The notes below the pieces were generated by a model. The model did not search any database, had not been told where the DNA came from, and saw nothing but the letters and a program-made list of their open reading frames with translations. A program made the position numbers and the translations under genes. DNA of 64,000 nucleotides, taken from positions 249,619 to 313,618 of the forward strand of contig JACPKU010000006.1 of assembly GCA_016186915.1 (NCBI GenBank), given 5' to 3'. This document shows, piece after piece, positions 1 through 64,000 of the stretch (positions are counted from its first letter, which is position 1; each line of letters opens with the position of its first letter). This DNA comes from Candidatus Doudnabacteria bacterium. GTDB lineage: Bacteria > Patescibacteriota > Doudnabacteria > UBA920 > O2-02-FULL-48-8.

Positions 1-28
1 CATTCATACACGACTGTATGAATGTATT
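1..28. repeat. 28-bp perfect palindrome, copy 1, abutting the alr stop codon
   Basis: Seen in the sequence. Confidence 0.9.
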
Positions 29-1202
29 ATTTAACTAATACTCTTGGCACGGTGGGATTGATACGCGTGACAATCTCATAATTAATCGTGCCGGCGATTA
101 CGGCTAATTCATCCGCGAAAATTTCTTCACGGCCTTGTTTGCCTAAAAGCACGGCTTCACTCCCCGCTTTGGCATTTTTGACCTTGGTGACATCCGCGCT
201 TAATAAATTCATATAAACGCGCCCTCGCACTTTGCATCGTTTACCGTCGATCAACACTTCTGCCAAATTGGAAAATTTTCTGTCATAGCCCTCATAATAA
301 CCTACAGGCAAGATCGCTAATTTAGTCGGTTTGGGCGCTCTATAATTCCTGCCGTAACCAACTTACGCCCCTTTGGGAATTTCTTTGACTGCTAACACTT
401 TGGCTTTCCATGTCAATGCTGGCTGCAAATTAAATCCGGGATTGGCTTTCTGAATCAAGGAATGAATCGATTTATAAGATTGCAAGCCGTAAAGACCAAT
501 GCCGATTCTTACTAAATCGAAATGACTTTCAGGCACGGACAGCGCAGACGCGGTGCAAGCAATATGCTTAACCGGAATAAAAATCAAATTTTGTTCCAAG
601 GCTTCGATAATGCTTCGGAAATGATTGAGCTGAATGACCGTAAAAGCCGGATCGTCTTCCGAAGAAGCAAAATGACTAAATATACCTTCTATTTCCAGTT
701 GTGAAAATTTGCTGACCTGCTTCACAAATCCCACGGCGTCTTTCGCGTACACGCCCAAACGGGATAATCCCGTGCCGACTTTGATATGCACTTTGGCCTT
801 TTTCTTGAGCTTGCTGGCTGTTTCTGCAATCAACTTGGCCTGTTTGAGATCATAAACCACTAAGGCAATATGGCGCTCAATCAAAGACTTAACTTGATCT
901 GCCCTGTAGTAATTTAAAACCAAGATCGGCTTCTTAATCCCAAATTGTCGCAGCGTCAACGCTTCCGTGCCATTGGCCGTGCCGAACGAATCCACGTAAT
1001 CTTCCAAAGTCGAGCTAACTGCGAACGCGCCGTGGCCATAGGCATTGCTTTTCACCACTGCCATCAAAGAAACCCGCCCACTCTTGGTGGGCGAGGCTCG
1101 TCCCAACTTCGTTGGGGCGGCAATCAACACTTTCCGTAACTGCTTCGCGTTATGAATCAGCGCTGATTTAGAAATTTCAACCCAAGAGAGCGATGCATTC
1201 AT
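27..1202 (-). pseudogene. alr: alanine racemase with one in-frame TAA (363-365); otherwise a full-length homolog
   Basis: The N-terminal ORF 363..1202 carries the PLP motif AVVKSNAYGHG. The C-terminal ORF 27..311 is in the same frame (VGYG...ILPVGYYEGYDRK...GRVYMNLLSADVT...INYEI). The frame is open between 311 and 363 except for the TAA at 363-365. Confidence 0.75.
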
Positions 1203-1263
1203 TTTTTAAAATTCCAGTTACAAGTTCGCAGTCAGCAGGAACCAATTCTTGAATATTTTTATG

Positions 1264-1608
1264 TCAATGATTCGAATGTTCAAAGTGTCGCAAGGCATCT
1301 TGTCTGTTCATCCCGTAAACAATTTTTCTGATTTTCTCCCACATCGCGGCTCCGGTACACATCATACAGGGCTCACAGGTGGAATATAGTATGCAGCCGG
1401 GTAAATGTTTGGTTCCTAAGACTTTACACGCTTCGCTGATCGCTTTAATTTCCGCATGTCTCGTGCCGTCCTGTTCTTCCTCAGTCGTGGAGTAGGCCTT
1501 GGCGACGACCTCACCATCTTTTACCACCACGGCGCCAAACTTTTTCGGTCCCTTACTTTTCTTTGCTTCCTCAATAGCCAGCTTCATGAACTCTTCATCG
1601 CGGGTCAT
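1264..1608 (-). CDS. tadA: cytidine/deoxycytidylate-type deaminase, tRNA adenosine deaminase-like
   Basis: HAE zinc motif and PCxxC motif (HAEIKAI...CEPCMMC); 114 aa. Confidence 0.6.
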   Translation of the reverse strand: MTRDEEFMKLAIEEAKKSKGPKKFGAVVVKDGEVVAKAYSTTEEEQDGTRHAEIKAISEACKVLGTKHLPGCILYSTCEPCMMCTGAAMWEKIRKIVYGMNRQDALRHFEHSNH

Positions 1609-1620
1609 ATCACTTGTCCG

Positions 1621-2928
1621 TTAAGATTTTTTAATCGTGTCAAATCCAATATATTCTTGCAACACTTTTGGCACTTTCACCGAACCGTCTTTTTGCTGGT
1701 TGTTTTCCATAATCGCCACAAGCGTTCTGGGCATTGCAATTGCGGTTGCGTCATTGGTGTGCACATACTCAGTGGTACCATCTTTTTTACGAAAACGAAT
1801 GTTTAGGCTTCGAGCCTGGTAATTCGTAACGTAATCAGCGCTGTGCGTCTCTCGATATCTTCCTTGCGATGGAATCCAGGTTTCCAAATCCATTTGTCTG
1901 GCATCAGGTTTGGCCATATCGCCCGTGCAATTCAAAACCACCTGATAAGCAAGGTCCAGGGACTGCATAATATACTCTTGAGTCGCGACTAAAAATAAAT
2001 GCTCATTCAAACCGTCCTCAGGCTTCGTAAACGACTCCATTTCAATCTTATCAAACTGATGCACCCGAATCATCCCTTTGGTGTCTTTACCGTATGATCC
2101 TGCTTCTCTGCGAAAGGCAGTGCTGATTGCCGCGTAGCGGATAGGCAAACTTTCTTCTTTCAAGGTCTCGTCCATATGCATAGGCACCAGAGTGTGTTCG
2201 GCGCTGCCGATCAAATACTTATCATCTGAATTGATATAAAACTTGTCCTCTTTGTCAGCCTCGGTCAATCGAGTGGTCCTTTTGTATACTTCTGGCTTAA
2301 TCATCACGGGCGGAAAAACAGGGATAAATGGTTTGGGGTTGACCTTCAGTTTGGCAGCACGAGCGATCTTCTCAAGCTCGGAACTGTTGGTCAAAATTTT
2401 AAAAACGTGGTGAGTTAGGGCCAGTTCAATTTGTGCCATGCCACCCTTCCAGTATCCAAACCTGGCTCCTGCTACCTTGCTGGCTCTCTCCATATCCAAA
2501 ACATTTAGGTCAGCGCCCAGCTGCAAGTGATCTTTGATCTCAAAATCAAAATTTTTGGGCTTGCCTACTTTTTTAACAACCTCATTTTCAGTTTCGTCTT
2601 TTCCCACAGGCACATCTGGAAGAGGCACATTCGGAACCTGTCGCATGGTTTCAAGCCATTGATCTTGAATCTCTTTCAATTCCAACTCAAACTTTGCTGA
2701 GCTTTCCTTTAGCTTTTTGCCCTCTTTCACGAGCTTATCGTCCTTGCCTTTTTTCAAGGTTTGGGCAATCTCGTTCCTGCGGGACCGGATAGCTTCTGTT
2801 TCAACAATCAGCTTACGCCGCTGATCGTCTAGACTGATCAGATGATCAAGATTAACATTTAATTGTTTGTCTTGAATGGCTTTTTTTACTACTTCTTGAT
2901 TGTCGCGGATGAATTTGATATCGAGCAT
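1621..2928 (-). CDS. serS: seryl-tRNA synthetase
   Basis: MLDIKFIRDN N-terminal coiled-coil arm followed by a class II aaRS core; 435 aa. Confidence 0.9.
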   Translation of the reverse strand: MLDIKFIRDNQEVVKKAIQDKQLNVNLDHLISLDDQRRKLIVETEAIRSRRNEIAQTLKKGKDDKLVKEGKKLKESSAKFELELKEIQDQWLETMRQVPNVPLPDVPVGKDETENEVVKKVGKPKNFDFEIKDHLQLGADLNVLDMERASKVAGARFGYWKGGMAQIELALTHHVFKILTNSSELEKIARAAKLKVNPKPFIPVFPPVMIKPEVYKRTTRLTEADKEDKFYINSDDKYLIGSAEHTLVPMHMDETLKEESLPIRYAAISTAFRREAGSYGKDTKGMIRVHQFDKIEMESFTKPEDGLNEHLFLVATQEYIMQSLDLAYQVVLNCTGDMAKPDARQMDLETWIPSQGRYRETHSADYVTNYQARSLNIRFRKKDGTTEYVHTNDATAIAMPRTLVAIMENNQQKDGSVKVPKVLQEYIGFDTIKKS

Positions 2929-2931
2929 AAT

Positions 2932-3528
2932 TTATTTTTTTGCTAATTCTCTTAACACGTCATGTAATTTTTCTAAGGCGTGTTTTCTGTGATCCAAAAC
3001 CCTTTCTTCTTCTTCATTAACTTCGCACCAATACTTATTATAATTCGGAAGGTATGTAACAGATCGATAAGGATAATGAGCCACGACTTTTTCGGAAGGT
3101 CTATCGGCGATTATTCCCTCAACCCCGCCTTGTGAAGTAAATATACCCAATGGAGTGGCCAGTGCAATGGTAATTGTAAATTTACAAGCCCGTCTATCAT
3201 CCGGAACGTCTTTCATTCGCTTCATGACCTCGCCAATAATTTCTTCGTCATTCATTTCATGTCCCAGCCACCGATGGCTTTTGATCCCTGGCTCACCGTT
3301 CAATGCTTCAATCTCCATACCACCGTCATCAACCAGGCTTGGGATCCCTGATTGCTTAAAATAATACTTCGCCTTGTTTACCGCTTCTTCTTCAAACGTG
3401 TCGCCTTTTTCTTCCGGTGGCTGAATATTCAGCTCTTTTGCAGAAACAACTTCCAAATCAAAATCTTTTAAAAGTTTTTGGTATGTGTTCACTTTTGCCG
3501 AATTCCCTGTGCCTATGAGAATCTTCAT
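2932..3528 (-). CDS. rdgB: non-canonical purine NTP pyrophosphatase (Ham1/RdgB family)
   Basis: MKILIGTGNSAKVNTY (ATGNxGK-type motif); 198 aa. Confidence 0.75.
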   Translation of the reverse strand: MKILIGTGNSAKVNTYQKLLKDFDLEVVSAKELNIQPPEEKGDTFEEEAVNKAKYYFKQSGIPSLVDDGGMEIEALNGEPGIKSHRWLGHEMNDEEIIGEVMKRMKDVPDDRRACKFTITIALATPLGIFTSQGGVEGIIADRPSEKVVAHYPYRSVTYLPNYNKYWCEVNEEEERVLDHRKHALEKLHDVLRELAKK

Positions 3529-4079
3529 AACCCAATTTCCTCTGCACTTTCTTTCATCGCGCCGAGCGAAATCTCGACGAGTTCAGGCAGTTCTAAATTA
3601 ATATAGTCTTTGCAAAGCAGGATAATCTCTCTTTTTACCCCGGCGGCGAAACTTTTCTGTTTGAATTTTTTGAGCACCGAATCCGCAGTTACTGATGCTA
3701 ATTTCTTATCCGGCTGTACCAGTGCTACTGCTGTGATCAGCCCTGACAACTCCTCCACACAATATAGGGTTTTTTCTAACAGCGTTTCTGGTTTAATTCC
3801 ATGATCCCAGTTGTGGACGTAAATTGCTTTAATTATTTCTGGCTTCAGATCAGTTTTTTCCAAAATCTCTTTGGTAACCTTAGTATGGTTGTTAAAATCA
3901 TCCTTGGTTTTCTCCCAATCCAAATCGTGCAATAGTCCGGCCAGTCCCCAATCATCCTTATTCCCTCCAAATTTGACGGCCAGCGCTTTCATCATGGCTT
4001 CCACCGCGATCCCGTGCCTGACGAGATTTATATTCTTTATATGTTCGTTTAAAAGATGTAAGGCTTCATTTCTGTTCAT
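3525..4079 (-). CDS. HD-domain phosphohydrolase
   Basis: H...HD motif (GLLHDLDW) and HNWDHG; 184 aa. Confidence 0.55.
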   Translation of the reverse strand: MNRNEALHLLNEHIKNINLVRHGIAVEAMMKALAVKFGGNKDDWGLAGLLHDLDWEKTKDDFNNHTKVTKEILEKTDLKPEIIKAIYVHNWDHGIKPETLLEKTLYCVEELSGLITAVALVQPDKKLASVTADSVLKKFKQKSFAAGVKREIILLCKDYINLELPELVEISLGAMKESAEEIGL

Positions 4080-4146
4080 ATACTGTTCCTTTTGCTCCCA
4101 ATGGTCCCGTCTAAAAGCGGGAAATCGACCGAAAAAAGTATCCGAG

Positions 4147-5604
4147 CTACCCCTCTTTCATTGGCGGGAAAATTACAGTCTCGCGCATTGCCTTGTTCAT
4201 GAGCACCGCAAACAGCCGCTCGCTTACCCCGAATCCCACAGCTGGTGGCATGCCATATTCCAACGCCTCGACATAATCCTCATCCATCATTTGCGCTTCC
4301 TTGTCTCCTGCTTCGCGCAGTTTCATCTGCTGCTCAAACCTGGCTTTTTGATCCAGAGGATCGTTCAATTCGGAAAATCCATTGCCCAACTCAGTGCCTG
4401 CTGCCAGAGGTTGAAAACGCAAAACTTTGTTTGAACTCTTAGGGTCGCGTTTAGCCAAAGGCGTGGTTTCAATCGGGTGTCCGACTAAGAAACAAGGCTG
4501 AATCAATTTCGGCCGCACAACTTTTTTATAAATCGCATCAATCAACTTGCCCTTGCCAAGTTTGTCAATACCGCCGATTCCTAACTCTCTTGCCTTTTTA
4601 CGAAGATCACCTTCGTCATTTTTATCTAAATCTAAACCAGTATATTTCTTAAATACTGTAAAGTATTGAAGTTTTTGCCACTTGCCGCCCCAATTAATTT
4701 TCTGCCCTTCGTATTCGGTTTCCATACTACCAATCACAGCCATCACCACTTTTTTAAATAATTTCTCCACCAACTTCATGCCATCCTGATAATCAGCGTA
4801 AGCCCAGTAAAATTCCATGTCATCATATTCTTGCAAGTGTTCGCGATCAATACCTTCGTTGCGAAACAGCCTGCCGACTTCAAAAACTTTTTCGAAACCG
4901 CCAACCAGCAATCTTTTAAGCGGCAATTCCAAAGAAATGCGCAAATAAAAATCGCGATCCAATTTATTGTGATGCGTAACAAACGGCTCCGCGTCCGCGC
5001 CTCCAGGGATGTTTTCCAAAACAGGCGTCCAGACTTCCAAGAAGCCTTGCTTGATCATGAAATTTCGGATGGTTTGCCAAAACACGGCCTTCTTTCGAAA
5101 CAACTCTTTCGTTTCCGGATTAACTAATAAATCTAAATATCGTTTGCGCAGCCTGGTTTCCACATCCTTCAAGCCAAAAAAATCCGAAGGGATGGGACGG
5201 ATAGATTTAGTGAGTAGTTTGTAGTTTGTAGTGAGTAGAGACTTTTCTCCGGAATTGGACAAACCAAGCGTACCAGTTGCCTCCAAAAAATCACCGATAT
5301 CCAACAACGACAAATTTTTATACTGGTCCGCACCCAAACCGTCTTCCTTTAAAATCAACTGGATAGCCCCGCTTTCGTCTTCCAAATTTATGAAAGCCAA
5401 CTTGCCATGTTCGCGCAGCGCCCGAATGCGCCCGACTAATGTCACGTGATCCGTGTTACGTGATCCGTGATCAAAAAGTTCTAAGGCTTGTGCAATGGCG
5501 TGCGTTCGTTCAGTCTTAACCGGATAAGGATCAACCCCTTGTTTTTTTAGTTGTCCTAATTTTTGTATCCGAACTTTCCTAAGTTCTTCTATTTTTTCTG
5601 ACAT
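4147..5604 (-). CDS. lysS: lysyl-tRNA synthetase (class II)
   Basis: N-terminal OB-fold anticodon-binding domain plus class II catalytic core; 485 aa. Confidence 0.9.
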   Translation of the reverse strand: MSEKIEELRKVRIQKLGQLKKQGVDPYPVKTERTHAIAQALELFDHGSRNTDHVTLVGRIRALREHGKLAFINLEDESGAIQLILKEDGLGADQYKNLSLLDIGDFLEATGTLGLSNSGEKSLLTTNYKLLTKSIRPIPSDFFGLKDVETRLRKRYLDLLVNPETKELFRKKAVFWQTIRNFMIKQGFLEVWTPVLENIPGGADAEPFVTHHNKLDRDFYLRISLELPLKRLLVGGFEKVFEVGRLFRNEGIDREHLQEYDDMEFYWAYADYQDGMKLVEKLFKKVVMAVIGSMETEYEGQKINWGGKWQKLQYFTVFKKYTGLDLDKNDEGDLRKKARELGIGGIDKLGKGKLIDAIYKKVVRPKLIQPCFLVGHPIETTPLAKRDPKSSNKVLRFQPLAAGTELGNGFSELNDPLDQKARFEQQMKLREAGDKEAQMMDEDYVEALEYGMPPAVGFGVSERLFAVLMNKAMRETVIFPPMKEG

Positions 5605-5741
5605 AATTCCTGATGCATATTACTTGGCTTTAATTATACCATAAATCTTCAGTATCACCAAAAAAACGAGATAATATTAATATAAAAGATAATAATATGT
5701 GGCGCTATTGATGTTGATGTTAGTTGATGTTATTTTAGAAT

Positions 5742-5768
5742 ACAATTATCCCGATCGGGATTTTTATA
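5742..5768. repeat. 27-bp direct repeat DR-A1 (ACAATTATCCCGATCGGGATTTTTATA) with 14-bp perfect palindrome core ATCCCGATCGGGAT
   Basis: Identical copy at 6357-6383; lies 6 nt downstream of the stop of gene 5775..6353. Confidence 0.9.
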
Positions 5769-5774
5769 ATCGGA

Positions 5775-6353
5775 CTAAACCTTTCTGAGGTTAAATTTTT
5801 CTAATAAATCCTTTTGAATATCAATGTTTTCAGCTATAATCATTCTGACAAATGATCTGACTTCATAAATCTCCTTTAAGAAATCGAGCTCGTCTTCGCA
5901 GGGATAAGGGTACACCCAAACACTCTTTTGAATGGAGGTGAATCCAAGTTCTTTCAGCTTACCTCTAAAAAATTTTCTTGCTGCGCTAAATTTCTCTGGA
6001 ACGTCAAAAATAACCACCCTCCACTTACCATCCCATCGCCTTGGCTTACTTATCACCATTTCATCTAAATTATAACTTAAAAGTCTTTGATGACCATTTT
6101 TTGTTACCTCAACTATTGTTTTTCCCGCATGATTGGACACAGAGATCAGATTCTGCTTTTCAAGATTTCGGAAAGATTGTTCAATTTGCCGGCGATTATA
6201 TTTCTTGAGTCTCTGAAATTCAAATTTACCTAAGCCAAGTTCTTCTGAAAAAATCATTACGCCTAAGGGGCCAGCAACCGGAATAGCTAACATCCCGGCC
6301 GTTGCCACTATTTTTAATATCGTCTTGGCGATTTCTGACCTTTTGGCCTTCAT
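5775..6353 (-). CDS. protein with hydrophobic N-terminus, winged-helix-like middle and Cas2/VapD-like C-terminal domain (paralog A)
   Basis: N-terminal hydrophobic helix ILKIVATAGMLAIPVAGPLGVMIF. C-terminal KWRVVIFDVPEK...GKLKELGFTSIQKSVWVYPY fits the Cas2 beta1-Asp pattern and the R..L...G..vQ.SVF pattern. About 45% identical to ORF 13662..14228. Confidence 0.55.
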   Translation of the reverse strand: MKAKRSEIAKTILKIVATAGMLAIPVAGPLGVMIFSEELGLGKFEFQRLKKYNRRQIEQSFRNLEKQNLISVSNHAGKTIVEVTKNGHQRLLSYNLDEMVISKPRRWDGKWRVVIFDVPEKFSAARKFFRGKLKELGFTSIQKSVWVYPYPCEDELDFLKEIYEVRSFVRMIIAENIDIQKDLLEKFNLRKV

Positions 6354-6356
6354 ATT

Positions 6357-6383
6357 ACAATTATCCCGATCGGGATTTTTATA
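6357..6383. repeat. 27-bp direct repeat DR-A2, identical to DR-A1
   Basis: Lies 3 nt upstream of the ATG of gene 5775..6353. On the minus strand it reads TATAAAAATCCCGATCGGGATAATTGT aat ATG. Confidence 0.9.
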
Positions 6384-6389
6384 TTATAG

Positions 6390-6416
6390 ATCGCTGTACA
6401 AGCGATCTATAAATCT
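6390..6416. terminator. 11-bp-stem hairpin TATAGATCGCT-GTACA-AGCGATCTATA downstream of greA
   Basis: Perfect stem seen in the sequence. It sits between the greA stop and DR-A2, and T/A runs flank it. Confidence 0.4.
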
Positions 6417-6436
6417 ATAATTTTTTTAAATTCTTT

Positions 6437-6898
6437 TCACTCTATCGACACCACTTCATATTCGGTTTCGCCCATGGGGGTTTTCACGCTGACCTTGCTG
6501 CCATTTTTCGCGCCCAACAAAGATTTGCCAACCAGAGATTCGTTGGAGATGCGCCCCGCCGCGGGATTGGCTTCGTTCGATCCAACGATTGTATATTTTA
6601 CTTTTGTACCGTTGGTCTGTAATACCACCGTACAACCGATGGTGACTTCTTCACGGTTCTTATCGTGAGTAATCAGTTCTGCGTTTTTTATCATTTCCTC
6701 CAGCTCCTTGATTCTGCCCTCGATAAATGACTGCTCTTCCTTCGCCTGCGCGTAGTCCGCATTCTCGGATAAATCTCCATGCGAAACAGCTTCCTGAATT
6801 CTCTCAATCACTTCTTTGCGCCGTTCATCTTTAAGGATGCGCAACTCATCCTTTAATTTTTTTAGCCCGTCTTCGGTTAACAATACTTTTTTTTGCAT
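6437..6898 (-). CDS. greA: transcription elongation factor GreA
   Basis: Coiled-coil N-terminus plus FKBP-like C-terminus; 153 aa. Confidence 0.9.
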   Translation of the reverse strand: MQKKVLLTEDGLKKLKDELRILKDERRKEVIERIQEAVSHGDLSENADYAQAKEEQSFIEGRIKELEEMIKNAELITHDKNREEVTIGCTVVLQTNGTKVKYTIVGSNEANPAAGRISNESLVGKSLLGAKNGSKVSVKTPMGETEYEVVSIE

Positions 6899-6954
6899 AA
6901 ATATAAACCTTTTTAAAAACCCCTGATCAACGTGGGATTTTTAATGTGCAGCAA

Positions 6955-6982
6955 TATTATGTTAATTCTACTTTTTTGTCAA
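6955..6982 (-). promoter_or_regulatory. sigma70-like promoter for greA (TTGACA-N16-TAATAT on the minus strand)
   Basis: The -35 is the reverse complement of tgtcaa at 6977-6982 and the -10 is the reverse complement of atatta at 6955-6960, about 55 nt upstream of the greA ATG. Confidence 0.5.
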
Positions 6983-7126
6983 CCAGGTAGTGAAAATTTG
7001 ATTGGGATAGAAAATCTACACTGACAGCTGAATATAAACCTGGCTGATGATAAAGATTTGATTAGTTGCCTTAAGCTTTAAGTTGTCCCCACTTTGCGGG
7101 ACAACTATCAAATTTCTACTACTTGG
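6983..7126. repeat. mini-element bounded by 18-bp inverted repeats (CCAGGTAGTGAAAATTTG ... CAAATTTCTACTACTTGG), copy 1
   Basis: Same arms bound 23084-23187. Shared internal CTGACAGC motif. Internal hairpin TTGTCCC...GGGACAA. Confidence 0.7.
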
Positions 7127-7514
7127 TCAAGCTCTTCTTTTTCTTATTCTGCAAAAAAGCTTTAATTTCAGCTAAATCTTTTTTAATCTCCACGATTTGG
7201 TGTTCTGCTTTCAAGTCTGTTTCATAATCCAGTTCGGCCCGCAATCGGTCTTTCTTCTCCATTCTGTTCTGACTCATTAAAATTATTGGGGCTTGAACGG
7301 CCGCGGCAACGGAAAGAAATAAGTTGAGCAAGATAAAAGGGTAGGGGTCCCACTTTAGCTCGATAGCAGCCACATTTAGAGCTATCCAAATCAGCATAAA
7401 AAAACCTAACAGCAAAATAAAACGCCAGCTCCCCACAAAAACAGAAAGCGCGTCAGCGGATTTTTCTGCCAAGGACATTTTTTCTTTGTGAAGCTGATTT
7501 AAATTTTTAACCAT
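7119..7514 (-). CDS. membrane protein, DUF1003-like
   Basis: Two TM helices flanked by charged helices; 131 aa. Confidence 0.45.
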   Translation of the reverse strand: MVKNLNQLHKEKMSLAEKSADALSVFVGSWRFILLLGFFMLIWIALNVAAIELKWDPYPFILLNLFLSVAAAVQAPIILMSQNRMEKKDRLRAELDYETDLKAEHQIVEIKKDLAEIKAFLQNKKKKSLTK

Positions 7515-7567
7515 ATTTTATGCTATTAGCTTATACTCGAAAAAATATTAAGTCAAACCTTTGCCTG

Positions 7568-9490
7568 TTAACGATTTTCTGCCCACCACTGGTAAACCTC
7601 GCGGGCCACTGGCACGGCCGCTGAACCGCCCTCGCCGCCTGCTTCAACTAAAATAGTGAGCGCAATCTGTGGATTGGAGGCTGGCGCATATGAAGTAAAC
7701 CAGGCGTGAGTAAGATTTGAATTTTGAGAACTAAATTGAGCCGTACCGGTTTTCCCCGCCACCTCGATCGGTAAAGAATTTAGAGATGCCGCACTCCCGG
7801 CTGTCACGGTCTGCCTCATGGCCCTTTGGATTGTCTGGACAATTCCCGAATCCAAAAAATTCTCTTTAATCACCTTCGGTTCAACCTCTGCCAAAACGTT
7901 ACCTGCTGAATCAGTCACGCTGTCTAAAATATACGGCTGCATAATCTTCCCTCCGTTGGCTATGGTTGCAGTAAGATTATTCAGCTGAACCGGAGTAATC
8001 AGCAAGTCTCCTTGTCCGATGGCGAAATGGTAGGTGTTGCCCAAAAACCACCGCTCGCCTCGGGTTTGAAGTTTCCACTTAGGATCCGGAACCAGCCCGA
8101 ATCTTTCGTTGGGCAAATCTATTCCGGTTTTTTCGCCGAAATTGAATTTTCGATACCACTCGGCAAGCTTGTCCGGACCTAAACCTGCTATCTCAGTTTT
8201 GGGATTCCCTCCACCAACGGTATAAAAATAAATATCAGAAGATCTGGCGATCGCAGAATAGATGTCCATCAGACCCAAACCTGACCTGTCATAGCCATAA
8301 TAGTTAAAACTGCCAATTTGGATCACGCCATCATCTAAAATTTTCGTGTTGGGCGTAACCACCCCTTCTGTCAGTGCCGCAATGCCAAGCAAGGGTTTGA
8401 CAGTCGATCCAGGCGGGTAGGCCCCGGCAACCGCGCGATTAAGCAAAGGGATATTAGGATCATTAATCAAGTTAACATATTGGTCTTGCGTCAGGCCTTG
8501 GGCAAAAAGATTGCTGTCGAAGGAAGGCAGAGAGACCAAGGCTAAAATTTCGCCAGTGTTCGGGTCTTGCGCCACGGCCGCGGCCTTCCGCGAGCTGGTT
8601 CTTGCTGTGCCCTTAACCAAACTTTCATACAAAACCCTCTGCAGCTCGCCATCGATATTGAGTTTGAGGTTGTTCCCCGGCTCTGCCTCTATCTGGCCTA
8701 AGCCTCGCTTAAAATTCCCGTTGACGTCTATTTCAAACTGATTTCTGCCGGCTGTTCCTCGCAGATAATTTTCGTATTGAGCTTCAATTCCTGTTTTGCC
8801 AATGTAGTCATTAATCAAATAGTTTTGGTCTCTATACCGCGCCAGCTCTTCTGCCGTGATTTTGCCGGTATATCCGACCAGATGAGCGTACATCTCTGCC
8901 TGTTTATAGTCTCTTACTGGATTGTTTTGGACCTCAAACCCGGCCAGTTCATTTTGCTTGCTGATAAGAATCAAGGCTTTGTCTTTCGACACGCTGCTGT
9001 CGATTACCTGCGGCTGAATGTTCGTTTCGTTAATTGCTTTAAATTTTTCCAGCAGTTCTGCTTCGGTTTTTCCCAAAATTGCCGCGATTGTCCTGATGCT
9101 GGCTTCACGCTCTTCCACGCTCAGAGGCAAGTTCGGAGCCACCACGACCAGTTCAAAGCTTGGAATGTTGTTCGCAATGACATTGTTGGAACGGTCAACA
9201 ATCAGGCCTCTGGGCGCTAATATATATTGAGTTCTAAGTTTGTTGCCCTCGGCGAGATCTCGATATTCTTCCCCCTTGACCCCTTGAAGGAAAAAAATAC
9301 GGACGACGATTATCAATAAACTGAAAACCACAATTGCCGAAATTGCAGAGTAATTAAGTTTTAGGCGTTCATCATCCACAGGTTCAACACTATCTTCCAA
9401 TTGCGTATCCAAATAAGCTTCATCAAAGCTCAAATTCTTCTTTCGACGAAGGCTTTTGTTTTCTATCCCTTTGATTTCAAACGGATCCAT
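7568..9490 (-). CDS. mrdA: penicillin-binding protein 2 (peptidoglycan D,D-transpeptidase)
   Basis: N-terminal TM, STVKP (SxxK) and KTGTAQ motifs; sits in the mre cluster. Confidence 0.85.
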   Translation of the reverse strand: MDPFEIKGIENKSLRRKKNLSFDEAYLDTQLEDSVEPVDDERLKLNYSAISAIVVFSLLIIVVRIFFLQGVKGEEYRDLAEGNKLRTQYILAPRGLIVDRSNNVIANNIPSFELVVVAPNLPLSVEEREASIRTIAAILGKTEAELLEKFKAINETNIQPQVIDSSVSKDKALILISKQNELAGFEVQNNPVRDYKQAEMYAHLVGYTGKITAEELARYRDQNYLINDYIGKTGIEAQYENYLRGTAGRNQFEIDVNGNFKRGLGQIEAEPGNNLKLNIDGELQRVLYESLVKGTARTSSRKAAAVAQDPNTGEILALVSLPSFDSNLFAQGLTQDQYVNLINDPNIPLLNRAVAGAYPPGSTVKPLLGIAALTEGVVTPNTKILDDGVIQIGSFNYYGYDRSGLGLMDIYSAIARSSDIYFYTVGGGNPKTEIAGLGPDKLAEWYRKFNFGEKTGIDLPNERFGLVPDPKWKLQTRGERWFLGNTYHFAIGQGDLLITPVQLNNLTATIANGGKIMQPYILDSVTDSAGNVLAEVEPKVIKENFLDSGIVQTIQRAMRQTVTAGSAASLNSLPIEVAGKTGTAQFSSQNSNLTHAWFTSYAPASNPQIALTILVEAGGEGGSAAVPVAREVYQWWAENR

Positions 9491-9995
9491 GTTTTTCTTT
9501 AATTACCTTTTGTAAAAAGAAATAGTAATACATTATCGGATAGGTAAACAGAAGATTAAGCAGCATATCAGCCCAAACCTTTTTTCCCAACAAAAAACCA
9601 AGCTGGAATTCATAAGCTAGATGAAAAATTTGGAAAATCTGATTCACCAGCCAGGTCAATACAACAAAAACAATAGTGGCCGCTCCCACAGAACCAAGCA
9701 TAATTTTGAAGTCGTTTTCTGTGGAAAAAAACCAAGCAACCGACAAACGGACCATTACTATGCTTAATATTAAACTTATTGCCAACAACCCGTCCGGCAA
9801 CCCAGAGGCAAAATCAAGCATTAAGGCGGAGATTATGAGAGTCACGCCAAGCTCTTTTTCCCCGCCGAATATGGCCGTAAGTGTGGCAAAAATTAATAAT
9901 AGGTTGACCGAGCCGAATGTGACTAGCAAGCTATTGAACGCGGCCTGCAGAATAATTAGTAGAAACAGGGCGAGAAAAATGATTAGCCACCTCAT
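9477..9995 (-). CDS. mreD: rod shape-determining protein MreD
   Basis: Polytopic small membrane protein between mreC and mrdA. Confidence 0.6.
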   Translation of the reverse strand: MRWLIIFLALFLLIILQAAFNSLLVTFGSVNLLLIFATLTAIFGGEKELGVTLIISALMLDFASGLPDGLLAISLILSIVMVRLSVAWFFSTENDFKIMLGSVGAATIVFVVLTWLVNQIFQIFHLAYEFQLGFLLGKKVWADMLLNLLFTYPIMYYYFFLQKVIKEKHGSV

Positions 9996-10792
9996 TGGAT
10001 TACGAAAAGAAATCTTAAATTTCTTAAATCAGCCGCGGGTGAGACAAAGGCTTTTTGAAACAGTTCTGAAGAAGAAGATTGAATCGAGGTAATTTCGCCA
10101 ATCAAAAGACCGCGGGGAAACTCGTTGGCCAACCCCGAAGTAATCACCTGGTCCTGCGGCTTAATCACTTCGTTTTGGGTAATTAAGTCAAACCCCAAAG
10201 ACAAGCCATGCTCGCCCACGACTAAGCCTCGCGCGCCTGAATCCGCCACCTCGGCATTAATCTTTATAATCGGGTCAGTAATCAAAGTCACCTCGGCGTT
10301 CGTTGGATAGACTTTTGTCACTAACCCGACCAACAAACCAGGCGCTGTTATAACAGAGGTTGCCGGTCTAACCCCGGCATTTTCTCCCTTATCTATGATA
10401 ATGGTCTGGGTAAAGCCGGTGGGATCCAAAGTTTCAACTTCTGCCGCCACAAGATTAAATTCTCGCTGTTCTCTTAAAGCCAGCGCTCTTCTTAGACCCA
10501 AATTTTCCTGCTTTGCCGCGCTTAGCCTTGAATTTTCAAACGACAGTTCGTTTATTCTTTGATTGAGCTCCGCATTTTCCTTTACAATGTCCCTGATGGC
10601 AAAAATTACTCCAAAAAAACTCTTTACTGAATCAGTCCCTTTTACCACCGTCTGAACACTTGGGCCGTAAGCGCGCAAAAAAACGTCTTTGGCAAAATCT
10701 GAATAGCCTTTGGCGTCCGCCATGATCAACAAAGCAATCAAAACGAAGACAACGGACAGCCGAGCAAACGTCTTGGTGTAAATAAATCGCAT
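9992..10792 (-). CDS. mreC: rod shape-determining protein MreC
   Basis: N-terminal TM plus coiled coil plus beta domains; downstream of mreB. Confidence 0.8.
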   Translation of the reverse strand: MRFIYTKTFARLSVVFVLIALLIMADAKGYSDFAKDVFLRAYGPSVQTVVKGTDSVKSFFGVIFAIRDIVKENAELNQRINELSFENSRLSAAKQENLGLRRALALREQREFNLVAAEVETLDPTGFTQTIIIDKGENAGVRPATSVITAPGLLVGLVTKVYPTNAEVTLITDPIIKINAEVADSGARGLVVGEHGLSLGFDLITQNEVIKPQDQVITSGLANEFPRGLLIGEITSIQSSSSELFQKAFVSPAADLRNLRFLFVIQ

Positions 10793-10871
10793 AGGTTAGA
10801 ATTTAGAATCTAGAATATAAAATATAGAATATAGCCGGCTCCCAAAAATTCCAAATTCAAAATTCCAAATT

Positions 10872-11930
10872 CTACCTGGGGATTCGCTCAAATTCCGTAG
10901 CTACCAAAACATCTTTCAGCGTTTCCAGGTCTTCCAGCACGATCCCCGCTCCTCTGGCCACAGCGGTTAGTGGATCGTCCGCCACGTATACTGGCATTTG
11001 GGTTTCTTCCGCAACCAGCCGATCCAGTCCTCGAAGCAAGGCGCCGCCACCGGCCAGTGTGATTCCCTGCTCCATGATATCTGCCACGAGCTCTGGCGGG
11101 GTTTCTTCCACAGCCGTTTTGATGCTGTTGACTATCACTCTTACTGATCTCTGGAGCGCCCCTCTGATTTGTTCATCGGTTACAGCCACTTCTTTTGGCA
11201 AGCCAGTAACCAAATCTCTGCCTCGAATTTTGGCCATTAAGGTTTCTTTCATTGGATAAGCCGAGCCGATCTTAATCTTCACATCCTCGGCTGTCCGCTC
11301 ACCCAATAGCAAATTAAACTCGTCTCTGGCAAACTGAATGATGTTTTGATTCATCTCGTCTCCCGCCACGCGGATGCTTCGCGACGTGACAATCCCACCC
11401 AAAGAAATCACTGCAATCTCCGCTGTCCCGCCGCCTATATCTACGATCATTGAACCTGATGCGTCCTGAATCGGCAATCTCGCGCCGATGGCCGCAGCCA
11501 TGGGCTCTTCGATCAAAAAAGCCTGTCTGGCACCCGCGTTGAGAGTAGCGTCCTGAACGGCTCGCCTTTCCACTTCCGTAACCCCCGAGGGAATGCCCAC
11601 CACCACCCGCGGTCTGGATAAAAACCCAAAAGCGGATTGATTAACCTTTTCAATAAAATATCTAAGCATCTGCTCAGTGATTTCAAAATCCGAAATCACG
11701 CCGTCGACAAGCGGCCGGTTTGCCACGATATGGGATGGAGTCCTGCCGACCATCCGCTTGGCTTCTTCGCCGATCGCCAAAATTTGCTTGGTTTTCTGGT
11801 TTACCGCGACAACCGACGGCTCATTAATAACAATGCCCTTGCCGTGAACATAAACAAGGGTGTTGGCTGTTCCCAAATCAATTCCCACATCATTTGAAAA
11901 TTTATCAAAAACGAAATCTAGAAGCGCCAT
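10872..11930 (-). CDS. mreB: actin-like rod shape protein MreB
   Basis: GIDLGTANTLVYV phosphate-1 motif; 352 aa. Confidence 0.9.
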   Translation of the reverse strand: MALLDFVFDKFSNDVGIDLGTANTLVYVHGKGIVINEPSVVAVNQKTKQILAIGEEAKRMVGRTPSHIVANRPLVDGVISDFEITEQMLRYFIEKVNQSAFGFLSRPRVVVGIPSGVTEVERRAVQDATLNAGARQAFLIEEPMAAAIGARLPIQDASGSMIVDIGGGTAEIAVISLGGIVTSRSIRVAGDEMNQNIIQFARDEFNLLLGERTAEDVKIKIGSAYPMKETLMAKIRGRDLVTGLPKEVAVTDEQIRGALQRSVRVIVNSIKTAVEETPPELVADIMEQGITLAGGGALLRGLDRLVAEETQMPVYVADDPLTAVARGAGIVLEDLETLKDVLVATEFERIPR

Positions 11931-11986
11931 CTTATTCTTTCAACTTAATAGAGAATCGGTTTGTTTTAATTTTTACCTCGTTATTT

Positions 11987-13225
11987 TTATAAGCTCTCGG
12001 AAAGATCCTTTATTTTTACTAATTTTGTTTTATCGCTTCCTCGTTGTTTGGTTTCGACCGAGTCAGACTGCAATGTCTTATCAGAAACCAATACGCGGGT
12101 GGGGATCCCGATCAAATCGCTATCTGCAAATTTACTCCCTGCGCTTACTTCTCTCTCATCGTATAGTACCTGAGTGTTCGTCTCAAGTAAAGCTTTGTAT
12201 ATTTTGTCCGCGGGTGTTTGATTTTTCGAGATATTGATAAGATGGATATCGAAAGGAGCAATGGCCTTCGGCCAGATCATCCCTTGCTCATCATGACTGA
12301 CTTCCACCACCGCTCCCATAAGCCTGCCCAGACCAATACCGTAACTGCCCATAATCACCGGCTGTTCCCTGCCTGTCTCGTCTTTTACTGTAAGACCCAA
12401 GGCTTGGGAATACTTAGTTCCCAGTGGAAAAATATTCCCCACTTCAATGGCTTTCTTTTCTTTAAGCTTGGTTTTATCTAAGCCCAGCTTTTTTAAATTT
12501 TCTTCGGTATAGACTTCTTTATTTATGGCCAGCTTCTTTTTTTCATCGACATAAATTACGTCCTCGCCCGAGTCAGTAACAGTCTGAAACTCGTCGGTAA
12601 GCCCGGTAGTAAAAGATCCGCCCGCGGCGGCGGTGCGAAATGTTCTATCCCCCAAACCCACGCGCTCGAAAATTTTAAGATAGGCGCCGGCGCACAATTC
12701 ATAAAATTCCCTAAATTCTTTTTGGGTTTTACTGAAGGAATAAAGATCCTTCATCAAAAACTCTCGGCCTCTTAAAATCCCGCTTTTGGCGCGCAACTCA
12801 TTTCTAAATTTCGTTTGAAATTGGTAAATATAGATCGGTAAATCTTTATAGGAACTTACATAATGGGTAAGCAAAAAAGTAAGCGGCTCTTCATGCGTAT
12901 TGGCAATGCCGACGTCTGAGCCGTTGGCTAACTTGGTCTTAAACCAATTATCCACCAGCTTGTCGTCCCACCGGTTGGTTTTTCCCCAAACCTCCTTATC
13001 CTGCAGCGTGGTCATGAGAACTTCCTGTCCGCCGATCGCATTCATTTCTTCTCGGATGATCTGTTCAATTTTTTTCAACACCATCAAGCCAAGCGGCAAG
13101 TACTCGTACACGCCAGCCATCACTTTATGGATAAAGCCGGCGCGCGTCAAAAGCCGGGCATTGGTGGCCACTTCGTCCTTTGGCGCTTGTTTTAAAACTT
13201 TGGTAAATAATTGCGACTGCTTCAT
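11987..13225 (-). CDS. proS: prolyl-tRNA synthetase
   Basis: Class II core with LLTRAGFIHKVMAGVYEYLPLG; 412 aa. Confidence 0.8.
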   Translation of the reverse strand: MKQSQLFTKVLKQAPKDEVATNARLLTRAGFIHKVMAGVYEYLPLGLMVLKKIEQIIREEMNAIGGQEVLMTTLQDKEVWGKTNRWDDKLVDNWFKTKLANGSDVGIANTHEEPLTFLLTHYVSSYKDLPIYIYQFQTKFRNELRAKSGILRGREFLMKDLYSFSKTQKEFREFYELCAGAYLKIFERVGLGDRTFRTAAAGGSFTTGLTDEFQTVTDSGEDVIYVDEKKKLAINKEVYTEENLKKLGLDKTKLKEKKAIEVGNIFPLGTKYSQALGLTVKDETGREQPVIMGSYGIGLGRLMGAVVEVSHDEQGMIWPKAIAPFDIHLINISKNQTPADKIYKALLETNTQVLYDEREVSAGSKFADSDLIGIPTRVLVSDKTLQSDSVETKQRGSDKTKLVKIKDLSESL

Positions 13226-13277
13226 TTGCTTTATTTCAGAGATGAAATATTAATATCTCAATCTATTATACCTTCTC

Positions 13278-13305
13278 TTGACAAAATGCGCAAAAAAAGT
13301 ATTAT
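13278..13305 (+). promoter_or_regulatory. sigma70-like promoter TTGACA-N16-TATTAT
   Basis: -35 at 13278-13283 and -10 at 13300-13305. Confidence 0.5.
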
Positions 13306-13311
13306 ATTATT

Positions 13312-13556
13312 TTAAAGCTGGCACCGACCACCCTACCAGCGAAGTGGCAGAGTGCTTTGCTTGCGAAGCGCAGCAAGAGCGCGAGGCAGCGGCCAGATTC
13401 ACTGAGGCGGCATTGGATGTAGACCAAGCTGTTCGGCAACGAGCAGGTGAAATGCCCAGCGATGCAATGGAACGGACGCAAGAGCGCGATCCGTAGCTAC
13501 GAAAACCCGGGGAGCGTAAAGATTTTATATCCTTCGCTCCCCACACCCTTTTTTTC
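13312..13556 (+). ncRNA. candidate GC-rich sRNA (about 245 nt) with its own promoter and intrinsic terminator; identity unknown
   Basis: About 58% GC against about 42% background. Terminator GGGGAGCG-loop-CGCTCCCC plus T7 at 13509-13555. Internal repeat GCAAGAGCGCGA occurs twice. The overlapping 72-aa ORF has no RBS and its ATG lies within the -35. Confidence 0.4.
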
Positions 13557-13627
13557 TAAAGGACTTTTTTTATTTTTTTATTTTAAAGCTCCCCTGCAAC
13601 CACGCTCAGCCCTCTTGATCTTTTCAC

Positions 13628-13648
13628 GCGATCGCTGAAAAAGGTCAA
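13628..13648. repeat. direct repeat DR-B1 GCGATCGCTGAAAAAGGTCAA (GCGATCGC palindromic core)
   Basis: 18/21 identity with 14294-14314; lies 13 nt downstream of the stop of gene 13662..14228. Confidence 0.8.
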
Positions 13649-13661
13649 CAGATCCAGTGAC

Positions 13662-14228
13662 TCAAAGCTCAAATAACCTAACTAAGTCCTTTTGAATATC
13701 AATCTTTTGCACTGTCAATATTCTAATATAGGATCTCACTTCATAAAGCTCACCGATAAAATCAACTTCATCTTCACAGGAATAGGGATAAATCCAAACA
13801 CTTTTCTGCAATTTATAAAACCCTAGCTCTTTTAGTTTATTACGCAGACACTCCCTCCCCATCTTATATTTTTCGGGAATATCAAAAATTACCACACGCC
13901 ATTTACGATCCCATTTCCAGGGCTTTTTGATTCGCATGTCTTCAAGTTTGTATTTCAATACTTTATTTTGTCCGTTCTTTGTAAGTCCTACCACGGTTGT
14001 GTCACCATTTTGTGATACGCCAATCAATCTTTGCTTCTCTATTCTCCTTAAAGAATCATAGACCTTCCGTCTGCCCACTCTTGGGAGACCAAGTTCGTCG
14101 GCAATCACCATAAATGTCAATGGCCCTGCAACAGGAATTGCCAACACTCCGGCTGCGGCGAGAGTTAGCAAGACGGTTTTAGTGATCTTTAGTCTTCGTT
14201 TTGTTTTTTCAGTGTTCAATTTCTTCAT
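13662..14228 (-). CDS. protein with hydrophobic N-terminus, winged-helix-like middle and Cas2/VapD-like C-terminal domain (paralog B)
   Basis: Same architecture as 5775..6353. WRVVIFDIPEKY...NKLKELGFYKLQKSVWIYPYSCEDEVDF. Confidence 0.55.
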   Translation of the reverse strand: MKKLNTEKTKRRLKITKTVLLTLAAAGVLAIPVAGPLTFMVIADELGLPRVGRRKVYDSLRRIEKQRLIGVSQNGDTTVVGLTKNGQNKVLKYKLEDMRIKKPWKWDRKWRVVIFDIPEKYKMGRECLRNKLKELGFYKLQKSVWIYPYSCEDEVDFIGELYEVRSYIRILTVQKIDIQKDLVRLFEL

Positions 14229-14293
14229 AGTTCAATTTCTTCATAATCTTCGGGTAACTTTATCTCCGGATTACTTTTATTGATCATTTACTG

Positions 14294-14314
14294 CGATCGC
14301 TTAAAATAGTCAAT
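14294..14314. repeat. direct repeat DR-B2 GCGATCGCTTAAAATAGTCAA
   Basis: Lies about 65 nt upstream of the start of gene 13662..14228. Confidence 0.8.
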
Positions 14315-14355
14315 TAAAGCAATCAAACACATAACAATTTTTAAATAAATAAATT

Positions 14356-15471
14356 TTAAATAAACAAATTCTTCACTCTTTCTATTATATCAAACCGGCC
14401 GAAGTCTTTGACCGTAACCAAAACCATAAGCAATAACAGCAGGACAAAGCCAACCGTATTGGCCACTTGCTCAATCTTGGCTCTCATTTTCTTGCCTCGA
14501 ACCTTTTCGATTATCAAAAATAAAATTCTTCCGCCGTCCAGGGCTGGAAACGGTATAGCATTAATAATTGCCAAATTCACTGAAAGCACGGCCGTAAATT
14601 GGACTAAATAAATAAATCCAAGTTGCGCCACATCGCGAGTCAGCACGGCAATCCCCACCGGTCCGGCCAAATCAGCGCCCACCCCCTGTCCTGCAAACAA
14701 CCTCGATATGATTACGCCAAAAGCGGAAAGAATGCTCAACAGTAGATTAAACGTTGCCACTAGGCCGCGTGGCAGAGTCTCATACCACGGATAAGCCACT
14801 CTGGCCACTGTGGATACAGTGACGCCAATTGGTCCTTCGTCTTCAGGATGGTCTTCTCTTGGAATCAATGTCCGGTCAAATTCTTCGCCGCCTCGCTTTA
14901 TAGTGTAGAGGGTTTCAAGTCCGGCATTATTTTTAGCTAAAATCGCGGTTTCCTCAAGCGTGTCAATCTCCTCGCCGTTAATTGCCAGCACACTGTCCCC
15001 AACTCGCAGTCCCGCCTGATCAGCAGGTGAATCCGAAGCTATCTCCACCACTGAAACATGAACTTCACGAACCTTAGCAGAATCAGAAAGCTCTGCAGGG
15101 TCTCCGATCACGGTGGGCAGCCCCAGTCCCAGCCCTAAAGAAATTAACACCCAAGCCAGAATAAAATTCATTGTCACGCCAGCAACCAAAACCATAAAAC
15201 GCGAGCCGAATCGTTTATTGCCGAAACTTCTCGGATTATCAGAATCCGAACCGTCCTCACCCACGATTTTTACGAATCCCCCAAGCGGTATCCAGTTAAG
15301 CGAATAAACCGTACCTCCTTTTTTAAATCCAAACAGGCGTGGAGGAAAGCCAAACCCAAACTCCTCTACTTCCATCCCGGCCCGCTTGGCCATGACAAAA
15401 TGTCCCAGCTCGTGCACAAACACGAGCAGGCCTAAAATCAGGATAAAAATTATTATTGTGAGAATAATCAT
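14356..15471 (-). CDS. rseP: RIP metalloprotease RseP (site-2 protease)
   Basis: HELGH zinc motif, PDZ domain and LDG motif; 371 aa. Confidence 0.85.
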   Translation of the reverse strand: MIILTIIIFILILGLLVFVHELGHFVMAKRAGMEVEEFGFGFPPRLFGFKKGGTVYSLNWIPLGGFVKIVGEDGSDSDNPRSFGNKRFGSRFMVLVAGVTMNFILAWVLISLGLGLGLPTVIGDPAELSDSAKVREVHVSVVEIASDSPADQAGLRVGDSVLAINGEEIDTLEETAILAKNNAGLETLYTIKRGGEEFDRTLIPREDHPEDEGPIGVTVSTVARVAYPWYETLPRGLVATFNLLLSILSAFGVIISRLFAGQGVGADLAGPVGIAVLTRDVAQLGFIYLVQFTAVLSVNLAIINAIPFPALDGGRILFLIIEKVRGKKMRAKIEQVANTVGFVLLLLLMVLVTVKDFGRFDIIERVKNLFI

Positions 15472-15540
15472 AAAATAGTTCTAAGTTCCAAGTTCTGATC
15501 CAAGTTCTAAGTAGGAACGTAGGATTATATAAACTTTCTA

Positions 15541-16092
15541 CTAGATAACTAAAACCTCTTTCTCTTTTGCCTCTGTGATTTTCTTAATCTCTTCATTGAA
15601 TTCATCCACAATTTTTTGCAATTCTTCTTTGGCACTTTGTCTGTCATCCTCCGAAATCTTGCCGTCCTTTTCCGATTTCTGAATCTCCTTCCAGATATCT
15701 TCGCGGATGTTGCGGATAGCGACCCTCGTCTTTTCGCTCATCTGCGAAACTGTTTTGACCAAGTCTTTTCTGCGTTCTTCATTCATTGGCGGAATCGTAA
15801 GCCTGATCAAACTTCCTTCATTGCCTGGATTGATCCCAAGATTTGAAGTCTGAATTGCTTTTTCGATCGCGCCAAGTGAGCTCTTGTCATAAGGCTGAAT
15901 GGTGATGCTCCGCGGCTCTGGCACGGTAATTTGGGCAATCTGCAGAAGCGGAGTTTTAACGCCGTAATAGTCAACCAAGAGGTTTTCAACCAGAGCAGAC
16001 TGCGCGCGCCCGGTTCGAAGCGTGCTTAGTTCAGAGCGCAGGTGGTCCACTGCTTTCTCAAATTCCGGTTTTTTTTGCTTGATTAAATCCAT
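15541..16092 (-). CDS. frr: ribosome recycling factor
   Basis: 183 aa with a typical RRF sequence. Confidence 0.9.
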   Translation of the reverse strand: MDLIKQKKPEFEKAVDHLRSELSTLRTGRAQSALVENLLVDYYGVKTPLLQIAQITVPEPRSITIQPYDKSSLGAIEKAIQTSNLGINPGNEGSLIRLTIPPMNEERRKDLVKTVSQMSEKTRVAIRNIREDIWKEIQKSEKDGKISEDDRQSAKEELQKIVDEFNEEIKKITEAKEKEVLVI

Positions 16093-16102
16093 ATTTTTAA
16101 AG

Positions 16103-17128
16103 CTAAATTCTGCCTCCCAACCCCAAATATATCACATTTGAAGTCTGCGGGTTAACCCTTATCAGTCGGACGGCTTGTCCAGTATCGAGTCGTTTGGTCT
16201 CCCAAGTCGAGCCATTGTTTACACTTTTGAACAGAGTTGATCCAATATTGGCAAATACATTGGCGGCATTCATCGGGTTGACTTCCACCGCCTGCACCCG
16301 TCGCTCGGCAGTGTTAGCCGGCAGATTGACCAAATCCCAAGTGCTGCCGTCGTCTTGGGTTCTCACCAGCCCCTGCTCCGTGGCCAAATAAATATTTTGC
16401 GTTGAGTTAGCAGGCGTCGCAAAATCGTAAAACAAACTAATGGCAAGAGCGGGATCGCTAATTTTGTCCGCCCAAGTTTTACCTTGATCAGAACTCATGA
16501 ACAACCCTTTTCGCTGAGTGAGGAGAAACGTCTTGTTCCCCGAGACTGATCTTATCTTGACTATTCGATCGTTGAAATCCTCGCCCGCTTCCCAAGTCGC
16601 TCCTTCGTCGCTTGATCTGATGACCTCGCCAGAAGCAAGACCAGCCACCAGCTGGGAGCGGTTAAGCAGACCGACTGATATAGCAGTCACGGCGTTATTT
16701 TTGTTTGGTTCGGAAAAAATATCCAACCAAGACATGCCGCCGTCCAAAGTTTTGATAATTTTGCCGTTGCTCCCCGAAATGCCGGAAGCATACACCACGC
16801 CCGGCTGAAACGGATCGGCTGTGAGGTCGGAAACATTGATGCCGGTTAGGATAAATTGCCAAGCCTTCCCCCCGTCTTCGGATTTATATATTCCGGAAGG
16901 ACTGCCAAGGTAAACCTTGACTGAATCGAAAGGATCAAACAGCAAACTGGTAACAGTCAGGTTGTCTATACTTCCTCGGCCGGAAACAGCGTTGCTTGGG
17001 CTGAAGCTTTGGCCGCCGTCCTGTGAAAGATACACGCCCTTGCTGCCGGTGTTTAAAGGATCGTTCAACAAATTACAACTCGCCGCTGTGAAAGTAAGAC
17101 CTATCAATAATATGGCTATCTTGCGCAT
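16103..17128 (-). CDS. lipoprotein with BNR/Asp-box beta-propeller repeats
   Basis: Lipobox AASC and six or more SxDxGxTW repeats. Confidence 0.6.
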   Translation of the reverse strand: MRKIAILLIGLTFTAASCNLLNDPLNTGSKGVYLSQDGGQSFSPSNAVSGRGSIDNLTVTSLLFDPFDSVKVYLGSPSGIYKSEDGGKAWQFILTGINVSDLTADPFQPGVVYASGISGSNGKIIKTLDGGMSWLDIFSEPNKNNAVTAISVGLLNRSQLVAGLASGEVIRSSDEGATWEAGEDFNDRIVKIRSVSGNKTFLLTQRKGLFMSSDQGKTWADKISDPALAISLFYDFATPANSTQNIYLATEQGLVRTQDDGSTWDLVNLPANTAERRVQAVEVNPMNAANVFANIGSTLFKSVNNGSTWETKRLDTGQAVRLIRVNPQTSNVIYLGLGGRI

Positions 17129-17129
17129 T

Positions 17130-17981
17130 TTAAGTCGCTAATATTAATTCCGACAAAACAAGCTTCGCATTAAGATTCTGTTCAATGAATCTGCGCGCTC
17201 TGCTCACCAGTCTGAGTTTATTGGCCAACTCCGGCTTCCCGGTGAGGTTGAGATCGCGCTCAAGCCGGACCAGCCAAAAATCCAACAACGTTTTGATCTC
17301 GGTCGTTTCCTGTCCCGCAATCTCTTGAGCCAGAAGCAGTCGGTCGATTCTTTCTGCTTGATTAAATGTTTGATAAGACAAGCCCCAGCTTTCAAGTTCT
17401 GTGAAGTTTTCAGGATCCGCCAAAACTTTTTTAACCCAACCAGGACGGCCGGCCGCCACTGACGAAATTAGATCTTTTTGGTCTGCCGAAAGCGTAGCCG
17501 GCACCAAGACCTTGAGCTCATCCTCTCCTACCAGCCCAAAATTAATTTTTTGCGTGCGGCTGATAATTGTTTTAGGCAATCGCTCCACCGAACTAGTAAC
17601 AAGGATGATCACGGTATTGGGTTTTGGCTCTTCCAAAGCTTTGAGCAAAGCATTGCTGGCTTCCAAGGTCATGGTCTCAGCCCGATCTATCAGCGCAACT
17701 TTATATTCAGCCGAATAAGGCTTAAGCGATAATTTGTAAATCAACTCTCGGATCTTTTCTATCTTTATCCCTGCTTCGTCTTCTATCAGTAAAAAGTCTG
17801 GATGAAAATAATTTTCGAATGAAGGAGGATCAATCAGAACTTTCGCCAGCCATATCCCCACCAATTTTTTCCCCACCCCTTCGGGACCTGCAAAAATATA
17901 AGCGTGCGGCACCCTGTCTTTTGCAATAGCACGCGCCAACATATCTATTTGCCTTTTGTGTCCTACAATTCCTTCAAGCAT
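17130..17981 (-). CDS. holB: DNA polymerase III delta-prime subunit
   Basis: AAA+ fold. Likely start is MLEGIVGH; Walker A is GPEGVGKK. Confidence 0.7.
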   Translation of the reverse strand: MLEGIVGHKRQIDMLARAIAKDRVPHAYIFAGPEGVGKKLVGIWLAKVLIDPPSFENYFHPDFLLIEDEAGIKIEKIRELIYKLSLKPYSAEYKVALIDRAETMTLEASNALLKALEEPKPNTVIILVTSSVERLPKTIISRTQKINFGLVGEDELKVLVPATLSADQKDLISSVAAGRPGWVKKVLADPENFTELESWGLSYQTFNQAERIDRLLLAQEIAGQETTEIKTLLDFWLVRLERDLNLTGKPELANKLRLVSRARRFIEQNLNAKLVLSELILAT

Positions 17982-18084
17982 ATCAGTTATTATACCATTT
18001 TTCAAATAGATAACAAAACTTTTTGGCCCCAATCTAAATAGAATGCTATTATAAATCATCTAGGTCTAGCCACAAGGAGGAAAG

Positions 18085-18369
18085 ATGACTATTTGGGACA
18101 ATGCTACACCCGAACAGATTCTCGACCGAGTCAAGGCAATCGTGGCACCACATGGCTTAAACGCCGAATTTCTCGAAGGGATCCTGTCCGTTGGCGTTCA
18201 AGGGGACGATCGTACCTACACTCCCGTCGTGGTCCTGAACGGGCCGCATCCGGGCTGGGAAATCCTGGAGAGGCTTTCATCACAAATCTCCAACGAAACG
18301 CCCGTGAACCGAGTCACGTTCGAGGTTGCCACTCGGCCCACGACGCTCTCAAACCGGCGAGCGCGATAG
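18085..18369 (+). CDS. small GC-rich ORF homologous to the GMP synthase C-terminal dimerisation domain (gene fragment)
   Basis: SVGVQGDDRTYTPVVVL and ISNETPVNRVTFEVATRPTTL match the GuaA C-terminus (SVGVMGDGRxYDxVVxL and [26 protein letters not shown]). RBS AAGGAGG. Terminator at 18399-18430. About 55% GC. Confidence 0.55.
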   Translation: MTIWDNATPEQILDRVKAIVAPHGLNAEFLEGILSVGVQGDDRTYTPVVVLNGPHPGWEILERLSSQISNETPVNRVTFEVATRPTTLSNRRAR

Positions 18370-18398
18370 AGACTGAGTAATTGCGCAGGCAGAACTGC

Positions 18399-18430
18399 CC
18401 CGTCGACACTCGCTATCGACGGGATTTTTT
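18399..18430 (+). terminator. intrinsic terminator CCCGTCGA...TCGACGGG plus T-run
   Basis: Seen in the sequence. Confidence 0.6.
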
Positions 18431-18472
18431 ATATTAACAAATTACTACAATACAAAATAAATTCACGCAAAC

Positions 18473-18549
18473 AAAAAAACCAGCCCTGACCTAACGTCGG
18501 GGCTGATTTTTTACGCGTTACATTTCTTGTACAAGATTTAGGCTTAACC
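18473..18549 (-). ncRNA. candidate small RNA (about 77 nt) with promoter TTGACG-N17-TATGAT (18556-18584) and a bidirectional terminator (18473-18512)
   Basis: Promoter and terminator seen in the sequence. Internal palindromic hairpin UCUUGUACAAGA. Confidence 0.3.
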
Positions 18550-18694
18550 TTAACTATCATAAAATTGCTAAATCTTCACGTCAATAAATTTGTATTTCCT
18601 AAGATTTAGAAGGATTGTGTGCATATTCTCTGGAAAACTGCTGGATAAATTGTACATTACCAAAATTTTAAGATTTGATTTCTAACTTTTGCAT

Positions 18695-18935
18695 TAAAAA
18701 AATCACTAAAAAGTGATTTTTTTATAGACCGGTGTGCTGCTGATTTTGTTCTACCACTCTCTTACGAACCTAGCAGAACCCAGGGACCGGGTCCAAGAGG
18801 TTGCCCTTACTTGTTTTACACCTAAGCCGTTTCTTGCTTAAGCGAACCCTTGATCAAAACCTGCATCTCCTGATCCTCCGAACAGCCTTGCAGCTGCCCG
18901 CTCCGCCTAAGTTGCCTCAAACGGAGACCAATGGT
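18695..18935 (-). ncRNA. candidate sRNA (about 240 nt) between the promoter TTGACA-N17-TAAAAT (18942-18970, minus) and the terminator ATCACT-AAAA-AGTGAT plus U-run (18695-18717)
   Basis: No plausible ORF; the promoter hexamers are consensus. Identity unknown; 6S-like or SRP-like assignment untested. Confidence 0.35.
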
Positions 18936-19059
18936 GAATGTATTTTAGAAATTATTAAAATCAGTGTCAATAAATTTTAAAAACCCAGTTTTTATTAAAC
19001 TTTTGATAAATCCTGTGCATAACCTGTGCTTAACCTTGGGGATTAATTGTGAGTTTCTT

Positions 19060-19500
19060 ACTAAAAAAGAGGCTCGCAAGCAAGGCTTACAAGCCGAAGA
19101 ACGAGGAGGGGAGCAGATCAACCATCCAACCGGTAGCCCTTGTTAAGGCGGCCAGATGGTCAAATCAGTCCCCTCCACCCCGCAGCGCTGACAGCGCTGT
19201 GTTTGCAGCGTGTCTCGTCCGGGCCTTGGGCCTCGGGCAGAGCCAGCCGCTGGGAACTTGTTGTTTCCTCCGAAAAATTGTAGCGGACAGGGAGTTTGGA
19301 TGGTTGAGGCCGGGCCAGCGGAATCAACCAGCCTCCCTCCCCATCCTGTCGGCGCCGAGCGTGTCAACTGGCGCCGAGCTTGTACCGAGGGGATGCGCGC
19401 GCGTAGGGCCAGTAGCAGCCCTTTAGCGTGGCCTTTGTTGCGCACTCACCCCCTCGGACCGCGCTTGTCCAGAAAGGCCCCAGCCCCTCGGACTTGCGCG
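19060..19500 (-). ncRNA. GC-rich (over 60%) structured non-coding segment of about 430 nt; candidate RNase P RNA, strand uncertain
   Basis: No credible ORF; many GC helices. On the minus strand AAG-U-CCGA (near the 5' end) is complementary to UCGGCUU (near the 3' end) with a bulged U, as in the P4 helix of bacterial RNase P RNA. It ends in a U-run. A GGUUGA...UCAACC hairpin is also present. Confidence 0.35.
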
Positions 19501-19583
19501 ATCTTGAGAAACCCAAACCAAAAAAACTTACCTGTCTTTGGTAAGTTATTATATATTTCAAATTACCAAACTGTCAATAGATT

Positions 19584-20600
19584 TTATTTTGTTGCCAAAA
19601 TACTTTTTTTATAGCTGTCCAAATTGTCCAACGCCACCCCTGTGCCGGCAGCCACGCATAAAATAGCGTTTTCAGCCACGTAAGCTGGAACTCCGGTAGT
19701 TTGGCCAATTAACTTGTCGATATTTCGCAAGAGCGCGGTGCCGCCTGTCAAAACCATGCCCTTATCAATTATATCCGCGGCCAGCTCAGGCGGAGTTTCT
19801 TGCAGGACGGTTCGGACTGCCTGGATGATTTCCCGCAGTTCTTCCTGAATCGCTTCCACGATTTCATTGGTGGAAATTTTAATCGTTTTGGGAAGCCCCT
19901 GTATCAAGTCCCTGCCTCGAATTTCAAGCTTGGTCTCTTTCTCCACTGGTATGGCCGAGCCGATCTTAATTTTAATATCTTCCGCAGTCCGGTCTCCCAC
20001 AGCCAAGCCGTGCTTGCGGCGGATATATTCTGCGATGGCCTGATCAATCTTGTTGCCCGCCACCCTCACAGAAGTCTGGGTCACAATCCCGCCAAGTGAA
20101 AGCACTGCCACGTCCGTGGTGCCGCCGCCAATGTCTATGATCATGTTGCCAGAAGGATTCGCGATGTCTATCCCAGCGCCGATAGCGGCGGCCACGGTTT
20201 CTTTGATTATGTAAGCGGCTTTGGCCCCGGCCGCGTGCGCCGCGTCAATCACCGCTCTTCTTTCAGTGGAAGTGATGCCGCCGGGTACGGAGATCATAAC
20301 TTCAGGGCGAAAAAATCGGACATTGCCCGTGGCCTTGTTAATAAAATACCGAAGCATAGCTTCTGTCACCCGGTAATCTGCAATCACCCCGTCCTTCATA
20401 GGTCTGTGCGCCACGATTGTGTCAGGAGTGCGGCCCAACATATCCTTGGCTTCCTGTCCCACGGCCAAAATCTTATTGTCAACTACAGAAATCGCCACCA
20501 CTGTGGGCTCATTAATAATAATGCCCTGCTTGGGCACGAATACTAAGGTGTTGGCAGTTCCTAAATCTATTCCAATTTGCCGTAAAAACAATCGAGCCAT
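19584..20600 (-). CDS. second MreB/Mbl-like actin homolog
   Basis: GIDLGTANTLVFV; 338 aa; a paralog of 10872..11930. Confidence 0.85.
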   Translation of the reverse strand: MARLFLRQIGIDLGTANTLVFVPKQGIIINEPTVVAISVVDNKILAVGQEAKDMLGRTPDTIVAHRPMKDGVIADYRVTEAMLRYFINKATGNVRFFRPEVMISVPGGITSTERRAVIDAAHAAGAKAAYIIKETVAAAIGAGIDIANPSGNMIIDIGGGTTDVAVLSLGGIVTQTSVRVAGNKIDQAIAEYIRRKHGLAVGDRTAEDIKIKIGSAIPVEKETKLEIRGRDLIQGLPKTIKISTNEIVEAIQEELREIIQAVRTVLQETPPELAADIIDKGMVLTGGTALLRNIDKLIGQTTGVPAYVAENAILCVAAGTGVALDNLDSYKKSILATK

Positions 20601-20605
20601 AAATA

Positions 20606-21865
20606 TTAATCAATCCGTTTAATATCCGCGCCAATTTTACTTAACCTCTCCTCAAGATTGGCATAACCGCGGTCAATGTGTTCAATGCCTTCAATTTCCG
20701 ATTGGCCTTTGGCCACCAGTGCCGCAATCACCAAAGTCATGCCCATACGTAGATCATAGCTAGTTATCTTTTTTTGTCCATAAAGAGGGGTTGGACCAAT
20801 AATCCGAACCTGGTGGGAATCCAAAACCTCGGCCTTTGCGCCCATATTCATTAATTCAGCGACGTAGGCGAGACGGTCTTCATACAACCACTCGTAGATT
20901 AAGGTCTCTCCTTTTGCCTGGGTGGCCAGCACAGCCATCGGCGGCACAAAATCAGAGTTTAATTTTGGATACAAGCCGCTCTGCAGCTTTGTGCCGACAT
21001 ATTCTCCGGATGGAGGCAAAACTTGCACAAAGTCCGGACCAACCTTGAAATTGACATTCATCTTTTTCAACCGCAGCAAGTAGTCTTCCAGAAAATCGGG
21101 GTTCAGGTCGGTTATTTTAAGCTTGCCCTTAGCGGCAGCGGCCAAGGTTATCATGCTTGCCGCTTCTTCTGAGTCGGGGATGATATCTATTTTAGCGCCA
21201 TGAAGCTCGTCCACGCCGAACACAGTTAAAGTCGGGCTGCCGATGCCGGAAATTTTTGCCCCCATCTTGTTCAAAAATTCACACAACTGCTGAATGTGGG
21301 GTTCCATGGCAGCTAATTTTATTGTGGTTGTGCCAGCGGCCAACACCGCGGCCAACAAAACATTTTCCGTAGCGGTTACCGAGCTTTCTTCCAAGACAAT
21401 CTTCGAGCCGGTCAGTTTGTCAACAGAAAAACTGATCAGTGAATCTGTTTCGGTTACAGACGCACCCAAAGCTTTAAATGCTTCCACGTGGGCGTCGATC
21501 GAACGCGCCCCTATCTTATCCCCGCCCGGATATGGAATTTTGGCGCTCAAAAGCCTGCCCAGCAAGGCGCCGACCAGCACAATCGATCCCCGAAACTTGG
21601 ACACCAGGTCTGGTTTAGGATCGTCGCGCCGCAGTCCTTGGGCCTGAATTTCTACCCTGCCGCCGCTCGAATTTACATCCACCCCAAGTTCAGAAATAAT
21701 CTCCAGCATAAGCTGGCTGTCTTTAATCTGGGGCACGTTGGTTAAGACGCACTTCTCGTCTGTCAAAAGACAGGCCGCGATTAGCGGAAACGTCGCGTTT
21801 TTTGATCCTGAAATTTTAATATTGCCGGAAAGCGGCTTGCCGCCGTTGATTCTATATTTACTCAT
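20606..21865 (-). CDS. murA: UDP-N-acetylglucosamine 1-carboxyvinyltransferase
   Basis: Likely start is MSKYRINGG; ISGSKNA motif. Confidence 0.9.
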   Translation of the reverse strand: MSKYRINGGKPLSGNIKISGSKNATFPLIAACLLTDEKCVLTNVPQIKDSQLMLEIISELGVDVNSSGGRVEIQAQGLRRDDPKPDLVSKFRGSIVLVGALLGRLLSAKIPYPGGDKIGARSIDAHVEAFKALGASVTETDSLISFSVDKLTGSKIVLEESSVTATENVLLAAVLAAGTTTIKLAAMEPHIQQLCEFLNKMGAKISGIGSPTLTVFGVDELHGAKIDIIPDSEEAASMITLAAAAKGKLKITDLNPDFLEDYLLRLKKMNVNFKVGPDFVQVLPPSGEYVGTKLQSGLYPKLNSDFVPPMAVLATQAKGETLIYEWLYEDRLAYVAELMNMGAKAEVLDSHQVRIIGPTPLYGQKKITSYDLRMGMTLVIAALVAKGQSEIEGIEHIDRGYANLEERLSKIGADIKRID

Positions 21866-22922
21866 AGTTAAGTAGCTTAACTTCTGCTTCCAGCTCCACG
21901 CCAAATTTACTCTTAACCGCCTGCTTTATGTTCCAAGAGAGGGCTAGCATCTCCCTGGCGGTGGCCTCTCCAATATTTATCAAGGCCAGCGGATGCTTAG
22001 GAGAGATGCCCACTCGCCCCTGCTTATACCCTTTTCTAAAACCCGCGCTTGCCAACAAACATGCCGCAGCCAGCTTAATCTTACCATCTTCTACCCCCCA
22101 AAACCACGGGTCTTGGCAATCGGACTCGCCACCATTTTTTTTCACCAAAAATTTTATTTTATCAAATTCTTCTCTGCTGACGATCGGATTTTTAAAAAAA
22201 GACCCGGCGGTTTTAAACTTTTCAAACCCAGGCAAAATCACATTGCCTTTTTTGGCGCGAATCTCAATTACCGCCTTTCTGACGTCGCGCAAGCTATGTT
22301 GGTTTTGATTGGAAAAGTATTTAACCAGATCCTGATAGTTCAAAACTGACCGGCCGTGTGGGACCAGCGACAATCTAAACTTAGTAACGATATATTTTCC
22401 CGGATTTTTTTTAAAGTCACTGTCACGATATTCAAAACCGCATTGTTCGCGGTTAAATTTAACAATATTACCGCTCCCACATTCAACTGCTTCGACTTCC
22501 TCAAGAACATCACTGATTGTCTGGCCGTACGCTCCAATATTCTGCACCACCGCTCCTCCCGCTGATCCCGGAATCCCGGACAAACATTCAATTCCAGCAA
22601 GGTCTTGCTCGACACAACGCTTAACCACCTCATCCCAATCTTCCCCCGCCCCTATTGTCACCAATGCCTCATCGTCTTTAATCTTAAAGCTTAAATCTTG
22701 AATCTGATTATGAATTACCAGCCCCGAAAACCCTTCGTCTGAGATCAAAACATTGCTCCCGCCTCCTAAAATAAAAATTTTGAGACTCTTTTGATGCGCA
22801 AACTCCAAAGCCTCTCTGACTTCTTCGAGAGAGGTGACTTGGGTATAAAAAGCAGCAAGACCTCCTATTTCAAAGGTCGTTAACTGTTTCAACGGGTAGT
22901 TTTCTTGGACTTTTAAGGCCAT
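21858..22922 (-). CDS. murB: UDP-N-acetylenolpyruvoylglucosamine reductase
   Basis: FAD-binding GGGSN motif; 354 aa. Confidence 0.8.
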   Translation of the reverse strand: MALKVQENYPLKQLTTFEIGGLAAFYTQVTSLEEVREALEFAHQKSLKIFILGGGSNVLISDEGFSGLVIHNQIQDLSFKIKDDEALVTIGAGEDWDEVVKRCVEQDLAGIECLSGIPGSAGGAVVQNIGAYGQTISDVLEEVEAVECGSGNIVKFNREQCGFEYRDSDFKKNPGKYIVTKFRLSLVPHGRSVLNYQDLVKYFSNQNQHSLRDVRKAVIEIRAKKGNVILPGFEKFKTAGSFFKNPIVSREEFDKIKFLVKKNGGESDCQDPWFWGVEDGKIKLAAACLLASAGFRKGYKQGRVGISPKHPLALINIGEATAREMLALSWNIKQAVKSKFGVELEAEVKLLNYE

Positions 22923-23083
22923 CGACTGTTATTTTAACAAAAAAAGTAAAGATAGGTAAGGCTTGCCAGGAACTAGAAGTTTTTATCTATCAAGCCAAGG
23001 GCTTGATATATTCAGCGAAGCTGATAAAACTTTCAGTTCCCGGCTTGAAACTCCTCTTGTTTTAGCCTAAAATAAGAGGGAAG

Positions 23084-23187
23084 CCAGGTAGTGAAAATTT
23101 GCTCGATGCTATCTGACAGCGTGCAAGGAATATTTTTGGTCTTTATATTTGTCGAATTAACAAAGATAGCAAATTTCTACTACCTGG
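23084..23187. repeat. mini-element bounded by 18-bp inverted repeats (CCAGGTAGTGAAAATTTG ... CAAATTTCTACTACCTGG), copy 2
   Basis: Arms nearly identical to 6983-7126. The right arm abuts the ATG of ORF 23189. Confidence 0.7.
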
Positions 23188-23188
23188 T

Positions 23189-24433
23189 ATGACCCTCAAA
23201 ACCCGCTTTACATTAATCGGCATTGGCATCGTTATTTTCTTAATAATTGTGCCGCCTTTAGTTTTGTTCGCCAGTGGTTTCCAAATTGACTGGTCAAATT
23301 TCGCAATCGTAAAAACCGGAACTTTGGTGGTAGAAACCGAGCCCGGCAAAGCGTTGGTCTACCTTAGTGACAAGAAACAAAGAGGAGCAACGCCTTCCAC
23401 GATCCGTTTTTTGCTTCCCAAAGATTATCAAGTCAGGATCGAGAAACCAGGTTACCAGACCTGGACCAAACGGCTGTCTGTCAAATCCCAGCTCGTGACT
23501 TGGGCTAACCTCAACCGCAAATTTATCGCCTTATTTTTATCTGAGCCACTGCCTCTGGTGGATTTTAGCTCTGACCAAACTTTTCTCTCTTCCGACCAGA
23601 GAGAGCTTGTCTTTTCGGTAAACGGCGAGTTTTTTTTCCTCTCTGCAGGCTCTGAAAAACCTGTGAGCTTGGGTCCGGCCACTGCTCTGGCTCCTCCGTT
23701 TGAATTTAATGCCGGACTGGTTTGGGATAACGGACAAAAAGTATACGAAGCGCTAAAAAAATTCTCCGAAATAAATTTGTCGATCTATTCCCCAACGCCA
23801 AAAATATCAACCAACGGCACCTTCACAATTCTGGCTTCCGCTGATCAACTTTGGCTTGTGACTTCTTCAGGCACAGAAGTTATAGCCACTGACATCGATG
23901 CTTATCTATTAGAGAATGACATTTTGTGGTTTATCAAAAATTCCTCGCTGCAAAGCCTAAATCTCACAACCAAGGAATTGCGAACCGTAAAGCAGGACTT
24001 GCCACGCTTTAAAAAAGGCCAAATCATTCGATCGAGCAATTATGTTTTTCTACTCCTCGATGGAGACTTATACTTTGCCAACGAAAGTTTAGATAAAATT
24101 GCCCAAGCCGTTGTGTTCAGTTCATGGAATTACGGCGCGGATAAACTGTTAATTGCCACCAACAACGAAATTAGTCTGTTTGATCCGCAAAACCAAAAAG
24201 TCGACCTCATTCACCGCAGTGTAAGTAATATCAGTAACCCTGTATTCAATGCCGAAACCGGATACGTATTCTTCAGCAATGAGGGCAGAATAAAAGCCAT
24301 CGAACTTGATGGCCGGGACCAAAGAAATATTTTTGAATTTGGAGAAGCGGGATTAGGATTTACCTTGTCAAACAACGGAAAACTGCTATACGTTTTCAGC
24401 GATGAAAACATAAGAATATTGGAAATAAGATAG
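23189..24433 (+). CDS. membrane-anchored PEGA-domain plus beta-propeller-like protein
   Basis: N-terminal TM. PEGA-like TGTLVVETEPGKALVYLSDKKQRGATPSTI...KPGYQTW. Repeated beta-strand modules. It is the only large plus-strand gene in the window. Confidence 0.55.
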   Translation: MTLKTRFTLIGIGIVIFLIIVPPLVLFASGFQIDWSNFAIVKTGTLVVETEPGKALVYLSDKKQRGATPSTIRFLLPKDYQVRIEKPGYQTWTKRLSVKSQLVTWANLNRKFIALFLSEPLPLVDFSSDQTFLSSDQRELVFSVNGEFFFLSAGSEKPVSLGPATALAPPFEFNAGLVWDNGQKVYEALKKFSEINLSIYSPTPKISTNGTFTILASADQLWLVTSSGTEVIATDIDAYLLENDILWFIKNSSLQSLNLTTKELRTVKQDLPRFKKGQIIRSSNYVFLLLDGDLYFANESLDKIAQAVVFSSWNYGADKLLIATNNEISLFDPQNQKVDLIHRSVSNISNPVFNAETGYVFFSNEGRIKAIELDGRDQRNIFEFGEAGLGFTLSNNGKLLYVFSDENIRILEIR

Positions 24434-24446
24434 CCCACAAAACTGC

Positions 24447-24476
24447 ACGTAAAATGCGCGGCCGCGCATTTTACGT
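24447..24476. terminator. 30-bp perfect palindrome ACGTAAAATGCGCGGCCGCGCATTTTACGT between convergent genes
   Basis: Seen in the sequence; a likely bidirectional terminator for ORF 23189 (+) and rnhA (-). Confidence 0.55.
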
Positions 24477-24481
24477 TACGA

Positions 24482-24898
24482 TCAAGCAGCCGCTTTGTCC
24501 AACGCTAGGTTGACCAGCTTATCGGCTAGTCTGTTTTCTTCCCTCGAAACATGCCTAAAAACGACTGACTCAAATTTATTGCTTAGTCGCAGCACTTCCT
24601 TGACCCTGCTCTGCAGTCCTTGCTCTTTCACTTTGTATTCGCCTGATAACTGCTTGACCACCAACTCTGAATCCAAAAAACATTTGACTTCCCTCGCTTG
24701 AAGTTCCGCGGCCTTGGCAAGCGCCGTAATCAACGCGGAATATTCCGCTTGGTTATTGGTAGTCTCACCTATATACCGTCCAATTCGATCAATAATTTTT
24801 CCTTTGGCGTCATAAATCACCACCCCGATAGCCGCCGGCCCGGGATTGCCCCTGGCCCCGCCGTCCGTGTAGATTGTTAGTTGCTTATTGTGTGGCAT
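24482..24898 (-). CDS. rnhA: ribonuclease HI
   Basis: YTDGGARGNPGPAA motif; 138 aa. Confidence 0.85.
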   Translation of the reverse strand: MPHNKQLTIYTDGGARGNPGPAAIGVVIYDAKGKIIDRIGRYIGETTNNQAEYSALITALAKAAELQAREVKCFLDSELVVKQLSGEYKVKEQGLQSRVKEVLRLSNKFESVVFRHVSREENRLADKLVNLALDKAAA

Positions 24899-26681
24899 TC
24901 AGATCGATAATTTTTAATTGCAGCTCTTTGTGGCCGTTCCATTCATTACTTTCCAATTCAAACACCGCGTCGAAAGTCTTGTTTGAATTTAGTATATCAG
25001 TTAAAAATCCTTTCCCAAAAGCAATCGCATTAAATTCTTGCCCATCCAGACTGCAGCGCAGTTTCAGATGTTGATTGTCACTGCCGACTTGCCGCGCTTC
25101 AAGCAACTTAAAATTTTTAGCCAAAAACCGAGGCTTGGGATTGCCAACCCCGAACGGCCCGAATTTAGCTAAATATCCATAAATGTCCCAAGTTAAATCC
25201 TGCGCCGCAACTTCACTATCAATATTGATTTCATACGGCTCAGGCGTGTAGCCCGCTACTTCCGCATACTCTAAAAGCTTCTGATAAAACGCCTCAATGT
25301 TTTTACTCTCCAAAGCGAACCCGGCTGCTTGCGCGTGTCCGCCGTATTTTTGCAGCAAATTCTGACAATAATTCAGGGCTTGCACCATATCATAATCATT
25401 TACCGAACGCGCTGATCCGGTCGCCTTCTCTCCGTCTTTTTCTATCACCAGACTCGGCCGATTATACTCCTCTGTAAGTTTGCCCGCCACCAAACCCACC
25501 ACACCTTTCGGCCAATTATCTGAAGCTACCAACAAAATCTTTTTATCAAGCTTGGTTTCTACTTGCGATTTGGCTTCGCTTAAAATCTGTTGTGTGAGGG
25601 TTTGCCGATGTGAATTTAACTCGTCCAATTCTTTCGCTAGCTGTTTGGCTTCGTTATCGTCTTCGGCAACCAACAGTTGAAAAGCAAGGTTGCCATGCTT
25701 GATTCTGCCCGCCGCGTTGATCCTCGGAGCCAATAAAAACCCCAGGGTATAAGTATCAAAGGGTCTTGATTGAGCATCTAATCCAGCAACTTGGATCAAT
25801 GCCTGCAAACCCAGCCAGCGAGTTTTGTTTAAGACCTGCAAACCGAAATGCACCAGCAGGCGATTCTCAGAAGTGAGCGGCTGTAAATCAGCCACCGTGC
25901 CGATAGCCACCAGATCCAATAGCCACTTTTCCCAACCCACGAGAACGCCCTTTGTTAATAACTCCCCCTCTCCCCCTCTTACTCTAAGAGGGGGTTCCTC
26001 TGCAGTTTCGTCCCCCCTTGGAACAAGGGGGGAATGGGGGGGGTTAGATGTCGAAGAGTTTAGATTTCTAAAAAGTGCCTGGACTAACTTATACGCCACC
26101 CCCGCGCCAGTTAAGTACGGAAAGGGATAATTGTCTTGCCTATTTTTAGGGTTTAACAGCGCCAACGCTTCAGGTAATCCGTCCGTAATCTCGTGGTGGT
26201 CGGTAATAATCATATCCACCCCCAACTCTTGAGCCAGCCTGGCTTCTTCCACTGCATTGGTGCCGCAATCAACGGTAATGATTAATTTATTGCCCTCGCT
26301 GGCTAGCTTTTTGATTGCCTCAATGTTCAATCCGTATCCTTCGCTGAATCTGTCAGGAATGTAATAATTCGCCCTCACGCCCAATTTTTTTAAACCCAAA
26401 TAAACCACGGCGCAGGCAGTGATCGCGTCAGCGTCATAATCGGCATAAATGCAGATTGGTTCCTGTTTTTCCACTGCGCCTTGGATCCGGGCCACCGCCT
26501 TTTTCATGTCAGAAAACAAAAAAGGATCCGACAAATTAGCATAATCAGGATTGAAAAAATTCTTAATCTCCCGAGGCTCGGTCATCCCTCGATTGGCCAG
26601 CAGGCGCAAAATCAAAGCCGGATACTCCGGCAATTTTGGGATCAAACTCTCCTCGATTTGTTTCAACTGCCATTTCTTTTG
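24885..26681 (-). CDS. recJ: single-stranded-DNA-specific exonuclease RecJ
   Basis: DHH and DHHA1 domains; likely start is MQKKWQL. It contains an in-frame low-complexity insert encoded by 25925-26040. Confidence 0.85.
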   Translation of the reverse strand, partial: QKKWQLKQIEESLIPKLPEYPALILRLLANRGMTEPREIKNFFNPDYANLSDPFLFSDMKKAVARIQGAVEKQEPICIYADYDADAITACAVVYLGLKKLGVRANYYIPDRFSEGYGLNIEAIKKLASEGNKLIITVDCGTNAVEEARLAQELGVDMIITDHHEITDGLPEALALLNPKNRQDNYPFPYLTGAGVAYKLVQALFRNLNSSTSNPPHSPLVPRGDETAEEPPLRVRGGEGELLTKGVLVGWEKWLLDLVAIGTVADLQPLTSENRLLVHFGLQVLNKTRWLGLQALIQVAGLDAQSRPFDTYTLGFLLAPRINAAGRIKHGNLAFQLLVAEDDNEAKQLAKELDELNSHRQTLTQQILSEAKSQVETKLDKKILLVASDNWPKGVVGLVAGKLTEEYNRPSLVIEKDGEKATGSARSVNDYDMVQALNYCQNLLQKYGGHAQAAGFALESKNIEAFYQKLLEYAEVAGYTPEPYEINIDSEVAAQDLTWDIYGYLAKFGPFGVGNPKPRFLAKNFKLLEARQVGSDNQHLKLRCSLDGQEFNAIAFGKGFLTDILNSNKTFDAVFELESNEWNGHKELQLKIIDLNATQ

Positions 26682-26744
26682 CATACCCGTATTATACCCA
26701 AATACAGCCAAAAACAAAAAAACCTCCTGTTGCTTGCGGAGGTT

Positions 26745-27218
26745 TTAGATATTGGTGTTACCAGGCCTGTCGTCTTCGATCCCGTTCGGCGGAGGTTTAG
26801 GATGAGGAGCATTGTGAGGAACATCGCTCCTGTGAGTTCCTAAAACCGGGTTATCTCCCAACAACTCCTGCACTTGTTTTAAAATCTTCAGAGGATTATC
26901 ATAGCCCTTAATCATAAAATGGGCATTGTACAATTTTTTGGCTTTTTCCCTGTCTTCTTCGCGGCCCAAGTGAGAAAAAATAATTACAGGAATCGCCATC
27001 GTTTCAGTTTTGTCTCGAATCTTTTCGGTTAATTCAAACCCGTCCATCCGGGGCATATCAATGCCGGTAAATACCAAATCAACCGGCTGCTCCTGTAATT
27101 TTTCCCAAGCGTCCTGACCGTCATCAGCAATGATTACCGTAAATCCTGCATCAATAAATACTTGCTGGTAAAGATCACGTTGATAAAAATCATCGTCAAC
27201 TACTAAAATTTTGCTCAT
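26745..27218 (-). CDS. stand-alone response-regulator receiver domain protein
   Basis: LVVDDD...D...KxxxxP pattern; 157 aa. Confidence 0.75.
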   Translation of the reverse strand: MSKILVVDDDFYQRDLYQQVFIDAGFTVIIADDGQDAWEKLQEQPVDLVFTGIDMPRMDGFELTEKIRDKTETMAIPVIIFSHLGREEDREKAKKLYNAHFMIKGYDNPLKILKQVQELLGDNPVLGTHRSDVPHNAPHPKPPPNGIEDDRPGNTNI

Positions 27219-27227
27219 GTTGGTAAC

Positions 27228-28829
27228 TTATTGTTTTAGAAGATGAGGAAGTAAACTAATCCCTGTCATTTCCGTGGGTTTCTCAATACCTAATAATTCT
27301 AGCATAGTCGGGGCGACATCTGAAAGCACGCCAACCGGGATCACGCTTGCCAATGAGGAAATGCCCCCTTCTTTTTGCGACTTTAACTTAAACTGATTAG
27401 CCACTAAAAACACGGGCACGGGATCGGTTGAATGTTCTTTGTTGATGCCGCCGGAGTGAATGTCCAACAGCTCTTCGATATTGCCATGATCAGCCGTAAT
27501 CACAAGGCAAATATCCTGCTCCAGACACGCGGCAACAATTTTTTTTATACACTCATCAATCACTTTCACAGCCTCGATGCAGGCTTGTAAATTCCCGGTA
27601 TGACCGACCATGTCCGCGTTGGCAAAGTTGACCAGAATAAAGCTGTAACCCCCTTTGAGTCTGGTCAGAACCACCTCGGTAACCTTGTGTGCCGACATTT
27701 CAGGTACATCCTGATAGTTTTGATAGTTGGAGCTGGGGGAGGTCACGATCTCCCGTTCTTCCCCGGGATACAGGTTGATCGCGCCGCCATTGAAAAACAC
27801 CGACACGTGCGCGTATTTTTCCGATTCCGCCACATGGAACTGGCGGAGTCCTTTTTTGCTGATTACTTCGGCAAATCCATTAACTATTTCCTGCGGCTTG
27901 AAAGCCACTTGGACATTTAGATCCTTCGCAAACTCAGTGAGGGTCACCATATATAAATTCTTAGGCTGGGAAACACTGCTGCCGAACTTATCGAATCCTT
28001 TGTCAGTCAAGGCTCTCGTGATTTGTAGCGCCCGATCCGGCCGGAAATTAAAATGAATTACAGCGTCATTGTCGGAAATTTTGGCGATCCGCCCGCCTTC
28101 CTGTTCAATCAAGGTCGGCGGAATCATCTCATCAGTAATGTCTTTTTTATAGTTCTCTTCAATCGCGTCTTTGGCGGATTTGGCGTGAGGACCGTCCGCC
28201 AAAACTAACACTTTGTAGGTTTGTTCTGTCAGATTCCAATGTTCGGCCCGATCCATCGCGTAAAATCTGCCAGTCACCGAGGCAATGCTGCCGGTGCCCA
28301 AGCTTGCCATTTTTTTATTTAATCTGTCCAGCGTATCTAAGGCAATCTTCGGCGGCGTATCGCGTCCATCTGTAAAAAAATGGATAAACACGTTTTTTAA
28401 ATTATATTCAGCGCACAAGCCCAGCAAAGCGTAAAGGTGCTCATCGTAGCTGTGCACGCCGCCCGGACTGACCAGACCCATCAAATGCAGGCTGGAATTG
28501 TATTTTTTTGTATGCTCTATCGCCTGCAAAAATTTCTCATTTTTGAAAAAACTTCGGTCCTCAATCGCCAGCGTGATACGAGACAAATCCTGACCCACGA
28601 TCCTGCCCGCCCCCAAATTCAAATGCCCGACCTCGGAGTTGCCCATCTCTCCCCACGGCAGGCCCACTGCCGGCCCAGAAGCCTGCAGGGTGGTGGACGG
28701 ATAATTGGCCACGAGGTGATTCACCGTGGTGGGTTCTGCCAATGTTATGGCGTTCCCTTGAGATGCGGTGGCAATGCCAAACCCGTCCAGCACCACCAGC
28801 ACTATTTTTTTGTAAGGCTCAAAATTCAT
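27228..28829 (-). CDS. gpmI: 2,3-bisphosphoglycerate-independent phosphoglycerate mutase
   Basis: 533 aa with a typical iPGM N-terminus. Confidence 0.9.
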   Translation of the reverse strand: MNFEPYKKIVLVVLDGFGIATASQGNAITLAEPTTVNHLVANYPSTTLQASGPAVGLPWGEMGNSEVGHLNLGAGRIVGQDLSRITLAIEDRSFFKNEKFLQAIEHTKKYNSSLHLMGLVSPGGVHSYDEHLYALLGLCAEYNLKNVFIHFFTDGRDTPPKIALDTLDRLNKKMASLGTGSIASVTGRFYAMDRAEHWNLTEQTYKVLVLADGPHAKSAKDAIEENYKKDITDEMIPPTLIEQEGGRIAKISDNDAVIHFNFRPDRALQITRALTDKGFDKFGSSVSQPKNLYMVTLTEFAKDLNVQVAFKPQEIVNGFAEVISKKGLRQFHVAESEKYAHVSVFFNGGAINLYPGEEREIVTSPSSNYQNYQDVPEMSAHKVTEVVLTRLKGGYSFILVNFANADMVGHTGNLQACIEAVKVIDECIKKIVAACLEQDICLVITADHGNIEELLDIHSGGINKEHSTDPVPVFLVANQFKLKSQKEGGISSLASVIPVGVLSDVAPTMLELLGIEKPTEMTGISLLPHLLKQ

Positions 28830-30082
28830 TTTTGTTTCAATTCTTCTTCGATGGCCAGCAGTCGATTATATTTGGCGATCCGCTCACCGCGGGCAACAGA
28901 GCCGAATTTGACATAATCAGCCCCAACCCCAACCGCAAAATCAGCGATAAAATCATCATTGGTTTCTCCAGACCGATGAGAGGGAATAATTTTGAGATTA
29001 TGGTCTTGCGCCAGTTTAACCGTGGCCAGACTTTCCGTAATTGTCCCCACTTGATTGGGTTTAATAATTATAGCGTTGGCCGCGTTTAATTTGATCCCTT
29101 TTTTCAAGCGCTCCGCCTGCGTGACAAACAAATCATCGCCAACTACCAATAAAGAATCAGAAAGGCGCTTTCGCATTGCACTCCAGCCTTCCCAGTCCTC
29201 TTCATCCAGCGGGTCTTCAATAGCAATGATTGAATATTTATCCGCCCACTCTTTGAGTAATGACACTAACCTTTCGGCGCTTAACGATGTCTGGTCAGCA
29301 GAAAGCACGTATTGCTTATCGCGTTCTTCATATAGATCAGAGGCCGCGACATCAAGCGCCAGATTGTAATCCTTCCCTTTCTCATACCCTTTCAGTCCGG
29401 CGGCGGCTGTAATCAACTCTAAAGCTTGTTGGTTGGATTCTACCTCAGGCGAATAGGCGCCTTCGTTCCCCAAATCTGAATCTAACTTTTTTGCCCGCAA
29501 AACTTTCTTTAAGCTGTTAAAAATCTCTGAAGCCACCCTGACGCTTTCGGCTATCGTGCCAGCGGTTGGTACGACCATGAACTCTTGCACGTTTAGATTG
29601 GTGTCTCCGTGCAGGCCGCCCTCAATGGTCACAAACATCGGTTTAGGCAAGCTGAATTTTTTGTTCTTGTTCAGGCTTCCAATGTATTTATACAAAGGCT
29701 GTTTCTTTACTTTGGCCGCTGCCTTGCAGATTGCGCCAGAAACTCCAAGTATAGCATTTGCTCCCAGCTTAGACTTGTTTTTCGTCCCGTCTAAATCAAT
29801 CATTATTTTATCTAGTTTGTCCTGGGCAAATATATCTTTGCCCTTCAGCTTTTTCGCGATGATCTGATTAACGTTCTCCACCGCCTTGCCGACCCCCAGG
29901 CCAGAATATAAATCGCCGCCATCCCGCAGTTCTAGAGCCTCGTGAGAACCTTTAGACGCCCCGGAAGGCACCCCAAACACGCCCCGGGCACTCCCGGCCT
30001 CAACTGCTACTTCTACGGTCGGATCGCCTCGGGAGTCAAGAATCTGACGGGCTGTTATATTTTTAATTACTGTTTTAGGCAT
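28826..30082 (-). CDS. eno: enolase
   Basis: Likely start is MPKTVIKNITARQILDSRGDPTVEV. Confidence 0.9.
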   Translation of the reverse strand: MPKTVIKNITARQILDSRGDPTVEVAVEAGSARGVFGVPSGASKGSHEALELRDGGDLYSGLGVGKAVENVNQIIAKKLKGKDIFAQDKLDKIMIDLDGTKNKSKLGANAILGVSGAICKAAAKVKKQPLYKYIGSLNKNKKFSLPKPMFVTIEGGLHGDTNLNVQEFMVVPTAGTIAESVRVASEIFNSLKKVLRAKKLDSDLGNEGAYSPEVESNQQALELITAAAGLKGYEKGKDYNLALDVAASDLYEERDKQYVLSADQTSLSAERLVSLLKEWADKYSIIAIEDPLDEEDWEGWSAMRKRLSDSLLVVGDDLFVTQAERLKKGIKLNAANAIIIKPNQVGTITESLATVKLAQDHNLKIIPSHRSGETNDDFIADFAVGVGADYVKFGSVARGERIAKYNRLLAIEEELKQK

Positions 30083-30089
30083 TGAAAAC

Positions 30090-31316
30090 CTATCTTTCCA
30101 GGACCTTAATACCGGGCAAAGTTTTACCTGATAAGAATTCCAGCATGGCGCCGCCGCCCGATGAAATGTGATCAATAAATTCAGAAACCTTGGCCATCCT
30201 GATCATTTCTTCTGTTTCACCGCCACCCACGACGCCAAAAGCGGTCCCTTTTGACCGCGAGGCAAATATTCTGGCTAAACTTAGGGAACCGAAATCAAAT
30301 GGCTTTTTTTCGATCAATCCAAAAGGGCCGCTCCAAACTAAAGTCCTTGCTGGCTTAATATACTCCGCGTACTTTCTAACTGTCTCTGGGCCAATATCCA
30401 TAATCACGTCAGTGGGCTTAACTAGGTCTACTTTGACCGCCCTGATTCTCCCACCCAAAGCCTTGTCTACCACGACGTCAACAGGCAAAACGATTTTTTC
30501 TTTGTGGTTCCGAAGCAAATCTTGAGCCAAATTTACTTCATTCACTTTTGACTTTCCGATCTCGTATCCCTTGGCTTTAAGAAAAGTATTGCCCACGGCG
30601 CCGCCAACTAAAATATAATCAGCTTTTTTGATAAGGTTGTTGATCGTGCCAATCTTATCAACTATTTTCGCTCCACCGATCAAAACAATAAAAGGCGGTT
30701 CGGGATTGTTGATGATTTTATTTAAAGCCTGCATTTCTTTTACCAGCCCTACTCCGGCATATGATGGGAGCCTGGTGGCAACGCCATAGACTGAAGCCTC
30801 TTTGCGGTGATCCACTGAAAACGCATCATTGACAAATATCTCGGCAAATGCAGCAAGCTTTTCGATAAACTCCTCGCTGTTCGCCATTTCTTCTGTATAG
30901 AAACGCAAGTTCTCCAAAAAAAGAATATCTCCTTCTGCAAGCTGCTGGCTCAAATCAGAATAGTCGCGCATGGTAATGTCCGGCTCCAAAAAATTTATGT
31001 GAGGAACAGGATAGCCAGACAGTTTGTCGCGAATCTTAATCACTTTGTAGCCGATTTTTTCACCCAGCTTCAGCGCCACAGGAAAAAGACTTTCGGCTTT
31101 GTCCCAGCCTTCAGGGCGATCCAGGTGAGCGATAATAATCACCTTCGCGCGGTTCTGAATAAGATAATTAAGCGTGGGCATGATATCAGTAATTCTGGAA
31201 TCGTCAGCCACTTCCCATTCCTCGGTGTGAATGTTTTTCTGAAGCGGCACGTCAAACCCCGCGCGCAGTAACACCCTGCGGCCTTTTACATTTACAGATG
31301 TGATTGATTTGATCAT
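30090..31316 (-). CDS. pgk: phosphoglycerate kinase
   Basis: 408 aa. Confidence 0.9.
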   Translation of the reverse strand: MIKSITSVNVKGRRVLLRAGFDVPLQKNIHTEEWEVADDSRITDIMPTLNYLIQNRAKVIIIAHLDRPEGWDKAESLFPVALKLGEKIGYKVIKIRDKLSGYPVPHINFLEPDITMRDYSDLSQQLAEGDILFLENLRFYTEEMANSEEFIEKLAAFAEIFVNDAFSVDHRKEASVYGVATRLPSYAGVGLVKEMQALNKIINNPEPPFIVLIGGAKIVDKIGTINNLIKKADYILVGGAVGNTFLKAKGYEIGKSKVNEVNLAQDLLRNHKEKIVLPVDVVVDKALGGRIRAVKVDLVKPTDVIMDIGPETVRKYAEYIKPARTLVWSGPFGLIEKKPFDFGSLSLARIFASRSKGTAFGVVGGGETEEMIRMAKVSEFIDHISSGGGAMLEFLSGKTLPGIKVLER

Positions 31317-31771
31317 AAATTGGTTTTTACTTGCCTGCCTAATTTTTGCGCCCGCGCCACAATTTCAGCTGCTACATTGTCAATGTCTGATACAAACAAC
31401 ATCGTGTATTTTCCTTGCCCGGTTTTAATAATAATATTCCCACCGTTTCTCATAGTTTGCATTTGCATACCATACACTTCTGAGATTTTCTCAATTTCTA
31501 ATTCATCCAAATTTTTCAAAAGAATAACATTGGACTTGACTAGTAAACGATTAATAACCAGACTGTCGTTGCATAAAATGTAATTGATATGCAACTTTCT
31601 AATAAACCAAAACATCGCTATAAGCCAAAATAATAGTAAAGCTAAAATTTTATAGTCATCACCCTCTTGGTTAGCAAACAAATCATAAAATAATAATCCA
31701 ACGCCCATCAAAGGAAGAATTGCAACAATTAAACTAAGGGGCAGTACTTTCGTTTTTATCTGATAGTTCAT
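31313..31771 (-). CDS. membrane protein with bacterial PH-like domain
   Basis: Two TM helices followed by a bPH-like C-terminus. Confidence 0.45.
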   Translation of the reverse strand: MNYQIKTKVLPLSLIVAILPLMGVGLLFYDLFANQEGDDYKILALLLFWLIAMFWFIRKLHINYILCNDSLVINRLLVKSNVILLKNLDELEIEKISEVYGMQMQTMRNGGNIIIKTGQGKYTMLFVSDIDNVAAEIVARAQKLGRQVKTNL

Positions 31772-31777
31772 TTGCCT

Positions 31778-33193
31778 CTACTCTACATATTCCATTTTAG
31801 ACAACTCAGCTGCTCTAAGATTTTCATAATCTACAATGTCTTCCTCATCTCTTTCATACCCAGGACAAGAACTGTAGTCCGCACTAGCTAATTTTACCAG
31901 TGCATCCTGGGCAAAAGAATAATGGTATAAACTTTTGCCCGAAGTACAAGCATCTCCAGATCCGCCTTCAATCAAAATAACATTACTATTGTAACCTAAA
32001 AGTAAGAACGAATATACGCCTGATTCGGCCAATTGGTAAAAATATTCATACTGCTTTTGATTACTTAGTTTATACAACCTGCAGTCGTCACCGTAAATTC
32101 CACAATCAATCTCGTATAAAGCTTGCGCTCCATTTGGCTCAAAAAATTTAAACGTAGAAAGGATTTGGTCAAAGACAGCAAAATATTTTTCCTTCTGCCC
32201 TTCAGGATACACATATTCTATTTGATAAACAAAACTATCTTTAATCGTCAGCGCGACTGTTTTATAAACCCCCAATTCACCTATCGTGTCTATGCTTACT
32301 GCTTGTCGGCTGTCTATCACAAAAGGGGTCTTATTGGATCGAACTGAATAATCTGACAATAATTGTTCTAAATTATAATTGCTCGTGTTTTGCCATTGAA
32401 ATACGTTTATTTTCGCGCCCGACTCAGGAGGACTGGATTCGCCAAGCAATAAGTCGCTTATCGCGTAATCCGGACTTTTGAAAATAATACTAATGCCCAT
32501 TAGTTGGGTTTCCCAATCATTAGGATACTCCACCTCAAATCCATATTCTTCGTTTCTATAAGTTTGCCAATCGTCGCTATCTTCTATATTTTCCGCCTGC
32601 TTGTTGTTTTGTGGCAGCGCGTTGCTAGAATAATCAGTTTTAGTTTTTTGGTCATACCACCATAGCGCGCTTAACAATGCAACAACAAAAACCAGCAAAA
32701 GCAAATAATTTCTTGTGCTGTGTGTATTCACTGCTTGTGTGGCTTGAACAGCTACTTGCTCTGGCTTTTGCTCTAAGACCGTCTCTGGCTGTTGTGCTGA
32801 AAGCCTTTTAACATTGTGGATTAAATAAAACGGAATGATTATCCAAATCAACAAATAAATAATATTCTGGACACTAACTGTGAAGAATAAAAAGTTATAA
32901 GCAAAACTAATCACTGCTAAAGCCATCATCGCAGTTAGAAACCGGATAATGAAGTTTTGTTTCTCTTGCAAAAACCTATCAAAATTAGAAGCTATATAAA
33001 TAGCAGTGATGGATAGCGCCGCGCCAATGATCGAAAAAATCACGGCGGGAATACTCAAAAGCAGATCAGCGATTTGATCAGATCCTAGTCCAAGATAACT
33101 TGTTAGAATAAAAAGAATGCCTGGAATTTGAATTAATCCAAGAATACCGATAACATACAGATAAATTTTTAGCGACTTGGTTGTTTCTCTCAT
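31778..33193 (-). CDS. polytopic membrane protein with extracytoplasmic WxTYxNEEYGF...ILSTFKF domain (paralog 1 of 3)
   Basis: WQTYRNEEYGFEVEYPNDW ... ILSTFKFF. The domain is shared with 35991..36761 and 44431..44967. Confidence 0.5.
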   Translation of the reverse strand: MRETTKSLKIYLYVIGILGLIQIPGILFILTSYLGLGSDQIADLLLSIPAVIFSIIGAALSITAIYIASNFDRFLQEKQNFIIRFLTAMMALAVISFAYNFLFFTVSVQNIIYLLIWIIIPFYLIHNVKRLSAQQPETVLEQKPEQVAVQATQAVNTHSTRNYLLLLVFVVALLSALWWYDQKTKTDYSSNALPQNNKQAENIEDSDDWQTYRNEEYGFEVEYPNDWETQLMGISIIFKSPDYAISDLLLGESSPPESGAKINVFQWQNTSNYNLEQLLSDYSVRSNKTPFVIDSRQAVSIDTIGELGVYKTVALTIKDSFVYQIEYVYPEGQKEKYFAVFDQILSTFKFFEPNGAQALYEIDCGIYGDDCRLYKLSNQKQYEYFYQLAESGVYSFLLLGYNSNVILIEGGSGDACTSGKSLYHYSFAQDALVKLASADYSSCPGYERDEEDIVDYENLRAAELSKMEYVE

Positions 33194-33200
33194 AATAAAT

Positions 33201-34253
33201 TTATTTCCCCACCAGTACGGCCTGCTCGACTAGCCGGTTTGCGTATCCAAATTCATTGTCATACCAAGCCACGACCTTGACCAAATCGCCATCCACCACT
33301 TGGGTCAAGCTTAAATCAATAATCGAGGAGTGGGGATTGCCGATGATATCCGAAGACACCAAAGGATCCTCGGTCACGCTTAATACGCCTTTCCACAAAG
33401 GTTGTTTGCTGGCATCAATAAATGCTTGATTGACCTGCTCTACTGTGACCTGCTTTTTCAGGAGTGCTGTAAAATCGGACAGTGATCCGACAGGGACCGG
33501 CACTCTAAATGCCATACCGCCAAATATGTCTTTAAGATCCGGTAAAACTTCGGTAGCAGCGATCGTAGCACCTGTGCTGGTGGGGACAATGTTTAACGCA
33601 GCGGCTCGCGCGCGACGCAAATCTTTATGAAGTGGCGGGGGAGGACCGTCCACCAAATTCTGCTCCGCAGTGTAGCCGTGTATCGTGGACATCATCATTT
33701 TTTGAATACCAAACTTGCCCTGCAAAATTGCCACAACTGGCGTAATGCAATTCGTGGTGCAAGAGGCGTTGGAAATGATTTGTTGGTTGCCGTATTTGTC
33801 TGCGTTGACCCCTAAAATAAAAGTTGGAGTAGCTCCTTTGTCTTTGGCCGGCGCAGAGATAATTACTTTTTTTGCTCCAGCTTTCAAATGCGCTCCCGCT
33901 TTCTCAGCTGTTGTAAATCTTCCTGTCGATTCCAGCACCACGTCAATATCCAAATCCTTCCAGGGCAAAGCTGCTGGATCTTTTTCAGCAAAAATAGAAA
34001 ACCTCTTATTATCAACTAATAAGGTTCCCACTGAATACGCCTGGGCATTGGCGCGTTCGTGCTTGGTGTCGAACTTAACCACCTTTGTGTAATTGCCGTA
34101 ATTGGAATCGTATTTCAGAAGATGCGCCAAAACATCCGGCTCGGTAAGGTCATTGATGGCCACCACTTCCAATTCCGGATTGGTCAGAGCAATTTTGAAG
34201 GCTTGGCGCCCTATGCGCCCAAACCCATTTATTGCAATGCGTGTTTTTTCCAT
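33201..34253 (-). CDS. gap: glyceraldehyde-3-phosphate dehydrogenase
   Basis: INGFGRIGR motif; 350 aa. Confidence 0.9.
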   Translation of the reverse strand: MEKTRIAINGFGRIGRQAFKIALTNPELEVVAINDLTEPDVLAHLLKYDSNYGNYTKVVKFDTKHERANAQAYSVGTLLVDNKRFSIFAEKDPAALPWKDLDIDVVLESTGRFTTAEKAGAHLKAGAKKVIISAPAKDKGATPTFILGVNADKYGNQQIISNASCTTNCITPVVAILQGKFGIQKMMMSTIHGYTAEQNLVDGPPPPLHKDLRRARAAALNIVPTSTGATIAATEVLPDLKDIFGGMAFRVPVPVGSLSDFTALLKKQVTVEQVNQAFIDASKQPLWKGVLSVTEDPLVSSDIIGNPHSSIIDLSLTQVVDGDLVKVVAWYDNEFGYANRLVEQAVLVGK

Positions 34254-34282
34254 TAAAATTGCTGCTTAACGCTTAATTAGCT

Positions 34283-34432
34283 TAAGCGAAAACTGAAATA
34301 AATGCCGCGGTAAACAAAGCCCAGACCAGAAACAGCGCAAACTCCCTGTCATCTTTGAACAACAGGTGTTTGTGCAGCCACTTTTCCAGCGGGATTTCTT
34401 TGTGCAGCAAACTTTTCTTTTGTTTTGCCATA
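34283..34432 (-). CDS. possible 49-aa small membrane protein (MAKQKKSLLHKEIPLEKWLHKHLLFKDDREFALFLVWALFTAAFISVFA)
   Basis: Hand-translated minus-strand ORF, below the 60-aa cutoff of the ORF track. Amphipathic N-terminus plus a C-terminal TM; followed by a hairpin. Confidence 0.3.
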
Positions 34433-34544
34433 TTGTTTTTTCTAGAATCAAGCCTAGCTCTTCATGATAGCTCTCTCCCGCAAGCGGGAGGGAGTGTCCC
34501 GCCAAGAGCGGGACGAGAGAGGGCCAAATTCATGTTAATTATTT

Positions 34545-35411
34545 TTATCTAGTTGATTTAAATTTCCGGGCCTGCTTGTTTGCCTTCAAAAGTTTAATCT
34601 TTTTTTCCGCTTCTTTCTGCAAAGCGTCAGTGGCAGGACCAAGAATTTTTCTGGGATCATAAATTTGCGGATGTTTTTTCAGGTTCTGTATGAGCGCTTG
34701 ATTGAATGCGACGCGCAGGTCAGTGTCTATGTTGAAAATCACCACGCCCAACCTGATTGCTTGTCTGATCTGCTTGTCGGAAACTCCCGAGGCGCCGTGC
34801 AGAACCAGCGGGACCTTGACGGCTTTGCGTATCTGCTTCAGCCTGTCCAAATCAATATGCTCTTTGAGAGTCTTTAAAATTTTCTTGACTTTCGGGTTTA
34901 TCGGGATGCCGTGCCACGAGCCTACTGCCACGGCCAGTGTATCAATTCTTGTCTCGCGCACAAACTCTGCCGCTTGGGCAGGATCTGTCATTAGATCCTC
35001 ACCTGACTTCACATCCTGCCAGTCTTCATTGCCCAAAATCCTTCCCAGCTCTGCCTGCACCCACACGCCTCGTTTGTGCGCATAGCTCACTACCTGCTTG
35101 GTCAACTTTATATTTTCTTTGAAAGGCAAGTGCGAAACATCAATCATCACCGAAGAGTATCCCTGGTTAATCAACTTCTTAATCAAACCAAAGTCTTTGC
35201 AATGATCCTGATGCAGGGCGACTGGCACTTTCGCCTTCCTGGCCTCTGTCTTTATTATACCAGCTAATTCTTCAATCCCCGCATACTCCAACGCCCCTAC
35301 CGAGGTTTGCACTATTATTGGAGCTTTCTGCGCCTCTGCCGCCCTGATAATGCCAAGTGTAACTTCTAGGTCCTGCGTGTTGAAAGCCGGCAGAGCATAT
35401 TTGCCCAGCAT
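34545..35411 (-). CDS. fba: class II fructose/tagatose-bisphosphate aldolase
   Basis: Likely start is MLGKYALPAFN; zinc-ligand pattern HQDH. Confidence 0.8.
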   Translation of the reverse strand: MLGKYALPAFNTQDLEVTLGIIRAAEAQKAPIIVQTSVGALEYAGIEELAGIIKTEARKAKVPVALHQDHCKDFGLIKKLINQGYSSVMIDVSHLPFKENIKLTKQVVSYAHKRGVWVQAELGRILGNEDWQDVKSGEDLMTDPAQAAEFVRETRIDTLAVAVGSWHGIPINPKVKKILKTLKEHIDLDRLKQIRKAVKVPLVLHGASGVSDKQIRQAIRLGVVIFNIDTDLRVAFNQALIQNLKKHPQIYDPRKILGPATDALQKEAEKKIKLLKANKQARKFKSTR

Positions 35412-35483
35412 CTTGCGATTGATCAGTTTTCCAATGTGTACGAGCAATTTTTTCCCTGAGCGGAGCGAAACGGAGTCGAAGGG

Positions 35484-35768
35484 TTATTCCCATTTACCCC
35501 ACTCGCCAGTGATTAATTTTTTTTTCTTCTTTCTCGTCCAACCTTTTAATTGTTTTTCACGTAAACTTGCCTCTTCAAAACTTTCATATTCTTCTAAATA
35601 AACTAGTCGCTTTGGTTTGTGCTGTTTTGTATATTCTCCCCCTAAACCAGATATATGCTGGATCCATCTCTGATCAGGCTTCCAAGTTCTGCCAACATAA
35701 TAAGACTTGTCTTCGCATTCTATTATATACACATACCATTTCCACTTCATACGAAATGCCTTCGACAA
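35484..35768 (-). CDS. GIY-YIG nuclease-domain protein (UPF0213-like)
   Basis: YVYIIECEDKSYYVGRT; 94 aa. Confidence 0.7.
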   Translation of the reverse strand: MSKAFRMKWKWYVYIIECEDKSYYVGRTWKPDQRWIQHISGLGGEYTKQHKPKRLVYLEEYESFEEASLREKQLKGWTRKKKKKLITGEWGKWE

Positions 35769-35777
35769 GCTCAGGCA

Positions 35778-35987
35778 TCAAAAGCTAAATCCTGCTCTCA
35801 TCACCTCCCAAAAACTTGGCAAATTAGTGGATTGCCCAGTCTGCTTGCATACTGCGTAAGCAATGTGATAGTTACACTCCAGATTGGTGTTCTCGGTTAT
35901 TGCCTTGATCCCACGCCAATAGAAAAAGATAAAAGCGATCAGCAGAAGCCAAATCAACCTTGTTCGATTTTTTTTACGTAGAAGCAT
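35778..35987 (-). CDS. small hypothetical membrane protein
   Basis: One TM; 69 aa; same strand as its neighbours. Confidence 0.3.
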   Translation of the reverse strand: MLLRKKNRTRLIWLLLIAFIFFYWRGIKAITENTNLECNYHIAYAVCKQTGQSTNLPSFWEVMRAGFSF

Positions 35988-35990
35988 AGG

Positions 35991-36740
35991 TTAATCTATA
36001 AATTTGAAAGTAGAAAGGATTCGGTTAATTACTTTAATATCACTATCGTTAATATCGGCGCTTATAGGGATTTGCAAACCAACTGGCGGGTACTCCTGGA
36101 CATTTTCGGTTCTTGCCTGAGCATAAAGGACACCTGAACTCGTCCATGAAGATGAAACATCATCGAATTTAATTCGATACAAGAATACTTTGCCTTCTCG
36201 GGTGGCAAATTCCTTACCATCAGTGCCAGTTCCTAATACACGAAGTGGCGGAACCTCTGCGCCTTTTGGCAGGACAAATACTTTTCCTTCCTGACCAGAA
36301 AACTCGAACACAGGATCAACCCCGCCTGAAAGTGAAGTTTTAACATTCCATCCGGCCGGATATTTTAACTCAAACCCATATTCTTCATTGCGGTAGGTTT
36401 GCCAGTTGGCAGTCTCGTCAACTTCGTCCGGCTCAATCACTTCCCAACCTTCCGGCACATCGCACGGGGTGGGGAATTCTTTTACTTCGCCAGTTTGAGG
36501 GTTGCGAGCCGGGGTAACCACCTGAATGCAGACCCCTGACATATTATTCTTATTATCCTTATCAGACCTATTATCCCTATCGTTCCTATTTTCAATCCAA
36601 TACACACCAGCCACAACCACGGCAAAGATCAACACTAAAAACACATAACCCCATATTCTATGTCTGCTAAGCCAGCTCGGCTGAGGTTCTGGTTCTTGTT
36701 GGTGATTTGTGGAGTTAAACGAATTTATATTATTTTCCAT
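35991..36740 (-). CDS. secreted/membrane-anchored protein with WxTYxNEEYGF...ILSTFKF domain (paralog 2)
   Basis: N-terminal TM. NWQTYRNEEYGFELKYPAGW ... ILSTFKFID. The start is at 36740, or at 36761 inside the palindrome. Confidence 0.55.
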   Translation of the reverse strand: MENNINSFNSTNHQQEPEPQPSWLSRHRIWGYVFLVLIFAVVVAGVYWIENRNDRDNRSDKDNKNNMSGVCIQVVTPARNPQTGEVKEFPTPCDVPEGWEVIEPDEVDETANWQTYRNEEYGFELKYPAGWNVKTSLSGGVDPVFEFSGQEGKVFVLPKGAEVPPLRVLGTGTDGKEFATREGKVFLYRIKFDDVSSSWTSSGVLYAQARTENVQEYPPVGLQIPISADINDSDIKVINRILSTFKFID

Positions 36741-36754
36741 ATCCCTTTTCTCCA

Positions 36755-36782
36755 CATTCATACACGACTGTATGAATGTATT
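36755..36782. repeat. 28-bp perfect palindrome CATTCATACA-CGAC-TGTATGAATG(TATT), copy 2
   Basis: Identical copies at 1-28, 37283-37310 and 49569-49595. Its last T plus the next A form the stop codon of the YerC-like gene. Confidence 0.9.
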
Positions 36783-37272
36783 AACCTTCTAAGGTTCTTT
36801 TTGCAGAACGTTGTTTCAGTTTCTTTCTGATAAAACGGTTTGCCGCTGGAACTCCTTCGGTGACTAAATTTGCCAAAAATGTTTCGGCCGGAGCTTTTCG
36901 GCGCACCCTTCTTTCTAAAATTGCTTGTCTTTCTTCGCGCTTCCCTTGGTATTTATGTTCCAGATCTTGTAACTTAGAGTGTACCTTTCTCAATCCATCG
37001 CCATGAATCACGAGAATATTACTGACATTATTAATAGTTCTGGAAGTAACCCTCAAAGCATTTATTATTTCTTCATAGGTTTGACCTTGAAGTAGTCGTC
37101 GCGCAATTTCTAATCTTTTAGCGAACATTTTGTATTCCGTATGTGTAAACAAATCTTTAAACAGCAACCTGATATCCTCCTTAGAATCCATCAGAGTAAA
37201 TGCGGCCCATAAATTGTTCACATAGTGACCAAAATGCTCGGGATCTAAATGTAGTCTTGAAAGTTTTGTCAT
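36781..37272 (-). CDS. YerC/YecD (TrpR-like) family HTH protein with basic C-terminal tail
   Basis: LFTHTEYKMFAKRLEIARRLLQGQTYEEIINALRVTSRTINNVSNILVIHGDG matches the YerC pattern. Likely start is MTKLS. Confidence 0.6.
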   Translation of the reverse strand: MTKLSRLHLDPEHFGHYVNNLWAAFTLMDSKEDIRLLFKDLFTHTEYKMFAKRLEIARRLLQGQTYEEIINALRVTSRTINNVSNILVIHGDGLRKVHSKLQDLEHKYQGKREERQAILERRVRRKAPAETFLANLVTEGVPAANRFIRKKLKQRSAKRTLEG

Positions 37273-37282
37273 TTTTTTTTCA

Positions 37283-37310
37283 CATTCATACACGACTGTA
37301 TGAATGTATT
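37283..37310. repeat. 28-bp perfect palindrome, copy 3, about 10 nt upstream of the YerC-like start
   Basis: Seen in the sequence. Confidence 0.9.
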
Positions 37311-37323
37311 GTATCAATAAACT

Positions 37324-38289
37324 TTACGACTTCACAAGGTTTGGCGGGGTTTGGCCTTTCAGCGCAGCGTTAATATTCTCTGCCGCCACGCGGCTCATAT
37401 TATCTCTGGTTTCAATGGTGGCGGAAGCAGTGTGCGGCGTGATGACAATGTTTTCAAGCTCTGCCAGACCCGGAGTGAGTTCTGGCTCGTGCTCCCAAAC
37501 ATCGATGCCAGCGCCGAATATATCCTGCTTCTGCAAGGCTTCCAGCAAGGCTTGTTCATCCACCACTGGACCGCGTGATGTGTTGATTAAAACAGCGGTT
37601 TTTTTCATCAGCTCGAATTGCGGCGTGGAAATCAAATGTTTAGTTTCTGGAGTCAACGGGACGTGAACGGATATAAAATCTGAAGTCTTGAGCAACTCCT
37701 CCATGCTCACGGCCCTCGCCCCTATCTCTTGATCCAAATCTTTATTTACACTGTCACGATCATAATAAACCACCTTCATCCCAAATCCTTTGCTTGCTCG
37801 CCGAGCTAAAGTGGAGCCGATTTTTCCAAGACCAATAATACCCAATGTTTTCTCGCTCACATCCTGACCCAAAAGCAGAAACGGCTGCCAGCCTTGATAC
37901 TTCCCCGCTCTAGAAAATCGGTCTGATTCTACGATCCGCCGCCCCACAGCGAGTATCAGACCAAATGCATGATCAGCCACCGAACCAGTCAGAATGTCCG
38001 GGGTATTGGTCACTAATACATTGCGAACTTGGGCGTCCTTAATATTGATATTATCAAAACCCACAGCATAGTTAGCCACGATCTTAAGCTGTTTGCCGGC
38101 CGCATCCAATATTTCACCATCAATCTGGTCCACCAGCTGCGACAATATGCCGTCTGCGCCAGCGACCGCGTCTTTCAACTCTTCCCGACTTAAGGGTCGA
38201 TCAAGAGGCGAGACTTCCACTTCGTGTCCGGCTTTTTCCAAAACATCAATTCCGATTTGGGGAATTTTACGGGTAACGTATATTTTCAA
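37324..38289 (-). CDS. D-isomer-specific 2-hydroxyacid dehydrogenase (glycerate/hydroxypyruvate reductase-like)
   Basis: GxGxxG NAD-binding motif (GIIGLGKIG); 321 aa. Confidence 0.8.
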   Translation of the reverse strand: MKIYVTRKIPQIGIDVLEKAGHEVEVSPLDRPLSREELKDAVAGADGILSQLVDQIDGEILDAAGKQLKIVANYAVGFDNINIKDAQVRNVLVTNTPDILTGSVADHAFGLILAVGRRIVESDRFSRAGKYQGWQPFLLLGQDVSEKTLGIIGLGKIGSTLARRASKGFGMKVVYYDRDSVNKDLDQEIGARAVSMEELLKTSDFISVHVPLTPETKHLISTPQFELMKKTAVLINTSRGPVVDEQALLEALQKQDIFGAGIDVWEHEPELTPGLAELENIVITPHTASATIETRDNMSRVAAENINAALKGQTPPNLVKS

Positions 38290-38290
38290 A

Positions 38291-39268
38291 TTATATCTCC
38301 TTCGCTCTGAATTTTTTATTTTTTCTCAAGTAGCTTTCGATTTGTTTCTTGGTTTGCAGTCCTTCGTGCGGGCCAATGTGCAAAACCACGTTGCCCCCAT
38401 TGATCGTTCCCCAAGCCATAGCCTCGGGAACTGATTTGCCATAGTAGATAGCAGAAGTAAAAGCCGTGCCGAAACTGTCCCCTGCGCCCGTGGCTTCGAT
38501 CTTGGGGCCTGGGTATTCCATCATATACCACACCTTATTAGCGTCAGAAGCATAAGAACCATCTCTGCCATCTGTGATCACTGCGATCTTGGCTCCCAGC
38601 TTGTGCATCCCCTTAAGTAAAATTTTGACATTTCTGGTTTGCTGTTTCAAAACCAACTGCGCCTCTTCTCGATTGAGCGCCAAGATTTCGGTATGTTTAT
38701 AAATCTCTTTCAGCTTAGTCGTGCCCATCCGCATCTGAAAAGTGCCGGGATTGAAAGAAAGTTTTATTTTGGGATGGCGATTTAAAAACTGAGCAAACTG
38801 TTTATGGAACTTTTCTGTCCCTTGAGCCATGGAAGAAAAATAAATCCATTTGGTGTCCAAACTTTTGGGAAGTTTATAGTCAAGCTTATTGTGCTTGATG
38901 AGGATAGTGCGCTCACCTTTAAAGTTCAGGACGAAATGAAAATTCGTCTGCCTGCCCTTGTTCACTTGGATATAGCGGGTGTCCACTTTTTCTTTTTTTA
39001 GCTTATCTATAATGCTCTGGCCCTGGAGATCATCGCCGATTCCCGTTATAAACGCCGGTTTCATGCCGAGCCGGGAAGAACCCACAGCATTATTAGTGGA
39101 GTTGCCTGCCGGCAAAATAGTCAGTTTCTCGTAAGGAATTTTGTCTGCATAGCTCATGCACAGCTGGCAGTCAGTATGATCCACTTTGCAGTTAACTGAA
39201 GCCTCGTGCAGTTCTATGAAGGCGTCTATAGTTGTATCACCAATTGATACAATGTCATATTTAGGCAT
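38291..39268 (-). CDS. PfkB-family carbohydrate kinase
   Basis: GAGDSFG motif; 325 aa. Confidence 0.75.
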   Translation of the reverse strand: MPKYDIVSIGDTTIDAFIELHEASVNCKVDHTDCQLCMSYADKIPYEKLTILPAGNSTNNAVGSSRLGMKPAFITGIGDDLQGQSIIDKLKKEKVDTRYIQVNKGRQTNFHFVLNFKGERTILIKHNKLDYKLPKSLDTKWIYFSSMAQGTEKFHKQFAQFLNRHPKIKLSFNPGTFQMRMGTTKLKEIYKHTEILALNREEAQLVLKQQTRNVKILLKGMHKLGAKIAVITDGRDGSYASDANKVWYMMEYPGPKIEATGAGDSFGTAFTSAIYYGKSVPEAMAWGTINGGNVVLHIGPHEGLQTKKQIESYLRKNKKFRAKEI

Positions 39269-39386
39269 TTTGTTTCGAAAAGATAATTTTCTTCGTCCTT
39301 ATTATAATGAATTTAAATTGTTTTGTAAACCTATTCTCCCATAAGTAACAACCCAGGTTCGATAAATCCCTAGTTGTTACAAATAA

Positions 39387-40358
39387 CTATTTTCGTTTTA
39401 CTACTGCTTGAACTGCTTTAATAATCGCCTTGCTGTCCATGCCCCATTTAGCAATCAATTCATTGGGTTCGCCTGATTCGCCAAATTGGTCTGGCATGCC
39501 CACAAATTCCTGCGGCACGGGATAATTTTTAGCAAGTGCTTCCGCAACTGCGCTGCCTACGCCGCCTGTTACTTGATGTTCTTCTGCACTAACCACACAC
39601 CCGGTTTTTTTCACAGAAGCAATCAGGGCCTGTTCGTCAAGTGGCTTAACTGAAACCAAATTAATCACTTCGCACTCAATTCCTTCTTTGGAAAGTTCAT
39701 TGGCAGCCTGCAGGCTGTAATAAACTTGCGGCCCAGCGGCGGCAATGGTGCAATGCTTGCCTTCACGATAGATAAAGGCCTTGCCGATCTCAAACGGGGT
39801 ATCTTCTGTCGTGAATTTTGGGGTCTTTTCACGGGCCAATCTAATATACACCGGCCCCTTATGATTTGCAGCCGCAATTGTAACCTTGCGCGCTTCAATA
39901 GCGTCACATGGCACCAACACGGTCATGCGCGGCAACACCCTCGTAATTGCAATGTCCTCCAAGGCCTGATGAGTAGCACCATCCGGACCCACTGAAATAC
40001 CTGCGTGTGAACCGATGATTTTCACATTATTTCCTGAATAGCAAATTGCCACGCGAATCTGATCCCAATTGCGGCCAGGAGAAAATACGGCATAAGAAGT
40101 GACAAAAGGAATTTTTCCTTCGTGAGCCATACCAGCGCCGAGGCCTGCCAAGTTTTGCTCGGCCACACCCACTTCCACGTACCTTTCTGGAAACTGCTTG
40201 GCAAACTCCAAGGTCCTGGTGGACTCCACCAGATCGCAACACAGCGCCACCACATTCGGGTTTTCCTTGCCCAAAATCACCAAGCCTTCCCCATAGCCAT
40301 TCCGGATCGGAGCTTGTTCGATGTCAGGAGAAAATAAATTGTCAGCTAATTTAACCAT
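39387..40358 (-). CDS. transketolase, C-terminal subunit
   Basis: Pyrimidine-binding and C-terminal domains; 323 aa. Confidence 0.85.
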   Translation of the reverse strand: MVKLADNLFSPDIEQAPIRNGYGEGLVILGKENPNVVALCCDLVESTRTLEFAKQFPERYVEVGVAEQNLAGLGAGMAHEGKIPFVTSYAVFSPGRNWDQIRVAICYSGNNVKIIGSHAGISVGPDGATHQALEDIAITRVLPRMTVLVPCDAIEARKVTIAAANHKGPVYIRLAREKTPKFTTEDTPFEIGKAFIYREGKHCTIAAAGPQVYYSLQAANELSKEGIECEVINLVSVKPLDEQALIASVKKTGCVVSAEEHQVTGGVGSAVAEALAKNYPVPQEFVGMPDQFGESGEPNELIAKWGMDSKAIIKAVQAVVKRK

Positions 40359-40367
40359 AAATATAGT

Positions 40368-40643
40368 TCAATTCTCTTTCGGCGTAAGATTTTTCCTATT
40401 CTCGGTATCTGCTATATCTGCCATAATCACATCCAACTCTTCTGGAGAAAGATGGAGTAGGTTTGCGGAGCCAGGTTCAAGCTCCAATATTTGTCTGGCC
40501 AAGGTTAAGGCCTCTCCACCTAATTCCGCCACAGATCCCCAATCGTCCTGTCTTTTAGCTGTCTCCATGGCGGTTCTCACCTCCCGGTATCCCATCATTA
40601 ACTCTTCCAGCGCCACTCTTTTTTCCACTTCTGGATTATTCAT
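40368..40643 (-). CDS. 91-aa helical hypothetical protein inserted between the transketolase subunit genes
   Basis: ORF overlaps the tkt-N stop by 8 nt. Confidence 0.4.
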   Translation of the reverse strand: MNNPEVEKRVALEELMMGYREVRTAMETAKRQDDWGSVAELGGEALTLARQILELEPGSANLLHLSPEELDVIMADIADTENRKNLTPKEN

Positions 40644-41490
40644 GTTCGCTCCTGATCCTCCCTCCCAAAGTCCGTAGTTCTTTCAACGCCTGCCTCGCCT
40701 CCTCCTCTTTCGGCGGTTTGCCGTGCCACTCATAGCGGTATTCCATAAAGTCCACGCCTTTGCCAGGAATTGTGTGGCAAATAATCAAAGTCGGATTTTC
40801 CGCAATCGCTTTGGCCCTGTTGCAAGCATCAATGATTTCTTGAATATTATGTCCGTCTACCTCCACCACGGTCCAGTTCATAGCTTCATATTTGGCACGC
40901 AGTGGCTCAAGCGGCATTACTTCTTCCGTATAGCCGTCAATCTGGATGTTGTTGCGGTCCATCAAAGCCGTGAGGTTTCGTAAATTATATTTGCCGGCAA
41001 ACATCGCGGCTTCCCAGGTTTGGCCTTCTTGCTGTTCGCCATCAGACATTACGCAATAAACCCGCCAAGGTTTTTTGTCCCAATAAAGCCCGCTATAAGC
41101 CATACCCGCGGCCTGGGATAAGCCTTGGCCCAAAGGCCCAGAGGAATTTTCAGCTCCCGGCAGGACTTCGTTGTGCGGGTGCCCGTGCAGACGGGTACCG
41201 AGTTTACGCAATGTAGCCAGCTCTGAGTGCGGAAAAAAACCCGCATGCGCCAAAGTGGCATACCATACAGGACAGATGTGGCCGCATGATAAAACAAACC
41301 GATCCCTTTCAGGCAGTTTGGGATTTTGCGGATCATAATTCATCACGCCAAAATAAAGCGCAGTAAATACATCGGCCATACCCAAAGGGCCGGCGCTATG
41401 TCCAGACCCGGCATGCACCAGCATCTTGATAATATCCTGCCTTATTTCATTGGCTTTGTCTTCAAGTTGTCTAATGTTCGCTCCCATCAA
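40636..41490 (-). CDS. transketolase, N-terminal (TPP-binding) subunit
   Basis: GHSAGPLGMAD motif; 284 aa. Confidence 0.85.
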   Translation of the reverse strand: MMGANIRQLEDKANEIRQDIIKMLVHAGSGHSAGPLGMADVFTALYFGVMNYDPQNPKLPERDRFVLSCGHICPVWYATLAHAGFFPHSELATLRKLGTRLHGHPHNEVLPGAENSSGPLGQGLSQAAGMAYSGLYWDKKPWRVYCVMSDGEQQEGQTWEAAMFAGKYNLRNLTALMDRNNIQIDGYTEEVMPLEPLRAKYEAMNWTVVEVDGHNIQEIIDACNRAKAIAENPTLIICHTIPGKGVDFMEYRYEWHGKPPKEEEARQALKELRTLGGRIRSEHE

Positions 41491-42140
41491 GAAATGTCCT
41501 TGATTAATTCCTCAATTGTTTGTTTCTTATTTGCCGACTTGGCGATTGCTGAGCCGGCCACAATAATGTCTGCGCCGGCTTCCACGCATTTGCGGGCGAT
41601 GCCGACTTTCACGCCGCCGTCCACTGCAATTATCGCATTCTTTTTTAGTTTTTTCAACTCTTTTATCTTTTCGATTGTCTCCTTCTTAAACTCTCGTCCT
41701 TGTGCCCCAGGATGAATCCCCATCAACTGCACCAGATTCACTTTGTCCAAATATTTAGCGGCTTCAAATAGCTTTACTTCCGGATTAATTACCAATCCGA
41801 TATGCAAGTTCAATTTGTGCGCTTCGACAATGCTGGCGTTGACTTCCTCCTCGTTTTCAAAAGCGTCAAACTGCACGAGCACTGTGCCAAAACCCACGCG
41901 CTTGGCCGCGGCAAAGTACTGCTTCGGGTCAAAAGTCATAAAATGGGCGGTCAAGGAAAAAGGGGACTGAAAAAAATCCAAACTTCCGACCTCTAAAGTT
42001 TTATGCGGCAAATATTCGCCGTCGATAAAATCTATGTGAAGTTGTTTGAAGTGATGACTCAATGCAAAAAGTTCCGAATACTGCTTTCGGAAATCGGATA
42101 AATCACCAGTCAAAATTGCGGGTGCTAATTCAGCCATCAA
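41487..42140 (-). CDS. rpe: ribulose-phosphate 3-epimerase
   Basis: TIM-barrel; C-terminus AVDGGVKVGIARKCVEAGADIIVAGSAI. Confidence 0.7.
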   Translation of the reverse strand: MMAELAPAILTGDLSDFRKQYSELFALSHHFKQLHIDFIDGEYLPHKTLEVGSLDFFQSPFSLTAHFMTFDPKQYFAAAKRVGFGTVLVQFDAFENEEEVNASIVEAHKLNLHIGLVINPEVKLFEAAKYLDKVNLVQLMGIHPGAQGREFKKETIEKIKELKKLKKNAIIAVDGGVKVGIARKCVEAGADIIVAGSAIAKSANKKQTIEELIKDIS

Positions 42141-42589
42141 AGATTCTCGTCAATCTTTTTAACTTTGTTAAGCCTGCGGACATAGCGCTCGGTGTTTTTA
42201 TCAAACGGCGTGTTTAAAAAAGTATGCACGATTTTTCTGGCATTTTCCAGAGTTAAATAGTCAGCTGGCAAGCATAAGACATTGGCGTCGTCGTCATTTC
42301 TGACTTTGTAAGCCGACTTTTCCGTCCAAGCCAACCCCGCCCGAACTCCTTTGACCTTATTCGCCACAATGCACTCCCCTTGGCCGCTGCGACAAGCCAA
42401 AATTCCAAGCGAATCAGGATCATTGCCCACTTTTAGTCCCAAGTCCCAAGCATAGTCTGGATAATCATCTTCCGGTACAAAGGTAAAAGCGCCCAAGTCT
42501 TTGTACTCGACATGCCACTCGTCAAGCCACTCCTTGATTTCCTCTTTGAGTTTGAACCCGCCGTGGTCAGCCCCTAGATAAACTTTCAT
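42137..42589 (-). CDS. rpiB: ribose-5-phosphate isomerase B
   Basis: GADHGGFKLKE; 150 aa. Confidence 0.85.
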   Translation of the reverse strand: MKVYLGADHGGFKLKEEIKEWLDEWHVEYKDLGAFTFVPEDDYPDYAWDLGLKVGNDPDSLGILACRSGQGECIVANKVKGVRAGLAWTEKSAYKVRNDDDANVLCLPADYLTLENARKIVHTFLNTPFDKNTERYVRRLNKVKKIDENL

Positions 42590-42660
42590 AGCCTCTCTTC
42601 TCCCGTTCCCGCGAAGGCGGGAATCTAATTACTGGATCCCGGATCGGAGTCCGGGGTGGT

Positions 42661-43437
42661 TCATGAATGAATGCTTTCCCTATAGAATTCATGAACCACC
42701 TCCCAAAAATCTCCCGGGTCGAGACTGGCCGCCCCGACCAAGGCGCCATCAATTTCTGGATACTTGGTGTATTCATGGACATTATTTTTGTTCACTGTCC
42801 CGCCATACAGAATCAACATATTTTTCGCCCTTGCCTCTCCCACTTCGTGCGACAACAACTCTTGAATATGTAAGATTAACTCTCTGGCATGCTCGCCGCT
42901 GGCGTGTTCTGAATTTTTCACAGTGGAAATCGCCCAGGTGGGTTCGTAGGCAAACACTATTTTCTCTATCTGTTTTCTGTCCAGATTCTTAATGGCGGCG
43001 TGGAATTGTCTGGTCACCAGAGGCTTCATTTCGTCTTTTTTGGCTGCTTTGTCTCCTCCTAAACATACCACAGGCACGAGTCTGGTCTTTAACACTTGGA
43101 CTATCTTTTTGCTAATCATTTCTTCTGTCTCACCAAGATAAATCCGTCTTTCAGAATGCCCTAAGATGACATATTTTACTTTCCATTGTTTAAGCTGACT
43201 GCCGGAAACCTCACCAGTCAAAGGGCCGCCATCCAGCCAGCTGACGTTTTGCGCGCCCAACACCACGTTGTGGCTGGTATGATTAAGGGGTGCTAAAAAC
43301 ACTGCCGGCGGACACACACAAACTTCCAGGTTTTCTTGCACCAGATGCATTTTGTGCTCTATGGGCAAAAGAATGCCCCGCGCCTGCTCAATAGTTTCAG
43401 GGTTCATCTTCCAGTTGCCGATAATAAGCTTTGTCAT
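42661..43437 (-). CDS. tpiA: triosephosphate isomerase
   Basis: IGNWKMN. The last 13 codons are encoded by a 46-bp palindrome. Confidence 0.9.
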   Translation of the reverse strand: MTKLIIGNWKMNPETIEQARGILLPIEHKMHLVQENLEVCVCPPAVFLAPLNHTSHNVVLGAQNVSWLDGGPLTGEVSGSQLKQWKVKYVILGHSERRIYLGETEEMISKKIVQVLKTRLVPVVCLGGDKAAKKDEMKPLVTRQFHAAIKNLDRKQIEKIVFAYEPTWAISTVKNSEHASGEHARELILHIQELLSHEVGEARAKNMLILYGGTVNKNNVHEYTKYPEIDGALVGAASLDPGDFWEVVHEFYRESIHS

Positions 43438-43439
43438 AA

Positions 43440-44438
43440 CTAAGGCTGTCTTAACGTGTCCGCGGCTACTTCGGGGGTTATAGTATTCACATACACATCC
43501 GAGCCAAGCTCAAACCCTCCCCAAACTTTTAATCTCGGCAAAACCTCCAAGTGCCAATGATAGCTATCATAGCTATAGCGCGTAAGTAAATTGTGGCTGA
43601 CTGGCATGGTGTGAATGTAATAATTGTAAGCGGGATTGCCCAGTTTGTAATAAAGCTTTTGCAGGACGTATTTCAAAACCAGGGCCAGGGAGTGGCGTTC
43701 TTGGGTGGAAATTTCCATAAAACTTGCGCGGTGGGTTTTGGAAATGATTCGAAGCGCATACGGCACGCGCGAGGCGAAAGGCGCGAACACCAAAAAATCT
43801 TTGTGATCCAGCACAATTCTGTCTTTATGTTCCAATTCTTTGAGTATAGTCTCGCAGTAAACACAAGCGCCATGATCCTGATAAAATAAATAACTGCCTG
43901 TAACTTCTTGATGCAGATGCTCAGGCACAAACGGCGTGGCAAAGATCTGCGAGTGAGGATGGATCAAGGTGGCGCCGGCATCGCGGCCATGATTTTGCAC
44001 CACGTGCACGTACTGGATTTCCGGATGCTGGGAAAGTTCGCGCATCCTTTCTTGATATACCCTCAGGTTCAGATCCATCAAATCATCCGGCAAAAAAGCC
44101 GTCATAATATTGTGCTGGCGCGTGACCAAAACCTCGTGGTCTCCTATTCCTTCGCGGACAACATAAAAATCCGACCGGCTGCGGCCACCTCTGTGTCCCA
44201 AGGCTTCGAATTTGTTGGGAATCACCCTGACCTTCCAATCCTTGCCTTTGGGATACGAGGCAATCTCCTGATTATATCCCTCATTTCCCGGACAAAAAAC
44301 GCAAGTCTTTTCCACGGCGGGCAGGGTTTTGGGATCAGGAGTAGCCGGTGGGGTTTTAAAATCTTCCGGCCGGCCTTCGCGGTTAGGCGCAAACAACACC
44401 CACTGCTTGGAAACTATATCTTGTCGAAATTCACTCAT
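43440..44438 (-). CDS. galT: galactose-1-phosphate uridylyltransferase family (HIT-like)
   Basis: CVFCPGNEG and HPHSQ motifs. Confidence 0.7.
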   Translation of the reverse strand: MSEFRQDIVSKQWVLFAPNREGRPEDFKTPPATPDPKTLPAVEKTCVFCPGNEGYNQEIASYPKGKDWKVRVIPNKFEALGHRGGRSRSDFYVVREGIGDHEVLVTRQHNIMTAFLPDDLMDLNLRVYQERMRELSQHPEIQYVHVVQNHGRDAGATLIHPHSQIFATPFVPEHLHQEVTGSYLFYQDHGACVYCETILKELEHKDRIVLDHKDFLVFAPFASRVPYALRIISKTHRASFMEISTQERHSLALVLKYVLQKLYYKLGNPAYNYYIHTMPVSHNLLTRYSYDSYHWHLEVLPRLKVWGGFELGSDVYVNTITPEVAADTLRQP

Positions 44439-44967
44439 TAATAAATTTTACCGTGCTGATAATGTCGTCGATTATTGAGCTTGTGCCGCGAATCACAAAC
44501 AGCCGGCTATCCGGCCTTACCAGCACAACAATTTCTTCCTGGCCAGTGCTTAGTTGATTGACAATCCTTGGCCCGTCTATGCCGCCAATTGGCACTCGCA
44601 CTTCGCTGACATTATCCAAGGCCGCGCGGATAGCTGTTTCGTCGCTCGCCCGCTGAACAGACACGCTTACCTGCTCATTGGCGATACTGTCTGACTCAAA
44701 CAAGATGATGTTATCAGCTGGAGATTCCAATACCCAGTCATTGGGGTAGCGCAAAGAAAAACCCAAGTTCTTGCTTTGGTATGTGCGCCAGGCATTGACC
44801 TCATTGAGATTACCCACCACTTCGCGATCAAAATTCTCATTAGTAACCACGATATAGCCGACTAATCCGATGGCAATAAACACTGCAATCGACAAGGTCC
44901 AAATCAGCCATCGGTGCGGGCTCAAGCTGTGGGTTTTCTTTTTTCGACTGGTTGTTTGTTTTGGCAT
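44431..44967 (-). CDS. membrane-anchored protein with WxTYxxxxxGF...IISTVKF domain (paralog 3)
   Basis: AWRTYQSKNLGFSLRYPNDW ... IISTVKFINE. Confidence 0.5.
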   Translation of the reverse strand: MPKQTTSRKKKTHSLSPHRWLIWTLSIAVFIAIGLVGYIVVTNENFDREVVGNLNEVNAWRTYQSKNLGFSLRYPNDWVLESPADNIILFESDSIANEQVSVSVQRASDETAIRAALDNVSEVRVPIGGIDGPRIVNQLSTGQEEIVVLVRPDSRLFVIRGTSSIIDDIISTVKFINE

Positions 44968-44995
44968 ATTTTTTTAGTTTTAAATTTGATGTACG

Positions 44996-45403
44996 CTAGC
45001 CTGCTCGATAGTCGAGATACGCCTGCAGGATGATTTGCGCCGCGATGTTGTCTTTAATCTCCTTTTGTTTCTTTTCACTTAAGCCTTGCTGGTCCAATAA
45101 TTTTCCGGCCTCGATGGTAGTAAATCTTTCATCCAAATATTCAAGAGGAATTTTTAATTTTTTTTTCAGCTGTGAAAAAAATTTGTCCACTTTGCTTGCC
45201 GATTCAGCTTCTTCGCCAGCGAGATTCAAGGGCTTACCAATGACTATTTTCTCAATTTTTAATCTGTCAACCAACTTTACGATTTGATCAACCGCCTTTT
45301 TGTTATCCAAAATCTTTTCAAAAGGGAAAGCGATTCTGCCTTCCTCGTCCGAGATCGCGGCTCCTATTCTGACTTCCCCCCAATCCAAAGCCATGATGCG
45401 CAT
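44996..45403 (-). CDS. ruvX: Holliday junction resolvase-like RuvX/YqgF
   Basis: MALDWGEVRIGAA; 135 aa. Confidence 0.85.
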   Translation of the reverse strand: MRIMALDWGEVRIGAAISDEEGRIAFPFEKILDNKKAVDQIVKLVDRLKIEKIVIGKPLNLAGEEAESASKVDKFFSQLKKKLKIPLEYLDERFTTIEAGKLLDQQGLSEKKQKEIKDNIAAQIILQAYLDYRAG

Positions 45404-45409
45404 AAGAAT

Positions 45410-46651
45410 TTATTTCGTTTCGCCCAAAATCACGGTTATTTCTTTTTCTTCTCCTTCGGACAAAACCCTCATCTTGACTGTGTCTCCGGGATCAAAATTT
45501 TTCAAAGCGCCCGCGAGACTGTGATCGCGATCGATCCGCTGAGAACTGACCTGTAAAATTATGTCTCCTTCTTTCAAACCGGCCTTATCCGCCGCCGAAC
45601 CCTCCACCACAGCCGCTGCCCCGGCACCGCCCACAATCAACGCCCCATAATCCACTTTCAAGTCGTTTTCCTTCTGGATCGTTTCATTGACCAAAACATA
45701 TCTCACGCCCAAAAACGGCTTAACAATTCGGCCAAATTTTTCAAAGCTTTCAATGTCCTTCTTTATATCCTCGGAAGGAATCGCAAAGCCGATTAGCTGG
45801 CCTTGAGAATCAATGGCAGTGTTTATGCCAATCACCGAGCCGCCGATGTCTAAAAGCGGTCCGCCGGAATTTCCCGGATTAATGGCGGCGTCGGTCTGCA
45901 CTACTCCTTCTAACTGTTCGGAGCCGCCGTGGCCAGAGGCGGTAATGGTTCGCCCAATCCCCGAAACCACGCCGGTGGTTACGGTATTTCTGTGGCCCAG
46001 GGAATTGCCAATCGCAATTACTTTTTGTCCGATTTCAAGGTCAGTGGAATCGCCCAGTGGAATGGTCGGCAAATCCTTGGCTTCGATTTTTACCAATGCC
46101 AAATCATTAACCGGGTCAATCGATAAGACCTTTGCGTCAAAACTTTTCCCGTCATTAGTCAGCACCGTGTAGCTGGCAGCAGAATCGATGACCACGTGCT
46201 TGTTGGTGACAATCAGACCGTCACTGGTAACAATAAATCCGCTTCCGCCGCCGACCACTTGGACGTTCGGCTCGCTTTGCTCACCGGGATTCCGGAATTG
46301 AAAGAAGGGATCAAAGCTAAACGGGCCGAGATCAAACGGTGAAGAGCTAAATCCCGGTACCTTGTTCAAGTCCTTGGAAATGATGATGGAAACCACTGCC
46401 GGAGCGGCTCTTTTCACCACGTCCACCACTGCTGATTGCTCGTTGACCTGAACAAAATTCACCCCTCCAGAATTGACGTTGTCCAATCCCCGCTTCTGGT
46501 AAAAAGGGACAATGTAAAAGGAAGCGAAAACTGACCCAGCCACGCCGAATAAGAAACTGATCAAAATTACTGCAGGAATTAGCCTGCTTTCAGTTTTTTT
46601 TGGTGTCTTGGAAGGTAAATCCGAGGTTAAACTGGTATTTTTCGACAGCAT
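45410..46651 (-). CDS. htrA: HtrA/DegP-family serine protease with PDZ domain
   Basis: GNSGGPL catalytic-serine motif. Confidence 0.85.
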   Translation of the reverse strand: MLSKNTSLTSDLPSKTPKKTESRLIPAVILISFLFGVAGSVFASFYIVPFYQKRGLDNVNSGGVNFVQVNEQSAVVDVVKRAAPAVVSIIISKDLNKVPGFSSSPFDLGPFSFDPFFQFRNPGEQSEPNVQVVGGGSGFIVTSDGLIVTNKHVVIDSAASYTVLTNDGKSFDAKVLSIDPVNDLALVKIEAKDLPTIPLGDSTDLEIGQKVIAIGNSLGHRNTVTTGVVSGIGRTITASGHGGSEQLEGVVQTDAAINPGNSGGPLLDIGGSVIGINTAIDSQGQLIGFAIPSEDIKKDIESFEKFGRIVKPFLGVRYVLVNETIQKENDLKVDYGALIVGGAGAAAVVEGSAADKAGLKEGDIILQVSSQRIDRDHSLAGALKNFDPGDTVKMRVLSEGEEKEITVILGETK

Positions 46652-46684
46652 ATGGTAATTTATTATAACAAACTTATTAAATAT

Positions 46685-47455
46685 TTACAATTTAGCTTTG
46701 GTGAGGACCTCAAAACCGGTTTTTGTCACCAGTATAGTGTGCTCAAAATGCGCGGCTGGCTGGCCATCATAAGTTGTCACGGTCCAACCGTCTTGGGAAA
46801 ATTTGATCCTGGGATCTTTCATGTTCAGCATGGGCTCAACAGCCAAAACCATGCCCTCTCTAAGCTCCAGGCCTTCGCCTCGTTTGCCGAAACACGGAAC
46901 TTCCGGCTCTTCCCAGACTGATCTGCCCACTCCATGCCCGACTAGCTCTCGAACCACGACAAATCCCGCGTCTATGGCGGTTTTCTCGATAGCATAACCA
47001 ATGTCCCCGATGTGGTTTCCTGATTTTATCTGATTTAAACCATTTGCCAAGCTGTGCTTGGCCGCCGCGATTAAATCCAGCAACTTCGAATTCACTTGTC
47101 CGATGGGCACAGTAATCGCCGCATCAGTAAAAAAGCCTTGATAATTCACTCCTAAATCCAGACCAACTACATCGCCAGCTCTTAAAATTTTGTCTTTGTG
47201 CGGAATACCGTGCACCACCTCTTCGTTGATCGATACGCACAGAGAAGCGGGAAACGGCCTCTCCTGCGGATTCGACTGGTGCCCCTTGAATGCCGGCTTG
47301 CCGCCGCGGGCCAGAATCTCTGACTCCGCTAAACGATCGAGCTCTTCAGCCGAAATCCCAGGGACGGCTTTCTCGGCCACCAACGCCAAAACTTCAGCGA
47401 GCATCTGCCCGCTTCTTCTTAGCTTTTCAATCTCTTTTGGATCGCTGATAACCAT
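46685..47455 (-). CDS. map: methionine aminopeptidase type I
   Basis: 256 aa with a typical MAP sequence. Confidence 0.9.
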   Translation of the reverse strand: MVISDPKEIEKLRRSGQMLAEVLALVAEKAVPGISAEELDRLAESEILARGGKPAFKGHQSNPQERPFPASLCVSINEEVVHGIPHKDKILRAGDVVGLDLGVNYQGFFTDAAITVPIGQVNSKLLDLIAAAKHSLANGLNQIKSGNHIGDIGYAIEKTAIDAGFVVVRELVGHGVGRSVWEEPEVPCFGKRGEGLELREGMVLAVEPMLNMKDPRIKFSQDGWTVTTYDGQPAAHFEHTILVTKTGFEVLTKAKL

Positions 47456-47987
47456 TTATTGCTTTCTGAATATCCAAAGATACCTTCTTAATGCTTTGAT
47501 TGCCGTTAATGAGTCTTAATTTCTTTAAGCCTTGATAGTATTTAACCGTTCTACTAACCTCTTTGTTATAATAAGCAATTCTACTCTTTATCAACCTTAC
47601 ATCAACATCTTCCAATCTCGCGGCACGGAGTTTAGAACGCTTGATGATTTCTCTCTTTGGAATTTTTATATAAATCGCAAAAAAATTCCTATGTCTTTTC
47701 TTAAGTTGCCTTACCAAATATTCTGCTTCGTGCCTGAGCCTAGCGGCCCCGACAAATATGATATTGCCTCGCTTTAAATCCTTCAAATAGTGGTTCAGGA
47801 ACGGGATAATTAAATTAGTCGGGGCTGGAACGCCATGCCGATATTTATAGCCTTTTAAATTTCGAAGATATTCACCGGAGCGGGCAAGTTTAACCTTGTA
47901 TTTCTTTGCCAACAATAAGGCCTGGGTATCTTTTCCAGAGGTAGAGTCTCCTAATAAAATTAAATCAAAACCCAATCTTTTTTTCAT
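47427..47987 (-). CDS. divergent nucleoside-monophosphate kinase (adk-like paralog)
   Basis: Degenerate P-loop LLGDSTSGKDTQA; 186 aa; overlaps the map start. Confidence 0.45.
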   Translation of the reverse strand: MKKRLGFDLILLGDSTSGKDTQALLLAKKYKVKLARSGEYLRNLKGYKYRHGVPAPTNLIIPFLNHYLKDLKRGNIIFVGAARLRHEAEYLVRQLKKRHRNFFAIYIKIPKREIIKRSKLRAARLEDVDVRLIKSRIAYYNKEVSRTVKYYQGLKKLRLINGNQSIKKVSLDIQKAINGYQRSKRD

Positions 47988-48071
47988 AAAGCCTTCGACT
48001 CCGCTTCGCTTCGCTCAGGCAAAAAAATAATCCCTGAGCTTGCCTGCCTCGCCGGCAAGCGGGTCGAAGCG

Positions 48072-48665
48072 TCATTTATTTATTCCTAATTTCTCTAATA
48101 TCTCCTGGTGCACTGCTTCGATCGGCTGATCGCCATTGATGATTATTAGTTTACCGTTTTTTTGATAATAGTCTTTTACAGGAGCGGTTTTTTTCTGATA
48201 CTCATCAAATCGGGTCATTATTATCTTTGGATCGTCGTCTGCTCTTCGTCCATGAGCGCCTTCTCCTTCTATCCGCTTGGACAAACGTTTATGTAATTGA
48301 TCTCGGTCAACATTCAAAAACAAAACCACGATATCCATAACCGTATATTTACTCATCAACTCATTCAGAAGCTCAACTTGATCCAAAGTCCTTGGATATC
48401 CATCCAGAATCAAACCTTCTTCAGAGGTTAAGCTCTCTAACTTTTTGACAAAAATTTGTCGGATTATATCAATGGGTAAAATAACACCTTTATCGACAAT
48501 TACTTTAATCTCTCGACCCAAGCGATTGTCTTGTTTGGCATACTCTCTCGATAATTCTCCTGTGCTAAAATAGCCAAACCCCAAAACTTTGCTCAAAAGT
48601 TTACTCTGAGTACCTTTACCGCTGCCGGGCGCCCCCATTAATAAGATTATCTTTTTTAACTTCAT
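48072..48665 (-). CDS. adk: adenylate kinase
   Basis: GAPGSGKGTQS; likely start is MKLKKIILLMG. Confidence 0.9.
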   Translation of the reverse strand: MKLKKIILLMGAPGSGKGTQSKLLSKVLGFGYFSTGELSREYAKQDNRLGREIKVIVDKGVILPIDIIRQIFVKKLESLTSEEGLILDGYPRTLDQVELLNELMSKYTVMDIVVLFLNVDRDQLHKRLSKRIEGEGAHGRRADDDPKIIMTRFDEYQKKTAPVKDYYQKNGKLIIINGDQPIEAVHQEILEKLGINK

Positions 48666-49042
48666 TTTTTTTCCAACATTAAACATGCAGAATTAATGCA
48701 ATATCGTTTGCCGCCTCGCTCCTGCGGGCCGTCGTCAAACACATGGCCCAAATGCGAGCCACAGTTTTTGCAAACCACTTCAGTGCGACGCACGCCATGA
48801 TCATTATCTTCCCGAAGCTCCACATGCTCCAGGTTGGCCGGTTCAGTAAAAGACGGCCAACCAGTACCGGAATCAAACTTGGCGTCAGAAGAAAACAATT
48901 CCTGTCCGCAAGCAGCGCATTTGTACATCCCCTTATCTTTGGTGTTTACATACTTGCCTGAAAACGGCGCTTCTGTGCCTTTCTTGCGCATTATATGATA
49001 CTGTTCAGGGGTCAATTTTTCCTTCAATTCCTCATCTGTCAT
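48662..49042 (-). CDS. msrB: peptide-methionine (R)-S-oxide reductase
   Basis: Two CxxC pairs plus the catalytic RYCINSA. Confidence 0.9.
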   Translation of the reverse strand: MTDEELKEKLTPEQYHIMRKKGTEAPFSGKYVNTKDKGMYKCAACGQELFSSDAKFDSGTGWPSFTEPANLEHVELREDNDHGVRRTEVVCKNCGSHLGHVFDDGPQERGGKRYCINSACLMLEKK

Positions 49043-49096
49043 ACTCGCATTATATCAAAAAACACCTTTGTTTCCAAAGATGCTCACGTATAAACA

Positions 49097-49125
49097 TTGA
49101 CAATTAAACCGTTTCAACCTATGCT
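49097..49125 (+). promoter_or_regulatory. promoter TTGACA-N17-TATGCT for ORF 49176
   Basis: Seen in the sequence. Confidence 0.5.
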
Positions 49126-49175
49126 GGTGGCGAAGTAATTCCGCTTCTCCAAACAACCCTTAGGAGGATCTGATC

Positions 49176-49397
49176 ATGGGCAAGGGAAGATTTGCGGAAG
49201 AGATCGAGCACAAGCCGTCATCGCCCGGCCAAGAAATGGTGGATCTCGTGCTCACCTGCGGCATCTCGGCCCTCGCCGGATCTCAGGATACGGTCGAATG
49301 CCGCATCACGGACCACGAGCTTGGCAAGACCTACACCGGCACGGGGAGCACGGAGTCCGAGGCCCGCGATGACGCGCTCGGCAAACTGAATCGCTGA
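49176..49397 (+). CDS. GC-rich 73-aa hypothetical protein with RBS AGGAGG and a terminator
   Basis: About 60% GC. The AGGAGGATCTGATCATG translation-initiation region resembles the AGGAGGATCTCATG of ORF 62309. Terminator GAGTGAG...CTCACTC-T8 at 49420-49457. Confidence 0.5.
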   Translation: MGKGRFAEEIEHKPSSPGQEMVDLVLTCGISALAGSQDTVECRITDHELGKTYTGTGSTESEARDDALGKLNR

Positions 49398-49568
49398 CCG
49401 ACGGGTGGTCTTCGGCGGTGAGTGAGGTTCTGACAAAGAATCTCACTCATTTTTTTTAAAATATATCTCCTTACAACCCCCAGCGAGGGTTTTGGTTTAC
49501 CCGCCGGACTTTCGGGTGCCGATCATTCGACCGGACAAGTGTCTCGAAACGAGACTCGGACTTACATA

Positions 49569-49595
49569 CATTCATACACGACTGTATGAATGTAT
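49569..49595. repeat. 28-bp palindrome, copy 4 (27/28), intergenic
   Basis: Seen in the sequence; about 60 bp upstream of the -35 of ORF 49690. Confidence 0.9.
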
Positions 49596-49654
49596 GGCAA
49601 ATCCCAACCCCCATATTTGCAGGCAACACAAGCAACAATACACAATACTTCTTT

Positions 49655-49683
49655 TTGACAAAATTGTCAATGCAAAGTAAAAA
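49655..49683 (+). promoter_or_regulatory. promoter TTGACA-N17-TAAAAA(T) ending about 6 nt before the ATG (leaderless-type)
   Basis: Seen in the sequence. Confidence 0.4.
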
Positions 49684-49689
49684 TTAATC

Positions 49690-49881
49690 ATGCTCAATAA
49701 CGAGGATATCCAAAAATTATCTGCGGTGTTAGCCACAAAGGAAGACTTGAAGGATTTTTATACAAAGTCCGATATGGATGAAAGATTTGGCTCATTGCAG
49801 ACTGCTATTGACGGCTTGGCGAAACTGGTCACAGATTTTCGTAATGAACATGTCATCATTCATAAACGCCTGAAGTTTTAG
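49690..49881 (+). CDS. 63-aa helical hypothetical protein, apparently leaderless
   Basis: Promoter abuts the ATG. A terminator hairpin at 49947-49975 is shared with secY. Confidence 0.4.
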   Translation: MLNNEDIQKLSAVLATKEDLKDFYTKSDMDERFGSLQTAIDGLAKLVTDFRNEHVIIHKRLKF

Positions 49882-49946
49882 AAGATTGGGCAAAACAAGT
49901 ATCAAAAAATTGGGTATCTCTTTGCCGTTTTAATATTTAAATATAA

Positions 49947-49975
49947 AACACCCGGCAGTTCGCTGGGTGTTTTAT
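49947..49975. terminator. bidirectional intrinsic terminator AACACCCGGCAG-TTCG-CTGGGTGTT with flanking A-run and T-run
   Basis: Lies between the convergent ORF 49690 (+) and secY (-). Confidence 0.6.
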
Positions 49976-49998
49976 ATATATCATCCACAAACGATCAG

Positions 49999-51336
49999 CT
50001 AAAAGTCTTCGTAGTCGCGCATCACCATCTGGCTCTGCACCTGCTTCATCACTTCAATCACCACGGCCACAGCTATCAAAATCCCAGTACCGCCCAAGGT
50101 CAAAGCCTGGGTTTGGGTAAATCCTTGGATGATAAACGGCAAAACCGCAATTAGCCCCAAGAATATCGCGCCGGCCAAGGTTATTCGATTTAAAACCTTG
50201 TAAAGAAACTCGGCAGTCTGTCGCCCTGGGCGCAAGCCCGGTATAAACCCGCCCTGCTTTTGGATGTTGTCGGATATTTCATCCGGGTTGAATACAATCG
50301 CTGTGTAAAAATAAGTAAAAGCCACGACCAAGAGAAAATAAATAATCCCATAATAAGTCTGGTTTTGAAAAAAATTATTTACGGCACTGGCAATATTGGC
50401 AACCACTTCGGTTTTGGCACTGGAGAAAAAATTGGCGATCAGGCCCGGAAACAGCAGAATTGAAATAGCGAAAATGATTGGGATCACGCCGGCTTGATTA
50501 ACGCGCAAGGGCAGATGCGTACTCACCCCGCCATAGAGTTTGTTCCCCCTGACTCTTTTGGCGTAAGACACCGGGATGTTTCTCTGCGCTTCAGTGATCA
50601 TCACTATCCCAGCCACCACCAGCAAGGCTACGGCCATAAAAGACGCGGCAGTAACCAGCCCGGAAGTCGAAATCCCACCAGTCGCCGTGGTAATAGTAGA
50701 GAACCCTTGTTGCACAGCCGCGGGCAATTGCGCCACGATTCCCGCAAAAATGATCAAAGAAATTCCGTTGCCAAGCTTATATTCGCTGATCGTCTCTCCA
50801 ATCCACATCAGCAAAGCGGTTCCGGCAGTTACGGAAAGCAGGGCCACGAACCATTGGAAGCCGGTGAATCCGGAAATCACGGTTGCTCCGCTGCTGCGTG
50901 AGAGCAAAACGATTGTCCCGTAAGCCTGCAGAGCGGTCAGCGGCACAGTGAGCAGTCGTGTGTACTGGTTTATTTTCGCGCGTCCCGCATCCCCGCCTTC
51001 CTTAGCCAGCTCTCCCAGACTAGGAATGATGATGGTCAATAACTGCATAATAATCGAAGCGGTAATATACGGGCCGACTCCAAGCATGGCCACAGAAAAA
51101 TTGCTCAAGCCTCCTCCTGAAAATATATTAAATAGGCCAAACAACTGGTTTGAGTTAAAAAGATTTTGGAGGCTTGAAAGATCAACTCCGGGAATCGGGA
51201 CGTGAGCCAAAATCCTGGTCACCACTAAAAGCATGGCCACAATCAAGATGTTATGGCGCAGTTCCTTAACTTTCCAGATTTGAGAAATTCTCGACATAAG
51301 TATGTGATCCGAATCTACGAATATTATGCTAATCAA
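49999..51336 (-). CDS. secY: preprotein translocase SecY
   Basis: 10 TM helices; 445 aa. Confidence 0.9.
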   Translation of the reverse strand: MISIIFVDSDHILMSRISQIWKVKELRHNILIVAMLLVVTRILAHVPIPGVDLSSLQNLFNSNQLFGLFNIFSGGGLSNFSVAMLGVGPYITASIIMQLLTIIIPSLGELAKEGGDAGRAKINQYTRLLTVPLTALQAYGTIVLLSRSSGATVISGFTGFQWFVALLSVTAGTALLMWIGETISEYKLGNGISLIIFAGIVAQLPAAVQQGFSTITTATGGISTSGLVTAASFMAVALLVVAGIVMITEAQRNIPVSYAKRVRGNKLYGGVSTHLPLRVNQAGVIPIIFAISILLFPGLIANFFSSAKTEVVANIASAVNNFFQNQTYYGIIYFLLVVAFTYFYTAIVFNPDEISDNIQKQGGFIPGLRPGRQTAEFLYKVLNRITLAGAIFLGLIAVLPFIIQGFTQTQALTLGGTGILIAVAVVIEVMKQVQSQMVMRDYEDF

Positions 51337-51402
51337 CCAATATGCGAATTAGGGGCTATTAGCATATTCGCTGAATTCGCATAGCAACTCGCATCATTCG
51401 GA

Positions 51403-51846
51403 TCATGTTAATATCTTCCCACCCGCCTTCTCTATTTTAGCACGGACCGGTCCGGACACAAGCACCTTTTCAAAAATCAGCTCTTTTTTGAGGTCCCCGT
51501 CTCCGACAATTTTAATTGGCATAAGCGCGGATTTTACCAAGCCTTTCTGCGCTAAAATCCTGGGATTTACCGTTTCTTTAGCTTCAAATTTATTTACAAT
51601 CTGCCGAAGGCTTACCACACTGACTGGCGGCCGGCGGGAAACAAAGCCGCGCTTTTTGGGAAGCTGGCGGTGTAGCGGCATTCTGCCCCCTTCAAAACCA
51701 GCGGGAATTGATCCGCCAGAGCGGGCTTTTTGTCCTTTGGCCCCGCGTCCGGAAAAAGTACCGTGCCCGGATCCCAAGCCCCGTCCCACTCTTTTGCGGC
51801 GCTGAACAGATTTTCTATATGGTTTTAAGTTATGTAAAGTCAGCAT
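51403..51846 (-). CDS. rplO: 50S ribosomal protein L15
   Basis: Gly-rich KRVGRG N-terminus. Confidence 0.9.
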   Translation of the reverse strand: MLTLHNLKPYRKSVQRRKRVGRGLGSGHGTFSGRGAKGQKARSGGSIPAGFEGGRMPLHRQLPKKRGFVSRRPPVSVVSLRQIVNKFEAKETVNPRILAQKGLVKSALMPIKIVGDGDLKKELIFEKVLVSGPVRAKIEKAGGKILT

Positions 51847-51848
51847 AA

Positions 51849-52373
51849 TTAACTGATTACAGACTCCTGCTTTGGGAGTGGCTGGACTTGCGCCTTGCCG
51901 CCTTTCGGCCTCATGCTGGCCAAGGCCAAATAGGTTGCCGTGACATTGTTAATTTTATTGGCTGAGCCTAACATTTTGGATAAAATATTTTTTACTCCGG
52001 CCATTTCCAACACCGCCCGGATCGCGCCGCCGGCAATCAAGCCGGTTCCTGGCAGCGCTGGTTTGAGAAACACTAACGAAGATTTGTATTTGAACCTGAT
52101 TTCGTGCGGAATCGTATCGTTAACCAGATTTACGGTTGTCATGCCCTTCTTGGCGGCGCTCACTGCTTTGTTCACTGCTTCGCTCACGTCCGCACCTTTT
52201 CTAGCTCCAATGCCAACCCTGCCCTTCATGTCTCCGACCACAACAAGCGCCCGGAAACGCATACGTTTTCCTCCGGCCACAACTCTAGTCACACGCTTAA
52301 CCTCCACCACCTTCTGCTGGAATTCTTTTTTGATCTGATCTCTCTGTCTGGTTGTTCTAGCTTTTTTCATCAT
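51849..52373 (-). CDS. rpsE: 30S ribosomal protein S5
   Basis: Sequence and operon order. Confidence 0.9.
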   Translation of the reverse strand: MMKKARTTRQRDQIKKEFQQKVVEVKRVTRVVAGGKRMRFRALVVVGDMKGRVGIGARKGADVSEAVNKAVSAAKKGMTTVNLVNDTIPHEIRFKYKSSLVFLKPALPGTGLIAGGAIRAVLEMAGVKNILSKMLGSANKINNVTATYLALASMRPKGGKAQVQPLPKQESVIS

Positions 52374-52382
52374 AAATTATCT

Positions 52383-52727
52383 TTAAAACTTAAGTCCCGC
52401 GGTCCGGGCGGCTTCTGCCAAACTTTGGACCCTGCCGTGGTACTTGTAACCCCCGCGGTCAAACACCACTTCTTTAATCCCCGCTGCCAGCGCTTTATTA
52501 GCAACAAGCTTTCCAACTTCAGCGGCAATTTCTTTCTTCTTTAGCTTCCTATCTGTCACTTCTTTGCTGGAGGTAGAAACCAAAGTATTGCCCTTTTGAT
52601 CGTCAATCAACTGAACGTAAATATGATTCAGGGAACGAAAAACACACAACCTGGGCTTGGACTCCGTGCCTTTTACTTTCGCTCTTACTCTCTTGTGCCT
52701 TATTTTTCTAGACTCACGTTTATTCAT
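52383..52727 (-). CDS. rplR: 50S ribosomal protein L18
   Basis: Sequence and operon order. Confidence 0.9.
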
Positions 52728-53296
52728 TATGCTCCTCCTCCGACAGCCTTAACTACCTTGCCGGCTTTTCGCCTAATTACTTCATCGATGTATTTGATGC
52801 CCTTGCCTTTATAAGGTTCTGGCGCGCGCTTTTGTCTGATCACTGCCGCAAATTCGCCGACAGCCTGCTTGTCCGCTCCGGTAACAACAATAATATTCTT
52901 CTCGACTTTAACTTCCAGCCCTGCGGGGACTTCCATTTCGATTGTGTGAGAATAGCCCAAATTCAAAACCAGTTTTTTTCCTGAAACCTGTGCCTTGTAT
53001 CCCACGCCATTAACCTCCAATGATTTACTGAATCCTTCCGTTACGCCCAGAACCATATTATTGACCAAGGAGCGGGACAACCCCCAAAGCGATCTTTCCA
53101 ACTTATTGTTACTGCGCTGAACGTTTAAGACAATTTCGCCTGCTTCCTGATTAAGCTTGACTTTTGGGTGCACATCCAAAGACAGCTCGCCTTTCGGTCC
53201 TTTGATCTTCAACCTATTTCCTTTGAGGTCGACGGTTACGCCATTTGGAATGCTTACCGCCTTTTTTCCTACTCTGCTCATAAAAATTATTACCAA
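52727..53296 (-). CDS. rplF: 50S ribosomal protein L6
   Basis: Sequence and operon order. Confidence 0.9.
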
Positions 53297-53682
53297 ATCT
53301 GACAGATTATCTCGCCGCCAATTTTTTGTTGGCGGGCCAGTTTGTCTGTCATTATACCTTTTGACGTTGACACGATGGTGCTGCCCATCCCCCCCAAAGC
53401 GCGTGGGATATTCATATTCTTAACATAAATGCGCTGTCCGGGCTTGCTAATCCGCTTAATTTCCGAAATGGCCGGCTGTCCGTCCACCTCATACCTTAGC
53501 TCCATAAACAAATTTTTAATTCCGCCGGCCTCTTTCACATCCAAAGACTTGATCCATCCTTCATCCAAAAGCACCTTGCCTAGATTGTGCTTAAATTTAG
53601 AATACGGAACTAAGACATCAGTCTTTTTGGCTGCTGTGGCATTTCTTATTCTAGTTAACATGTCTGAAATTGCGTCCATCAT
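53290..53682 (-). CDS. rpsH: 30S ribosomal protein S8
   Basis: Sequence and operon order. Confidence 0.9.
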   Translation of the reverse strand: MMDAISDMLTRIRNATAAKKTDVLVPYSKFKHNLGKVLLDEGWIKSLDVKEAGGIKNLFMELRYEVDGQPAISEIKRISKPGQRIYVKNMNIPRALGGMGSTIVSTSKGIMTDKLARQQKIGGEIICQIW

Positions 53683-53692
53683 ATATTTTTCA

Positions 53693-53884
53693 CTAAGATG
53701 ATTTTACTATTCCAGGGATTTCACCGTTGGATGCTAATTCTCTAAAACAAATTCGACACAAGTCAAAATCCCGCATGTAGCCGGCATTCCGCCCGCAGCG
53801 CCAGCAGCGCCTCACCACCCGGGTCTTAAACTTGGGCTTAATTCTCGATCTTTCTGATTTGATTATCTGGGCTTTAGTGGCCAT
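53693..53884 (-). CDS. rpsN: 30S ribosomal protein S14, type Z (zinc-binding)
   Basis: CWRCGR...CRIC; 63 aa. Confidence 0.9.
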
Positions 53885-53889
53885 AGTTA

Positions 53890-54441
53890 TTATTTACCTT
53901 CTTCGTTCTGGAAAGGAAATCCAAAAGATTTTAATAAAGCAAAAGCTTTCGCGTCATCACCGGCATTGGTTCGGATATTAACCTCTAAACTAAAGGTCTG
54001 ATCCGCCCCTTCCCGCAAGGCTTCCGGAAAAACTATCTGCTCTCTAATCCCAATATTGTAATTCCCCTTGCCGTCAAAACTTTTTCTGCTCAATCCTTTA
54101 AAGTCCCGAACACGCGGCAGGGCGACATTGACTAACTTTTCCAAAAAATCATACATTCTTTTTCCTCGCAGTGTAACCATTAGCCCAACCACTTGGTTCT
54201 CTCTAATCTTAAATCCGGCTATGGCTTTTTTGGCCAAGGTTTTAACTGGCGCTTGGCCGGTGATTCGGCGCAGATCTTCGATTATTAACTCCAAGAGCTT
54301 CTGATCTTTCAAGGTTCTGCCGACTCCGGCATTAACCACCACCTTCTCAATCTTCGGCACTTCCAAATCAGATTTGAGAACAAATAACTTCTTCAAATCC
54401 GGCAGAACTTTCTCTTTATAAATTAACTTAAAGTTAGACAT
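53890..54441 (-). CDS. rplE: 50S ribosomal protein L5
   Basis: Sequence and operon order. Confidence 0.9.
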
Positions 54442-54448
54442 GGATCAG

Positions 54449-54763
54449 CTAAATCCTCCTACCGCACTTTTTACACTGGCGGTAACTATTATTCTCGGTT
54501 TTTTCATGGCCAATTCTGGTCGTCTTGCCGCAAGCAGGACAAATAAGCATCACTTTAGAAACCCAGATTGGCGCTGAGAGTTCAAGCCGCTGGCCTTTCT
54601 CGCCTTTTCTGCGAGCGCGGGCAAATCGAACATGAATATTCAAGCCCTCAACAATAACCTTGCCGTCTTTCGGCAGAACTTCCAAAACTTTTCCCGATCG
54701 GCCCTTGTCCTTGCCGGAAATAATTTTCACCTGATCATCTTTTTTTATCCTGAGCATCTTCAT
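54449..54763 (-). CDS. rplX: 50S ribosomal protein L24
   Basis: KOW motif. Confidence 0.9.
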   Translation of the reverse strand: MKMLRIKKDDQVKIISGKDKGRSGKVLEVLPKDGKVIVEGLNIHVRFARARRKGEKGQRLELSAPIWVSKVMLICPACGKTTRIGHEKTENNSYRQCKKCGRRI

Positions 54764-54774
54764 AACTTTTTAAC

Positions 54775-55146
54775 TTAAATTACCTCTGGGGCTAACGAAA
54801 TAATTTTGGTAAAACCCAAATCTCTTAATTCCCGGGGGATAGGGCCAAAAATACGAGTTCCTCTAGGTTCTTTGTTGTCCTTGTTTACTATCACCGCGGC
54901 ATTGTCATCAAACCGGATGTAGGAACCGTCGGCTCTTCTGACTTCTTTGCGGGTTCTCACAATTACAGCGTAAACCTTTTCTCCCTTTTTTACCTGGCCT
55001 CTCGGCGCTGCTTCTTTGACGGATGCCGCGATCACATCTCCCAATCTAGCCACCCGTCGCTGGTTTTTTCCGCGCACGCTGAAAGCCGCTATCATCTTAG
55101 CTCCCGTGTTGTCCGCTACTTTTAATCGGCTTCGCAGTTGGATCAT
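54775..55146 (-). CDS. rplN: 50S ribosomal protein L14
   Basis: MIQ start. Confidence 0.9.
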
Positions 55147-55397
55147 AAAATCTTGGTTACTTGCCAGTGCTTGGTTTTACTCATTGGTCTGGTCTCTTCA
55201 ATTTCCACCTTGCTTCCTAGTTTAACATCGTTATTCTCATTATGCGCCGCAAATTTTTTAACCACGTTATAGCGCTTCTTGTATTTCGGATGGACCTTCA
55301 CACTCTTCACTCCCACGACCACAGTGTTTTTCATCTTATCCGATAATACTTGGCCAACTAATTTTCTTCTGATCTTTTCAGTCATATTATTGTTCAT
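55143..55397 (-). CDS. rpsQ: 30S ribosomal protein S17
   Basis: Sequence and operon order. Confidence 0.85.
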
Positions 55398-55578
55398 TTA
55401 AAAATGTTAAGATCCTGGCAATATCCTTCTTTACTGATTTCAGCCTGTGACTATCCTTAATTTCCTTGCTTCTGATTTTGAATCGCAAATCACGCACCTG
55501 CTCACGCAAAGCGGTCAGTGTCTTCTTCCTCTCTTCGGGTTTTAAGCCTCGAACTTCCTGCATTTTCATTAGCTTCAA
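55387..55578 (-). CDS. rpmC: 50S ribosomal protein L29
   Basis: Sequence and operon order. Confidence 0.85.
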
Positions 55579-55997
55579 TCCTTGATAATAAATTTAGTTT
55601 TAATCGGCAACTTGTGGGAAGCAAGACGCATCGCTTCTGCTGCTTGCTCCGCGGTAACCCCGTCCATTTCAAACATTATTCGCCCTTTTTTGACAACCGC
55701 CACAAAATGATCCACCTGCCCCTTCCCGCTGCCCATGGGACTTTCGTTACCATGCGCCGTGATCGGTTTATCAGGAAAAATCCGAATCCAAATCTTACCG
55801 CCTCGGGCCACATACCTCGTCATGGCCCGCCTCGCCGCTTCGATTTGCCGAGAACTCACCCAGCTGTTCTCCACTGCTTTTAAGGCATAATTGCCAAAAG
55901 CAACAGTGTTGCCGGATGTGGCTTTGCCTGTGGATTTCCCTCGATGATGCTTTCTGTGCTTTACTTTCTTTGGTACCAACATATATTTATAATTCAA
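55575..55997 (-). CDS. rplP: 50S ribosomal protein L16
   Basis: Sequence and operon order. Confidence 0.9.
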
Positions 55998-56032
55998 AAG
56001 TCAAAAATCAAAAGTCAAAATATTAGAATTCA

Positions 56033-56698
56033 TTAATTTTGCATTTTAAATTTTGCATTTTGATTTTCCTTGAACACCTCTCCTTTATTGATCCAGACCT
56101 TAACTCCGATTGTGCCATAGGTGGTAAACGCCGTGACTTTCGCAAAATCAATATTGGCCCGCAGGGTATGCAGCGGGAGTTTGCCTTTAAACAATCGCTC
56201 GGTTCTGGCTATGTCCGCCCCGCCCAAACGGCCTGCGACCTCGACTTTTACTCCCAAGGCCCCTGCTTCCATCACTTGATCGATCGCCTGCTTCATAGCC
56301 CGCCGGAACGAAATTCGTTTCTCCACCTGATCAGCAATGTTCTGCGCAATCACCGGAGCCTGCAAATTAATATCTCTCGCCTCTTCAATGTTAATCTTCA
56401 AATCCAGCTTAGTCTTCAGATGTTTGAGAATCTTCTTTTTTAAATCTTCTACGCCACCGCCGCCTTTGCCGATAATCATGCCGGGTTTAGTGGTCTTGAT
56501 GGCGATAGTCATGGTTGGACCAAACCGTTCGATGTCCACCCTGACCAATCCGGCCTTTTTTAAAATTTGGGTCAAAAAAGCCCGCACCTTCGTGTCTTCA
56601 CGCAGGTACTTGGAAAAATTACTTTTCGTCAACCAGCGTGACTTCCAAGTATCAGTGATGTTTAATCTAAAACTTGTGGCGTTGATCTTTTGTCCCAT
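56033..56698 (-). CDS. rpsC: 30S ribosomal protein S3
   Basis: KH domain. Confidence 0.9.
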   Translation of the reverse strand: MGQKINATSFRLNITDTWKSRWLTKSNFSKYLREDTKVRAFLTQILKKAGLVRVDIERFGPTMTIAIKTTKPGMIIGKGGGGVEDLKKKILKHLKTKLDLKINIEEARDINLQAPVIAQNIADQVEKRISFRRAMKQAIDQVMEAGALGVKVEVAGRLGGADIARTERLFKGKLPLHTLRANIDFAKVTAFTTYGTIGVKVWINKGEVFKENQNAKFKMQN

Positions 56699-56699
56699 A

Positions 56700-57281
56700 T
56701 TAAGTGCTGCTCTTTCGATTAAATAATCTTCGCTTCAGGTCCACTAATTGCTTTTTTATCTTTTCGCGAGGTTTGACTTGGAATTTTGGCTTCTGAATCT
56801 CGGCCGCAGATTCTTCCAGCTTGCTGGTCTGTTCTTGAGGCTTTAGCTTGTTCTCGTTCGGCTGTTCAGTCACCAGGGCTTTCGGCTTTTGGAAAATCTT
56901 CCTCTTTGAATGGATTTTACGTTCTCTTTCTTCCAAGGTCACGTTGATGTGACTGGTCCGTCTTCTGATCATAAAAGCCCGGCCCTGGGCTCTGGGAGTA
57001 TATCGTTTAAACATAGGCCCTGAATCTATAGTGATCGACTTGACAAACAAATTTTCCTGCTTGAAATCGTGATTGTGAACCGCGTTAGCCACTGCCGAAT
57101 TAATCGCCTTGGCAATAGGGAGCGCGGCTTTTTTGGAAGAAAATCTTAGCTGTTCCAAAGCCTGGTCCACTGGCGCCTTTTTAATCAAGTTGGAAACCAG
57201 CCGCAGTTTTTGCGGGGAAACATGGATATAACGAGCATGCGCCCTTACTTCTTTAATTGTCGCGATTTTCTCTTTGGCCAT
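56700..57281 (-). CDS. rplV: 50S ribosomal protein L22 with C-terminal extension
   Basis: 193 aa. Confidence 0.85.
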   Translation of the reverse strand: MAKEKIATIKEVRAHARYIHVSPQKLRLVSNLIKKAPVDQALEQLRFSSKKAALPIAKAINSAVANAVHNHDFKQENLFVKSITIDSGPMFKRYTPRAQGRAFMIRRRTSHINVTLEERERKIHSKRKIFQKPKALVTEQPNENKLKPQEQTSKLEESAAEIQKPKFQVKPREKIKKQLVDLKRRLFNRKSST

Positions 57282-57616
57282 TATTTAGCTCCTTCTGCTT
57301 TCGGGCTTACTGCCTGCGGTTTGTCTGACTCCGCGGCGGCGATTGCCTCTTCTTTCGCCATTCTGCCTCCGTGCCTGGTAAACTTTCTGGTTGGCGCAAA
57401 CTCTCCCAGCTTGTGCCCGACCATATTTTCCATTGCCTTCACATCAATAAAATTCTTCCCGTTGTGCACTTGAAAAGTCAGCCCGATCATTTCTGGAAAA
57501 ATCACCGAATCACGAGACCAGGTTTTGATCGGCTGAGTTTTGCCAGCCTTTGCCTGCTCCACTTTCTTCCATAATTTAGGATCCACAAACGGTCCTTTTT
57601 TTAGTGATCTGGACAT
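57281..57616 (-). CDS. rpsS: 30S ribosomal protein S19
   Basis: Likely start is [10 protein letters not shown]. Confidence 0.9.
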
Positions 57617-57617
57617 A

Positions 57618-58448
57618 TTATTTGCGTCGCTGAACAATTAATTTGCTGGAAGCCTTCTTCTTGTTCCTTGTCCTAACTCCTAAAGCATGCTTGCCCCATG
57701 GGGTCTTGGGGTATTTAAGTCCAATCGGGTTCACTCCTTCTCCGCCGCCGTGCGGATGGTCCACAGGATTCATGGCCTTGCCTCTAACTGAAGGCCGAAT
57801 TCCCATGTGTCGTTTCCTGCCGGCCTTGCCAATTCTAACATACATCCAATCCGTATTGGAAACCTGGCCAATAGTGGCAAAGGCATGAGAGGACACCTTC
57901 CGGATCTCACCAGACGGCATCTTCAACAGAATCTGATCACCTTCCACTGCTTGAATCACCGCATAACTGCCAGCTGAACGAGCGATCTGGCCGCCCGAGG
58001 TCCGCTCCAGCTGGACGTTGTGAACATAAGTTCCGACCGGGATATTTTTCAACATCATATGGTTACCGGGCTTCACCTCTGTGCGTTCGCCCGCCAATAA
58101 AGTCTGGCCTATTTTTAATCTGTCTGGGGCCAAGATATATTTTTTCTCGCCGTCTTTATAAGCCAAAAGAGAAATAAACGCGCTTCGTCTGGGATCATAT
58201 TCCAAAGTCTGCACCTTCGCCGGAATGTTCATCTTGTCCCGCTTAAAGTCGATCAGGCGAATCTTATGTTTATGCCCGCCTCCTTTATGCCGCACTGAGA
58301 TGCTGCCGCGGTTATTCCGACCAGCCTGTTTCTTTACGGAGATAATCAAACCCGCCGGTGTTTTTACCTGCTTTTTTAGTACCGAATAATCAGTGACCGA
58401 ATGCAATCTCCTGCCCGGTGAAGTTGGTTTGTACTTTTTCACTGCCAT
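57618..58448 (-). CDS. rplB: 50S ribosomal protein L2
   Basis: Sequence and operon order. Confidence 0.9.
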
Positions 58449-58451
58449 ATC

Positions 58452-58865
58452 TTATACTCCTTCAGCCAGACCGGTGATCTTCTCGCCGGCTTTTAAGGTC
58501 ACGACTGCCTTCTTCCAATCCTGAGTCCGGCCGCTGACTCTTCCGGTTCTTCTTTGTTTTCCAGCGACAACCACCATATTCACGGACACAACATGCACCC
58601 CATAAACCGCTTCCACTGCCTTCCTCACTTCAATCTTGTTCGCGTTGATCGACACTTTAAAGACGTAACGGCCGGAACTGGATAACAAATTGCTCTTCTC
58701 TGATAAATGATAGCTGTCAAGTATCCTGTGGGCGCTCTTCGTGTCTTCCTTCAGCTCAACTGGGACATTGGTAACCGGCTTTGGTTCTTTGACCATACCT
58801 AAAACATCCTCATCTTTGTGAGTCTCTTGCCTTTTCTTGCTTTTGAACTTATCAAAAATTCCCAT
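58452..58865 (-). CDS. rplW: 50S ribosomal protein L23 with N-terminal extension
   Basis: 137 aa. Confidence 0.85.
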   Translation of the reverse strand: MGIFDKFKSKKRQETHKDEDVLGMVKEPKPVTNVPVELKEDTKSAHRILDSYHLSEKSNLLSSSGRYVFKVSINANKIEVRKAVEAVYGVHVVSVNMVVVAGKQRRTGRVSGRTQDWKKAVVTLKAGEKITGLAEGV

Positions 58866-58866
58866 A

Positions 58867-59526
58867 TTATTTCAGGCCTGTCTGCCGACGAGGCAGGTAA
58901 GTTTTCTCGATTACTGGCAATGCTTCTTTCAAAACGATTGGATCGTATTTTAACAAATCAAAAATATTCAAATTATTCGCCACTAAAATTTTTGCAAACG
59001 GTAAATTGCCGGCAGCCCGATCTAATTCTTTGTTGTACTTATCCAGTATTAACATAACTTTCTTTCCCAAACCCGCTTTTTGGGACAACTCTCTTAATTG
59101 CCTGGCCAAGTCTTTGGTCTTGTCTGTGGCCGGGAAACTATCTATAACTATTGCCTTTTTGTCGTTTAATTTATCTGAAAGCACTGTAAACAAAGCCTGG
59201 CGAAAAGCAGAGCGATTCATCTTCTGGGAAAAATTTCTTGCATTGGTTGGGCCAAAGGTAACGCCGCCGCCTTTCCACAATGGAGATCGGATAGAGCCGG
59301 CGCGGGCATTTCCTGTGCCTTTCTGTCGCCACGGCTTTTTGCCGCCTCCAGAGACCTGGCCTCGATTTTTGGTGTGTGCGATGGCTTTGCGGGCGTTGTT
59401 GCGCTGACTTCTAAGCGCCTGATGCACTAGGCCAACATCAATCTTTTCCACGCCGAAAATCCTCGGATTCAAATCCGTCTCCGAAACTTTTTCACCAATT
59501 TGATTGTAGACTGATGTTTTAATCAT
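58867..59526 (-). CDS. rplD: 50S ribosomal protein L4
   Basis: Sequence and operon order. Confidence 0.9.
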   Translation of the reverse strand: MIKTSVYNQIGEKVSETDLNPRIFGVEKIDVGLVHQALRSQRNNARKAIAHTKNRGQVSGGGKKPWRQKGTGNARAGSIRSPLWKGGGVTFGPTNARNFSQKMNRSAFRQALFTVLSDKLNDKKAIVIDSFPATDKTKDLARQLRELSQKAGLGKKVMLILDKYNKELDRAAGNLPFAKILVANNLNIFDLLKYDPIVLKEALPVIEKTYLPRRQTGLK

Positions 59527-59560
59527 AACTTTTAATTAAATCTGGCCGATCACCAGCATA

Positions 59561-60163
59561 CTAAACCGATTCAATCATGACGAAGCCGCCATTGGGACCC
59601 GGCACCGCTCCCTTAACCGCAATCAAATTTCTTTTTAGATCAACGTCCACGACTTCCAAGTTCTTAACCGTTGCGGTCCCGCCCATCCTGCCGGCCATTC
59701 TAGTGCCTTTCAACACGTGCTGCGGGTAAGTACTGCCGATGGATCCCACTGCGCGGGGGTGATCATGGCCGTGGGTTTTGGGAGCGCCCTTAAATCGGTA
59801 TTTCTTTACTGGGCCAGCGAATCCCCGGCCTTTCATTTGGGCCGTTACTTTCACCTTGTCGCCAGCTACAAAAGTATCGAGTTTAATCTCGTCGCCTCTC
59901 TTAAACTTAGCTGAATCTTCAACTCTAAATTCTTTCAAAACTTGAAAATTGCCCAGGTCCTTCAAATGCCCGCCCATGGCTTTGTTGAGCTTTTTTCTCT
60001 TGCCCGCTCCCACTTGAACTGCGCTATACTTATCCTTCTCTGGTCCTTTCACTTGCGTAACTTTAACACCGGGACTTTTAAGAATAGTAACGGGAATAAC
60101 CCTGCCGTCAGCGGCAAAGATCTGGGACATATGAAGTTTTTCAGCAATCAGGAACTTGGACAT
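59561..60163 (-). CDS. rplC: 50S ribosomal protein L3
   Basis: Likely start is MSKFLIAEKLHMSQIF; the ORF-track N-terminus reads through a hairpin. Confidence 0.9.
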   Translation of the reverse strand: MSKFLIAEKLHMSQIFAADGRVIPVTILKSPGVKVTQVKGPEKDKYSAVQVGAGKRKKLNKAMGGHLKDLGNFQVLKEFRVEDSAKFKRGDEIKLDTFVAGDKVKVTAQMKGRGFAGPVKKYRFKGAPKTHGHDHPRAVGSIGSTYPQHVLKGTRMAGRMGGTATVKNLEVVDVDLKRNLIAVKGAVPGPNGGFVMIESV

Positions 60164-60517
60164 ATTTTTGGCTTTAAAAAAACCGGCCAGATCCTTTTCC
60201 GAACACAGTGTATGTGTTCGGAACAAAACCTAAACGGTTTTTCTAACAGGATTCAGTTAATGTTGTGTAAAAATTTTTAACCTCTTTATGAGAACTAATT
60301 TGATCTTTCGCCGATCTCCTTGTGCCAGGATCAGCACGATCGAATTACTTTTAGCTCTTTCTTCTACTCTCCGCTCTATCTAGCGAGGGTTTTGCTGTAA
60401 AAAACAATCTCGCAGGCCGAAGTCGTAATGTCACGACGAGGCCGAGAGCTTAGGTGCGAATTTTACGTCTAGCGAAATTCGACACCGTGTTTTTTTCAGC
60501 GAAACACGAGCGCTCCT

Positions 60518-60847
60518 TCACATCTTTATCTCAATATCCACACCAGCCGGCAGATTAAGATTGGACAAAGCGTCTATTGCTTTCGGAGTGGAGTTGCCGA
60601 TATCAATCAGTCTTTTATGGATGCGCATCTCAAACTGTTCTTTCGCCTTCTTGTGAACAAAGGTGGAACGGTTCACTGTATAGCGGGACTTTTCAGTTGG
60701 CAGGGGGACCGGACCCACCACGGTAGCACCCGATCTTTTCGCGGTCTCCACTATCTGTCTTGCTGATTGATCAATAAGCTTATGATCATAAGCCCTGATC
60801 TTGATCCGAATTCTTCCAACCTCTTCTTTATCTTGTTTGTCCTGCAT
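60518..60847 (-). CDS. rpsJ: 30S ribosomal protein S10
   Basis: [10 protein letters not shown]. Confidence 0.9.
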
Positions 60848-60872
60848 TTACGATCTTATTCTAAATATTTCA

Positions 60873-60906
60873 TCCAAAAGGACTACCCTGGTAAAGGATA
60901 GTCCTT
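60873..60906 (-). terminator. intrinsic terminator downstream of tuf (AAAGGACTA...TAGTCCTTT plus U-run)
   Basis: Seen in the sequence. Confidence 0.55.
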
Positions 60907-60914
60907 TGCATTTT

Positions 60915-62096
60915 TTATTTATTAATCTTCGTAACCACTCCCGCGCCCACAGTGTGTCCGCCTTCTCGAATGGCAAATCTTTGCTTTTCTTCCAAGGCCA
61001 CTGGGTTAATCAATTTAACCTTCAAGGTCACGGTGTCGCCCGGCATAACCATTTCTTGTCCCTCTGGCAGCTCAACCTCGCCGGTAACATCCGTGGTTCG
61101 AATATAGAACTGGGGCTTATAACCTTTGAAGAACGGAGTGTGTCGGCCGCCCTCTTCTTTGGTCAAAATGTAAATCTCTGCGTCAAACTCGGTATGAGGT
61201 GTGACTGATCCTGGTTTGGCCAAAACCTGCCCTCGTTCCACTTCTTCTTTTTTGGTTCCTCGAAGCAAGACGCCTGCGTTGTCTCCGGCTCTTCCGCTAT
61301 CCAGTTGCTTGTTGAACATTTCAATTCCAGTAACCACGGTTTTTTGAGTTGGTTTCAACCCTACAATTTCCACTTCTTCATTTAGCTTTACTTCACCGCG
61401 CTCGATTCTGCCAGTGACCACCGTGCCTCGGCCTTCAATGGTGAAGATGTCTTCGATCGGCATCAGGTAAGGCTTGTCAGTTTCTCTGACTGGTTCCGGA
61501 ATATAGGTGTCGACAGCTTCCAACAGTTTTTCAATTGAAGCAGCCCCTTCCGGGTCATCTTCCAAAGCCTTCAAAGCGGAGCCGCGAATGATTGGCGTAT
61601 CTTTTCCAGGAAACTGATATTTATTCAAAAGTTCTCGCACTTCTTCTTCCACCAAATCCACCAATTCCTTGTCATCCACCATATCCACCTTGTTCAAAAA
61701 CACGACAATGTAAGGAACACCGACTTGTTTAGCCAAGAGAATGTGTTCCCTGGTTTGAGGCATCGGACCATCCGCGGCAGACACCACCAAGATCGCGCCG
61801 TCCATCTGCGCCGCTCCAGTAATCATGTTTTTGATGTAGTCAGCGTGTCCCGGAGCATCGACGTGTGCGTAGTGGCGCTTTTCCGTCTCATACTCCACGT
61901 GCGAGGTGTTGATAGTAATACCTCTTTCTTTCTCTTCTGGAGCATTGTCAATCGAACTAAAATCTCGCTCTTTCGCCAAACCCTTTTTAGCCAAGACGTG
62001 GGTTATAGCAGCAGTCAGAGTGGTTTTGCCGTGGTCAACGTGACCGATTGTTCCAATGTTTACGTGTGGTTTGGAACGATTAAATTGTTCAGCCAT
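60915..62096 (-). CDS. tuf: elongation factor Tu
   Basis: [10 protein letters not shown]; 393 aa. Confidence 0.95.
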
Positions 62097-62257
62097 ATTA
62101 ATTCCTTAATTAATTACTTATTAATGCTTAATAGATTATAAAGGATTTTTGTCTACCTGTAAAGCTTAAGACAAATAAAAAACCTTGATCTTGGATTTTT
62201 CTCGATCTTCCCCACTATACCAGAAACCCCCAGGCTTGTAAAGAAATGGTAGCCAAA

Positions 62258-62286
62258 TTGCAAAAAGATCCAATAAATACTATACT
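62258..62286 (+). promoter_or_regulatory. promoter TTGCAA-N17-TATACT for ORF 62309
   Basis: Seen in the sequence; the ORF-track start at 62246 lies upstream of the -10. Confidence 0.5.
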
Positions 62287-62308
62287 TTTAGGCAACAAGG
62301 AGGATCTC

Positions 62309-62686
62309 ATGGCAATTGCTTTTACTGTCGTTGCGATCGCTGTTCCCCTGATCGCGTTTGTCCTTGGTGTGTACTTCTACCGAACGCGTCCGAACAGAAG
62401 GTCTGGCGGAGATATCGTCTCCTCTAGAGATCACATCACGGAAGAAAAGGTCCACCGTGCGATGCAGGCTCAGTCCGACCCAGTGGAATGGGAGAGACTG
62501 CTCTCTGAGCTCGAACTACACATCCGGGAATGCAGACAGTGCCACAAGCAATTCCTTCCTTCGGTTCGCGCTGTGCGCCTCTTGCCACCAGGCGAGGTGC
62601 TCCTCAATCTCTCGCCCGAAAACGACCGATGGAACAAGATGGCGCTGGGACTCAACGCCTCTGCCGACGATCGAGCGAACGACTAA
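62309..62686 (+). CDS. GC-rich 125-aa single-TM hypothetical protein (MAIAFTVVAIAVPLIAFVLGVYF...CRQCHKQF...)
   Basis: RBS AAGGAGG. T8 run after the stop. GC-rich relative to the flanks. Confidence 0.5.
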   Translation: MAIAFTVVAIAVPLIAFVLGVYFYRTRPNRRSGGDIVSSRDHITEEKVHRAMQAQSDPVEWERLLSELELHIRECRQCHKQFLPSVRAVRLLPPGEVLLNLSPENDRWNKMALGLNASADDRAND

Positions 62687-62815
62687 CCCCGTCCCTCGGC
62701 CGTCTTTTTTTTATCCTTCCGCCCTTCCTTCTTTTCCACTCCGCGGATCAGGAGAAAAGCGAGGCGTGGATTTTCAGCAGCCTTCGGAGGCCAACACCAA
62801 CTATTTCTGTAGCGA

Positions 62816-62930
62816 GGGATTGTTGCAAAATTAACCTTCGGAAGCCGGTTCGTCCGGCTGAGAAAGTAGGCTGCATCCCGCCGAAGTTCCCACGAGGCGG
62901 GATGACAGCCGATATTTTTGCAACAATCCC
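62816..62930. ncRNA. structured element closed by a perfect 15-bp inverted repeat (GGGATTGTTGCAAAA ... TTTTGCAACAATCCC) enclosing nested and pseudoknot-capable hairpins
   Basis: GCCGG-TTCGT-CCGGC hairpin. GGCTGCATCCCGCC...GGCGGGATG-A-CAGCC helix whose loop CCGAAG can pair with the upstream CTTCGG. No ORF. Confidence 0.4.
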
Positions 62931-62970
62931 GAGCGATGACGACCGGTAATTTACAGTCAGCTCGAGCGAT

Positions 62971-64000
62971 TTATTTTCCTGTTTGTCCTACTCTTATCTT
63001 CCCTGATTCGCCCACTATCTTCTCTGCCACGTTTTTCGGCACCTCTTCGTAATGGTCAAATTCCATGCTGTAAGAAGCCTGGCCTTGCGACATTGACCGG
63101 ATCTGAGTGGCGTAGCCAAACATCTCAGCCAGAGGCACCAGCGCGTCGATCACCTTGAGATTTCCGCGGTCTGTCATTTCCAGTATCTTGCCGCGCTTGG
63201 CGTTGAGATCGCCAATCACGTCGCCCATGGCGGTTTCCGGAGTAGTGACCTCGACTTTCATTATCGGCTCAAGCAAAATTGGTTTGGCTTTTTTAAAAGC
63301 ATCCTGAAACGCCAAGGATCCTGCTATTTTAAAAGCGATCTCAGAAGAATCAACTTCATGATAACTGCCGTCAAACAAAGTGACTTTCGTATCAATCACG
63401 GGATAACCGGCAATTACACCCCTGTCCGCGGCTTCCTTGATGCCCTTATCCACTGCCGGGATATATTCACGCGGGATATCTCCGCCCACCACTTCATTGA
63501 TAAACTCATTGCCCTTGCCTGGGTCGTTTGGTTCAATCCTGATCAAAACATGGCCGTACTGCCCGCGCCCACCAGTTTGTCTGATGTATTTGCTTTCTGC
63601 TTCTGCCTTGCCCTTAATCGTTTCTTTGTAGGCCACCTGCGGGCGCCCGACATTGGCTTCCACTTTGAACTCGCGCTTCATTCTGTCCACCAAAATTTCC
63701 AAATGCAGCTCACCCATCCCGCTGATCAAAGTTTGGTTGGTCTCTTCTTCGGCGCGGACTTTGAAAGTCGGATCTTCTTCCGCCAACTTCTGCAAAGCCA
63801 ATCCCATTTTTTCTTGATCGGCCTTGGTCTTCGGCTCAATTGCCACGGAAATCACCGGTTCGGGGAAAGTAATCCTTTCCAGAATCAGCGGGTTGTCCGC
63901 GTCACACAAAGTATCCCCGGTGAAGGTATCTTTCGGGCCGACCAATGCGGCAATCTCACCGGCAAAAACCTCTTTCACTTCTTCTCGGGAATCAGCGTGC
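62971..64000 (-). CDS. fusA: elongation factor G, C-terminal part (gene continues beyond the window end)
   Basis: Domains III-V of EF-G; 335 aa within the window. Confidence 0.9.

Follow-up and report, generated by a model that had tools for sequence, protein, structure and literature searches.

A truncated PaaX-type gene with a palindrome on either side at the greA-lysS locus of Candidatus Doudnabacteria, a candidate autoregulatory cassette with relatives across CPR bacteria

The locus under study lies in a 64-kb stretch of DNA (hereafter the window) from Candidatus Doudnabacteria, an uncultivated groundwater bacterium. Between greA (6437..6898) and lysS (4147..5604), both identified by Pfam and both on the minus strand, an ORF on the same strand (5775..6353) encodes a protein of 192 aa that matches PF20803 without a PaaX_C domain and is referred to here as mini-PaaX. 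A sequence-only reading of this DNA had described a 27-bp repeat present exactly twice and bracketing this single gene. Both copies of the 27-mer, ACAATTATCCCGATCGGGATTTTTATA, were indeed located on the same strand, at 5742-5768 and 6357-6383; one stops 3 nt before the ATG and the other begins 6 nt past the stop, as had been described. No third copy was found in the 64-kb window even when up to three mismatches were allowed, and 100 shuffles also gave none. The true identity between the copies extends over 28 nt (5741-5768 and 6356-6383), and the repeat core, ATCCCGATCGGGAT, proved to be a perfect 14-bp palindrome in both of them (5748-5761 and 6363-6376). The window contains neither a CRISPR array (regularly spaced repeats) nor a tRNA integration target, and no Rfam match was obtained in it, even at a relaxed threshold around 13200-13680. 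A palindrome of a similar kind, with an A-tract, a GC stem and a T-tract, lies between convergent genes at 24447-24476, and a weaker look-alike of the site (20/26 positions) is found inside lysS at ∼4941-4973.

Each repeat copy is enclosed in a longer palindrome of 36 bp. The upstream one (U site, 6352..6387, centre between 6369 and 6370) contains the copy at 6357-6383 with the core at 6363-6376, and its right edge adjoins the ATG; we propose it as the operator over the gene promoter. The downstream one (D site, 5737..5772, centre between 5754 and 5755) contains the copy at 5742-5768 and begins 2 nt past the mini-PaaX stop codon. It is proposed to be a second operator, or else a roadblock or weak terminator. 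As RNA, D folds only modestly (–11.3 kcal/mol, z –1.8), and a loose terminator-like scan (5-bp stem) flagged it on both strands. The TATAAT put forward earlier as a -10 candidate was located on the minus strand at 6383-6388, and a second -10-like hexamer read from the sequence, GATAAT (6360..6365, minus strand), lies inside the repeat at positions +5 to +10 of U, 6 nt before the ATG. If it serves as a promoter, this GATAAT would give a leaderless or nearly leaderless mRNA. Since D carries the identical GATAAT, a promoter copy and a non-promoter copy are indistinguishable within the window. The TATAAT falls at a 29-bp perfect hairpin, the inverted repeat TTATAGATCGCT-gtaca-AGCGATCTATAA at 6384..6412, between the greA stop and the U site. 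Folded jointly with U, this hairpin reaches –23.3 kcal/mol (z –4.8); a T-run after it is absent, and it is probably a greA 3' hairpin or a boundary of the cassette. On the other side, an extended -10 element of lysS (TGGTATAAT, 5633..5641, minus strand) is conserved in relatives without the cassette, so lysS retains its own promoter ∼100 nt downstream of D. The downstream repeat copy had been assigned to the lysS upstream region; it does lie upstream of lysS but is anchored to the stop of the cassette gene, at that distance from the lysS promoter.

The 192-aa protein was matched by the Pfam family PaaX_M, 'PaaX central Cas2-like domain' (PF20803), with an E-value of 8e-22 and 77.6 bits against a cutoff of 24. 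Cas2 profiles matched residues 109-156 (E 1e-5 to 1e-3; motif V-I-F-D ... Q-K-S-V-W); TIGR01573 scored 18.8, below its cutoff of 24.5, and the PaaX equivalog model TIGR02277 gave 29 bits against a cutoff of 264.6. A PaaX_C domain was not matched by Pfam, and the protein ends at residue 192. The AlphaFold2 model (pLDDT 84.7) consists of an N-terminal winged helix (wHTH), with helices at 43-50 and 54-66 followed by a beta-hairpin wing at 70-83, and then a beta-alpha-beta-beta-alpha-beta domain (strands 111-116, 139-142, 145-148 and 169-174; helices 120-135 and 153-162). Its closest fold in the PDB is E. coli PaaX 8a39 (E 1.4e-5), with 3l09 and 3kfw also among the top matches; PadR and MarR wHTH proteins were matched as well, and Cas2 at the level of the domain. 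When the Cas2-like domain alone was searched against PDB sequences, only chance CheY matches were obtained. The guess of a winged helix joined to a Cas2-like domain is thus backed by Pfam, by the model and by the fold search, both folds having been recovered when the structure was modelled. Mini-PaaX is therefore a truncated PaaX-type protein with a wHTH and PaaX_M and without the C-terminal domain.

In a profile alignment, the wHTH region was placed on residues 52-114 of E. coli PaaX. As this alignment begins only at mini-PaaX residue 53, homology of the N-terminal segment to PaaX is not established. In the model, the hydrophobic N-terminus noted earlier (residues 2-38, lower confidence) forms the helices that precede the winged helix, and the idea of a membrane anchor, unsupported by these helices, was dropped. 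The NCBI annotation of the gene is shorter and starts at M21, contrary to the retention of residues 1-20 in homologs. The Asp after strand beta1 of the Cas2-like domain, D117, is invariant among 39 family sequences. The metal-binding Asp of Cas2 occupies the position after strand beta1, and D117 may, judging from its position, be the equivalent of this catalytic residue. A known defence system was rejected, as mini-PaaX gives partial Cas2 profile matches only, and so was a phage origin, with one weak relative in 2.9 million viral contigs and no meaningful PHROG match.

A paralogous mini-PaaX of 188 aa (13662..14228, minus strand; PF20803, 4.7e-23) with ∼54% identity lies 8 kb from the greA-lysS copy, between an M50 peptidase gene and proS. 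It has its own upstream site, ATTGATCATTTACTGCGATCGCTTAAAATAGTCAAT, with the core GCGATCGC (14279..14314), and its own downstream site, CTTGATCTTTTCACGCGATCGCTGAAAAAGGTCAAC (13614..13649). The paralogs of one genome carry differing palindrome arms, both in the window and in several MAGs. In another Doudnabacteria genome (L088), an ortholog of this paralog is likewise placed after the M50 peptidase gene.

In each of two collections, more than 590 loci of the mini-PaaX family were detected; individual genomes carry several paralogs, and the family is restricted to CPR bacteria. In roughly 55-75% of ∼150 CPR relatives, a 36-bp palindrome specific to the locus closely flanks the gene on both sides; the remaining ∼25-45% of the loci are without a clear palindrome pair, which is explained in part by automatic start-codon assignment, the starts and neighbouring ORFs of 160 loci having been assigned by simple scripts. 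To score the bracketing, the 220-nt stretches on either side of the gene were compared with each other and their best ungapped match was taken, and the upstream region of one locus was paired with the downstream region of another as the null. For the genome loci (n = 80) the mean match was 18.8 compared to 9.0 for the null, with 58/80 above the 95th percentile of the null, and for the metagenome loci (n = 75), ∼10 of which duplicate genome loci, it was 19.8 compared to 8.9, with 59 of the 75 above that percentile. The greA-lysS case accordingly does not stand alone; most of the ∼150 relatives have the same architecture. A search of the literature yielded no description of such a bracketed arrangement, in line with the earlier remark that no element of this organisation was known.

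The architecture of the site was computed from 88 loci having a paired site. Its core, GCnn|nnGC, is conserved to 96-98% for C at -3 and G at +3 and to ∼80% for G at -4 and C at +4. Positions 5-8 form a spacer that is 51-69% complementary, and in the arms (positions 9-18) self-complementarity amounts to 76-94% and identity of U with D to 70-90%, although the arms differ among loci; beyond position 18 all signal drops to background. A scan with the generic motif over 747 kb returned 105 sites, 91 of them no more than 200 nt from an end of a mini-PaaX gene, and none in shuffled sequence; most loci have exactly two sites per 6.5 kb. D was no more symmetric than U (14.9 and 14.5 of 18, p = 0.21), so that a higher symmetry of D, which would point to an RNA hairpin role for D only, was discarded as non-significant. 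Covariation between the arms and the wHTH was likewise discarded as a sign of direct readout, being weak and not specific to the wHTH (Spearman 0.17, compared to 0.15 for the Cas2-like domain). Differences between U and D that are mirrored in both arms were in excess, 114 being observed where 56 were expected, and 59 of the 114 were symmetric in both copies. This suggests that self-complementarity, as hairpin or cruciform, is selected or generated by mutation; simple binding of a dimer does not require mirrored changes of the arms.

The position of both sites relative to the gene follows simple rules. The distance from the centre of U to the start codon peaks at 16-30 nt and that from the stop codon to the centre of D at 18-30 nt, with a family range of 18-45 nt, while 50-500 nt separate D from the start of the next gene. 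Hexamers resembling a -10 element are present in 49/83 U copies but only in 28/83 D copies (p = 0.002), and U copies of relatives hold TAGAAT or TATAAT in the register of the GATAAT, as in L007 (TCGC-TATAAT-N6-ATG). The frequency of D does not depend on the orientation of the next gene (convergent 16/29, co-directional 26/48), and no T-run enrichment follows D, the mean number of T in positions +19 to +28 being 3.9/10 for D and 3.5 for U. At 77 loci the downstream neighbours span 115 Pfam families; Cas1 is absent among the 25 most frequent downstream-neighbour families listed, and no paa genes are found among the 25 most frequent neighbour families listed, the neighbours here being greA and lysS.

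The interval between greA and lysS was compared among related genomes, since greA-lysS had been suggested to harbour an inserted module. Two related Doudnabacteria (L092 and L094) share the order mreC-PBP2-DUF1003-greA-lysS-HD with the window but lack the unit, greA adjoining lysS, and no related palindrome is present in their empty spacers. A third, distinct relative (contigs L090/L091) has other genes between greA and lysS, and in L090 a solo palindrome of the same class stands directly after greA. The suggestion of an inserted or variable module therefore agrees with the syntenic comparison. The two closest homologs of mini-PaaX (57% and 54% identity) are found in another context, after an S11 peptidase gene. 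The GC3 of the cassette gene is 0.37-0.38, compared to 0.47-0.53 in the adjoining genes. Given that the unit is missing in two relatives and that three pairs of loci share it in unrelated contexts, it behaves as a discrete and, on indirect evidence, occasionally mobile module. The repeat is not an insertion scar, because it forms the middle 28 bp of a 36-bp site that moves together with the gene and is absent from the empty spacers. A target-site duplication or att scar was excluded on the same grounds, as both copies travel with the gene in the pair L023/L026.

Having established the fold, the family-wide bracketing, the architecture and position rules of the sites and the presence or absence of the unit between greA and lysS, we infer binding, repression, promoter use and the role of D. 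On balance, and with moderate confidence, we favour the explanation that the 640-bp unit is a self-contained autoregulatory cassette, composed of a truncated PaaX-type repressor and two operators for its own product. The palindrome is, by analogy with PaaX, most likely the binding site of mini-PaaX itself, and the family-wide pattern now supports the earlier proposal that the palindrome is a candidate operator over the promoter of the gene. Mini-PaaX would bind the 36-bp palindrome as a dimer, as PaaX does, with dimerisation through the Cas2-like domain, and the predicted site would comprise the locus-specific arms at 9-18, the loosely constrained spacer at 5-8 and the conserved GCnn|nnGC core. 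U would overlap the promoter of the gene, with the -10 element in its right half and the ATG a few bases later. With the -10 element inside U and the start codon just after it, the mRNA would have little or no leader, and mini-PaaX bound at U would repress the transcription of its own gene. Most likely the protein also binds D, which starts at the stop codon, and could there reinforce autorepression by looping, similar to lambda OL-OR around cI; alternatively, D may act as a roadblock or 3' boundary that shields the unit from transcription in its neighbourhood. Together, gene and sites form a discrete module, placed here at a variable spot between greA and lysS. Speaking against the autoregulatory cassette are the weak covariation of the arms with the wHTH, the excess of mirrored differences between U and D, the GATAAT shared by both window sites and the loci lacking a clear palindrome pair.

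The variability of the locus also raises the possibility, which we regard as unlikely, that the unit is a miniature mobile or selfish cassette whose two ends are the palindromes, serving as recombination or cleavage sites recognised by the wHTH-Cas2-like protein. Alone or with a host enzyme acting at the GC core, the protein would promote excision, integration or copying, and autoregulation would be secondary. The absence of the unit from L092 and L094, the different content of L090/L091, the solo palindrome after greA in L090, the changed context of the closest homologs and the deviating GC3 are all compatible with this, as are the tight bracketing by sites that almost never occur away from the gene and the invariant D117, where Cas2 has its metal-binding Asp. 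Moreover, two contigs of one MAG (L023/L026) are 97% identical over 788 nt with unrelated flanks, and the shared block ends 4-18 nt outside both palindromes; in two more pairs the homology is confined to the cassette, one of them being bounded by a 38-nt direct repeat. However, many orthologs lie in conserved synteny with flanks of ∼75% identity, e.g., in a Nomurabacteria group upstream of rpoB, and the position of the window paralog after the M50 peptidase gene is conserved. The unit contains no recombinase or transposase, its single ORF being the wHTH-Cas2-like protein; the junctions of L023/L026 show no target-site duplication; dispersed copies of the ends were not found in the 64-kb window or in the 6.5 kb around the loci, and the viral contigs hold only the one relative. 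In addition, an unrelated TrpR-like regulator of the same genome is likewise bracketed by its own palindrome and there follows ordinary regulon logic, from which we conclude that bracketing needs no Cas2-like domain. Of the miniature mobile element suggested earlier, the variability remains, with three locus pairs, but many orthologs are stably syntenic and the repeat as an insertion scar does not hold.

The stability of many of the palindromes leads to another view, to which we assign a slightly lower likelihood still, namely that they are chiefly nucleic-acid hairpins, with U as a 5' stem-loop and D as a 3' terminator or stabiliser, or with both as bidirectional terminators insulating the gene, and that the likeness of U and D stems from duplication and gene conversion. 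Many loci are perfect over 18-24 nt per arm and very stable (L026, –24 kcal/mol, z about –9), mirrored U/D differences occur at twice the expected frequency, the window copies were flagged as terminator-like, and the palindrome at 24447-24476 between convergent genes is similar. The window hairpin itself is weak by its z-score, though, and D is not enriched in T-runs. The weak pairing at positions 5-8 amid conserved arms and core indicates a bipartite pattern and not a continuous stem, the invariance of the -3/+3 C/G pair across very different arms points to sequence-specific recognition, and the motif is nearly exclusive to the mini-PaaX family, which a generic terminator would not be. The neighbourhood of lysS finally allows D to be read as an operator through which mini-PaaX regulates lysS, so that the pair would reflect a two-promoter regulon and not a property of the cassette. 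D does lie in front of lysS, each of the two window paralogs is followed by an aminoacyl-tRNA synthetase gene (lysS or proS), tRNA synthetases account for ∼9/77 downstream neighbours, lysS contains the weaker look-alike, and the TrpR-like regulator works in this way. We nevertheless consider this very improbable: D is ∼100 nt upstream of the conserved lysS promoter and only 2 nt past the cassette stop, and across the family it keeps its distance to the stop but not to the next start and is equally frequent if the next gene is convergent. The diversity of the downstream neighbours and the use of the same lysS promoter by relatives without any such site likewise speak against it.

Among the known systems closest to the favoured autoregulatory cassette is PaaX, a paa-operon repressor responsive to phenylacetyl-CoA (E. 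coli W, Pseudomonas; 8a39, 3l09), which has the same wHTH and PF20803 domains, is autoregulated at its own promoter and has a long interrupted palindrome as operator, similar to the predicted 36-bp operator of mini-PaaX. The binding sequence of E. coli PaaX is given in a review as TGATTC-N27-GAATCA, a 39-bp interrupted palindrome (PMC9493321). In contrast to PaaX, mini-PaaX is only 192 aa long without PaaX_C, has no paa genes nearby and is confined to CPR bacteria, whose genomes contain several paralogs each; the GC core of its site is conserved, one site stands on either side of the gene, and the Cas2-like domain of mini-PaaX keeps the invariant Asp after beta1 and matches genuine Cas2 profiles. 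With Cas2/VapD it has the ferredoxin-like beta-alpha-beta-beta-alpha-beta fold in common, and the ∼30-40-bp palindromic direct repeats flanking the gene recall a repeat-spacer-repeat unit. Unlike in Cas2 systems, the domain is fused to a wHTH, the 'spacer' is the gene itself, the repeats differ among paralogs of one genome, and neither cas1 nor other cas genes nor a CRISPR array is present in the 64-kb window.

In phage lambda, the repressor CI unit lies between OR and OL, both of which are bound by CI, and looping tunes its autoregulation. Each lambda operator region drives a lytic promoter and has three sub-sites, whereas mini-PaaX has a single 36-bp site per side and no evident second promoter at D, and its loop would measure 600-800 bp. 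Modules with pdif (XerC/D) sites and integron attC cassettes are likewise single-gene modules with imperfect flanking palindromes of ∼28 bp or longer, present or absent between conserved neighbours; the mini-PaaX sites, however, have a symmetric GCnn|nnGC centre and lack both the 11-6-11 Xer layout with its asymmetric centre and the attC layout (R''-L''...L'-R' with extrahelical bases), and there is no adjacent integrase and no attI. Since the arms differ between cassettes of one genome and track the protein, one host recombinase would be unable to read them except via the GC core. RAYT genes, present in single copy, are flanked on both sides by palindromes (REPs) that their product is thought to recognise, as proposed for mini-PaaX, but REPs occur dispersed, at tens to hundreds of copies, and RAYT belongs to the HUH/Y1 enzymes, while the mini-PaaX sites are essentially confined to the two flanks and the protein is a wHTH-Cas2-like fusion.

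CPR bacteria (Patescibacteria) have tiny genomes with few recognisable regulators, and to our knowledge no transcription factor has been characterised in them. In the mini-PaaX family the likely DNA site of each protein is apparent from the sequence flanking its gene, which provides more than 100 natural pairs of a protein and a candidate site with differing specificity, unusually well suited to the study of a recognition code and to the design of orthogonal repressors. A regulator gene bracketed by two copies of its own putative site also bears on questions of looping, roadblock termination and leaderless promoters in CPR bacteria. A link between Cas2-like fold, palindromic repeat and cassette mobility is possible and, if real, bears on the origin of CRISPR: were the selfish or mobile explanation true, the cassettes would be a Cas1-independent relative of the CRISPR-repeat machinery, with possible consequences for how Cas2 met palindromic repeats. 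More speculatively, and with little probability in our estimate, the mini-PaaX cassettes could be an unrecognised class of minimal selfish or mobile CPR units, each made up of one gene and two 36-bp palindromic ends recognised by its product, in which the Asp-bearing Cas2-like domain would take part in cutting or joining at the GC core and autorepression and insulation would keep the unit neutral anywhere. If the cassettes regulate themselves only, they would be a clean example of a selfish regulatory gene; as a counterpoint to autoregulation, the host gains no obvious benefit from a regulator with no detectable sites other than those beside its own gene.

The 27-bp repeat ACAATTATCCCGATCGGGATTTTTATA, which the sequence-only reading had described as occurring exactly twice around a single gene, was located at 5742-5768 and 6357-6383, and a search of the 64-kb window with up to 3 mismatches allowed gave no third copy, confirming the claim; none of 100 shuffles of the window contained it. 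Identity between the copies reaches 28 nt, and their 14-bp core is indeed a perfect palindrome. The enclosed ORF (5775..6353, minus strand) lies between greA (6437..6898, minus strand) and lysS (4147..5604, minus strand), with one copy 3 nt ahead of its ATG and the other 6 nt past its stop, as first described. The source genome is a Candidatus Doudnabacteria MAG; NCBI HYW51_02785, on a 420-kb contig, is an identical protein with its start annotated at M21, and six Logan assemblies contain identical loci.

The winged helix and Cas2/VapD-like domain that had been guessed for the encoded protein, here called mini-PaaX, were borne out. Pfam assigns it to PaaX_M ('PaaX central Cas2-like domain', E 8e-22), Cas2 profiles of NCBIfam and PADLOC cover residues 109-156, and in an AlphaFold2 model (39 homologs, pLDDT 84.7) a winged helix precedes a beta-alpha-beta-beta-alpha-beta domain. 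The top PDB fold match of the model was E. coli PaaX (8a39, E 1.4e-5), followed by 3l09 and 3kfw, while Cas2 and PadR/MarR proteins matched at the level of single domains. E. coli PaaX has the winged helix and the Cas2-like domain in common with mini-PaaX, but the PaaX_C domain is absent from the 192-aa window protein, whose score falls far short of the PaaX equivalog cutoff. In the model, the hydrophobic N-terminus appears to form the first helices ahead of the winged helix rather than a membrane anchor. Across the family, residues W107, D108, R112, D117, R126, R130, Q142 and S144 do not vary; D117 follows strand beta1, a position that we take to correspond to that of the metal-binding Asp in Cas2.

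CPR/Patescibacteria commonly encode relatives of about 180-220 aa, with more than 590 matches in each of two collections, and among the best 80 genome loci at least nine MAGs carry 2-3 paralogs each. Bracketing was assessed as the best ungapped match between the 220 nt 5' of the start and the 220 nt 3' of the stop, with mismatched locus pairs as the null. The mean best match at the 80 genome loci was 18.8 versus 9.0 for the null, whose 95th percentile was exceeded at 58/80 and whose maximum at 18/80 loci. At 75 metagenome loci, about 10 of which duplicate genome loci, the mean was 19.8 versus 8.9, and 59 of the 75 exceeded the 95th percentile. The matching upstream (U) and downstream (D) segments are palindromes. 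Scanning 747 kb with a generic motif returned 105 sites, 91 of them at most 200 nt from a mini-PaaX gene end, and none in block-shuffled sequence; most loci hold exactly two sites per 6.5 kb. A literature search found no publication on the mini-PaaX family or the bracketed arrangement. The PaaX-type repressor with its operator is the known part; the architecture was not expected, recurs across the family and can be tested directly.

When 88 paired loci were aligned by the centre of their palindromes, the element measured 36 bp, with complementarity and U/D identity at background past position 18. Within the core, C at -3 and G at +3 are conserved at 96-98%, and G at -4 and C at +4 at about 80%; cores among these loci include GCATATGC, GCCATGGC, GCGATCGC, GCTATAGC, GCAATTGC and GCGGCCGC. 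Positions 5-8 from the centre are AT-rich, with complementarity of only 51-69%. At positions 9-18 complementarity is 76-94% and U/D identity within a locus 70-90%, the sequence varying between loci. The window site (U, 6352..6387; D, 5737..5772) matches this layout, with the core CCGA/TCGG and shorter arms. A weaker look-alike inside lysS (4941-4973, ATAAAAATCGCGATCCAATTTATTGT, 20/26 positions matching) may have arisen by chance or represent a third site; the same threshold gave 0 matches in 265 kb of non-cognate loci.

The second mini-PaaX gene of the window (13662..14228, minus strand), between an M50 peptidase gene and proS, has its own pair with the core GCGATCGC (U, 14279-14314; D, 13614-13649). 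An exact 16-nt tandem duplication (GTTCAATTTCTTCATA twice, 14214-14245) spans the start codon of this paralog, so that its first ATG is out of frame and 16 nt more separate the operator from the working start. Between its D site and proS lies a GC-rich stretch of about 300 nt (13260-13560) that lacks a long ORF and, even with the threshold relaxed, matches nothing in Rfam; it may represent a decayed gene or an RNA that is not annotated.

Start codons cluster 16-30 nt from the U centre, and D centres 18-30 nt from the stop, so that the 36-bp sites abut the coding sequence at both ends. A -10-like hexamer is present in the right half of U at 49/83 loci versus 28/83 for D (p = 0.002); U reads, for example, TGCTAGAAT or GCTATAAT where D of the same loci reads TGCGGAAAT or GCTAAA. 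The window U carries GATAAT at +5..+10 (6365-6360) with the ATG from +17, and at a locus of another Doudnabacteria genome (L007) TATAAT occupies this register. From this geometry the mRNAs are predicted to be leaderless or almost so. The placement of D is independent of the next gene and tied to the cassette's own stop codon: D is found at 16/29 loci with a convergent and 26/48 with a co-directional next gene, at 50-500 nt from the next start codon, and the downstream neighbours comprise 115 Pfam families. In the window, D follows the cassette stop about 100 nt upstream of the lysS promoter TGGTATAAT, which is conserved in relatives without the cassette, and the suggestion that D regulates lysS gained no ground.

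According to a review (PMC9493321), TGATTC-N27-GAATCA is bound by E. coli PaaX, a repressor that also acts on its own promoter. The mini-PaaX site is a long interrupted palindrome of the same kind. As judged from sequence, the palindromes are most likely putative binding sites of the encoded mini-PaaX, since the fold is PaaX-type, the locus-specific arms are alike in U and D and differ among paralogs of one genome, and the motif is near-exclusive to mini-PaaX. U would be the promoter-operator of the gene, and D may serve as a second operator for looping, in the way that OL and OR of lambda loop around cI; alternatively, it could act as a protein roadblock or 3' boundary, or insulate against neighbouring transcription. 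On balance, we favour a self-contained autoregulatory cassette with two operators. The main rival, in which the palindromes form the two ends of a mobile or selfish unit and the Cas2-like protein acts on them, appears improbable to us. The family-wide sites and the -10-like hexamers in U lend support to the operator idea of the initial reading.

Four Doudnabacteria contigs, representing three distinct relatives, have the neighbourhood mreC-PBP2-DUF1003-greA ... lysS-HD-Ham1-serS in common. In two of them (L092 and L094) lysS directly follows greA, with gaps of 258 and 93 nt that contain no palindrome of the mini-PaaX type; this absence of the unit supports the proposed inserted module, whereas nothing was gained for an insertion scar. 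In the other two (L090 and L091, whose GreA is identical) the interval holds other genes over 2.8 kb but lacks mini-PaaX, and right after greA there is a solo 40-bp palindrome of the mini-PaaX class (L090 3992-4031, and likewise in L091; CTGTCCAATTTGGTGTCCGA/TCGGACACGAGATTGGACAG, core CCGATCGG), which could be an orphan operator or the remnant of a lost cassette. The empty spacer of L092 contains a long inverted repeat (3963-4100; CGCTCGCGATTGAATTGCAAAACTA ... TAGTTTTGCAACAATCGCTCGC enclosing some 75 nt of inner sequence); this element is MITE-like or structured and bears no relation to the cassette. The homologs most similar to the window protein (identity 57% and 54%) lie after an S11 peptidase gene and are bracketed too.

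Two contigs of a Moraniibacteriota MAG are 97% identical over 788 nt with unrelated flanks, the block ending 14-18 nt outside the U and 4 nt outside the D palindrome, and homology is confined to the cassette in two more pairs (L116/L138 and L111/L137). GC3 of both window mini-PaaX genes is 0.37-0.38 versus 0.47-0.53 for their neighbours. Against frequent mobility, the paralog's placement after the M50 peptidase gene is kept in another Doudnabacteria genome, common flanks in a Nomurabacteria ortholog group are about 75% identical, the unit encodes no recombinase, no target duplication is visible, and viral contigs contain next to no members of the family. Outside both palindromes of L111 and L137, a direct repeat of 38 nt that is not palindromic (TCGGCAAAACCAAAACCAGCTACTACAAATTAGCTTC, with variants) marks the exact limits of homology between these contigs, like attL/attR of a slightly larger unit. 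In L138 some 72 nt of GC-rich, self-complementary sequence (3575-3646) interrupt the D palindrome close to its centre; the 89%-identical cassette of L116 lacks this insert, which looks like a small element targeting the palindrome centre.

Some features are at odds with simple dimer binding. U/D differences are mirrored on the other arm about twice as often as expected (114 both-arm differences versus 56), and 59/114 keep both U and D symmetric; L013, L066, L051, L107 and L118 are clear examples. Many sites are perfect palindromes of 36-48 bp with very stable single-strand folds (-24 kcal/mol in L026). Hairpin or cruciform formation, or palindrome-templated repair, therefore seems to matter. 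A purely structural role is countered by the poor pairing of the spacer, by the invariance of the core and by the family-wide lack of a T-run behind D; the window hairpin is weak (z -1.8).

Bracketing by a gene's own operator is not unique to the Cas2-like family, as a TrpR/YerC-like gene of the window (36781..37272, minus strand) is bracketed by CACATTCATACACGACTGTATGAATGTATT at 37274-37310 and 36746-36782, with further copies at 1-38 and 49560-49606. This bracketing recurs in three other Doudnabacteria (L176-L178) with differing gene neighbourhoods. The system looks like an ordinary small regulon, since the repeat unit contains a -10 box and the downstream copy lies directly ahead of the next gene, whereas the D site of mini-PaaX is tied to its own stop whatever follows. 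GC3 of this gene and the two mini-PaaX genes (36781-37272, 5775-6353 and 13662-14228) is 0.32-0.38 versus 0.46-0.53 for neighbouring housekeeping genes. Elsewhere in the window, a perfect 30-bp palindrome (ACGTAAAATGCGCGG/CCGCGCATTTTACGT, 24447-24476) in the 48-nt gap of two convergent genes has the look of a bidirectional terminator, yet also the mini-PaaX layout of GC core, AT spacer and outer arms.

Follow-up and report, generated by a model that had tools for sequence, protein, structure and literature searches.

A short PaaX-like protein family with a Cas2-fold domain, and the paired palindromes that bracket its genes in Patescibacteria

The window considered here is the whole 64,000-nucleotide stretch of a Candidatus Doudnabacteria genome that was analysed (GCA_016186915.1 JACPKU010000006.1:249619-313618), and it contains two related genes, as an earlier note on this DNA had observed. 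Paralog 1, at positions 5775–6353 on the minus strand, is a 192-aa open reading frame (ORF) encoding a short PaaX-like protein composed of a winged helix and a Cas2-fold domain. Paralog 2, at 13662–14228 on the minus strand, encodes 188 aa and lies between rseP (14356–15471) and proS (11987–13225). The two products are 53% identical (E = 2e-74), and a tblastn search of the 64-kb window returned no third copy of the gene. The closest database entry to paralog 1 is 100% identical and belongs to a Candidatus Doudnabacteria MAG, which makes the window a piece of Patescibacteria chromosome; in that NCBI record, the start is placed 20 residues further in. Because the N-terminus is conserved across homologs, and because the 192-aa product was also called independently (Logan gene calls), we favour the longer start.

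The surroundings of both genes are those of a core genome. Judging from the Pfam domains of the adjacent products, paralog 1 is neighboured by greA and lysS and paralog 2 by rseP and proS. The core genes of the window include alr, serS, lysS, greA, mreBCD, proS, rseP and frr, and it also carries a gene for a PBP2-type penicillin-binding protein (Pfam PBP_dimer and Transpeptidase), glycolysis genes, a ribosomal protein operon, tuf and fusA. When 30 further ORFs of the window were scanned with Pfam, 28 showed housekeeping-type domains (glycolysis, cell-wall synthesis, translation), two had no Pfam match and none was a cas gene. A search for tandem and spaced repeats found no CRISPR array in the window, and Rfam and tRNA scans found no known RNA either in the window or in the 13.2–13.7 kb spacer. 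The neighbourhoods of family genes in related loci were likewise housekeeping in every case seen, which agrees with the earlier statement that the genes lie outside any CRISPR context.

Residues 105–180 of the protein (5814–6041, minus strand, in paralog 1) match the Pfam family PF20803, 'PaaX central Cas2-like domain', in both paralogs, with E values of 8e-22 and 5e-23 and scores of 77.6 and 81.5 bits (cut-off 24). Within this Cas2-fold (PaaX_M) domain, W107, R112, D117, R126, Q142 and S144 are invariant among 117 family sequences. AlphaFold2 was run twice, on 43 and on 117 sequences, with pLDDT values of 88.9 and 90.1 and the same topology each time, namely H2-19, E21-24, H29-38, H43-50, H54-66, a wing at 70-83 and H85-97, followed by a beta-alpha-beta-beta-alpha-beta domain. 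The predicted recognition helix of the winged helix corresponds to residues 54–66 (6156–6194, minus strand) and is followed directly by the wing. The best match in a whole-chain Foldseek search was E. coli PaaX (8a39), with 3l09 and 3kfw next, and PadR and Cas2 proteins matched the individual domains separately. The protein ends at residue 192, just past the Cas2-fold domain; therefore, the effector-binding C-domain of PaaX is absent, and Pfam detected no PaaX_C match in the 192-aa protein.

The protein in the window thus has the first two domains of the PaaX architecture, N and M, and lacks the third, C; it is neither Cas2 nor an ordinary PaaX, and is a short PaaX-like variant. The earlier note had described a Cas2/VapD-like domain joined to a winged helix, a combination that it could not match to any characterised family, and had named PaaX as the nearest analogy. 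The Cas2 fold and the winged helix stand, and the VapD likeness finds no specific support, as no VapD family matched at E ≤ 10 in Pfam or NCBIfam. The combination can be matched to a family: with a significant match of the Cas2-fold domain to PF20803, a Pfam family defined on PaaX, and the PaaX structure at the head of the whole-chain fold matches, the relation to PaaX is more than an analogy. Nor is the protein an ordinary PaaX/PadR regulator of known function, since the scores for the PaaX equivalog TIGR02277, which has its cut-off at 264.55 bits, are only 29.2 and 30.7, PaaX_C is missing and no paa genes adjoin.

Might the gene instead be an orphan cas2, or the remnant of a CRISPR adaptation module? 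The hallmark of Cas2 is present, in that the domain has a ferredoxin-like beta-alpha-beta-beta-alpha-beta fold with an Asp ending beta-1, and the family profile aligns with Cas2 SSO8090 via the pattern vviFDv...R..l...Lk.lG...iQ.S. Several homologs have indeed been labelled 'CRISPR-associated endonuclease Cas2' by annotation pipelines, others being labelled 'PaaX', and the Cas2 scores come near the threshold. However, the Cas2 models (TIGR01573 / PF09827) scored 18.8 and 23.0 bits, under the cut-off of 24.5, as against about 80 bits for PF20803, and the Cas2 models of PADLOC gave sub-threshold matches only (E = 2e-5 to 1e-2). In addition, an N-terminal winged helix is present, the window has neither an array nor cas1, and the gene neighbourhoods seen are all housekeeping. 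We regard the Cas2 reading as refuted for practical purposes.

The N-terminus was earlier said to be hydrophobic, and this feature is real and conserved. An uncharged hydrophobic stretch, IVATAGMLAIPVAGPLGVMIFS, occupies residues 15–36 (6246–6311, minus strand) and could either form helix 1, strand 1 and helix 2 at the core of the winged helix or serve as a membrane segment. The 19-residue Kyte-Doolittle maximum is 1.85 in paralog 1 and 2.13 in paralog 2. Among 117 homologs, 79% have a value of 1.6 or more, and the uncharged run has a median length of 25 residues. These values favour a membrane-anchored protein that binds its sites in cis and tethers a chromosomal locus to the membrane. Basic residues flank the stretch on both sides, and the excess after it (+4, against +2 before it) would favour a topology with the C-terminus inside; the family profile also aligns the stretch weakly to the S6 helix of potassium channels, and binding sites located beside the protein's own gene, as described below, would suit a protein acting in cis. 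On the other hand, both AlphaFold2 runs build the stretch into a canonical winged helix, as H2-19, E21-24 and H29-38 (with moderate confidence, pLDDT 60–76), and a winged helix without it would lack its first helix. One Pro in the stretch is nearly invariant, Pro and Gly together make up about 16% of it, and its summed value on the Hessa scale is unfavourable for insertion (median +3 kcal/mol; 0 or below in only 8% of members). We lean towards a buried winged-helix core, give association of the stretch with the membrane a small chance, and consider the tethering of a locus improbable.

The family to which these proteins belong is large. In a profile search of clusters formed at 50% identity, 1,460 of them matched at E ≤ 1e-30, a number that rises to 4,333 at E ≤ 1e-10; the best 150 clusters were all full-length matches of about 170–260 aa, mostly 180–200 aa. 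In GTDB, with one genome per species, there were at least 591 matches, nearly all with record titles that name Patescibacteria lineages, and several genomes carried two or more copies. Full-text literature searches that covered PaaX, Cas2-like regulators, candidate phyla radiation/Patescibacteria and palindromic operators returned no description of such a family. It is a large uncharacterised family of ~190-aa proteins, almost all of them from Patescibacteria. A link to phages was sought as well: PHROGs gave nothing significant, and one locus was matched in 2.9 million viral contigs.

Both genes of the window are bracketed by palindromes. The upstream dyad of paralog 1 extends over 6352–6387, is centred at 6369/6370, which leaves 16 nt to the ATG, and includes the 28-mer TATAAAAATCCCGATCGGGATAATTGTA at 6356–6383; the downstream dyad, at 5737–5772 with its centre at 5754/5755, includes exactly the same 28-mer at 5741–5768. 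The upstream copy of the 28-mer ends 3 nt before the ATG and the downstream copy begins 7 nt past the stop codon, and these two are the only exact copies in the 64 kb, against an expectation of zero. Paralog 2 has a different palindrome in the same arrangement. Its upstream dyad, TTGACTATTTTAAGCGATCGCAGTAAATGATCAA, lies at 14280–14313 (centre 14296/14297, 68 nt before the ATG), and its downstream dyad, TTGACCTTTTTCAGCGATCGCGTGAAAAGATCAA, lies at 13615–13648, begins 14 nt past the stop codon and is identical to the upstream copy at 27 of 34 bases. The match lies around GCGATCGC, and the two copies share TTGAC..TTTT.AGCGATCGC...AAA.GATCAA. Further occurrences of CCGATCGG and GCGATCGC in the window were considered as sites and rejected, because they fall within coding regions (those of ribosomal protein L24 at 54694 and PBP2 at 8247, and an ORF at 62333). 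A dyad at 24461 was also set aside, as it resembles an ordinary bidirectional terminator between convergent genes. The core of the paralog 1 dyad was itself flagged as a weak terminator-like hairpin.

Is this arrangement peculiar to the window? We compared 80 loci from other genomes (GTDB), computing a flank-match score for 73 family genes. In these loci, too, the flanks of the family gene share one palindrome of up to 40–43 bp, upstream and downstream, the sequence of which varies from genome to genome and also between paralogs. The match score between the upstream and downstream flanks reached 14 or more in 48 of the 73 family genes; of the 390 control genes from the same loci, 4 did so (Mann-Whitney p = 1e-27). 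Long dyads in the family loci fell within 300 bp of the ends of the family gene in 63 of 82 instances, and 475 kb of ProRS loci without a family gene held only 10 in total. Extra copies of a site are rare and were noted in five loci only (L064, L016, L014, L037 and L073). Both paralogs of the window and about two thirds of the 73 homologous loci are therefore bracketed by the same palindrome on either side, and the palindromes are specific to this gene family. The literature searched contained no description of a gene bracketed by its own palindrome.

The anatomy of the sites emerged when 42 site pairs were aligned on the dyad centre, which always falls between two bases. Positions ±1–4 are symmetric (0.81–1.0) and nearly identical between the two copies (0.93–1.0), positions ±5–8 are variable, positions ±10–17 are again symmetric (0.83–0.98) and conserved between copies (0.79–0.95), and positions beyond ±19 are at background. 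This pattern defines a three-part dyad of 36 bp, in which an 8-bp core is separated by a 4-bp spacer on each side from the two outer arms of 9 bp; the core typically reads GCTA|TAGC, GCAT|ATGC, ACGA|TCGT, GCCA|TGGC or GCGG|CCGC. The position-specific constraint is found in both copies, an argument for each of them being a functional site. Where the copies of a pair differ, they do so symmetrically more often than expected (23 observed against about 5), which could reflect the formation of hairpins or cruciforms, or the correction of near-palindromes by template switching.

The relation of the sites to transcription differs between the two flanks. Upstream dyad centres lie 16–176 nt before the start codon (51 nt or less in 26 of the 42 aligned loci), and 13 of the 42 upstream copies have a perfect TATAAT between +8 and +42, counted from the centre, as does one of the 42 downstream copies; overlap with the promoter is a property of the upstream copy only. 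In paralog 1, a –10-like hexamer, TATAAT, can be read from the sequence at 6383–6388 on the minus strand, overlapping the left arm of the upstream dyad. A promoter scan that requires a –35 match did not list it; if used, this hexamer would place the transcription start within the dyad. Four loci (L038, L045, L051 and L054) carry TGnTATAAT, then 6 nt and then the ATG, all of it overlapped by the site, and we read this arrangement as an extended –10 element that is predicted to drive a leaderless message. As to the downstream copy, the possibility that it is the operator of the next gene was considered and rejected: the paired sites are present with a co-directional downstream neighbour (69%) and also with a convergent one (56%), so that the downstream copy is not simply the operator of the following gene.

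These observations bear on whether the palindromes are recognised by a protein at all, or are mere transcription terminators or RNA hairpins. The hairpin flagged in the core of paralog 1 points in the latter direction, and symmetric, compensating changes are what selection for base pairing would produce. However, a T-run follows the palindrome in only 12–17% of the copies, so that these are not typical intrinsic terminators, and termination requires neither identity on the two sides of a gene nor a sequence specific to each paralog. Moreover, the centre is always self-complementary, which is not required of a hairpin loop, and in the leaderless loci the upstream copy precedes the transcript. 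A further point comes from two paralogs of one Yonathbacteria genome, L031 and L055, which are 78% identical and have palindromes of different sequence. Of the 17 positions of the recognition helix, 12 differ between them, against 26 of 163 positions elsewhere (Fisher p = 4.6e-6), and the Cas2-fold domain is their most conserved part (9 of 84 positions differ). L055 and L039, by comparison, have similar palindromes, and their recognition helices differ at 2 of 17 positions. In this paralog pair, the recognition helix has diverged together with the site, a single informative comparison that speaks for the pair and not for the whole family. We consider it highly improbable that the palindromes are terminators or hairpins and nothing more.

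What, then, might the protein do? The explanation that we hold to be probable, though well short of assured, is that each gene encodes a dimeric, autoregulating DNA-binding protein of the PaaX type, the cognate operator of which occurs twice and brackets the gene. Each paralog would be a small homodimer of the PaaX lineage, in which the Cas2-fold domain joins the subunits like the dimerization motif of PaaX, and the two winged helices would read the outer arms of a paralog-specific 36-bp palindrome. Because the upstream palindrome overlaps the gene's own promoter, the protein would repress its own transcription. The downstream palindrome would be bound by the same protein and would most likely be an auxiliary operator, which may loop out the ~600–700 bp between the sites or block RNA polymerase and thereby insulate the unit from its neighbours. 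We infer the dimerisation, the binding, the repression and the role of the downstream site, as we would infer any other target or ligand. Several points tell against a plain autorepressor. First, strong sites flank only the protein's own gene, so that the output of such a regulator is not evident. Second, the Cas2-fold domain, which keeps an invariant residue pattern that E. coli PaaX lacks at the aligned positions, is conserved beyond what a plain dimerisation module would need. Third, the excess of symmetric differences between copies (23 against about 5) is not predicted by a simple reading of half-sites. Fourth, the published PaaX operator has nothing to match the 8-bp core, and fifth, closely related genes occur in unrelated contexts, as described below. 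Together with these differences, the site past the stop codon, the 8-bp core and the retention of the Cas2-type residues are left unexplained by autorepression.

The genomic behaviour of the family adds a further dimension. The order greA-X-lysS, in which X is the family gene, occurs in a Nealsonbacteria genome as well as in the window, and rseP-X-proS is shared by the window, another Doudnabacteria genome, Nomurabacteria, Levyibacteriota and one Parcubacteria genome, where X is inverted. The rseP-proS junction is occupied in five loci (paralog 2 of the window is one case; the others examined are L001, L023, L042 and L069, with inversion in place in L069), and the occupants of the same junction are not each other's closest relatives. 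Among 80 related ProRS loci from metagenomes, none carried the family gene, and rseP abuts proS in many of them. Genes that are 75–85% identical occur in loci without any further homologous gene in common within ±6 kb (L045/L051, L039/L055 and L021/L023), and homology at the DNA level stops at the outer edges of the palindromes, extending from –46 to +43 in L045/L051 and from –39 to +45 in L038/L045. Pairs of genes at 70–80% identity have any neighbour in common in only 7 of 24 cases. In addition, the family gene runs antiparallel to the genes on either side of it in 10 of 62 loci; control genes do so in 18 of 321 cases, which makes this placement three times commoner for the family gene. Relocation with homology that ends at the palindrome edges hints at a mobile module.

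On this basis, and in view of the points that autorepression leaves unexplained, the palindrome-gene-palindrome unit could be regarded as a selfish or mobile cassette, in which the Cas2-fold dimer, seated on the dyad core, would be a nuclease or strand-transfer centre and autoregulation would be secondary. The relocated genes with homology bounded by the palindromes, the scarcity of shared neighbours, the antiparallel placement and the inversion in L069, the occupancy of rseP-proS in five loci against none of the 80 related ones, and the presence of non-orthologous members at the same junctions are all in line with this. The protein itself offers two further points: the Cas2-like residue pattern is invariant in the family, and the conserved core of the dyad would fall on the dimer axis. 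A catalytic role has been reported for the resembling residues of Cas2. Several facts nevertheless weigh against mobility. In the 80 metagenomic ProRS loci, no solitary palindrome, as an empty site would leave, was found at the rseP-proS junction; three protein look-ups, GreA and ProRS among them, returned identical contexts only, with no strain-level difference in presence or absence; no tandem cassettes were seen in the loci surveyed; and the 2.9 million viral contigs contained only the single match. No PaaX_M domain is known to act as a nuclease or recombinase. Moreover, position-specific conservation of both sites is equally expected of operators, and a gene that relocates must bring its own regulatory sites in any case. 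We therefore judge the cassette unlikely, and its stronger form, an autonomous element whose Cas2-fold dimer, positioned by the two winged helices, cuts or joins DNA at the dyad core and so moves or inverts the unit, to be slightly less likely still. If true, the protein would be a DNA enzyme with the Cas2 fold that is sequence-specific and independent of Cas1, and possibly a relative of the common ancestor of PaaX and Cas2.

The same behaviour could also be expected of a toxin-antitoxin-like module in a single chain, in which an RNase toxin of the Cas2/VapD type would be restrained and autoregulated by the fused winged helix. The retained Cas2-type residue pattern, the several paralogs per genome, the frequent relocation and the fast-diverging palindromic operators over the promoter all agree with such a module. 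However, there is no second gene and no labile partner, VapD is not matched and the PADLOC Cas2 matches remain below threshold, and the downstream site is not accounted for, so that we find this explanation distinctly improbable.

An autoregulating PaaX-type dimer with its operator on both sides of the gene remains the reading that we prefer, and the family is of interest on several grounds. As far as our literature search could establish, self-bracketing palindromes have not been described before. Candidate-phyla-radiation bacteria have few recognised transcription factors. The family provides a readable rule by which each protein can be connected with its cognate 36-bp site, something that sequence alone rarely yields; with 1,460 clusters and several paralogs per genome, it should be a useful test bed for the divergence of specificity after gene duplication. 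Because thousands of these proteins exist and some are labelled 'Cas2' by annotation pipelines, CRISPR surveys of Patescibacteria should exclude them. The bracket of two sites, the conserved core and the Cas2-type residues also raise the question of whether a Cas2-fold dimer can contact or process DNA outside the Cas1-Cas2 complex.

How do these proteins compare with known systems? With Cas2 (3exc, 8ia4 and 5xvn), they share the ferredoxin-like fold, the beta-1 strand ending in Asp and the R...L..G..Q.S pattern, and they differ in being fused to a DNA-binding domain, in scoring below the family cut-offs and in having no cas1 or array nearby. Winged-helix repressors of the PadR and MarR types are dimers that bind palindromes over their own promoters; however, their sequence matches to the present family are insignificant, and the predicted dimerisation via a Cas2 fold would set the half-sites much further apart. 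RAYT and the IS200/IS605 TnpA transposases resemble the present unit of ~0.7 kb in that a small gene is flanked by cognate, co-varying palindromes. The hallmark of those enzymes, an HUH motif with a catalytic Tyr, is absent, as the family alignment has no invariant His or Tyr columns, and in contrast to the palindromes of RAYT, those described here number two per locus, are not dispersed over the genome and are perfect double-strand dyads through the centre. In the LacI, GalR and DeoR systems, identical operators lie at the promoter and at a distance, and one protein binds both. Here, the second putative operator lies past the stop codon of the regulator's own gene, and no structural-gene target is evident.

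The closest comparison is with PaaX itself, the phenylacetyl-CoA-responsive repressor of E. coli and Pseudomonas (PDB 8a39 and 3l09). PaaX has about 305–316 aa and a PaaX_C effector domain, against 192 aa without that domain here, and no paa operon lies near the genes of the window. Where the window family keeps F-D...R...R...Q-S, E. coli PaaX has at the aligned positions what we take to be L-L-S-E. In both proteins, a Cas2-fold middle domain (PF20803) comes after a winged helix at the N-terminus, and PaaX represses its own promoter. The E. coli PaaX operator, TGATTC(N27)GAATCA, is a pair of inverted hexamers 27 bp apart with a total span of 39 bp, near that of the 36-bp dyads described here, and the middle region of PaaX is described as its dimerization motif (PMC9493321). 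The conserved 8-bp core is without counterpart in that published operator, and the flanking of the gene on both sides is a further difference. The wide spacing of the arms in the present sites fits a dimer of the PaaX type.

This family of short PaaX-like proteins has two paralogs in the window. Between the greA stop codon and the promoter of paralog 1, the family gene near greA, lies a hairpin with a 10-bp stem, TATAGATCGC-ttgtaca-GCGATCTATA, at about 6389-6415 of the window. Its half-sites, GCGATC, are similar to GCGATCGC, the core of the palindrome of paralog 2, the family gene located between rseP and proS. This resemblance raises the possibility that the two paralogs regulate each other's genes. 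The start codon of paralog 2 is itself covered by a perfect 16-bp tandem duplication (GTTCAATTTCTTCATA x2, read on the plus strand; 14214-14245), which places another ATG, in a different frame, 16 nt upstream of the start and also produces a short, overlapping upstream ORF.

In loci from other genomes, the palindrome belonging to the locus occasionally occurs a third time (L016, position 4084; L064, about 6877; L014, 353; and L073, at about -46 relative to the start). These third copies lie 0.1-5 kb from the family gene, with arms and core unchanged; those of L016 and L064 are intergenic, and in the L073 copy the spacer differs yet remains symmetric. In L036, one unrelated long dyad, at 3950, is located 38 nt upstream of a gene start. 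The third copies and this dyad may represent rare trans targets. A solitary long dyad in the window (24443-24478, centred at 24461; halves AAAATGCGCGG/CCGCGCATTTT) was rejected as a family site, having the appearance of an ordinary bidirectional terminator between the convergent PEGA-domain and RNase H genes that flank it.

Are such palindromes confined to family genes? In L024, an 84-aa ORF (11238-11492), which looks like a GIY-YIG nuclease by eye, from its sequence motif, has the same long palindrome (halves GGTCTGGCTACGCCAGA/TCTGGCGTAGCCAGACC) on either side, at 11123 and 11538, with a further occurrence in L070 about 3735 nt past the family gene. Because this putative nuclease ORF is bracketed too, the bracketing of small genes by identical palindromes may extend beyond the family and be more widespread in these genomes. 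In L101, one of the ProRS loci, the rseP-proS gap is occupied by a different small gene, whose 150-aa product resembles, by eye, a helix-turn-helix protein; a long dyad at 1085 is centred 7 nt upstream of its start.

Paralog 2 and proS are separated by a 436-bp spacer (13226-13661) with a GC-rich core (about 13300-13560) that differs from its surroundings. The RNA folding z-score of the spacer is modest (-2.85), and neither the spacer nor a 72-aa plus-strand ORF within it (13278-13496) matched Rfam or Pfam, respectively; Logan contig L092 carries no gene call within this spacer. Long gaps also precede proS in the closest ProRS loci, L094 and L097, where sequence similarity to the spacer was not found. 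A second GC-rich segment, between tuf and fusA (62246-62950), contains a long inverted repeat, GGGATTGTTGCAAAA...TTTTGCAACAATCCC, and a plus-strand ORF of 146 aa whose N-terminus is hydrophobic and for which Pfam gave no match; the segment is odd in that the neighbouring housekeeping region is otherwise minus-strand. Two MreB paralogs (10872-11930 and 19584-20600) lie within 10 kb of one another.

In the NCBI annotation, paralog 1 starts 20 residues downstream, and the resulting 172-aa version lacks some of the N-terminal segment that is conserved in the family. For several homologs the database name is 'CRISPR-associated endonuclease Cas2', though these proteins have a winged helix and, in the loci inspected here, are encoded among housekeeping genes.

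Follow-up and report, generated by a model that had tools for sequence, protein, structure and literature searches.

Gene-adjacent inverted-repeat elements of a Candidatus Doudnabacteria genome as probable members of a mobile family with a GIY-YIG nuclease-encoding form

Two short segments of a Candidatus Doudnabacteria MAG, each bounded by inverted repeats and set close against neighboring genes, raise the question of what they are and what put them there. A sequence-only reading of the stretch analyzed here (64,000 nucleotides, referred to as the window, whose numbering is used throughout) offered three answers, a mobile miniature element, a structured RNA with an 18-bp closing stem, or a regulator-binding palindrome acting as paired operators, and suggested as checks a search for the arms, a covariance analysis, and a look at orthologous sites. 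The coordinates and sequences that it gave for both segments were correct; the 4-bp duplication, the association with start codons, and the GIY-YIG nuclease gene described below lie beyond it. Our analysis indicates that the two segments, here copies 1 and 2, are very probably nonautonomous, MITE-like, ORF-less members of a mobile element family, widespread in the ultra-small Patescibacteria (CPR), that joins terminal inverted repeats (TIRs) to a GIY-YIG gene. The family is apparently undescribed, and full-text searches of the literature found no description of repeat-bounded GIY-YIG mini-elements.

Copy 1 (6983 to 7126, plus strand, 144 nt, no ORF) lies between two minus-strand genes, greA (6437 to 6898) and a DUF1003 gene (7119 to 7514), and has the canonical orientation, in which the GA-type arm comes first. 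Its left, GA-type arm (6983 to 7002, plus strand) reads CCAGGTAGTGAAAATTTGAT and agrees with the family consensus, while its right arm (7107 to 7126, plus strand) reads ATCAAATTTCTACTACTTGG, the reverse complement of the AG type, with CTTGG instead of CCTGG and hence a G.U pair on the plus strand. As first noticed from the sequence, the left arm abuts the greA −35 box (TTGACA, 6982 to 6977), and the right arm overlaps the end of the upstream gene, the DUF1003 stop codon TAG (7119 to 7121, minus strand) lying in its interior. The element is flanked by a target-site duplication, TCAA, on the left (6979 to 6982, plus strand) and on the right (7127 to 7130, plus strand); read on the minus strand, the left repeat is TTGA, bases 1 to 4 of the −35 box, and the right one falls within the last codons of the DUF1003 gene. 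A GC-rich internal hairpin, GTTGTCCC-CACTTTGC-GGGACAAC (7082 to 7105, plus strand), adjoins one arm, a position at which many short members of the family also carry a hairpin and which is vacant in copy 2.

Copy 2 (23084 to 23187, plus strand, 104 nt, no ORF) sits between a promoter-like site and the ATG (23189) of a plus-strand PEGA-domain gene (23189 to 24433), with murB (minus strand) on the other side. Its GA-type left arm (23084 to 23103, plus strand) is CCAGGTAGTGAAAATTTGCT and its right arm (23168 to 23187, plus strand) is AGCAAATTTCTACTACCTGG, after which come a T and the ATG; the proposed contact of this arm with the PEGA start is thus real to within 1 nt. No clear target duplication flanks copy 2, the adjoining 4-mers being GAAG and TATG. 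No ORF of 40 aa or more was found within either copy, and the window contains no tRNA gene.

The 18-bp inverted repeats themselves are beyond chance. At that length the arms of copy 1 are CCAGGTAGTGAAAATTTG (6983 to 7000) and CAAATTTCTACTACTTGG (7109 to 7126), and those of copy 2 are the same left arm (23084 to 23101) and CAAATTTCTACTACCTGG (23170 to 23187). A search of the window for CCAGGTAGTGAAAATTTG with up to three mismatches returned four matches, namely both left arms and, in the opposite strand, both right arms, against 0.04 expected in shuffled sequence; none of 100 shuffles gave four or more. A repeat finder extended the arms to 20 to 21 nt at 86 to 90% complementarity, and the same two adjacent positions are non-Watson-Crick in both copies, one arm having GA there and the other AG. 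On either strand, copies 1 and 2 fold into a long closed hairpin (z of −4.7 to −6.5 versus shuffles). Their interiors do not align except in the octamer CTGACAGC, which had been singled out as a shared interior motif; it is present in both copies but is not a feature of the family. Because one arm of copy 1 carries a G.U pair and copy 2 lacks a duplication, the two copies look like old, fixed residents of the window, and they are probably inert relics themselves. Elsewhere in the window, an arm-like 14-mer occurs at 698; it lies inside an ORF and was set aside as a chance match rather than a further copy.

The mreB-mreC spacer may hold a third copy. The right-arm-like half recognized there earlier (10855 to 10871) belongs to an 87-nt spacer (10793 to 10879, minus strand) that fills the gap between the two genes, ends at the mreC ATG, and forms a long hairpin (−22.7 kcal/mol, z −3.8). 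At its start is CCAGGTAG, and mreB takes its stop codon from the TAG in this sequence, much as the DUF1003 gene takes its own from copy 1. Four of the five occurrences of CCRRGTAG in the window are in known arms. Both arms of the spacer, AGGTAGAATTTGGAA and TTCTAAATTCTAACCT, lack the 4-nt mismatch core, and a search of 1.16 Mb of related loci turned up no further instance of this variant. The half is an arm of a hairpin-forming spacer, but its status as a copy is not statistically secure, and we regard the spacer, with low confidence, as a possible degenerate element.

The suggested arm search, run with the pattern CCAGGTAGTNNAAATTTG over the contigs of a one-genome-per-species reference collection, returned at least 117 loci and, among the matches listed, 59 distinct elements with paired arms (up to three mismatches). 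Nearly all of these come from MAGs labeled Parcubacteria, Portnoybacteria, Saccharibacteria, Doudnabacteria, Berkelbacteria, Sungbacteria, or simply "Patescibacteria," and the window itself derives from a Candidatus Doudnabacteria MAG. Single arm matches in non-CPR genomes have other bases at both N positions and are attributed to chance for a pattern of 16 fixed bases; viral contigs gave no match. One Parcubacteria MAG has at least 10 copies, and the window has 2, possibly 3, in 64 kb. Most of the 59 elements measure 120 to 154 nt, with a few of 77 to 111, one of 226, and four of 310 to 323 nt. Every one of them has one GA arm and one AG arm, and the 20-nt TIRs of the family, CCAGGTAGTGAAAATT(T/C)GA(C/T) ... 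(G/A)TC(A/G)AATTTCTACTACCTGG, pair throughout except at an invariant G.T/A.C core. Between the arms, the spacer ranges from 37 to 330 nt across the family.

These elements carry the mark of insertion. An exact 4-bp direct duplication adjoins the arms in 41 of the 59, versus 19% of mismatched-pair controls (P ~1e-16); the duplicated 4-mers are TATG in 20 cases, CATA in 9, then CCTC/GAGG/CTCC and singletons such as AATA, CGTG, TTTG, and the TCAA of copy 1. A gene start lies 0 to 1 nt away in 36 of the 59 short elements (counting ORFs of at least 60 aa) and in 37 of the 60 full-length elements discussed below. The usual junction of element and host gene is ..CCTGG-T-ATG, and the end of the upstream gene is often only a few bases from the other arm. 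Since insertion at a start codon duplicates the ATG, the host ORF is left intact. A second positional group, mostly in Saccharibacteria and Berkelbacteria MAGs, is found within GGAGG-like Shine-Dalgarno sequences.

At the orthologous sites, syntenic relatives lack both window copies. The closest relative fetched for the copy 1 locus (L126) shares the PBP2-DUF1003-greA synteny and a 68% identical DUF1003 protein, and it is uninterrupted, reading ..CCATTGACAAAAAAAAGG.. where the window has TTGA-[element]-TTGACAAAAAAG or, with more flank, ..AGCTTGA-[element]-TTGACAAAAAAGTAG... With copy 1 in place the DUF1003 ORF ends ..SLTK*, at the TAG in the arm; when copy 1 and one TTGA are removed in silico, it ends ..SLTKK*, like the ..PLTKKRP* of L126. 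The greA promoter-like site is TTGACA, 17 nt, TAATAT. From these sequences, copy 1 looks like an insertion into the TTGA of a −35 box that formerly overlapped the end of the DUF1003 gene and that would have been remade by the duplication.

The copy 2 locus gives a comparable picture. Two relatives (L209 and L210) with the same synteny and PEGA proteins 58% and 44% identical have arm-less spacers of 77 and 42 bp in the form TAAAAT-N7-ATG; the window spacer is 266 bp and runs TTGAAA (23045 to 23050), 17 nt, TAAAAT (23068 to 23073), 10 nt, the 104-nt element, T, ATG. Copy 2 looks like an insertion that came to lie between a −10 box and the start codon. Given the relatives' TAAAAT-N7-ATG and the same TTGAAA-17-TAAAAT in the window, the PEGA gene looks originally leaderless; its predicted leader is now about 108 nt, made by copy 2 and folding as a hairpin. 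All of these empty-site relatives are distant (44 to 68% protein identity), and a flank-to-flank BLAST of the 210 fetched loci gave filled orthologous sites only, with no filled/empty pair of close strains and no event of excision or insertion among them. Both window copies are present in all contigs from the same population.

Other loci point to recent movement or exchange. At the start of one and the same host gene, the full-length elements of L136 and L142 are identical at 309 of 311 positions (99.4%) within flanks that are 82 to 85% identical, a gap that points, on sequence comparison, to recent spread. In a third contig (L138), the left flank of one of these loci is joined to the right flank of the other, as could result from recombination or from chimeric assembly across the repeat. 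Tandem arrays whose units share a single TATG are present at three loci (L163, L198, and L203). A subfamily with CCGGG/CCCGG arms recurs at one conserved target, ..TTAYTGGACCGGATAA.., where it is flanked by a TGGA duplication, and this looks like site-specific homing.

Selection clearly acts on the pairing of the arms. Arms of short and full-length elements were aligned as 96 distinct pairs and scored at 22 positions, the 2 innermost of which pair poorly and fall beyond the arm. Compensatory changes are seen at 13 of the 20 pairs within the arm, for example CCGGG/CCCGG, GGCAG/CTGCC, GGAAG/CTTCC, TTCGA/TCGAA, and ACTCGA/TCGAGT. The covariation score was 0.199, a value reached in 0 of 500 shuffles, versus 0.108 for the shuffles and 0.05 or less in slid registers. 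Within this changing stem, positions 10/39 are G.U in 95 of 96 rows, positions 11/38 are an A.C mismatch in all 96, and the GTGAAA/TTCTAC core around the mismatch is invariant. The covariation together with the invariant core indicates that the stem is selected as a structure with a fixed two-position irregularity. Wobble pairs favor the GA-first strand over the other by 23 to 11 (P = 0.058), and arm polarity is uncoupled from both ORF direction and host-gene direction.

The covariance check thus succeeded for the arms but found no conserved alignment for the interiors of short elements. Among 52 aligned short elements, nothing beyond the arms is conserved, and the interiors do not align with the GIY-YIG ORF, so that the alignments do not point to deletion derivatives; the only recurrent interior sequence is a loose central YCTGR/YTGGTA motif. 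Viewed in the orientation of the host gene, many short elements consist of a 5′ arm, a GC-rich hairpin, an A-rich stretch, a YTGGTAtaat-like motif 55 to 75 nt upstream of the ATG, and the 3′ arm. In sequence the motif is similar to an extended −10 box and also to the junction at the 3′ end of the element itself (CCTGG|TATG), and some short copies contain a further arm-like segment able to pair with the 3′ arm; on these grounds the motif could be an internal promoter or, alternatively, a relic of tandem copies whose inner arms have decayed. As a promoter it showed no strand bias in the arm-defined orientation and a weak bias in the host-gene orientation (16 versus 8 elements scoring at least 8).

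The longest members encode a protein. Each of the four elements of 310 to 323 bp in the reference genomes has a GIY-YIG ORF of 87 to 94 aa; the ORF of full-length elements matches Pfam PF01541 (1.3e-18) and, weakly, TIGR01453. Scanning metagenome contigs with a degenerate pattern built from the alignment of these four seed proteins yielded at least 80 loci and at least 230 confirmed relatives of the protein, and the family comprises at least 2751 clusters at 90% identity. Among the metagenome loci listed, 67 of the 82 ORFs of this family lie between two arms (up to four mismatches), with the spacing between arm and ORF fixed at both ends. There are 60 distinct full-length elements among the loci listed (305 to 374 bp, mostly 311 to 328), which contain the GIY-YIG ORF of 87 to 94 aa and no other gene; the ORF is intact in 58. 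Forty of the 60 have 4-bp duplications (TATG in 27, TGGA in 6, and seven other 4-mers once each). The ORF begins about 7 nt past one arm, with an ATG 27 nt from the element start in 27 of 58, and its stop lies 19 to 20 nt from the element end in 39 of 58, overlapping the other arm; at the modal distance of 19 nt, the last base of the TAG is the first base of the 3′ arm. In about 9 of 67 elements the ORF is flipped relative to the GA/AG arm polarity.

The ORF is usually in the reading frame of the host start codon. A start codon in the flank is in frame with and open into the ORF in 26 of 38 start-codon insertions (P = 1e-5) and out of frame in the other 12. Databases hold proteins of about 100 aa, many beginning MPGSENS(T/I)AIMF.., in which PGSENS is translated arm; gene callers predict these MPGSENS..IMF proteins because, where an element has inserted at a start codon, the duplicated host ATG mostly shares the frame of the ORF. 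The sources annotate them as "GIY-YIG nuclease family protein" or, wrongly, as "excinuclease ABC subunit C." Five positions, Y6, Y17, G19, R27, and E51, are invariant in the four-sequence alignment and sit in the GIY/YIG motifs; we take them, from the GIY-YIG fold, to be catalytic residues. The nearest solved structures are the UPF0213 proteins 1zg2 (3.9e-9) and 1ywl, followed by SLX1 (~1e-4). The 64-kb window contains no full-length element. Its only small GIY-YIG gene (35484 to 35768) belongs to a different subfamily, has no arms, and was rejected as a partner of the window copies.

Of the three original answers, then, the mobile miniature element is the one that the evidence bears out: target-site duplications, many copies per genome, absence at relatives' syntenic sites, and an ORF-bearing form with the same ends. 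Its ORF-less copies have the generic attributes of MITEs, being noncoding and under about 500 bp, with TIRs, a duplication of fixed length (in 41 of 59 elements and in copy 1), multiple copies, and a longer coding form that shares both ends and duplication; the element behaves like a MITE that has a coding counterpart. As to what moves it, an ordinary MITE family might be mobilized in trans by a conventional transposase encoded elsewhere, such as a DDE enzyme making 4-bp duplications, with the GIY-YIG ORF a passenger or an invading homing-endonuclease gene. TIRs with a 4-bp duplication are the classical DDE signature, GIY-YIG hydrolases generally have no known integrase activity, and the occurrence of the ORF in both orientations to the arms would also suit a passenger, which the ORF could indeed be. 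However, in about 1.2 Mb of fetched loci neither a larger element bounded by these arms nor a partner arm at a distance was found, 67 of 82 ORFs are precisely bracketed at fixed spacing, and the position-wise covariation of the arms, with their invariant mismatch core, suits a folded structure as the recognized form better than it suits two independent protein-binding sites. We consider a conventional transposase unlikely but a live rival.

A mobile origin would also be compatible with the window copies now acting mainly as RNA elements, the 20-bp stem serving as an RNase III-type processing site, a stabilizer, a terminator, or a bridge that brings initiation signals to the AUG. Pairing is selected and G.U is tolerated, both copies fold strongly and are fixed in their population, copy 1 would form the 3′ end of the DUF1003 mRNA, and copy 2 makes up the whole PEGA leader from −10 box to AUG. 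CPR rRNA genes, moreover, tolerate short insertions as well as nonintron insertions encoding GIY-YIG proteins (PMC11270868). Selection on arm pairing favors the structured-RNA reading; against it, interiors are not conserved, the strand bias of wobble pairs is too weak to assign a strand, arm polarity is unlinked to host-gene direction, and no terminator-like site is predicted at either copy. Rfam gave no match at gathering score for the window and 20 related loci, and only noise for copies 1 and 2 at E ≤ 10. A present RNA role is somewhat unlikely. Paired operators or a regulator-binding palindrome for greA and the PEGA gene would explain why both copies adjoin a promoter or start codon, but the same arms stand beside unrelated genes in several candidate phyla, adjoin 4-bp duplications, form tandem arrays, and enclose spacers of 37 to 330 nt, in some cases with a nuclease ORF inside, and this reading is extremely improbable.

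Among known systems, the closest in form are the Correia elements (CREE/NEMIS), which are about 100 to 150 bp long with TIRs of at least 20 nt, a short target duplication, many intergenic copies, and cotranscribed hairpins. Size, lack of coding capacity, TIRs, short duplication, and many gene-adjacent copies are common to both. Correia elements, however, have a TA duplication and conserved interiors, occur only in Neisseria, and lack a known coding partner, whereas the family described here has a 4-bp duplication (mostly TATG), unrelated interiors, hosts in several CPR candidate phyla, and an ORF-bearing form; duplication length, arm sequence, and the patescibacterial host all argue against identity. 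The IS200/IS605 elements and PATE/REP-RAYT systems are likewise small, have imperfect hairpins that are recognized when folded, and insert beside a fixed tetra- or pentanucleotide. IS200/IS605 elements, in contrast, have subterminal hairpins at each end, no target duplication, and a Y1 HUH transposase, and the end-to-end pairing, 4-bp duplication, and GIY-YIG partner seen here set the family apart from them and from REP/REPIN/RAYT. Integron attC sites share imperfect inverted repeats, a variable center (50 to 140 nt), and conserved unpaired positions in a covarying stem; the present outer ends are CCAGG/CCTGG with no R″/R′ (RYYYAAC/GTTRRRY), and isolated copies by housekeeping genes with a target duplication replace the cassette array and integrase context. 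The Rickettsia palindromic elements (RPE) are also palindromic mini-elements in or at the edges of genes in reduced genomes, but they lie in frame inside ORFs and are translated, whereas the window family occupies start codons and spacers and its arms contain stops in two of three frames. A resemblance to Cas12a repeats failed on the features tested.

On the protein side, the GIY-YIG homing genes (I-TevI and Seg) share the PF01541 catalytic domain of full-length elements and a selfish behavior, and a near-identical element at the same site in diverged backgrounds is what homing would produce. I-TevI and Seg, however, have at least 200 aa with separate DNA-binding domains, lack TIRs and target duplications, and spread only to homologous alleles, while the present family has a bare catalytic domain of about 90 aa and many nonhomologous sites. 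Neither a separate DNA-binding domain and long asymmetric target nor an intron or phage location was found (87 to 94 aa; no intron by Rfam in 20 related loci; no viral match). UPF0213/YhbQ (COG2827) and SLX1 have the same small URI/GIY-YIG fold and give the best matches among solved structures; they are cellular proteins that have not been reported in a repeat-bounded mobile unit, and SLX1 needs SLX4 and has a RING/PHD domain. A further link comes from CPR rRNA genes, in which nonintron insertions encoding GIY-YIG proteins and unclassified ORF-less insertions of less than 200 bp have been described (PMC11270868). Those insertions may belong to the same family.

Returning to the TIR-plus-GIY-YIG family, we propose a working mechanism. 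The nuclease would mobilize its own element and, in trans, the ORF-less copies by acting on the folded arms with cuts staggered by 4 nt, a step to which we assign roughly even chances. The paired arms, mismatch core included, would be recognized in a hairpin or cruciform fold, and the SLX1-like relatives of the protein act on branched DNA. To our knowledge, GIY-YIG hydrolases carry out no strand transfer or integrase reaction, and the origin of the 4-bp duplication is for that reason conjecture. TATG would be an enzyme preference reinforced by selection, since a duplication must contain ATG if it is to supply the nuclease ORF with a start while leaving the host gene whole; we hold this at about equal strength for and against, and the preference could also reflect selection rather than enzyme specificity. 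The element would borrow the transcription and translation signals of its host. Within the mRNA, the arm-arm stem may fold the insert away and, together with termination of the ORF 20 nt upstream of the host AUG in full-length elements, allow continued translation of the host gene, a proposal that falls a little short of an even chance.

Put together, these steps would describe a new class of prokaryotic transposable element, which we advance tentatively. Its sole protein would be an SLX1/YhbQ-like GIY-YIG nuclease of about 90 aa, and its length of about 310 to 325 bp would make it the smallest known autonomous mobile DNA. The arms, folded as a hairpin or cruciform that keeps a fixed G.T/A.C bubble, would be recognized by the nuclease, which would cut at a 4-nt stagger; insertion at a start codon would let the host ATG, promoter, and ribosome-binding signals drive translation of an MPGSENS.. 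fusion, with a second ATG preserving the host gene; and ORF-less forms would ride the same enzyme and be tolerated because their arm stem folds out of the mRNA. If the GIY-YIG ORF is the mobilizing enzyme, a nuclease fold not previously known to drive prokaryotic DNA transposition would be involved, and the element would mark an extreme lower size limit for autonomous mobile elements. The insertion strategy would also be unusual, if true, as the start codon and translation signals of the host are parasitized and none are brought along. A compact nuclease with a structured recognition site may be of interest as a tool.

The window copies are the visible part of a large, apparently undescribed family. 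Given its abundance in Patescibacteria, the family affects how gene starts are annotated, how operons are structured, and how genomes are assembled: proteins are called as MPGSENS.. fusions, small ones are misnamed "excinuclease ABC subunit C," and chimeric contigs may arise at the repeat.

Both arms of every element place stop codons in two of the three possible reading frames (as in the window arm at 6983-7002), read as CC-AGG-TAG and, in the TTTGA variants, also as ATT-TGA. The arm TAG forms the terminus of several upstream genes, namely the DUF1003 gene and those at element loci with a gene-to-arm gap of -8, and mreB possibly takes its stop codon from an arm TAG in the same way.

Elements whose arms end in CCGGG/CCCGG form a subfamily with a conserved target, ..TTAYTGGACCGGATAA.., and a TGGA duplication, as seen in the flanks of element-bearing loci L132, L143, L146, L151, L152, L194, and L197. 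Their ORF continues through the 3' arm, ending ..STTRWTG, and insertions of this subfamily look like site-specific homing. The flanks of five other loci (L163, L165, L186, L198, and L203) hold nested or tandem elements with one shared 4-mer between neighbours, for example ..CTACTACCTGG-TATG-CCAGGTAGTG..; the target is used again after insertion. At L138, two flank types meet at a near-identical 311-bp element, the left flank being that of L136 (100% identical) and the right that of L142 (99.6%); the cause of this mosaic is either recombination at that element or chimeric assembly of the contig at the repeat. A stand-alone GIY-YIG protein of 94 aa is also encoded in the window (35484-35768, minus strand; PF01541, 1.8e-19), with approximately 36% identity over 64 aa to one element-borne nuclease, and no arms were found flanking its gene.

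In searches of the whole 64-kb window (1-64000), tRNA genes were absent and nothing matched an Rfam family at gathering score. A repeat search of the window returned a four-copy repeat, CATTCATACACGACTGTATGAATGTATT, at 1-38, 36755-36792, 37283-37320, and 49569-49606; it includes a perfect 11-bp hairpin, ACATTCATACA-CGAC-TGTATGAATGT, and may represent a site resembling a terminator or an operator, or else a further family of small repeats. A PaaX-like gene (5775-6353) is bracketed by a pair of direct repeats of 35 nt (5734-5768 and 6349-6383) that share 91% identity, and each repeat contains the hairpin ATCCCGATCGGGAT with a T-run after it. At 62816-62930, the 18-nt arms of an inverted repeat, GGGATTGTTGCAAAATTA / TATTTTTGCAACAATCCC, surround a 79-nt interior that forms hairpins of its own and is GC-rich, although the genome is otherwise AT-rich; this region overlaps mechanical ORFs, and an Rfam search with E up to 1 found nothing there.

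Larger similarities were present as well. Stretches 8.7 kb apart, at 11260-11885 and 19954-20573, are 75-83% identical; each is part of an MreB-like gene, the first at 10872-11930 and the second near 20 kb, so actin-like paralogues are present in the window. A repeat of 126 nt occurs at 5805-5930 and 13683-13808, with 74% identity between its copies.

In the syntenic relatives without copy 2, L209 (1465-1503) and L210 (1480-1503), a TAAAAT -10-like box lies exactly 7 nt upstream of the ATG of the PEGA-domain gene, and a Shine-Dalgarno sequence is absent ahead of the gene in both; the matching start region in the window is 23045-23191. This spacing, together with the missing Shine-Dalgarno sequence, suggests that these Doudnabacteria-like genomes produce leaderless transcripts.
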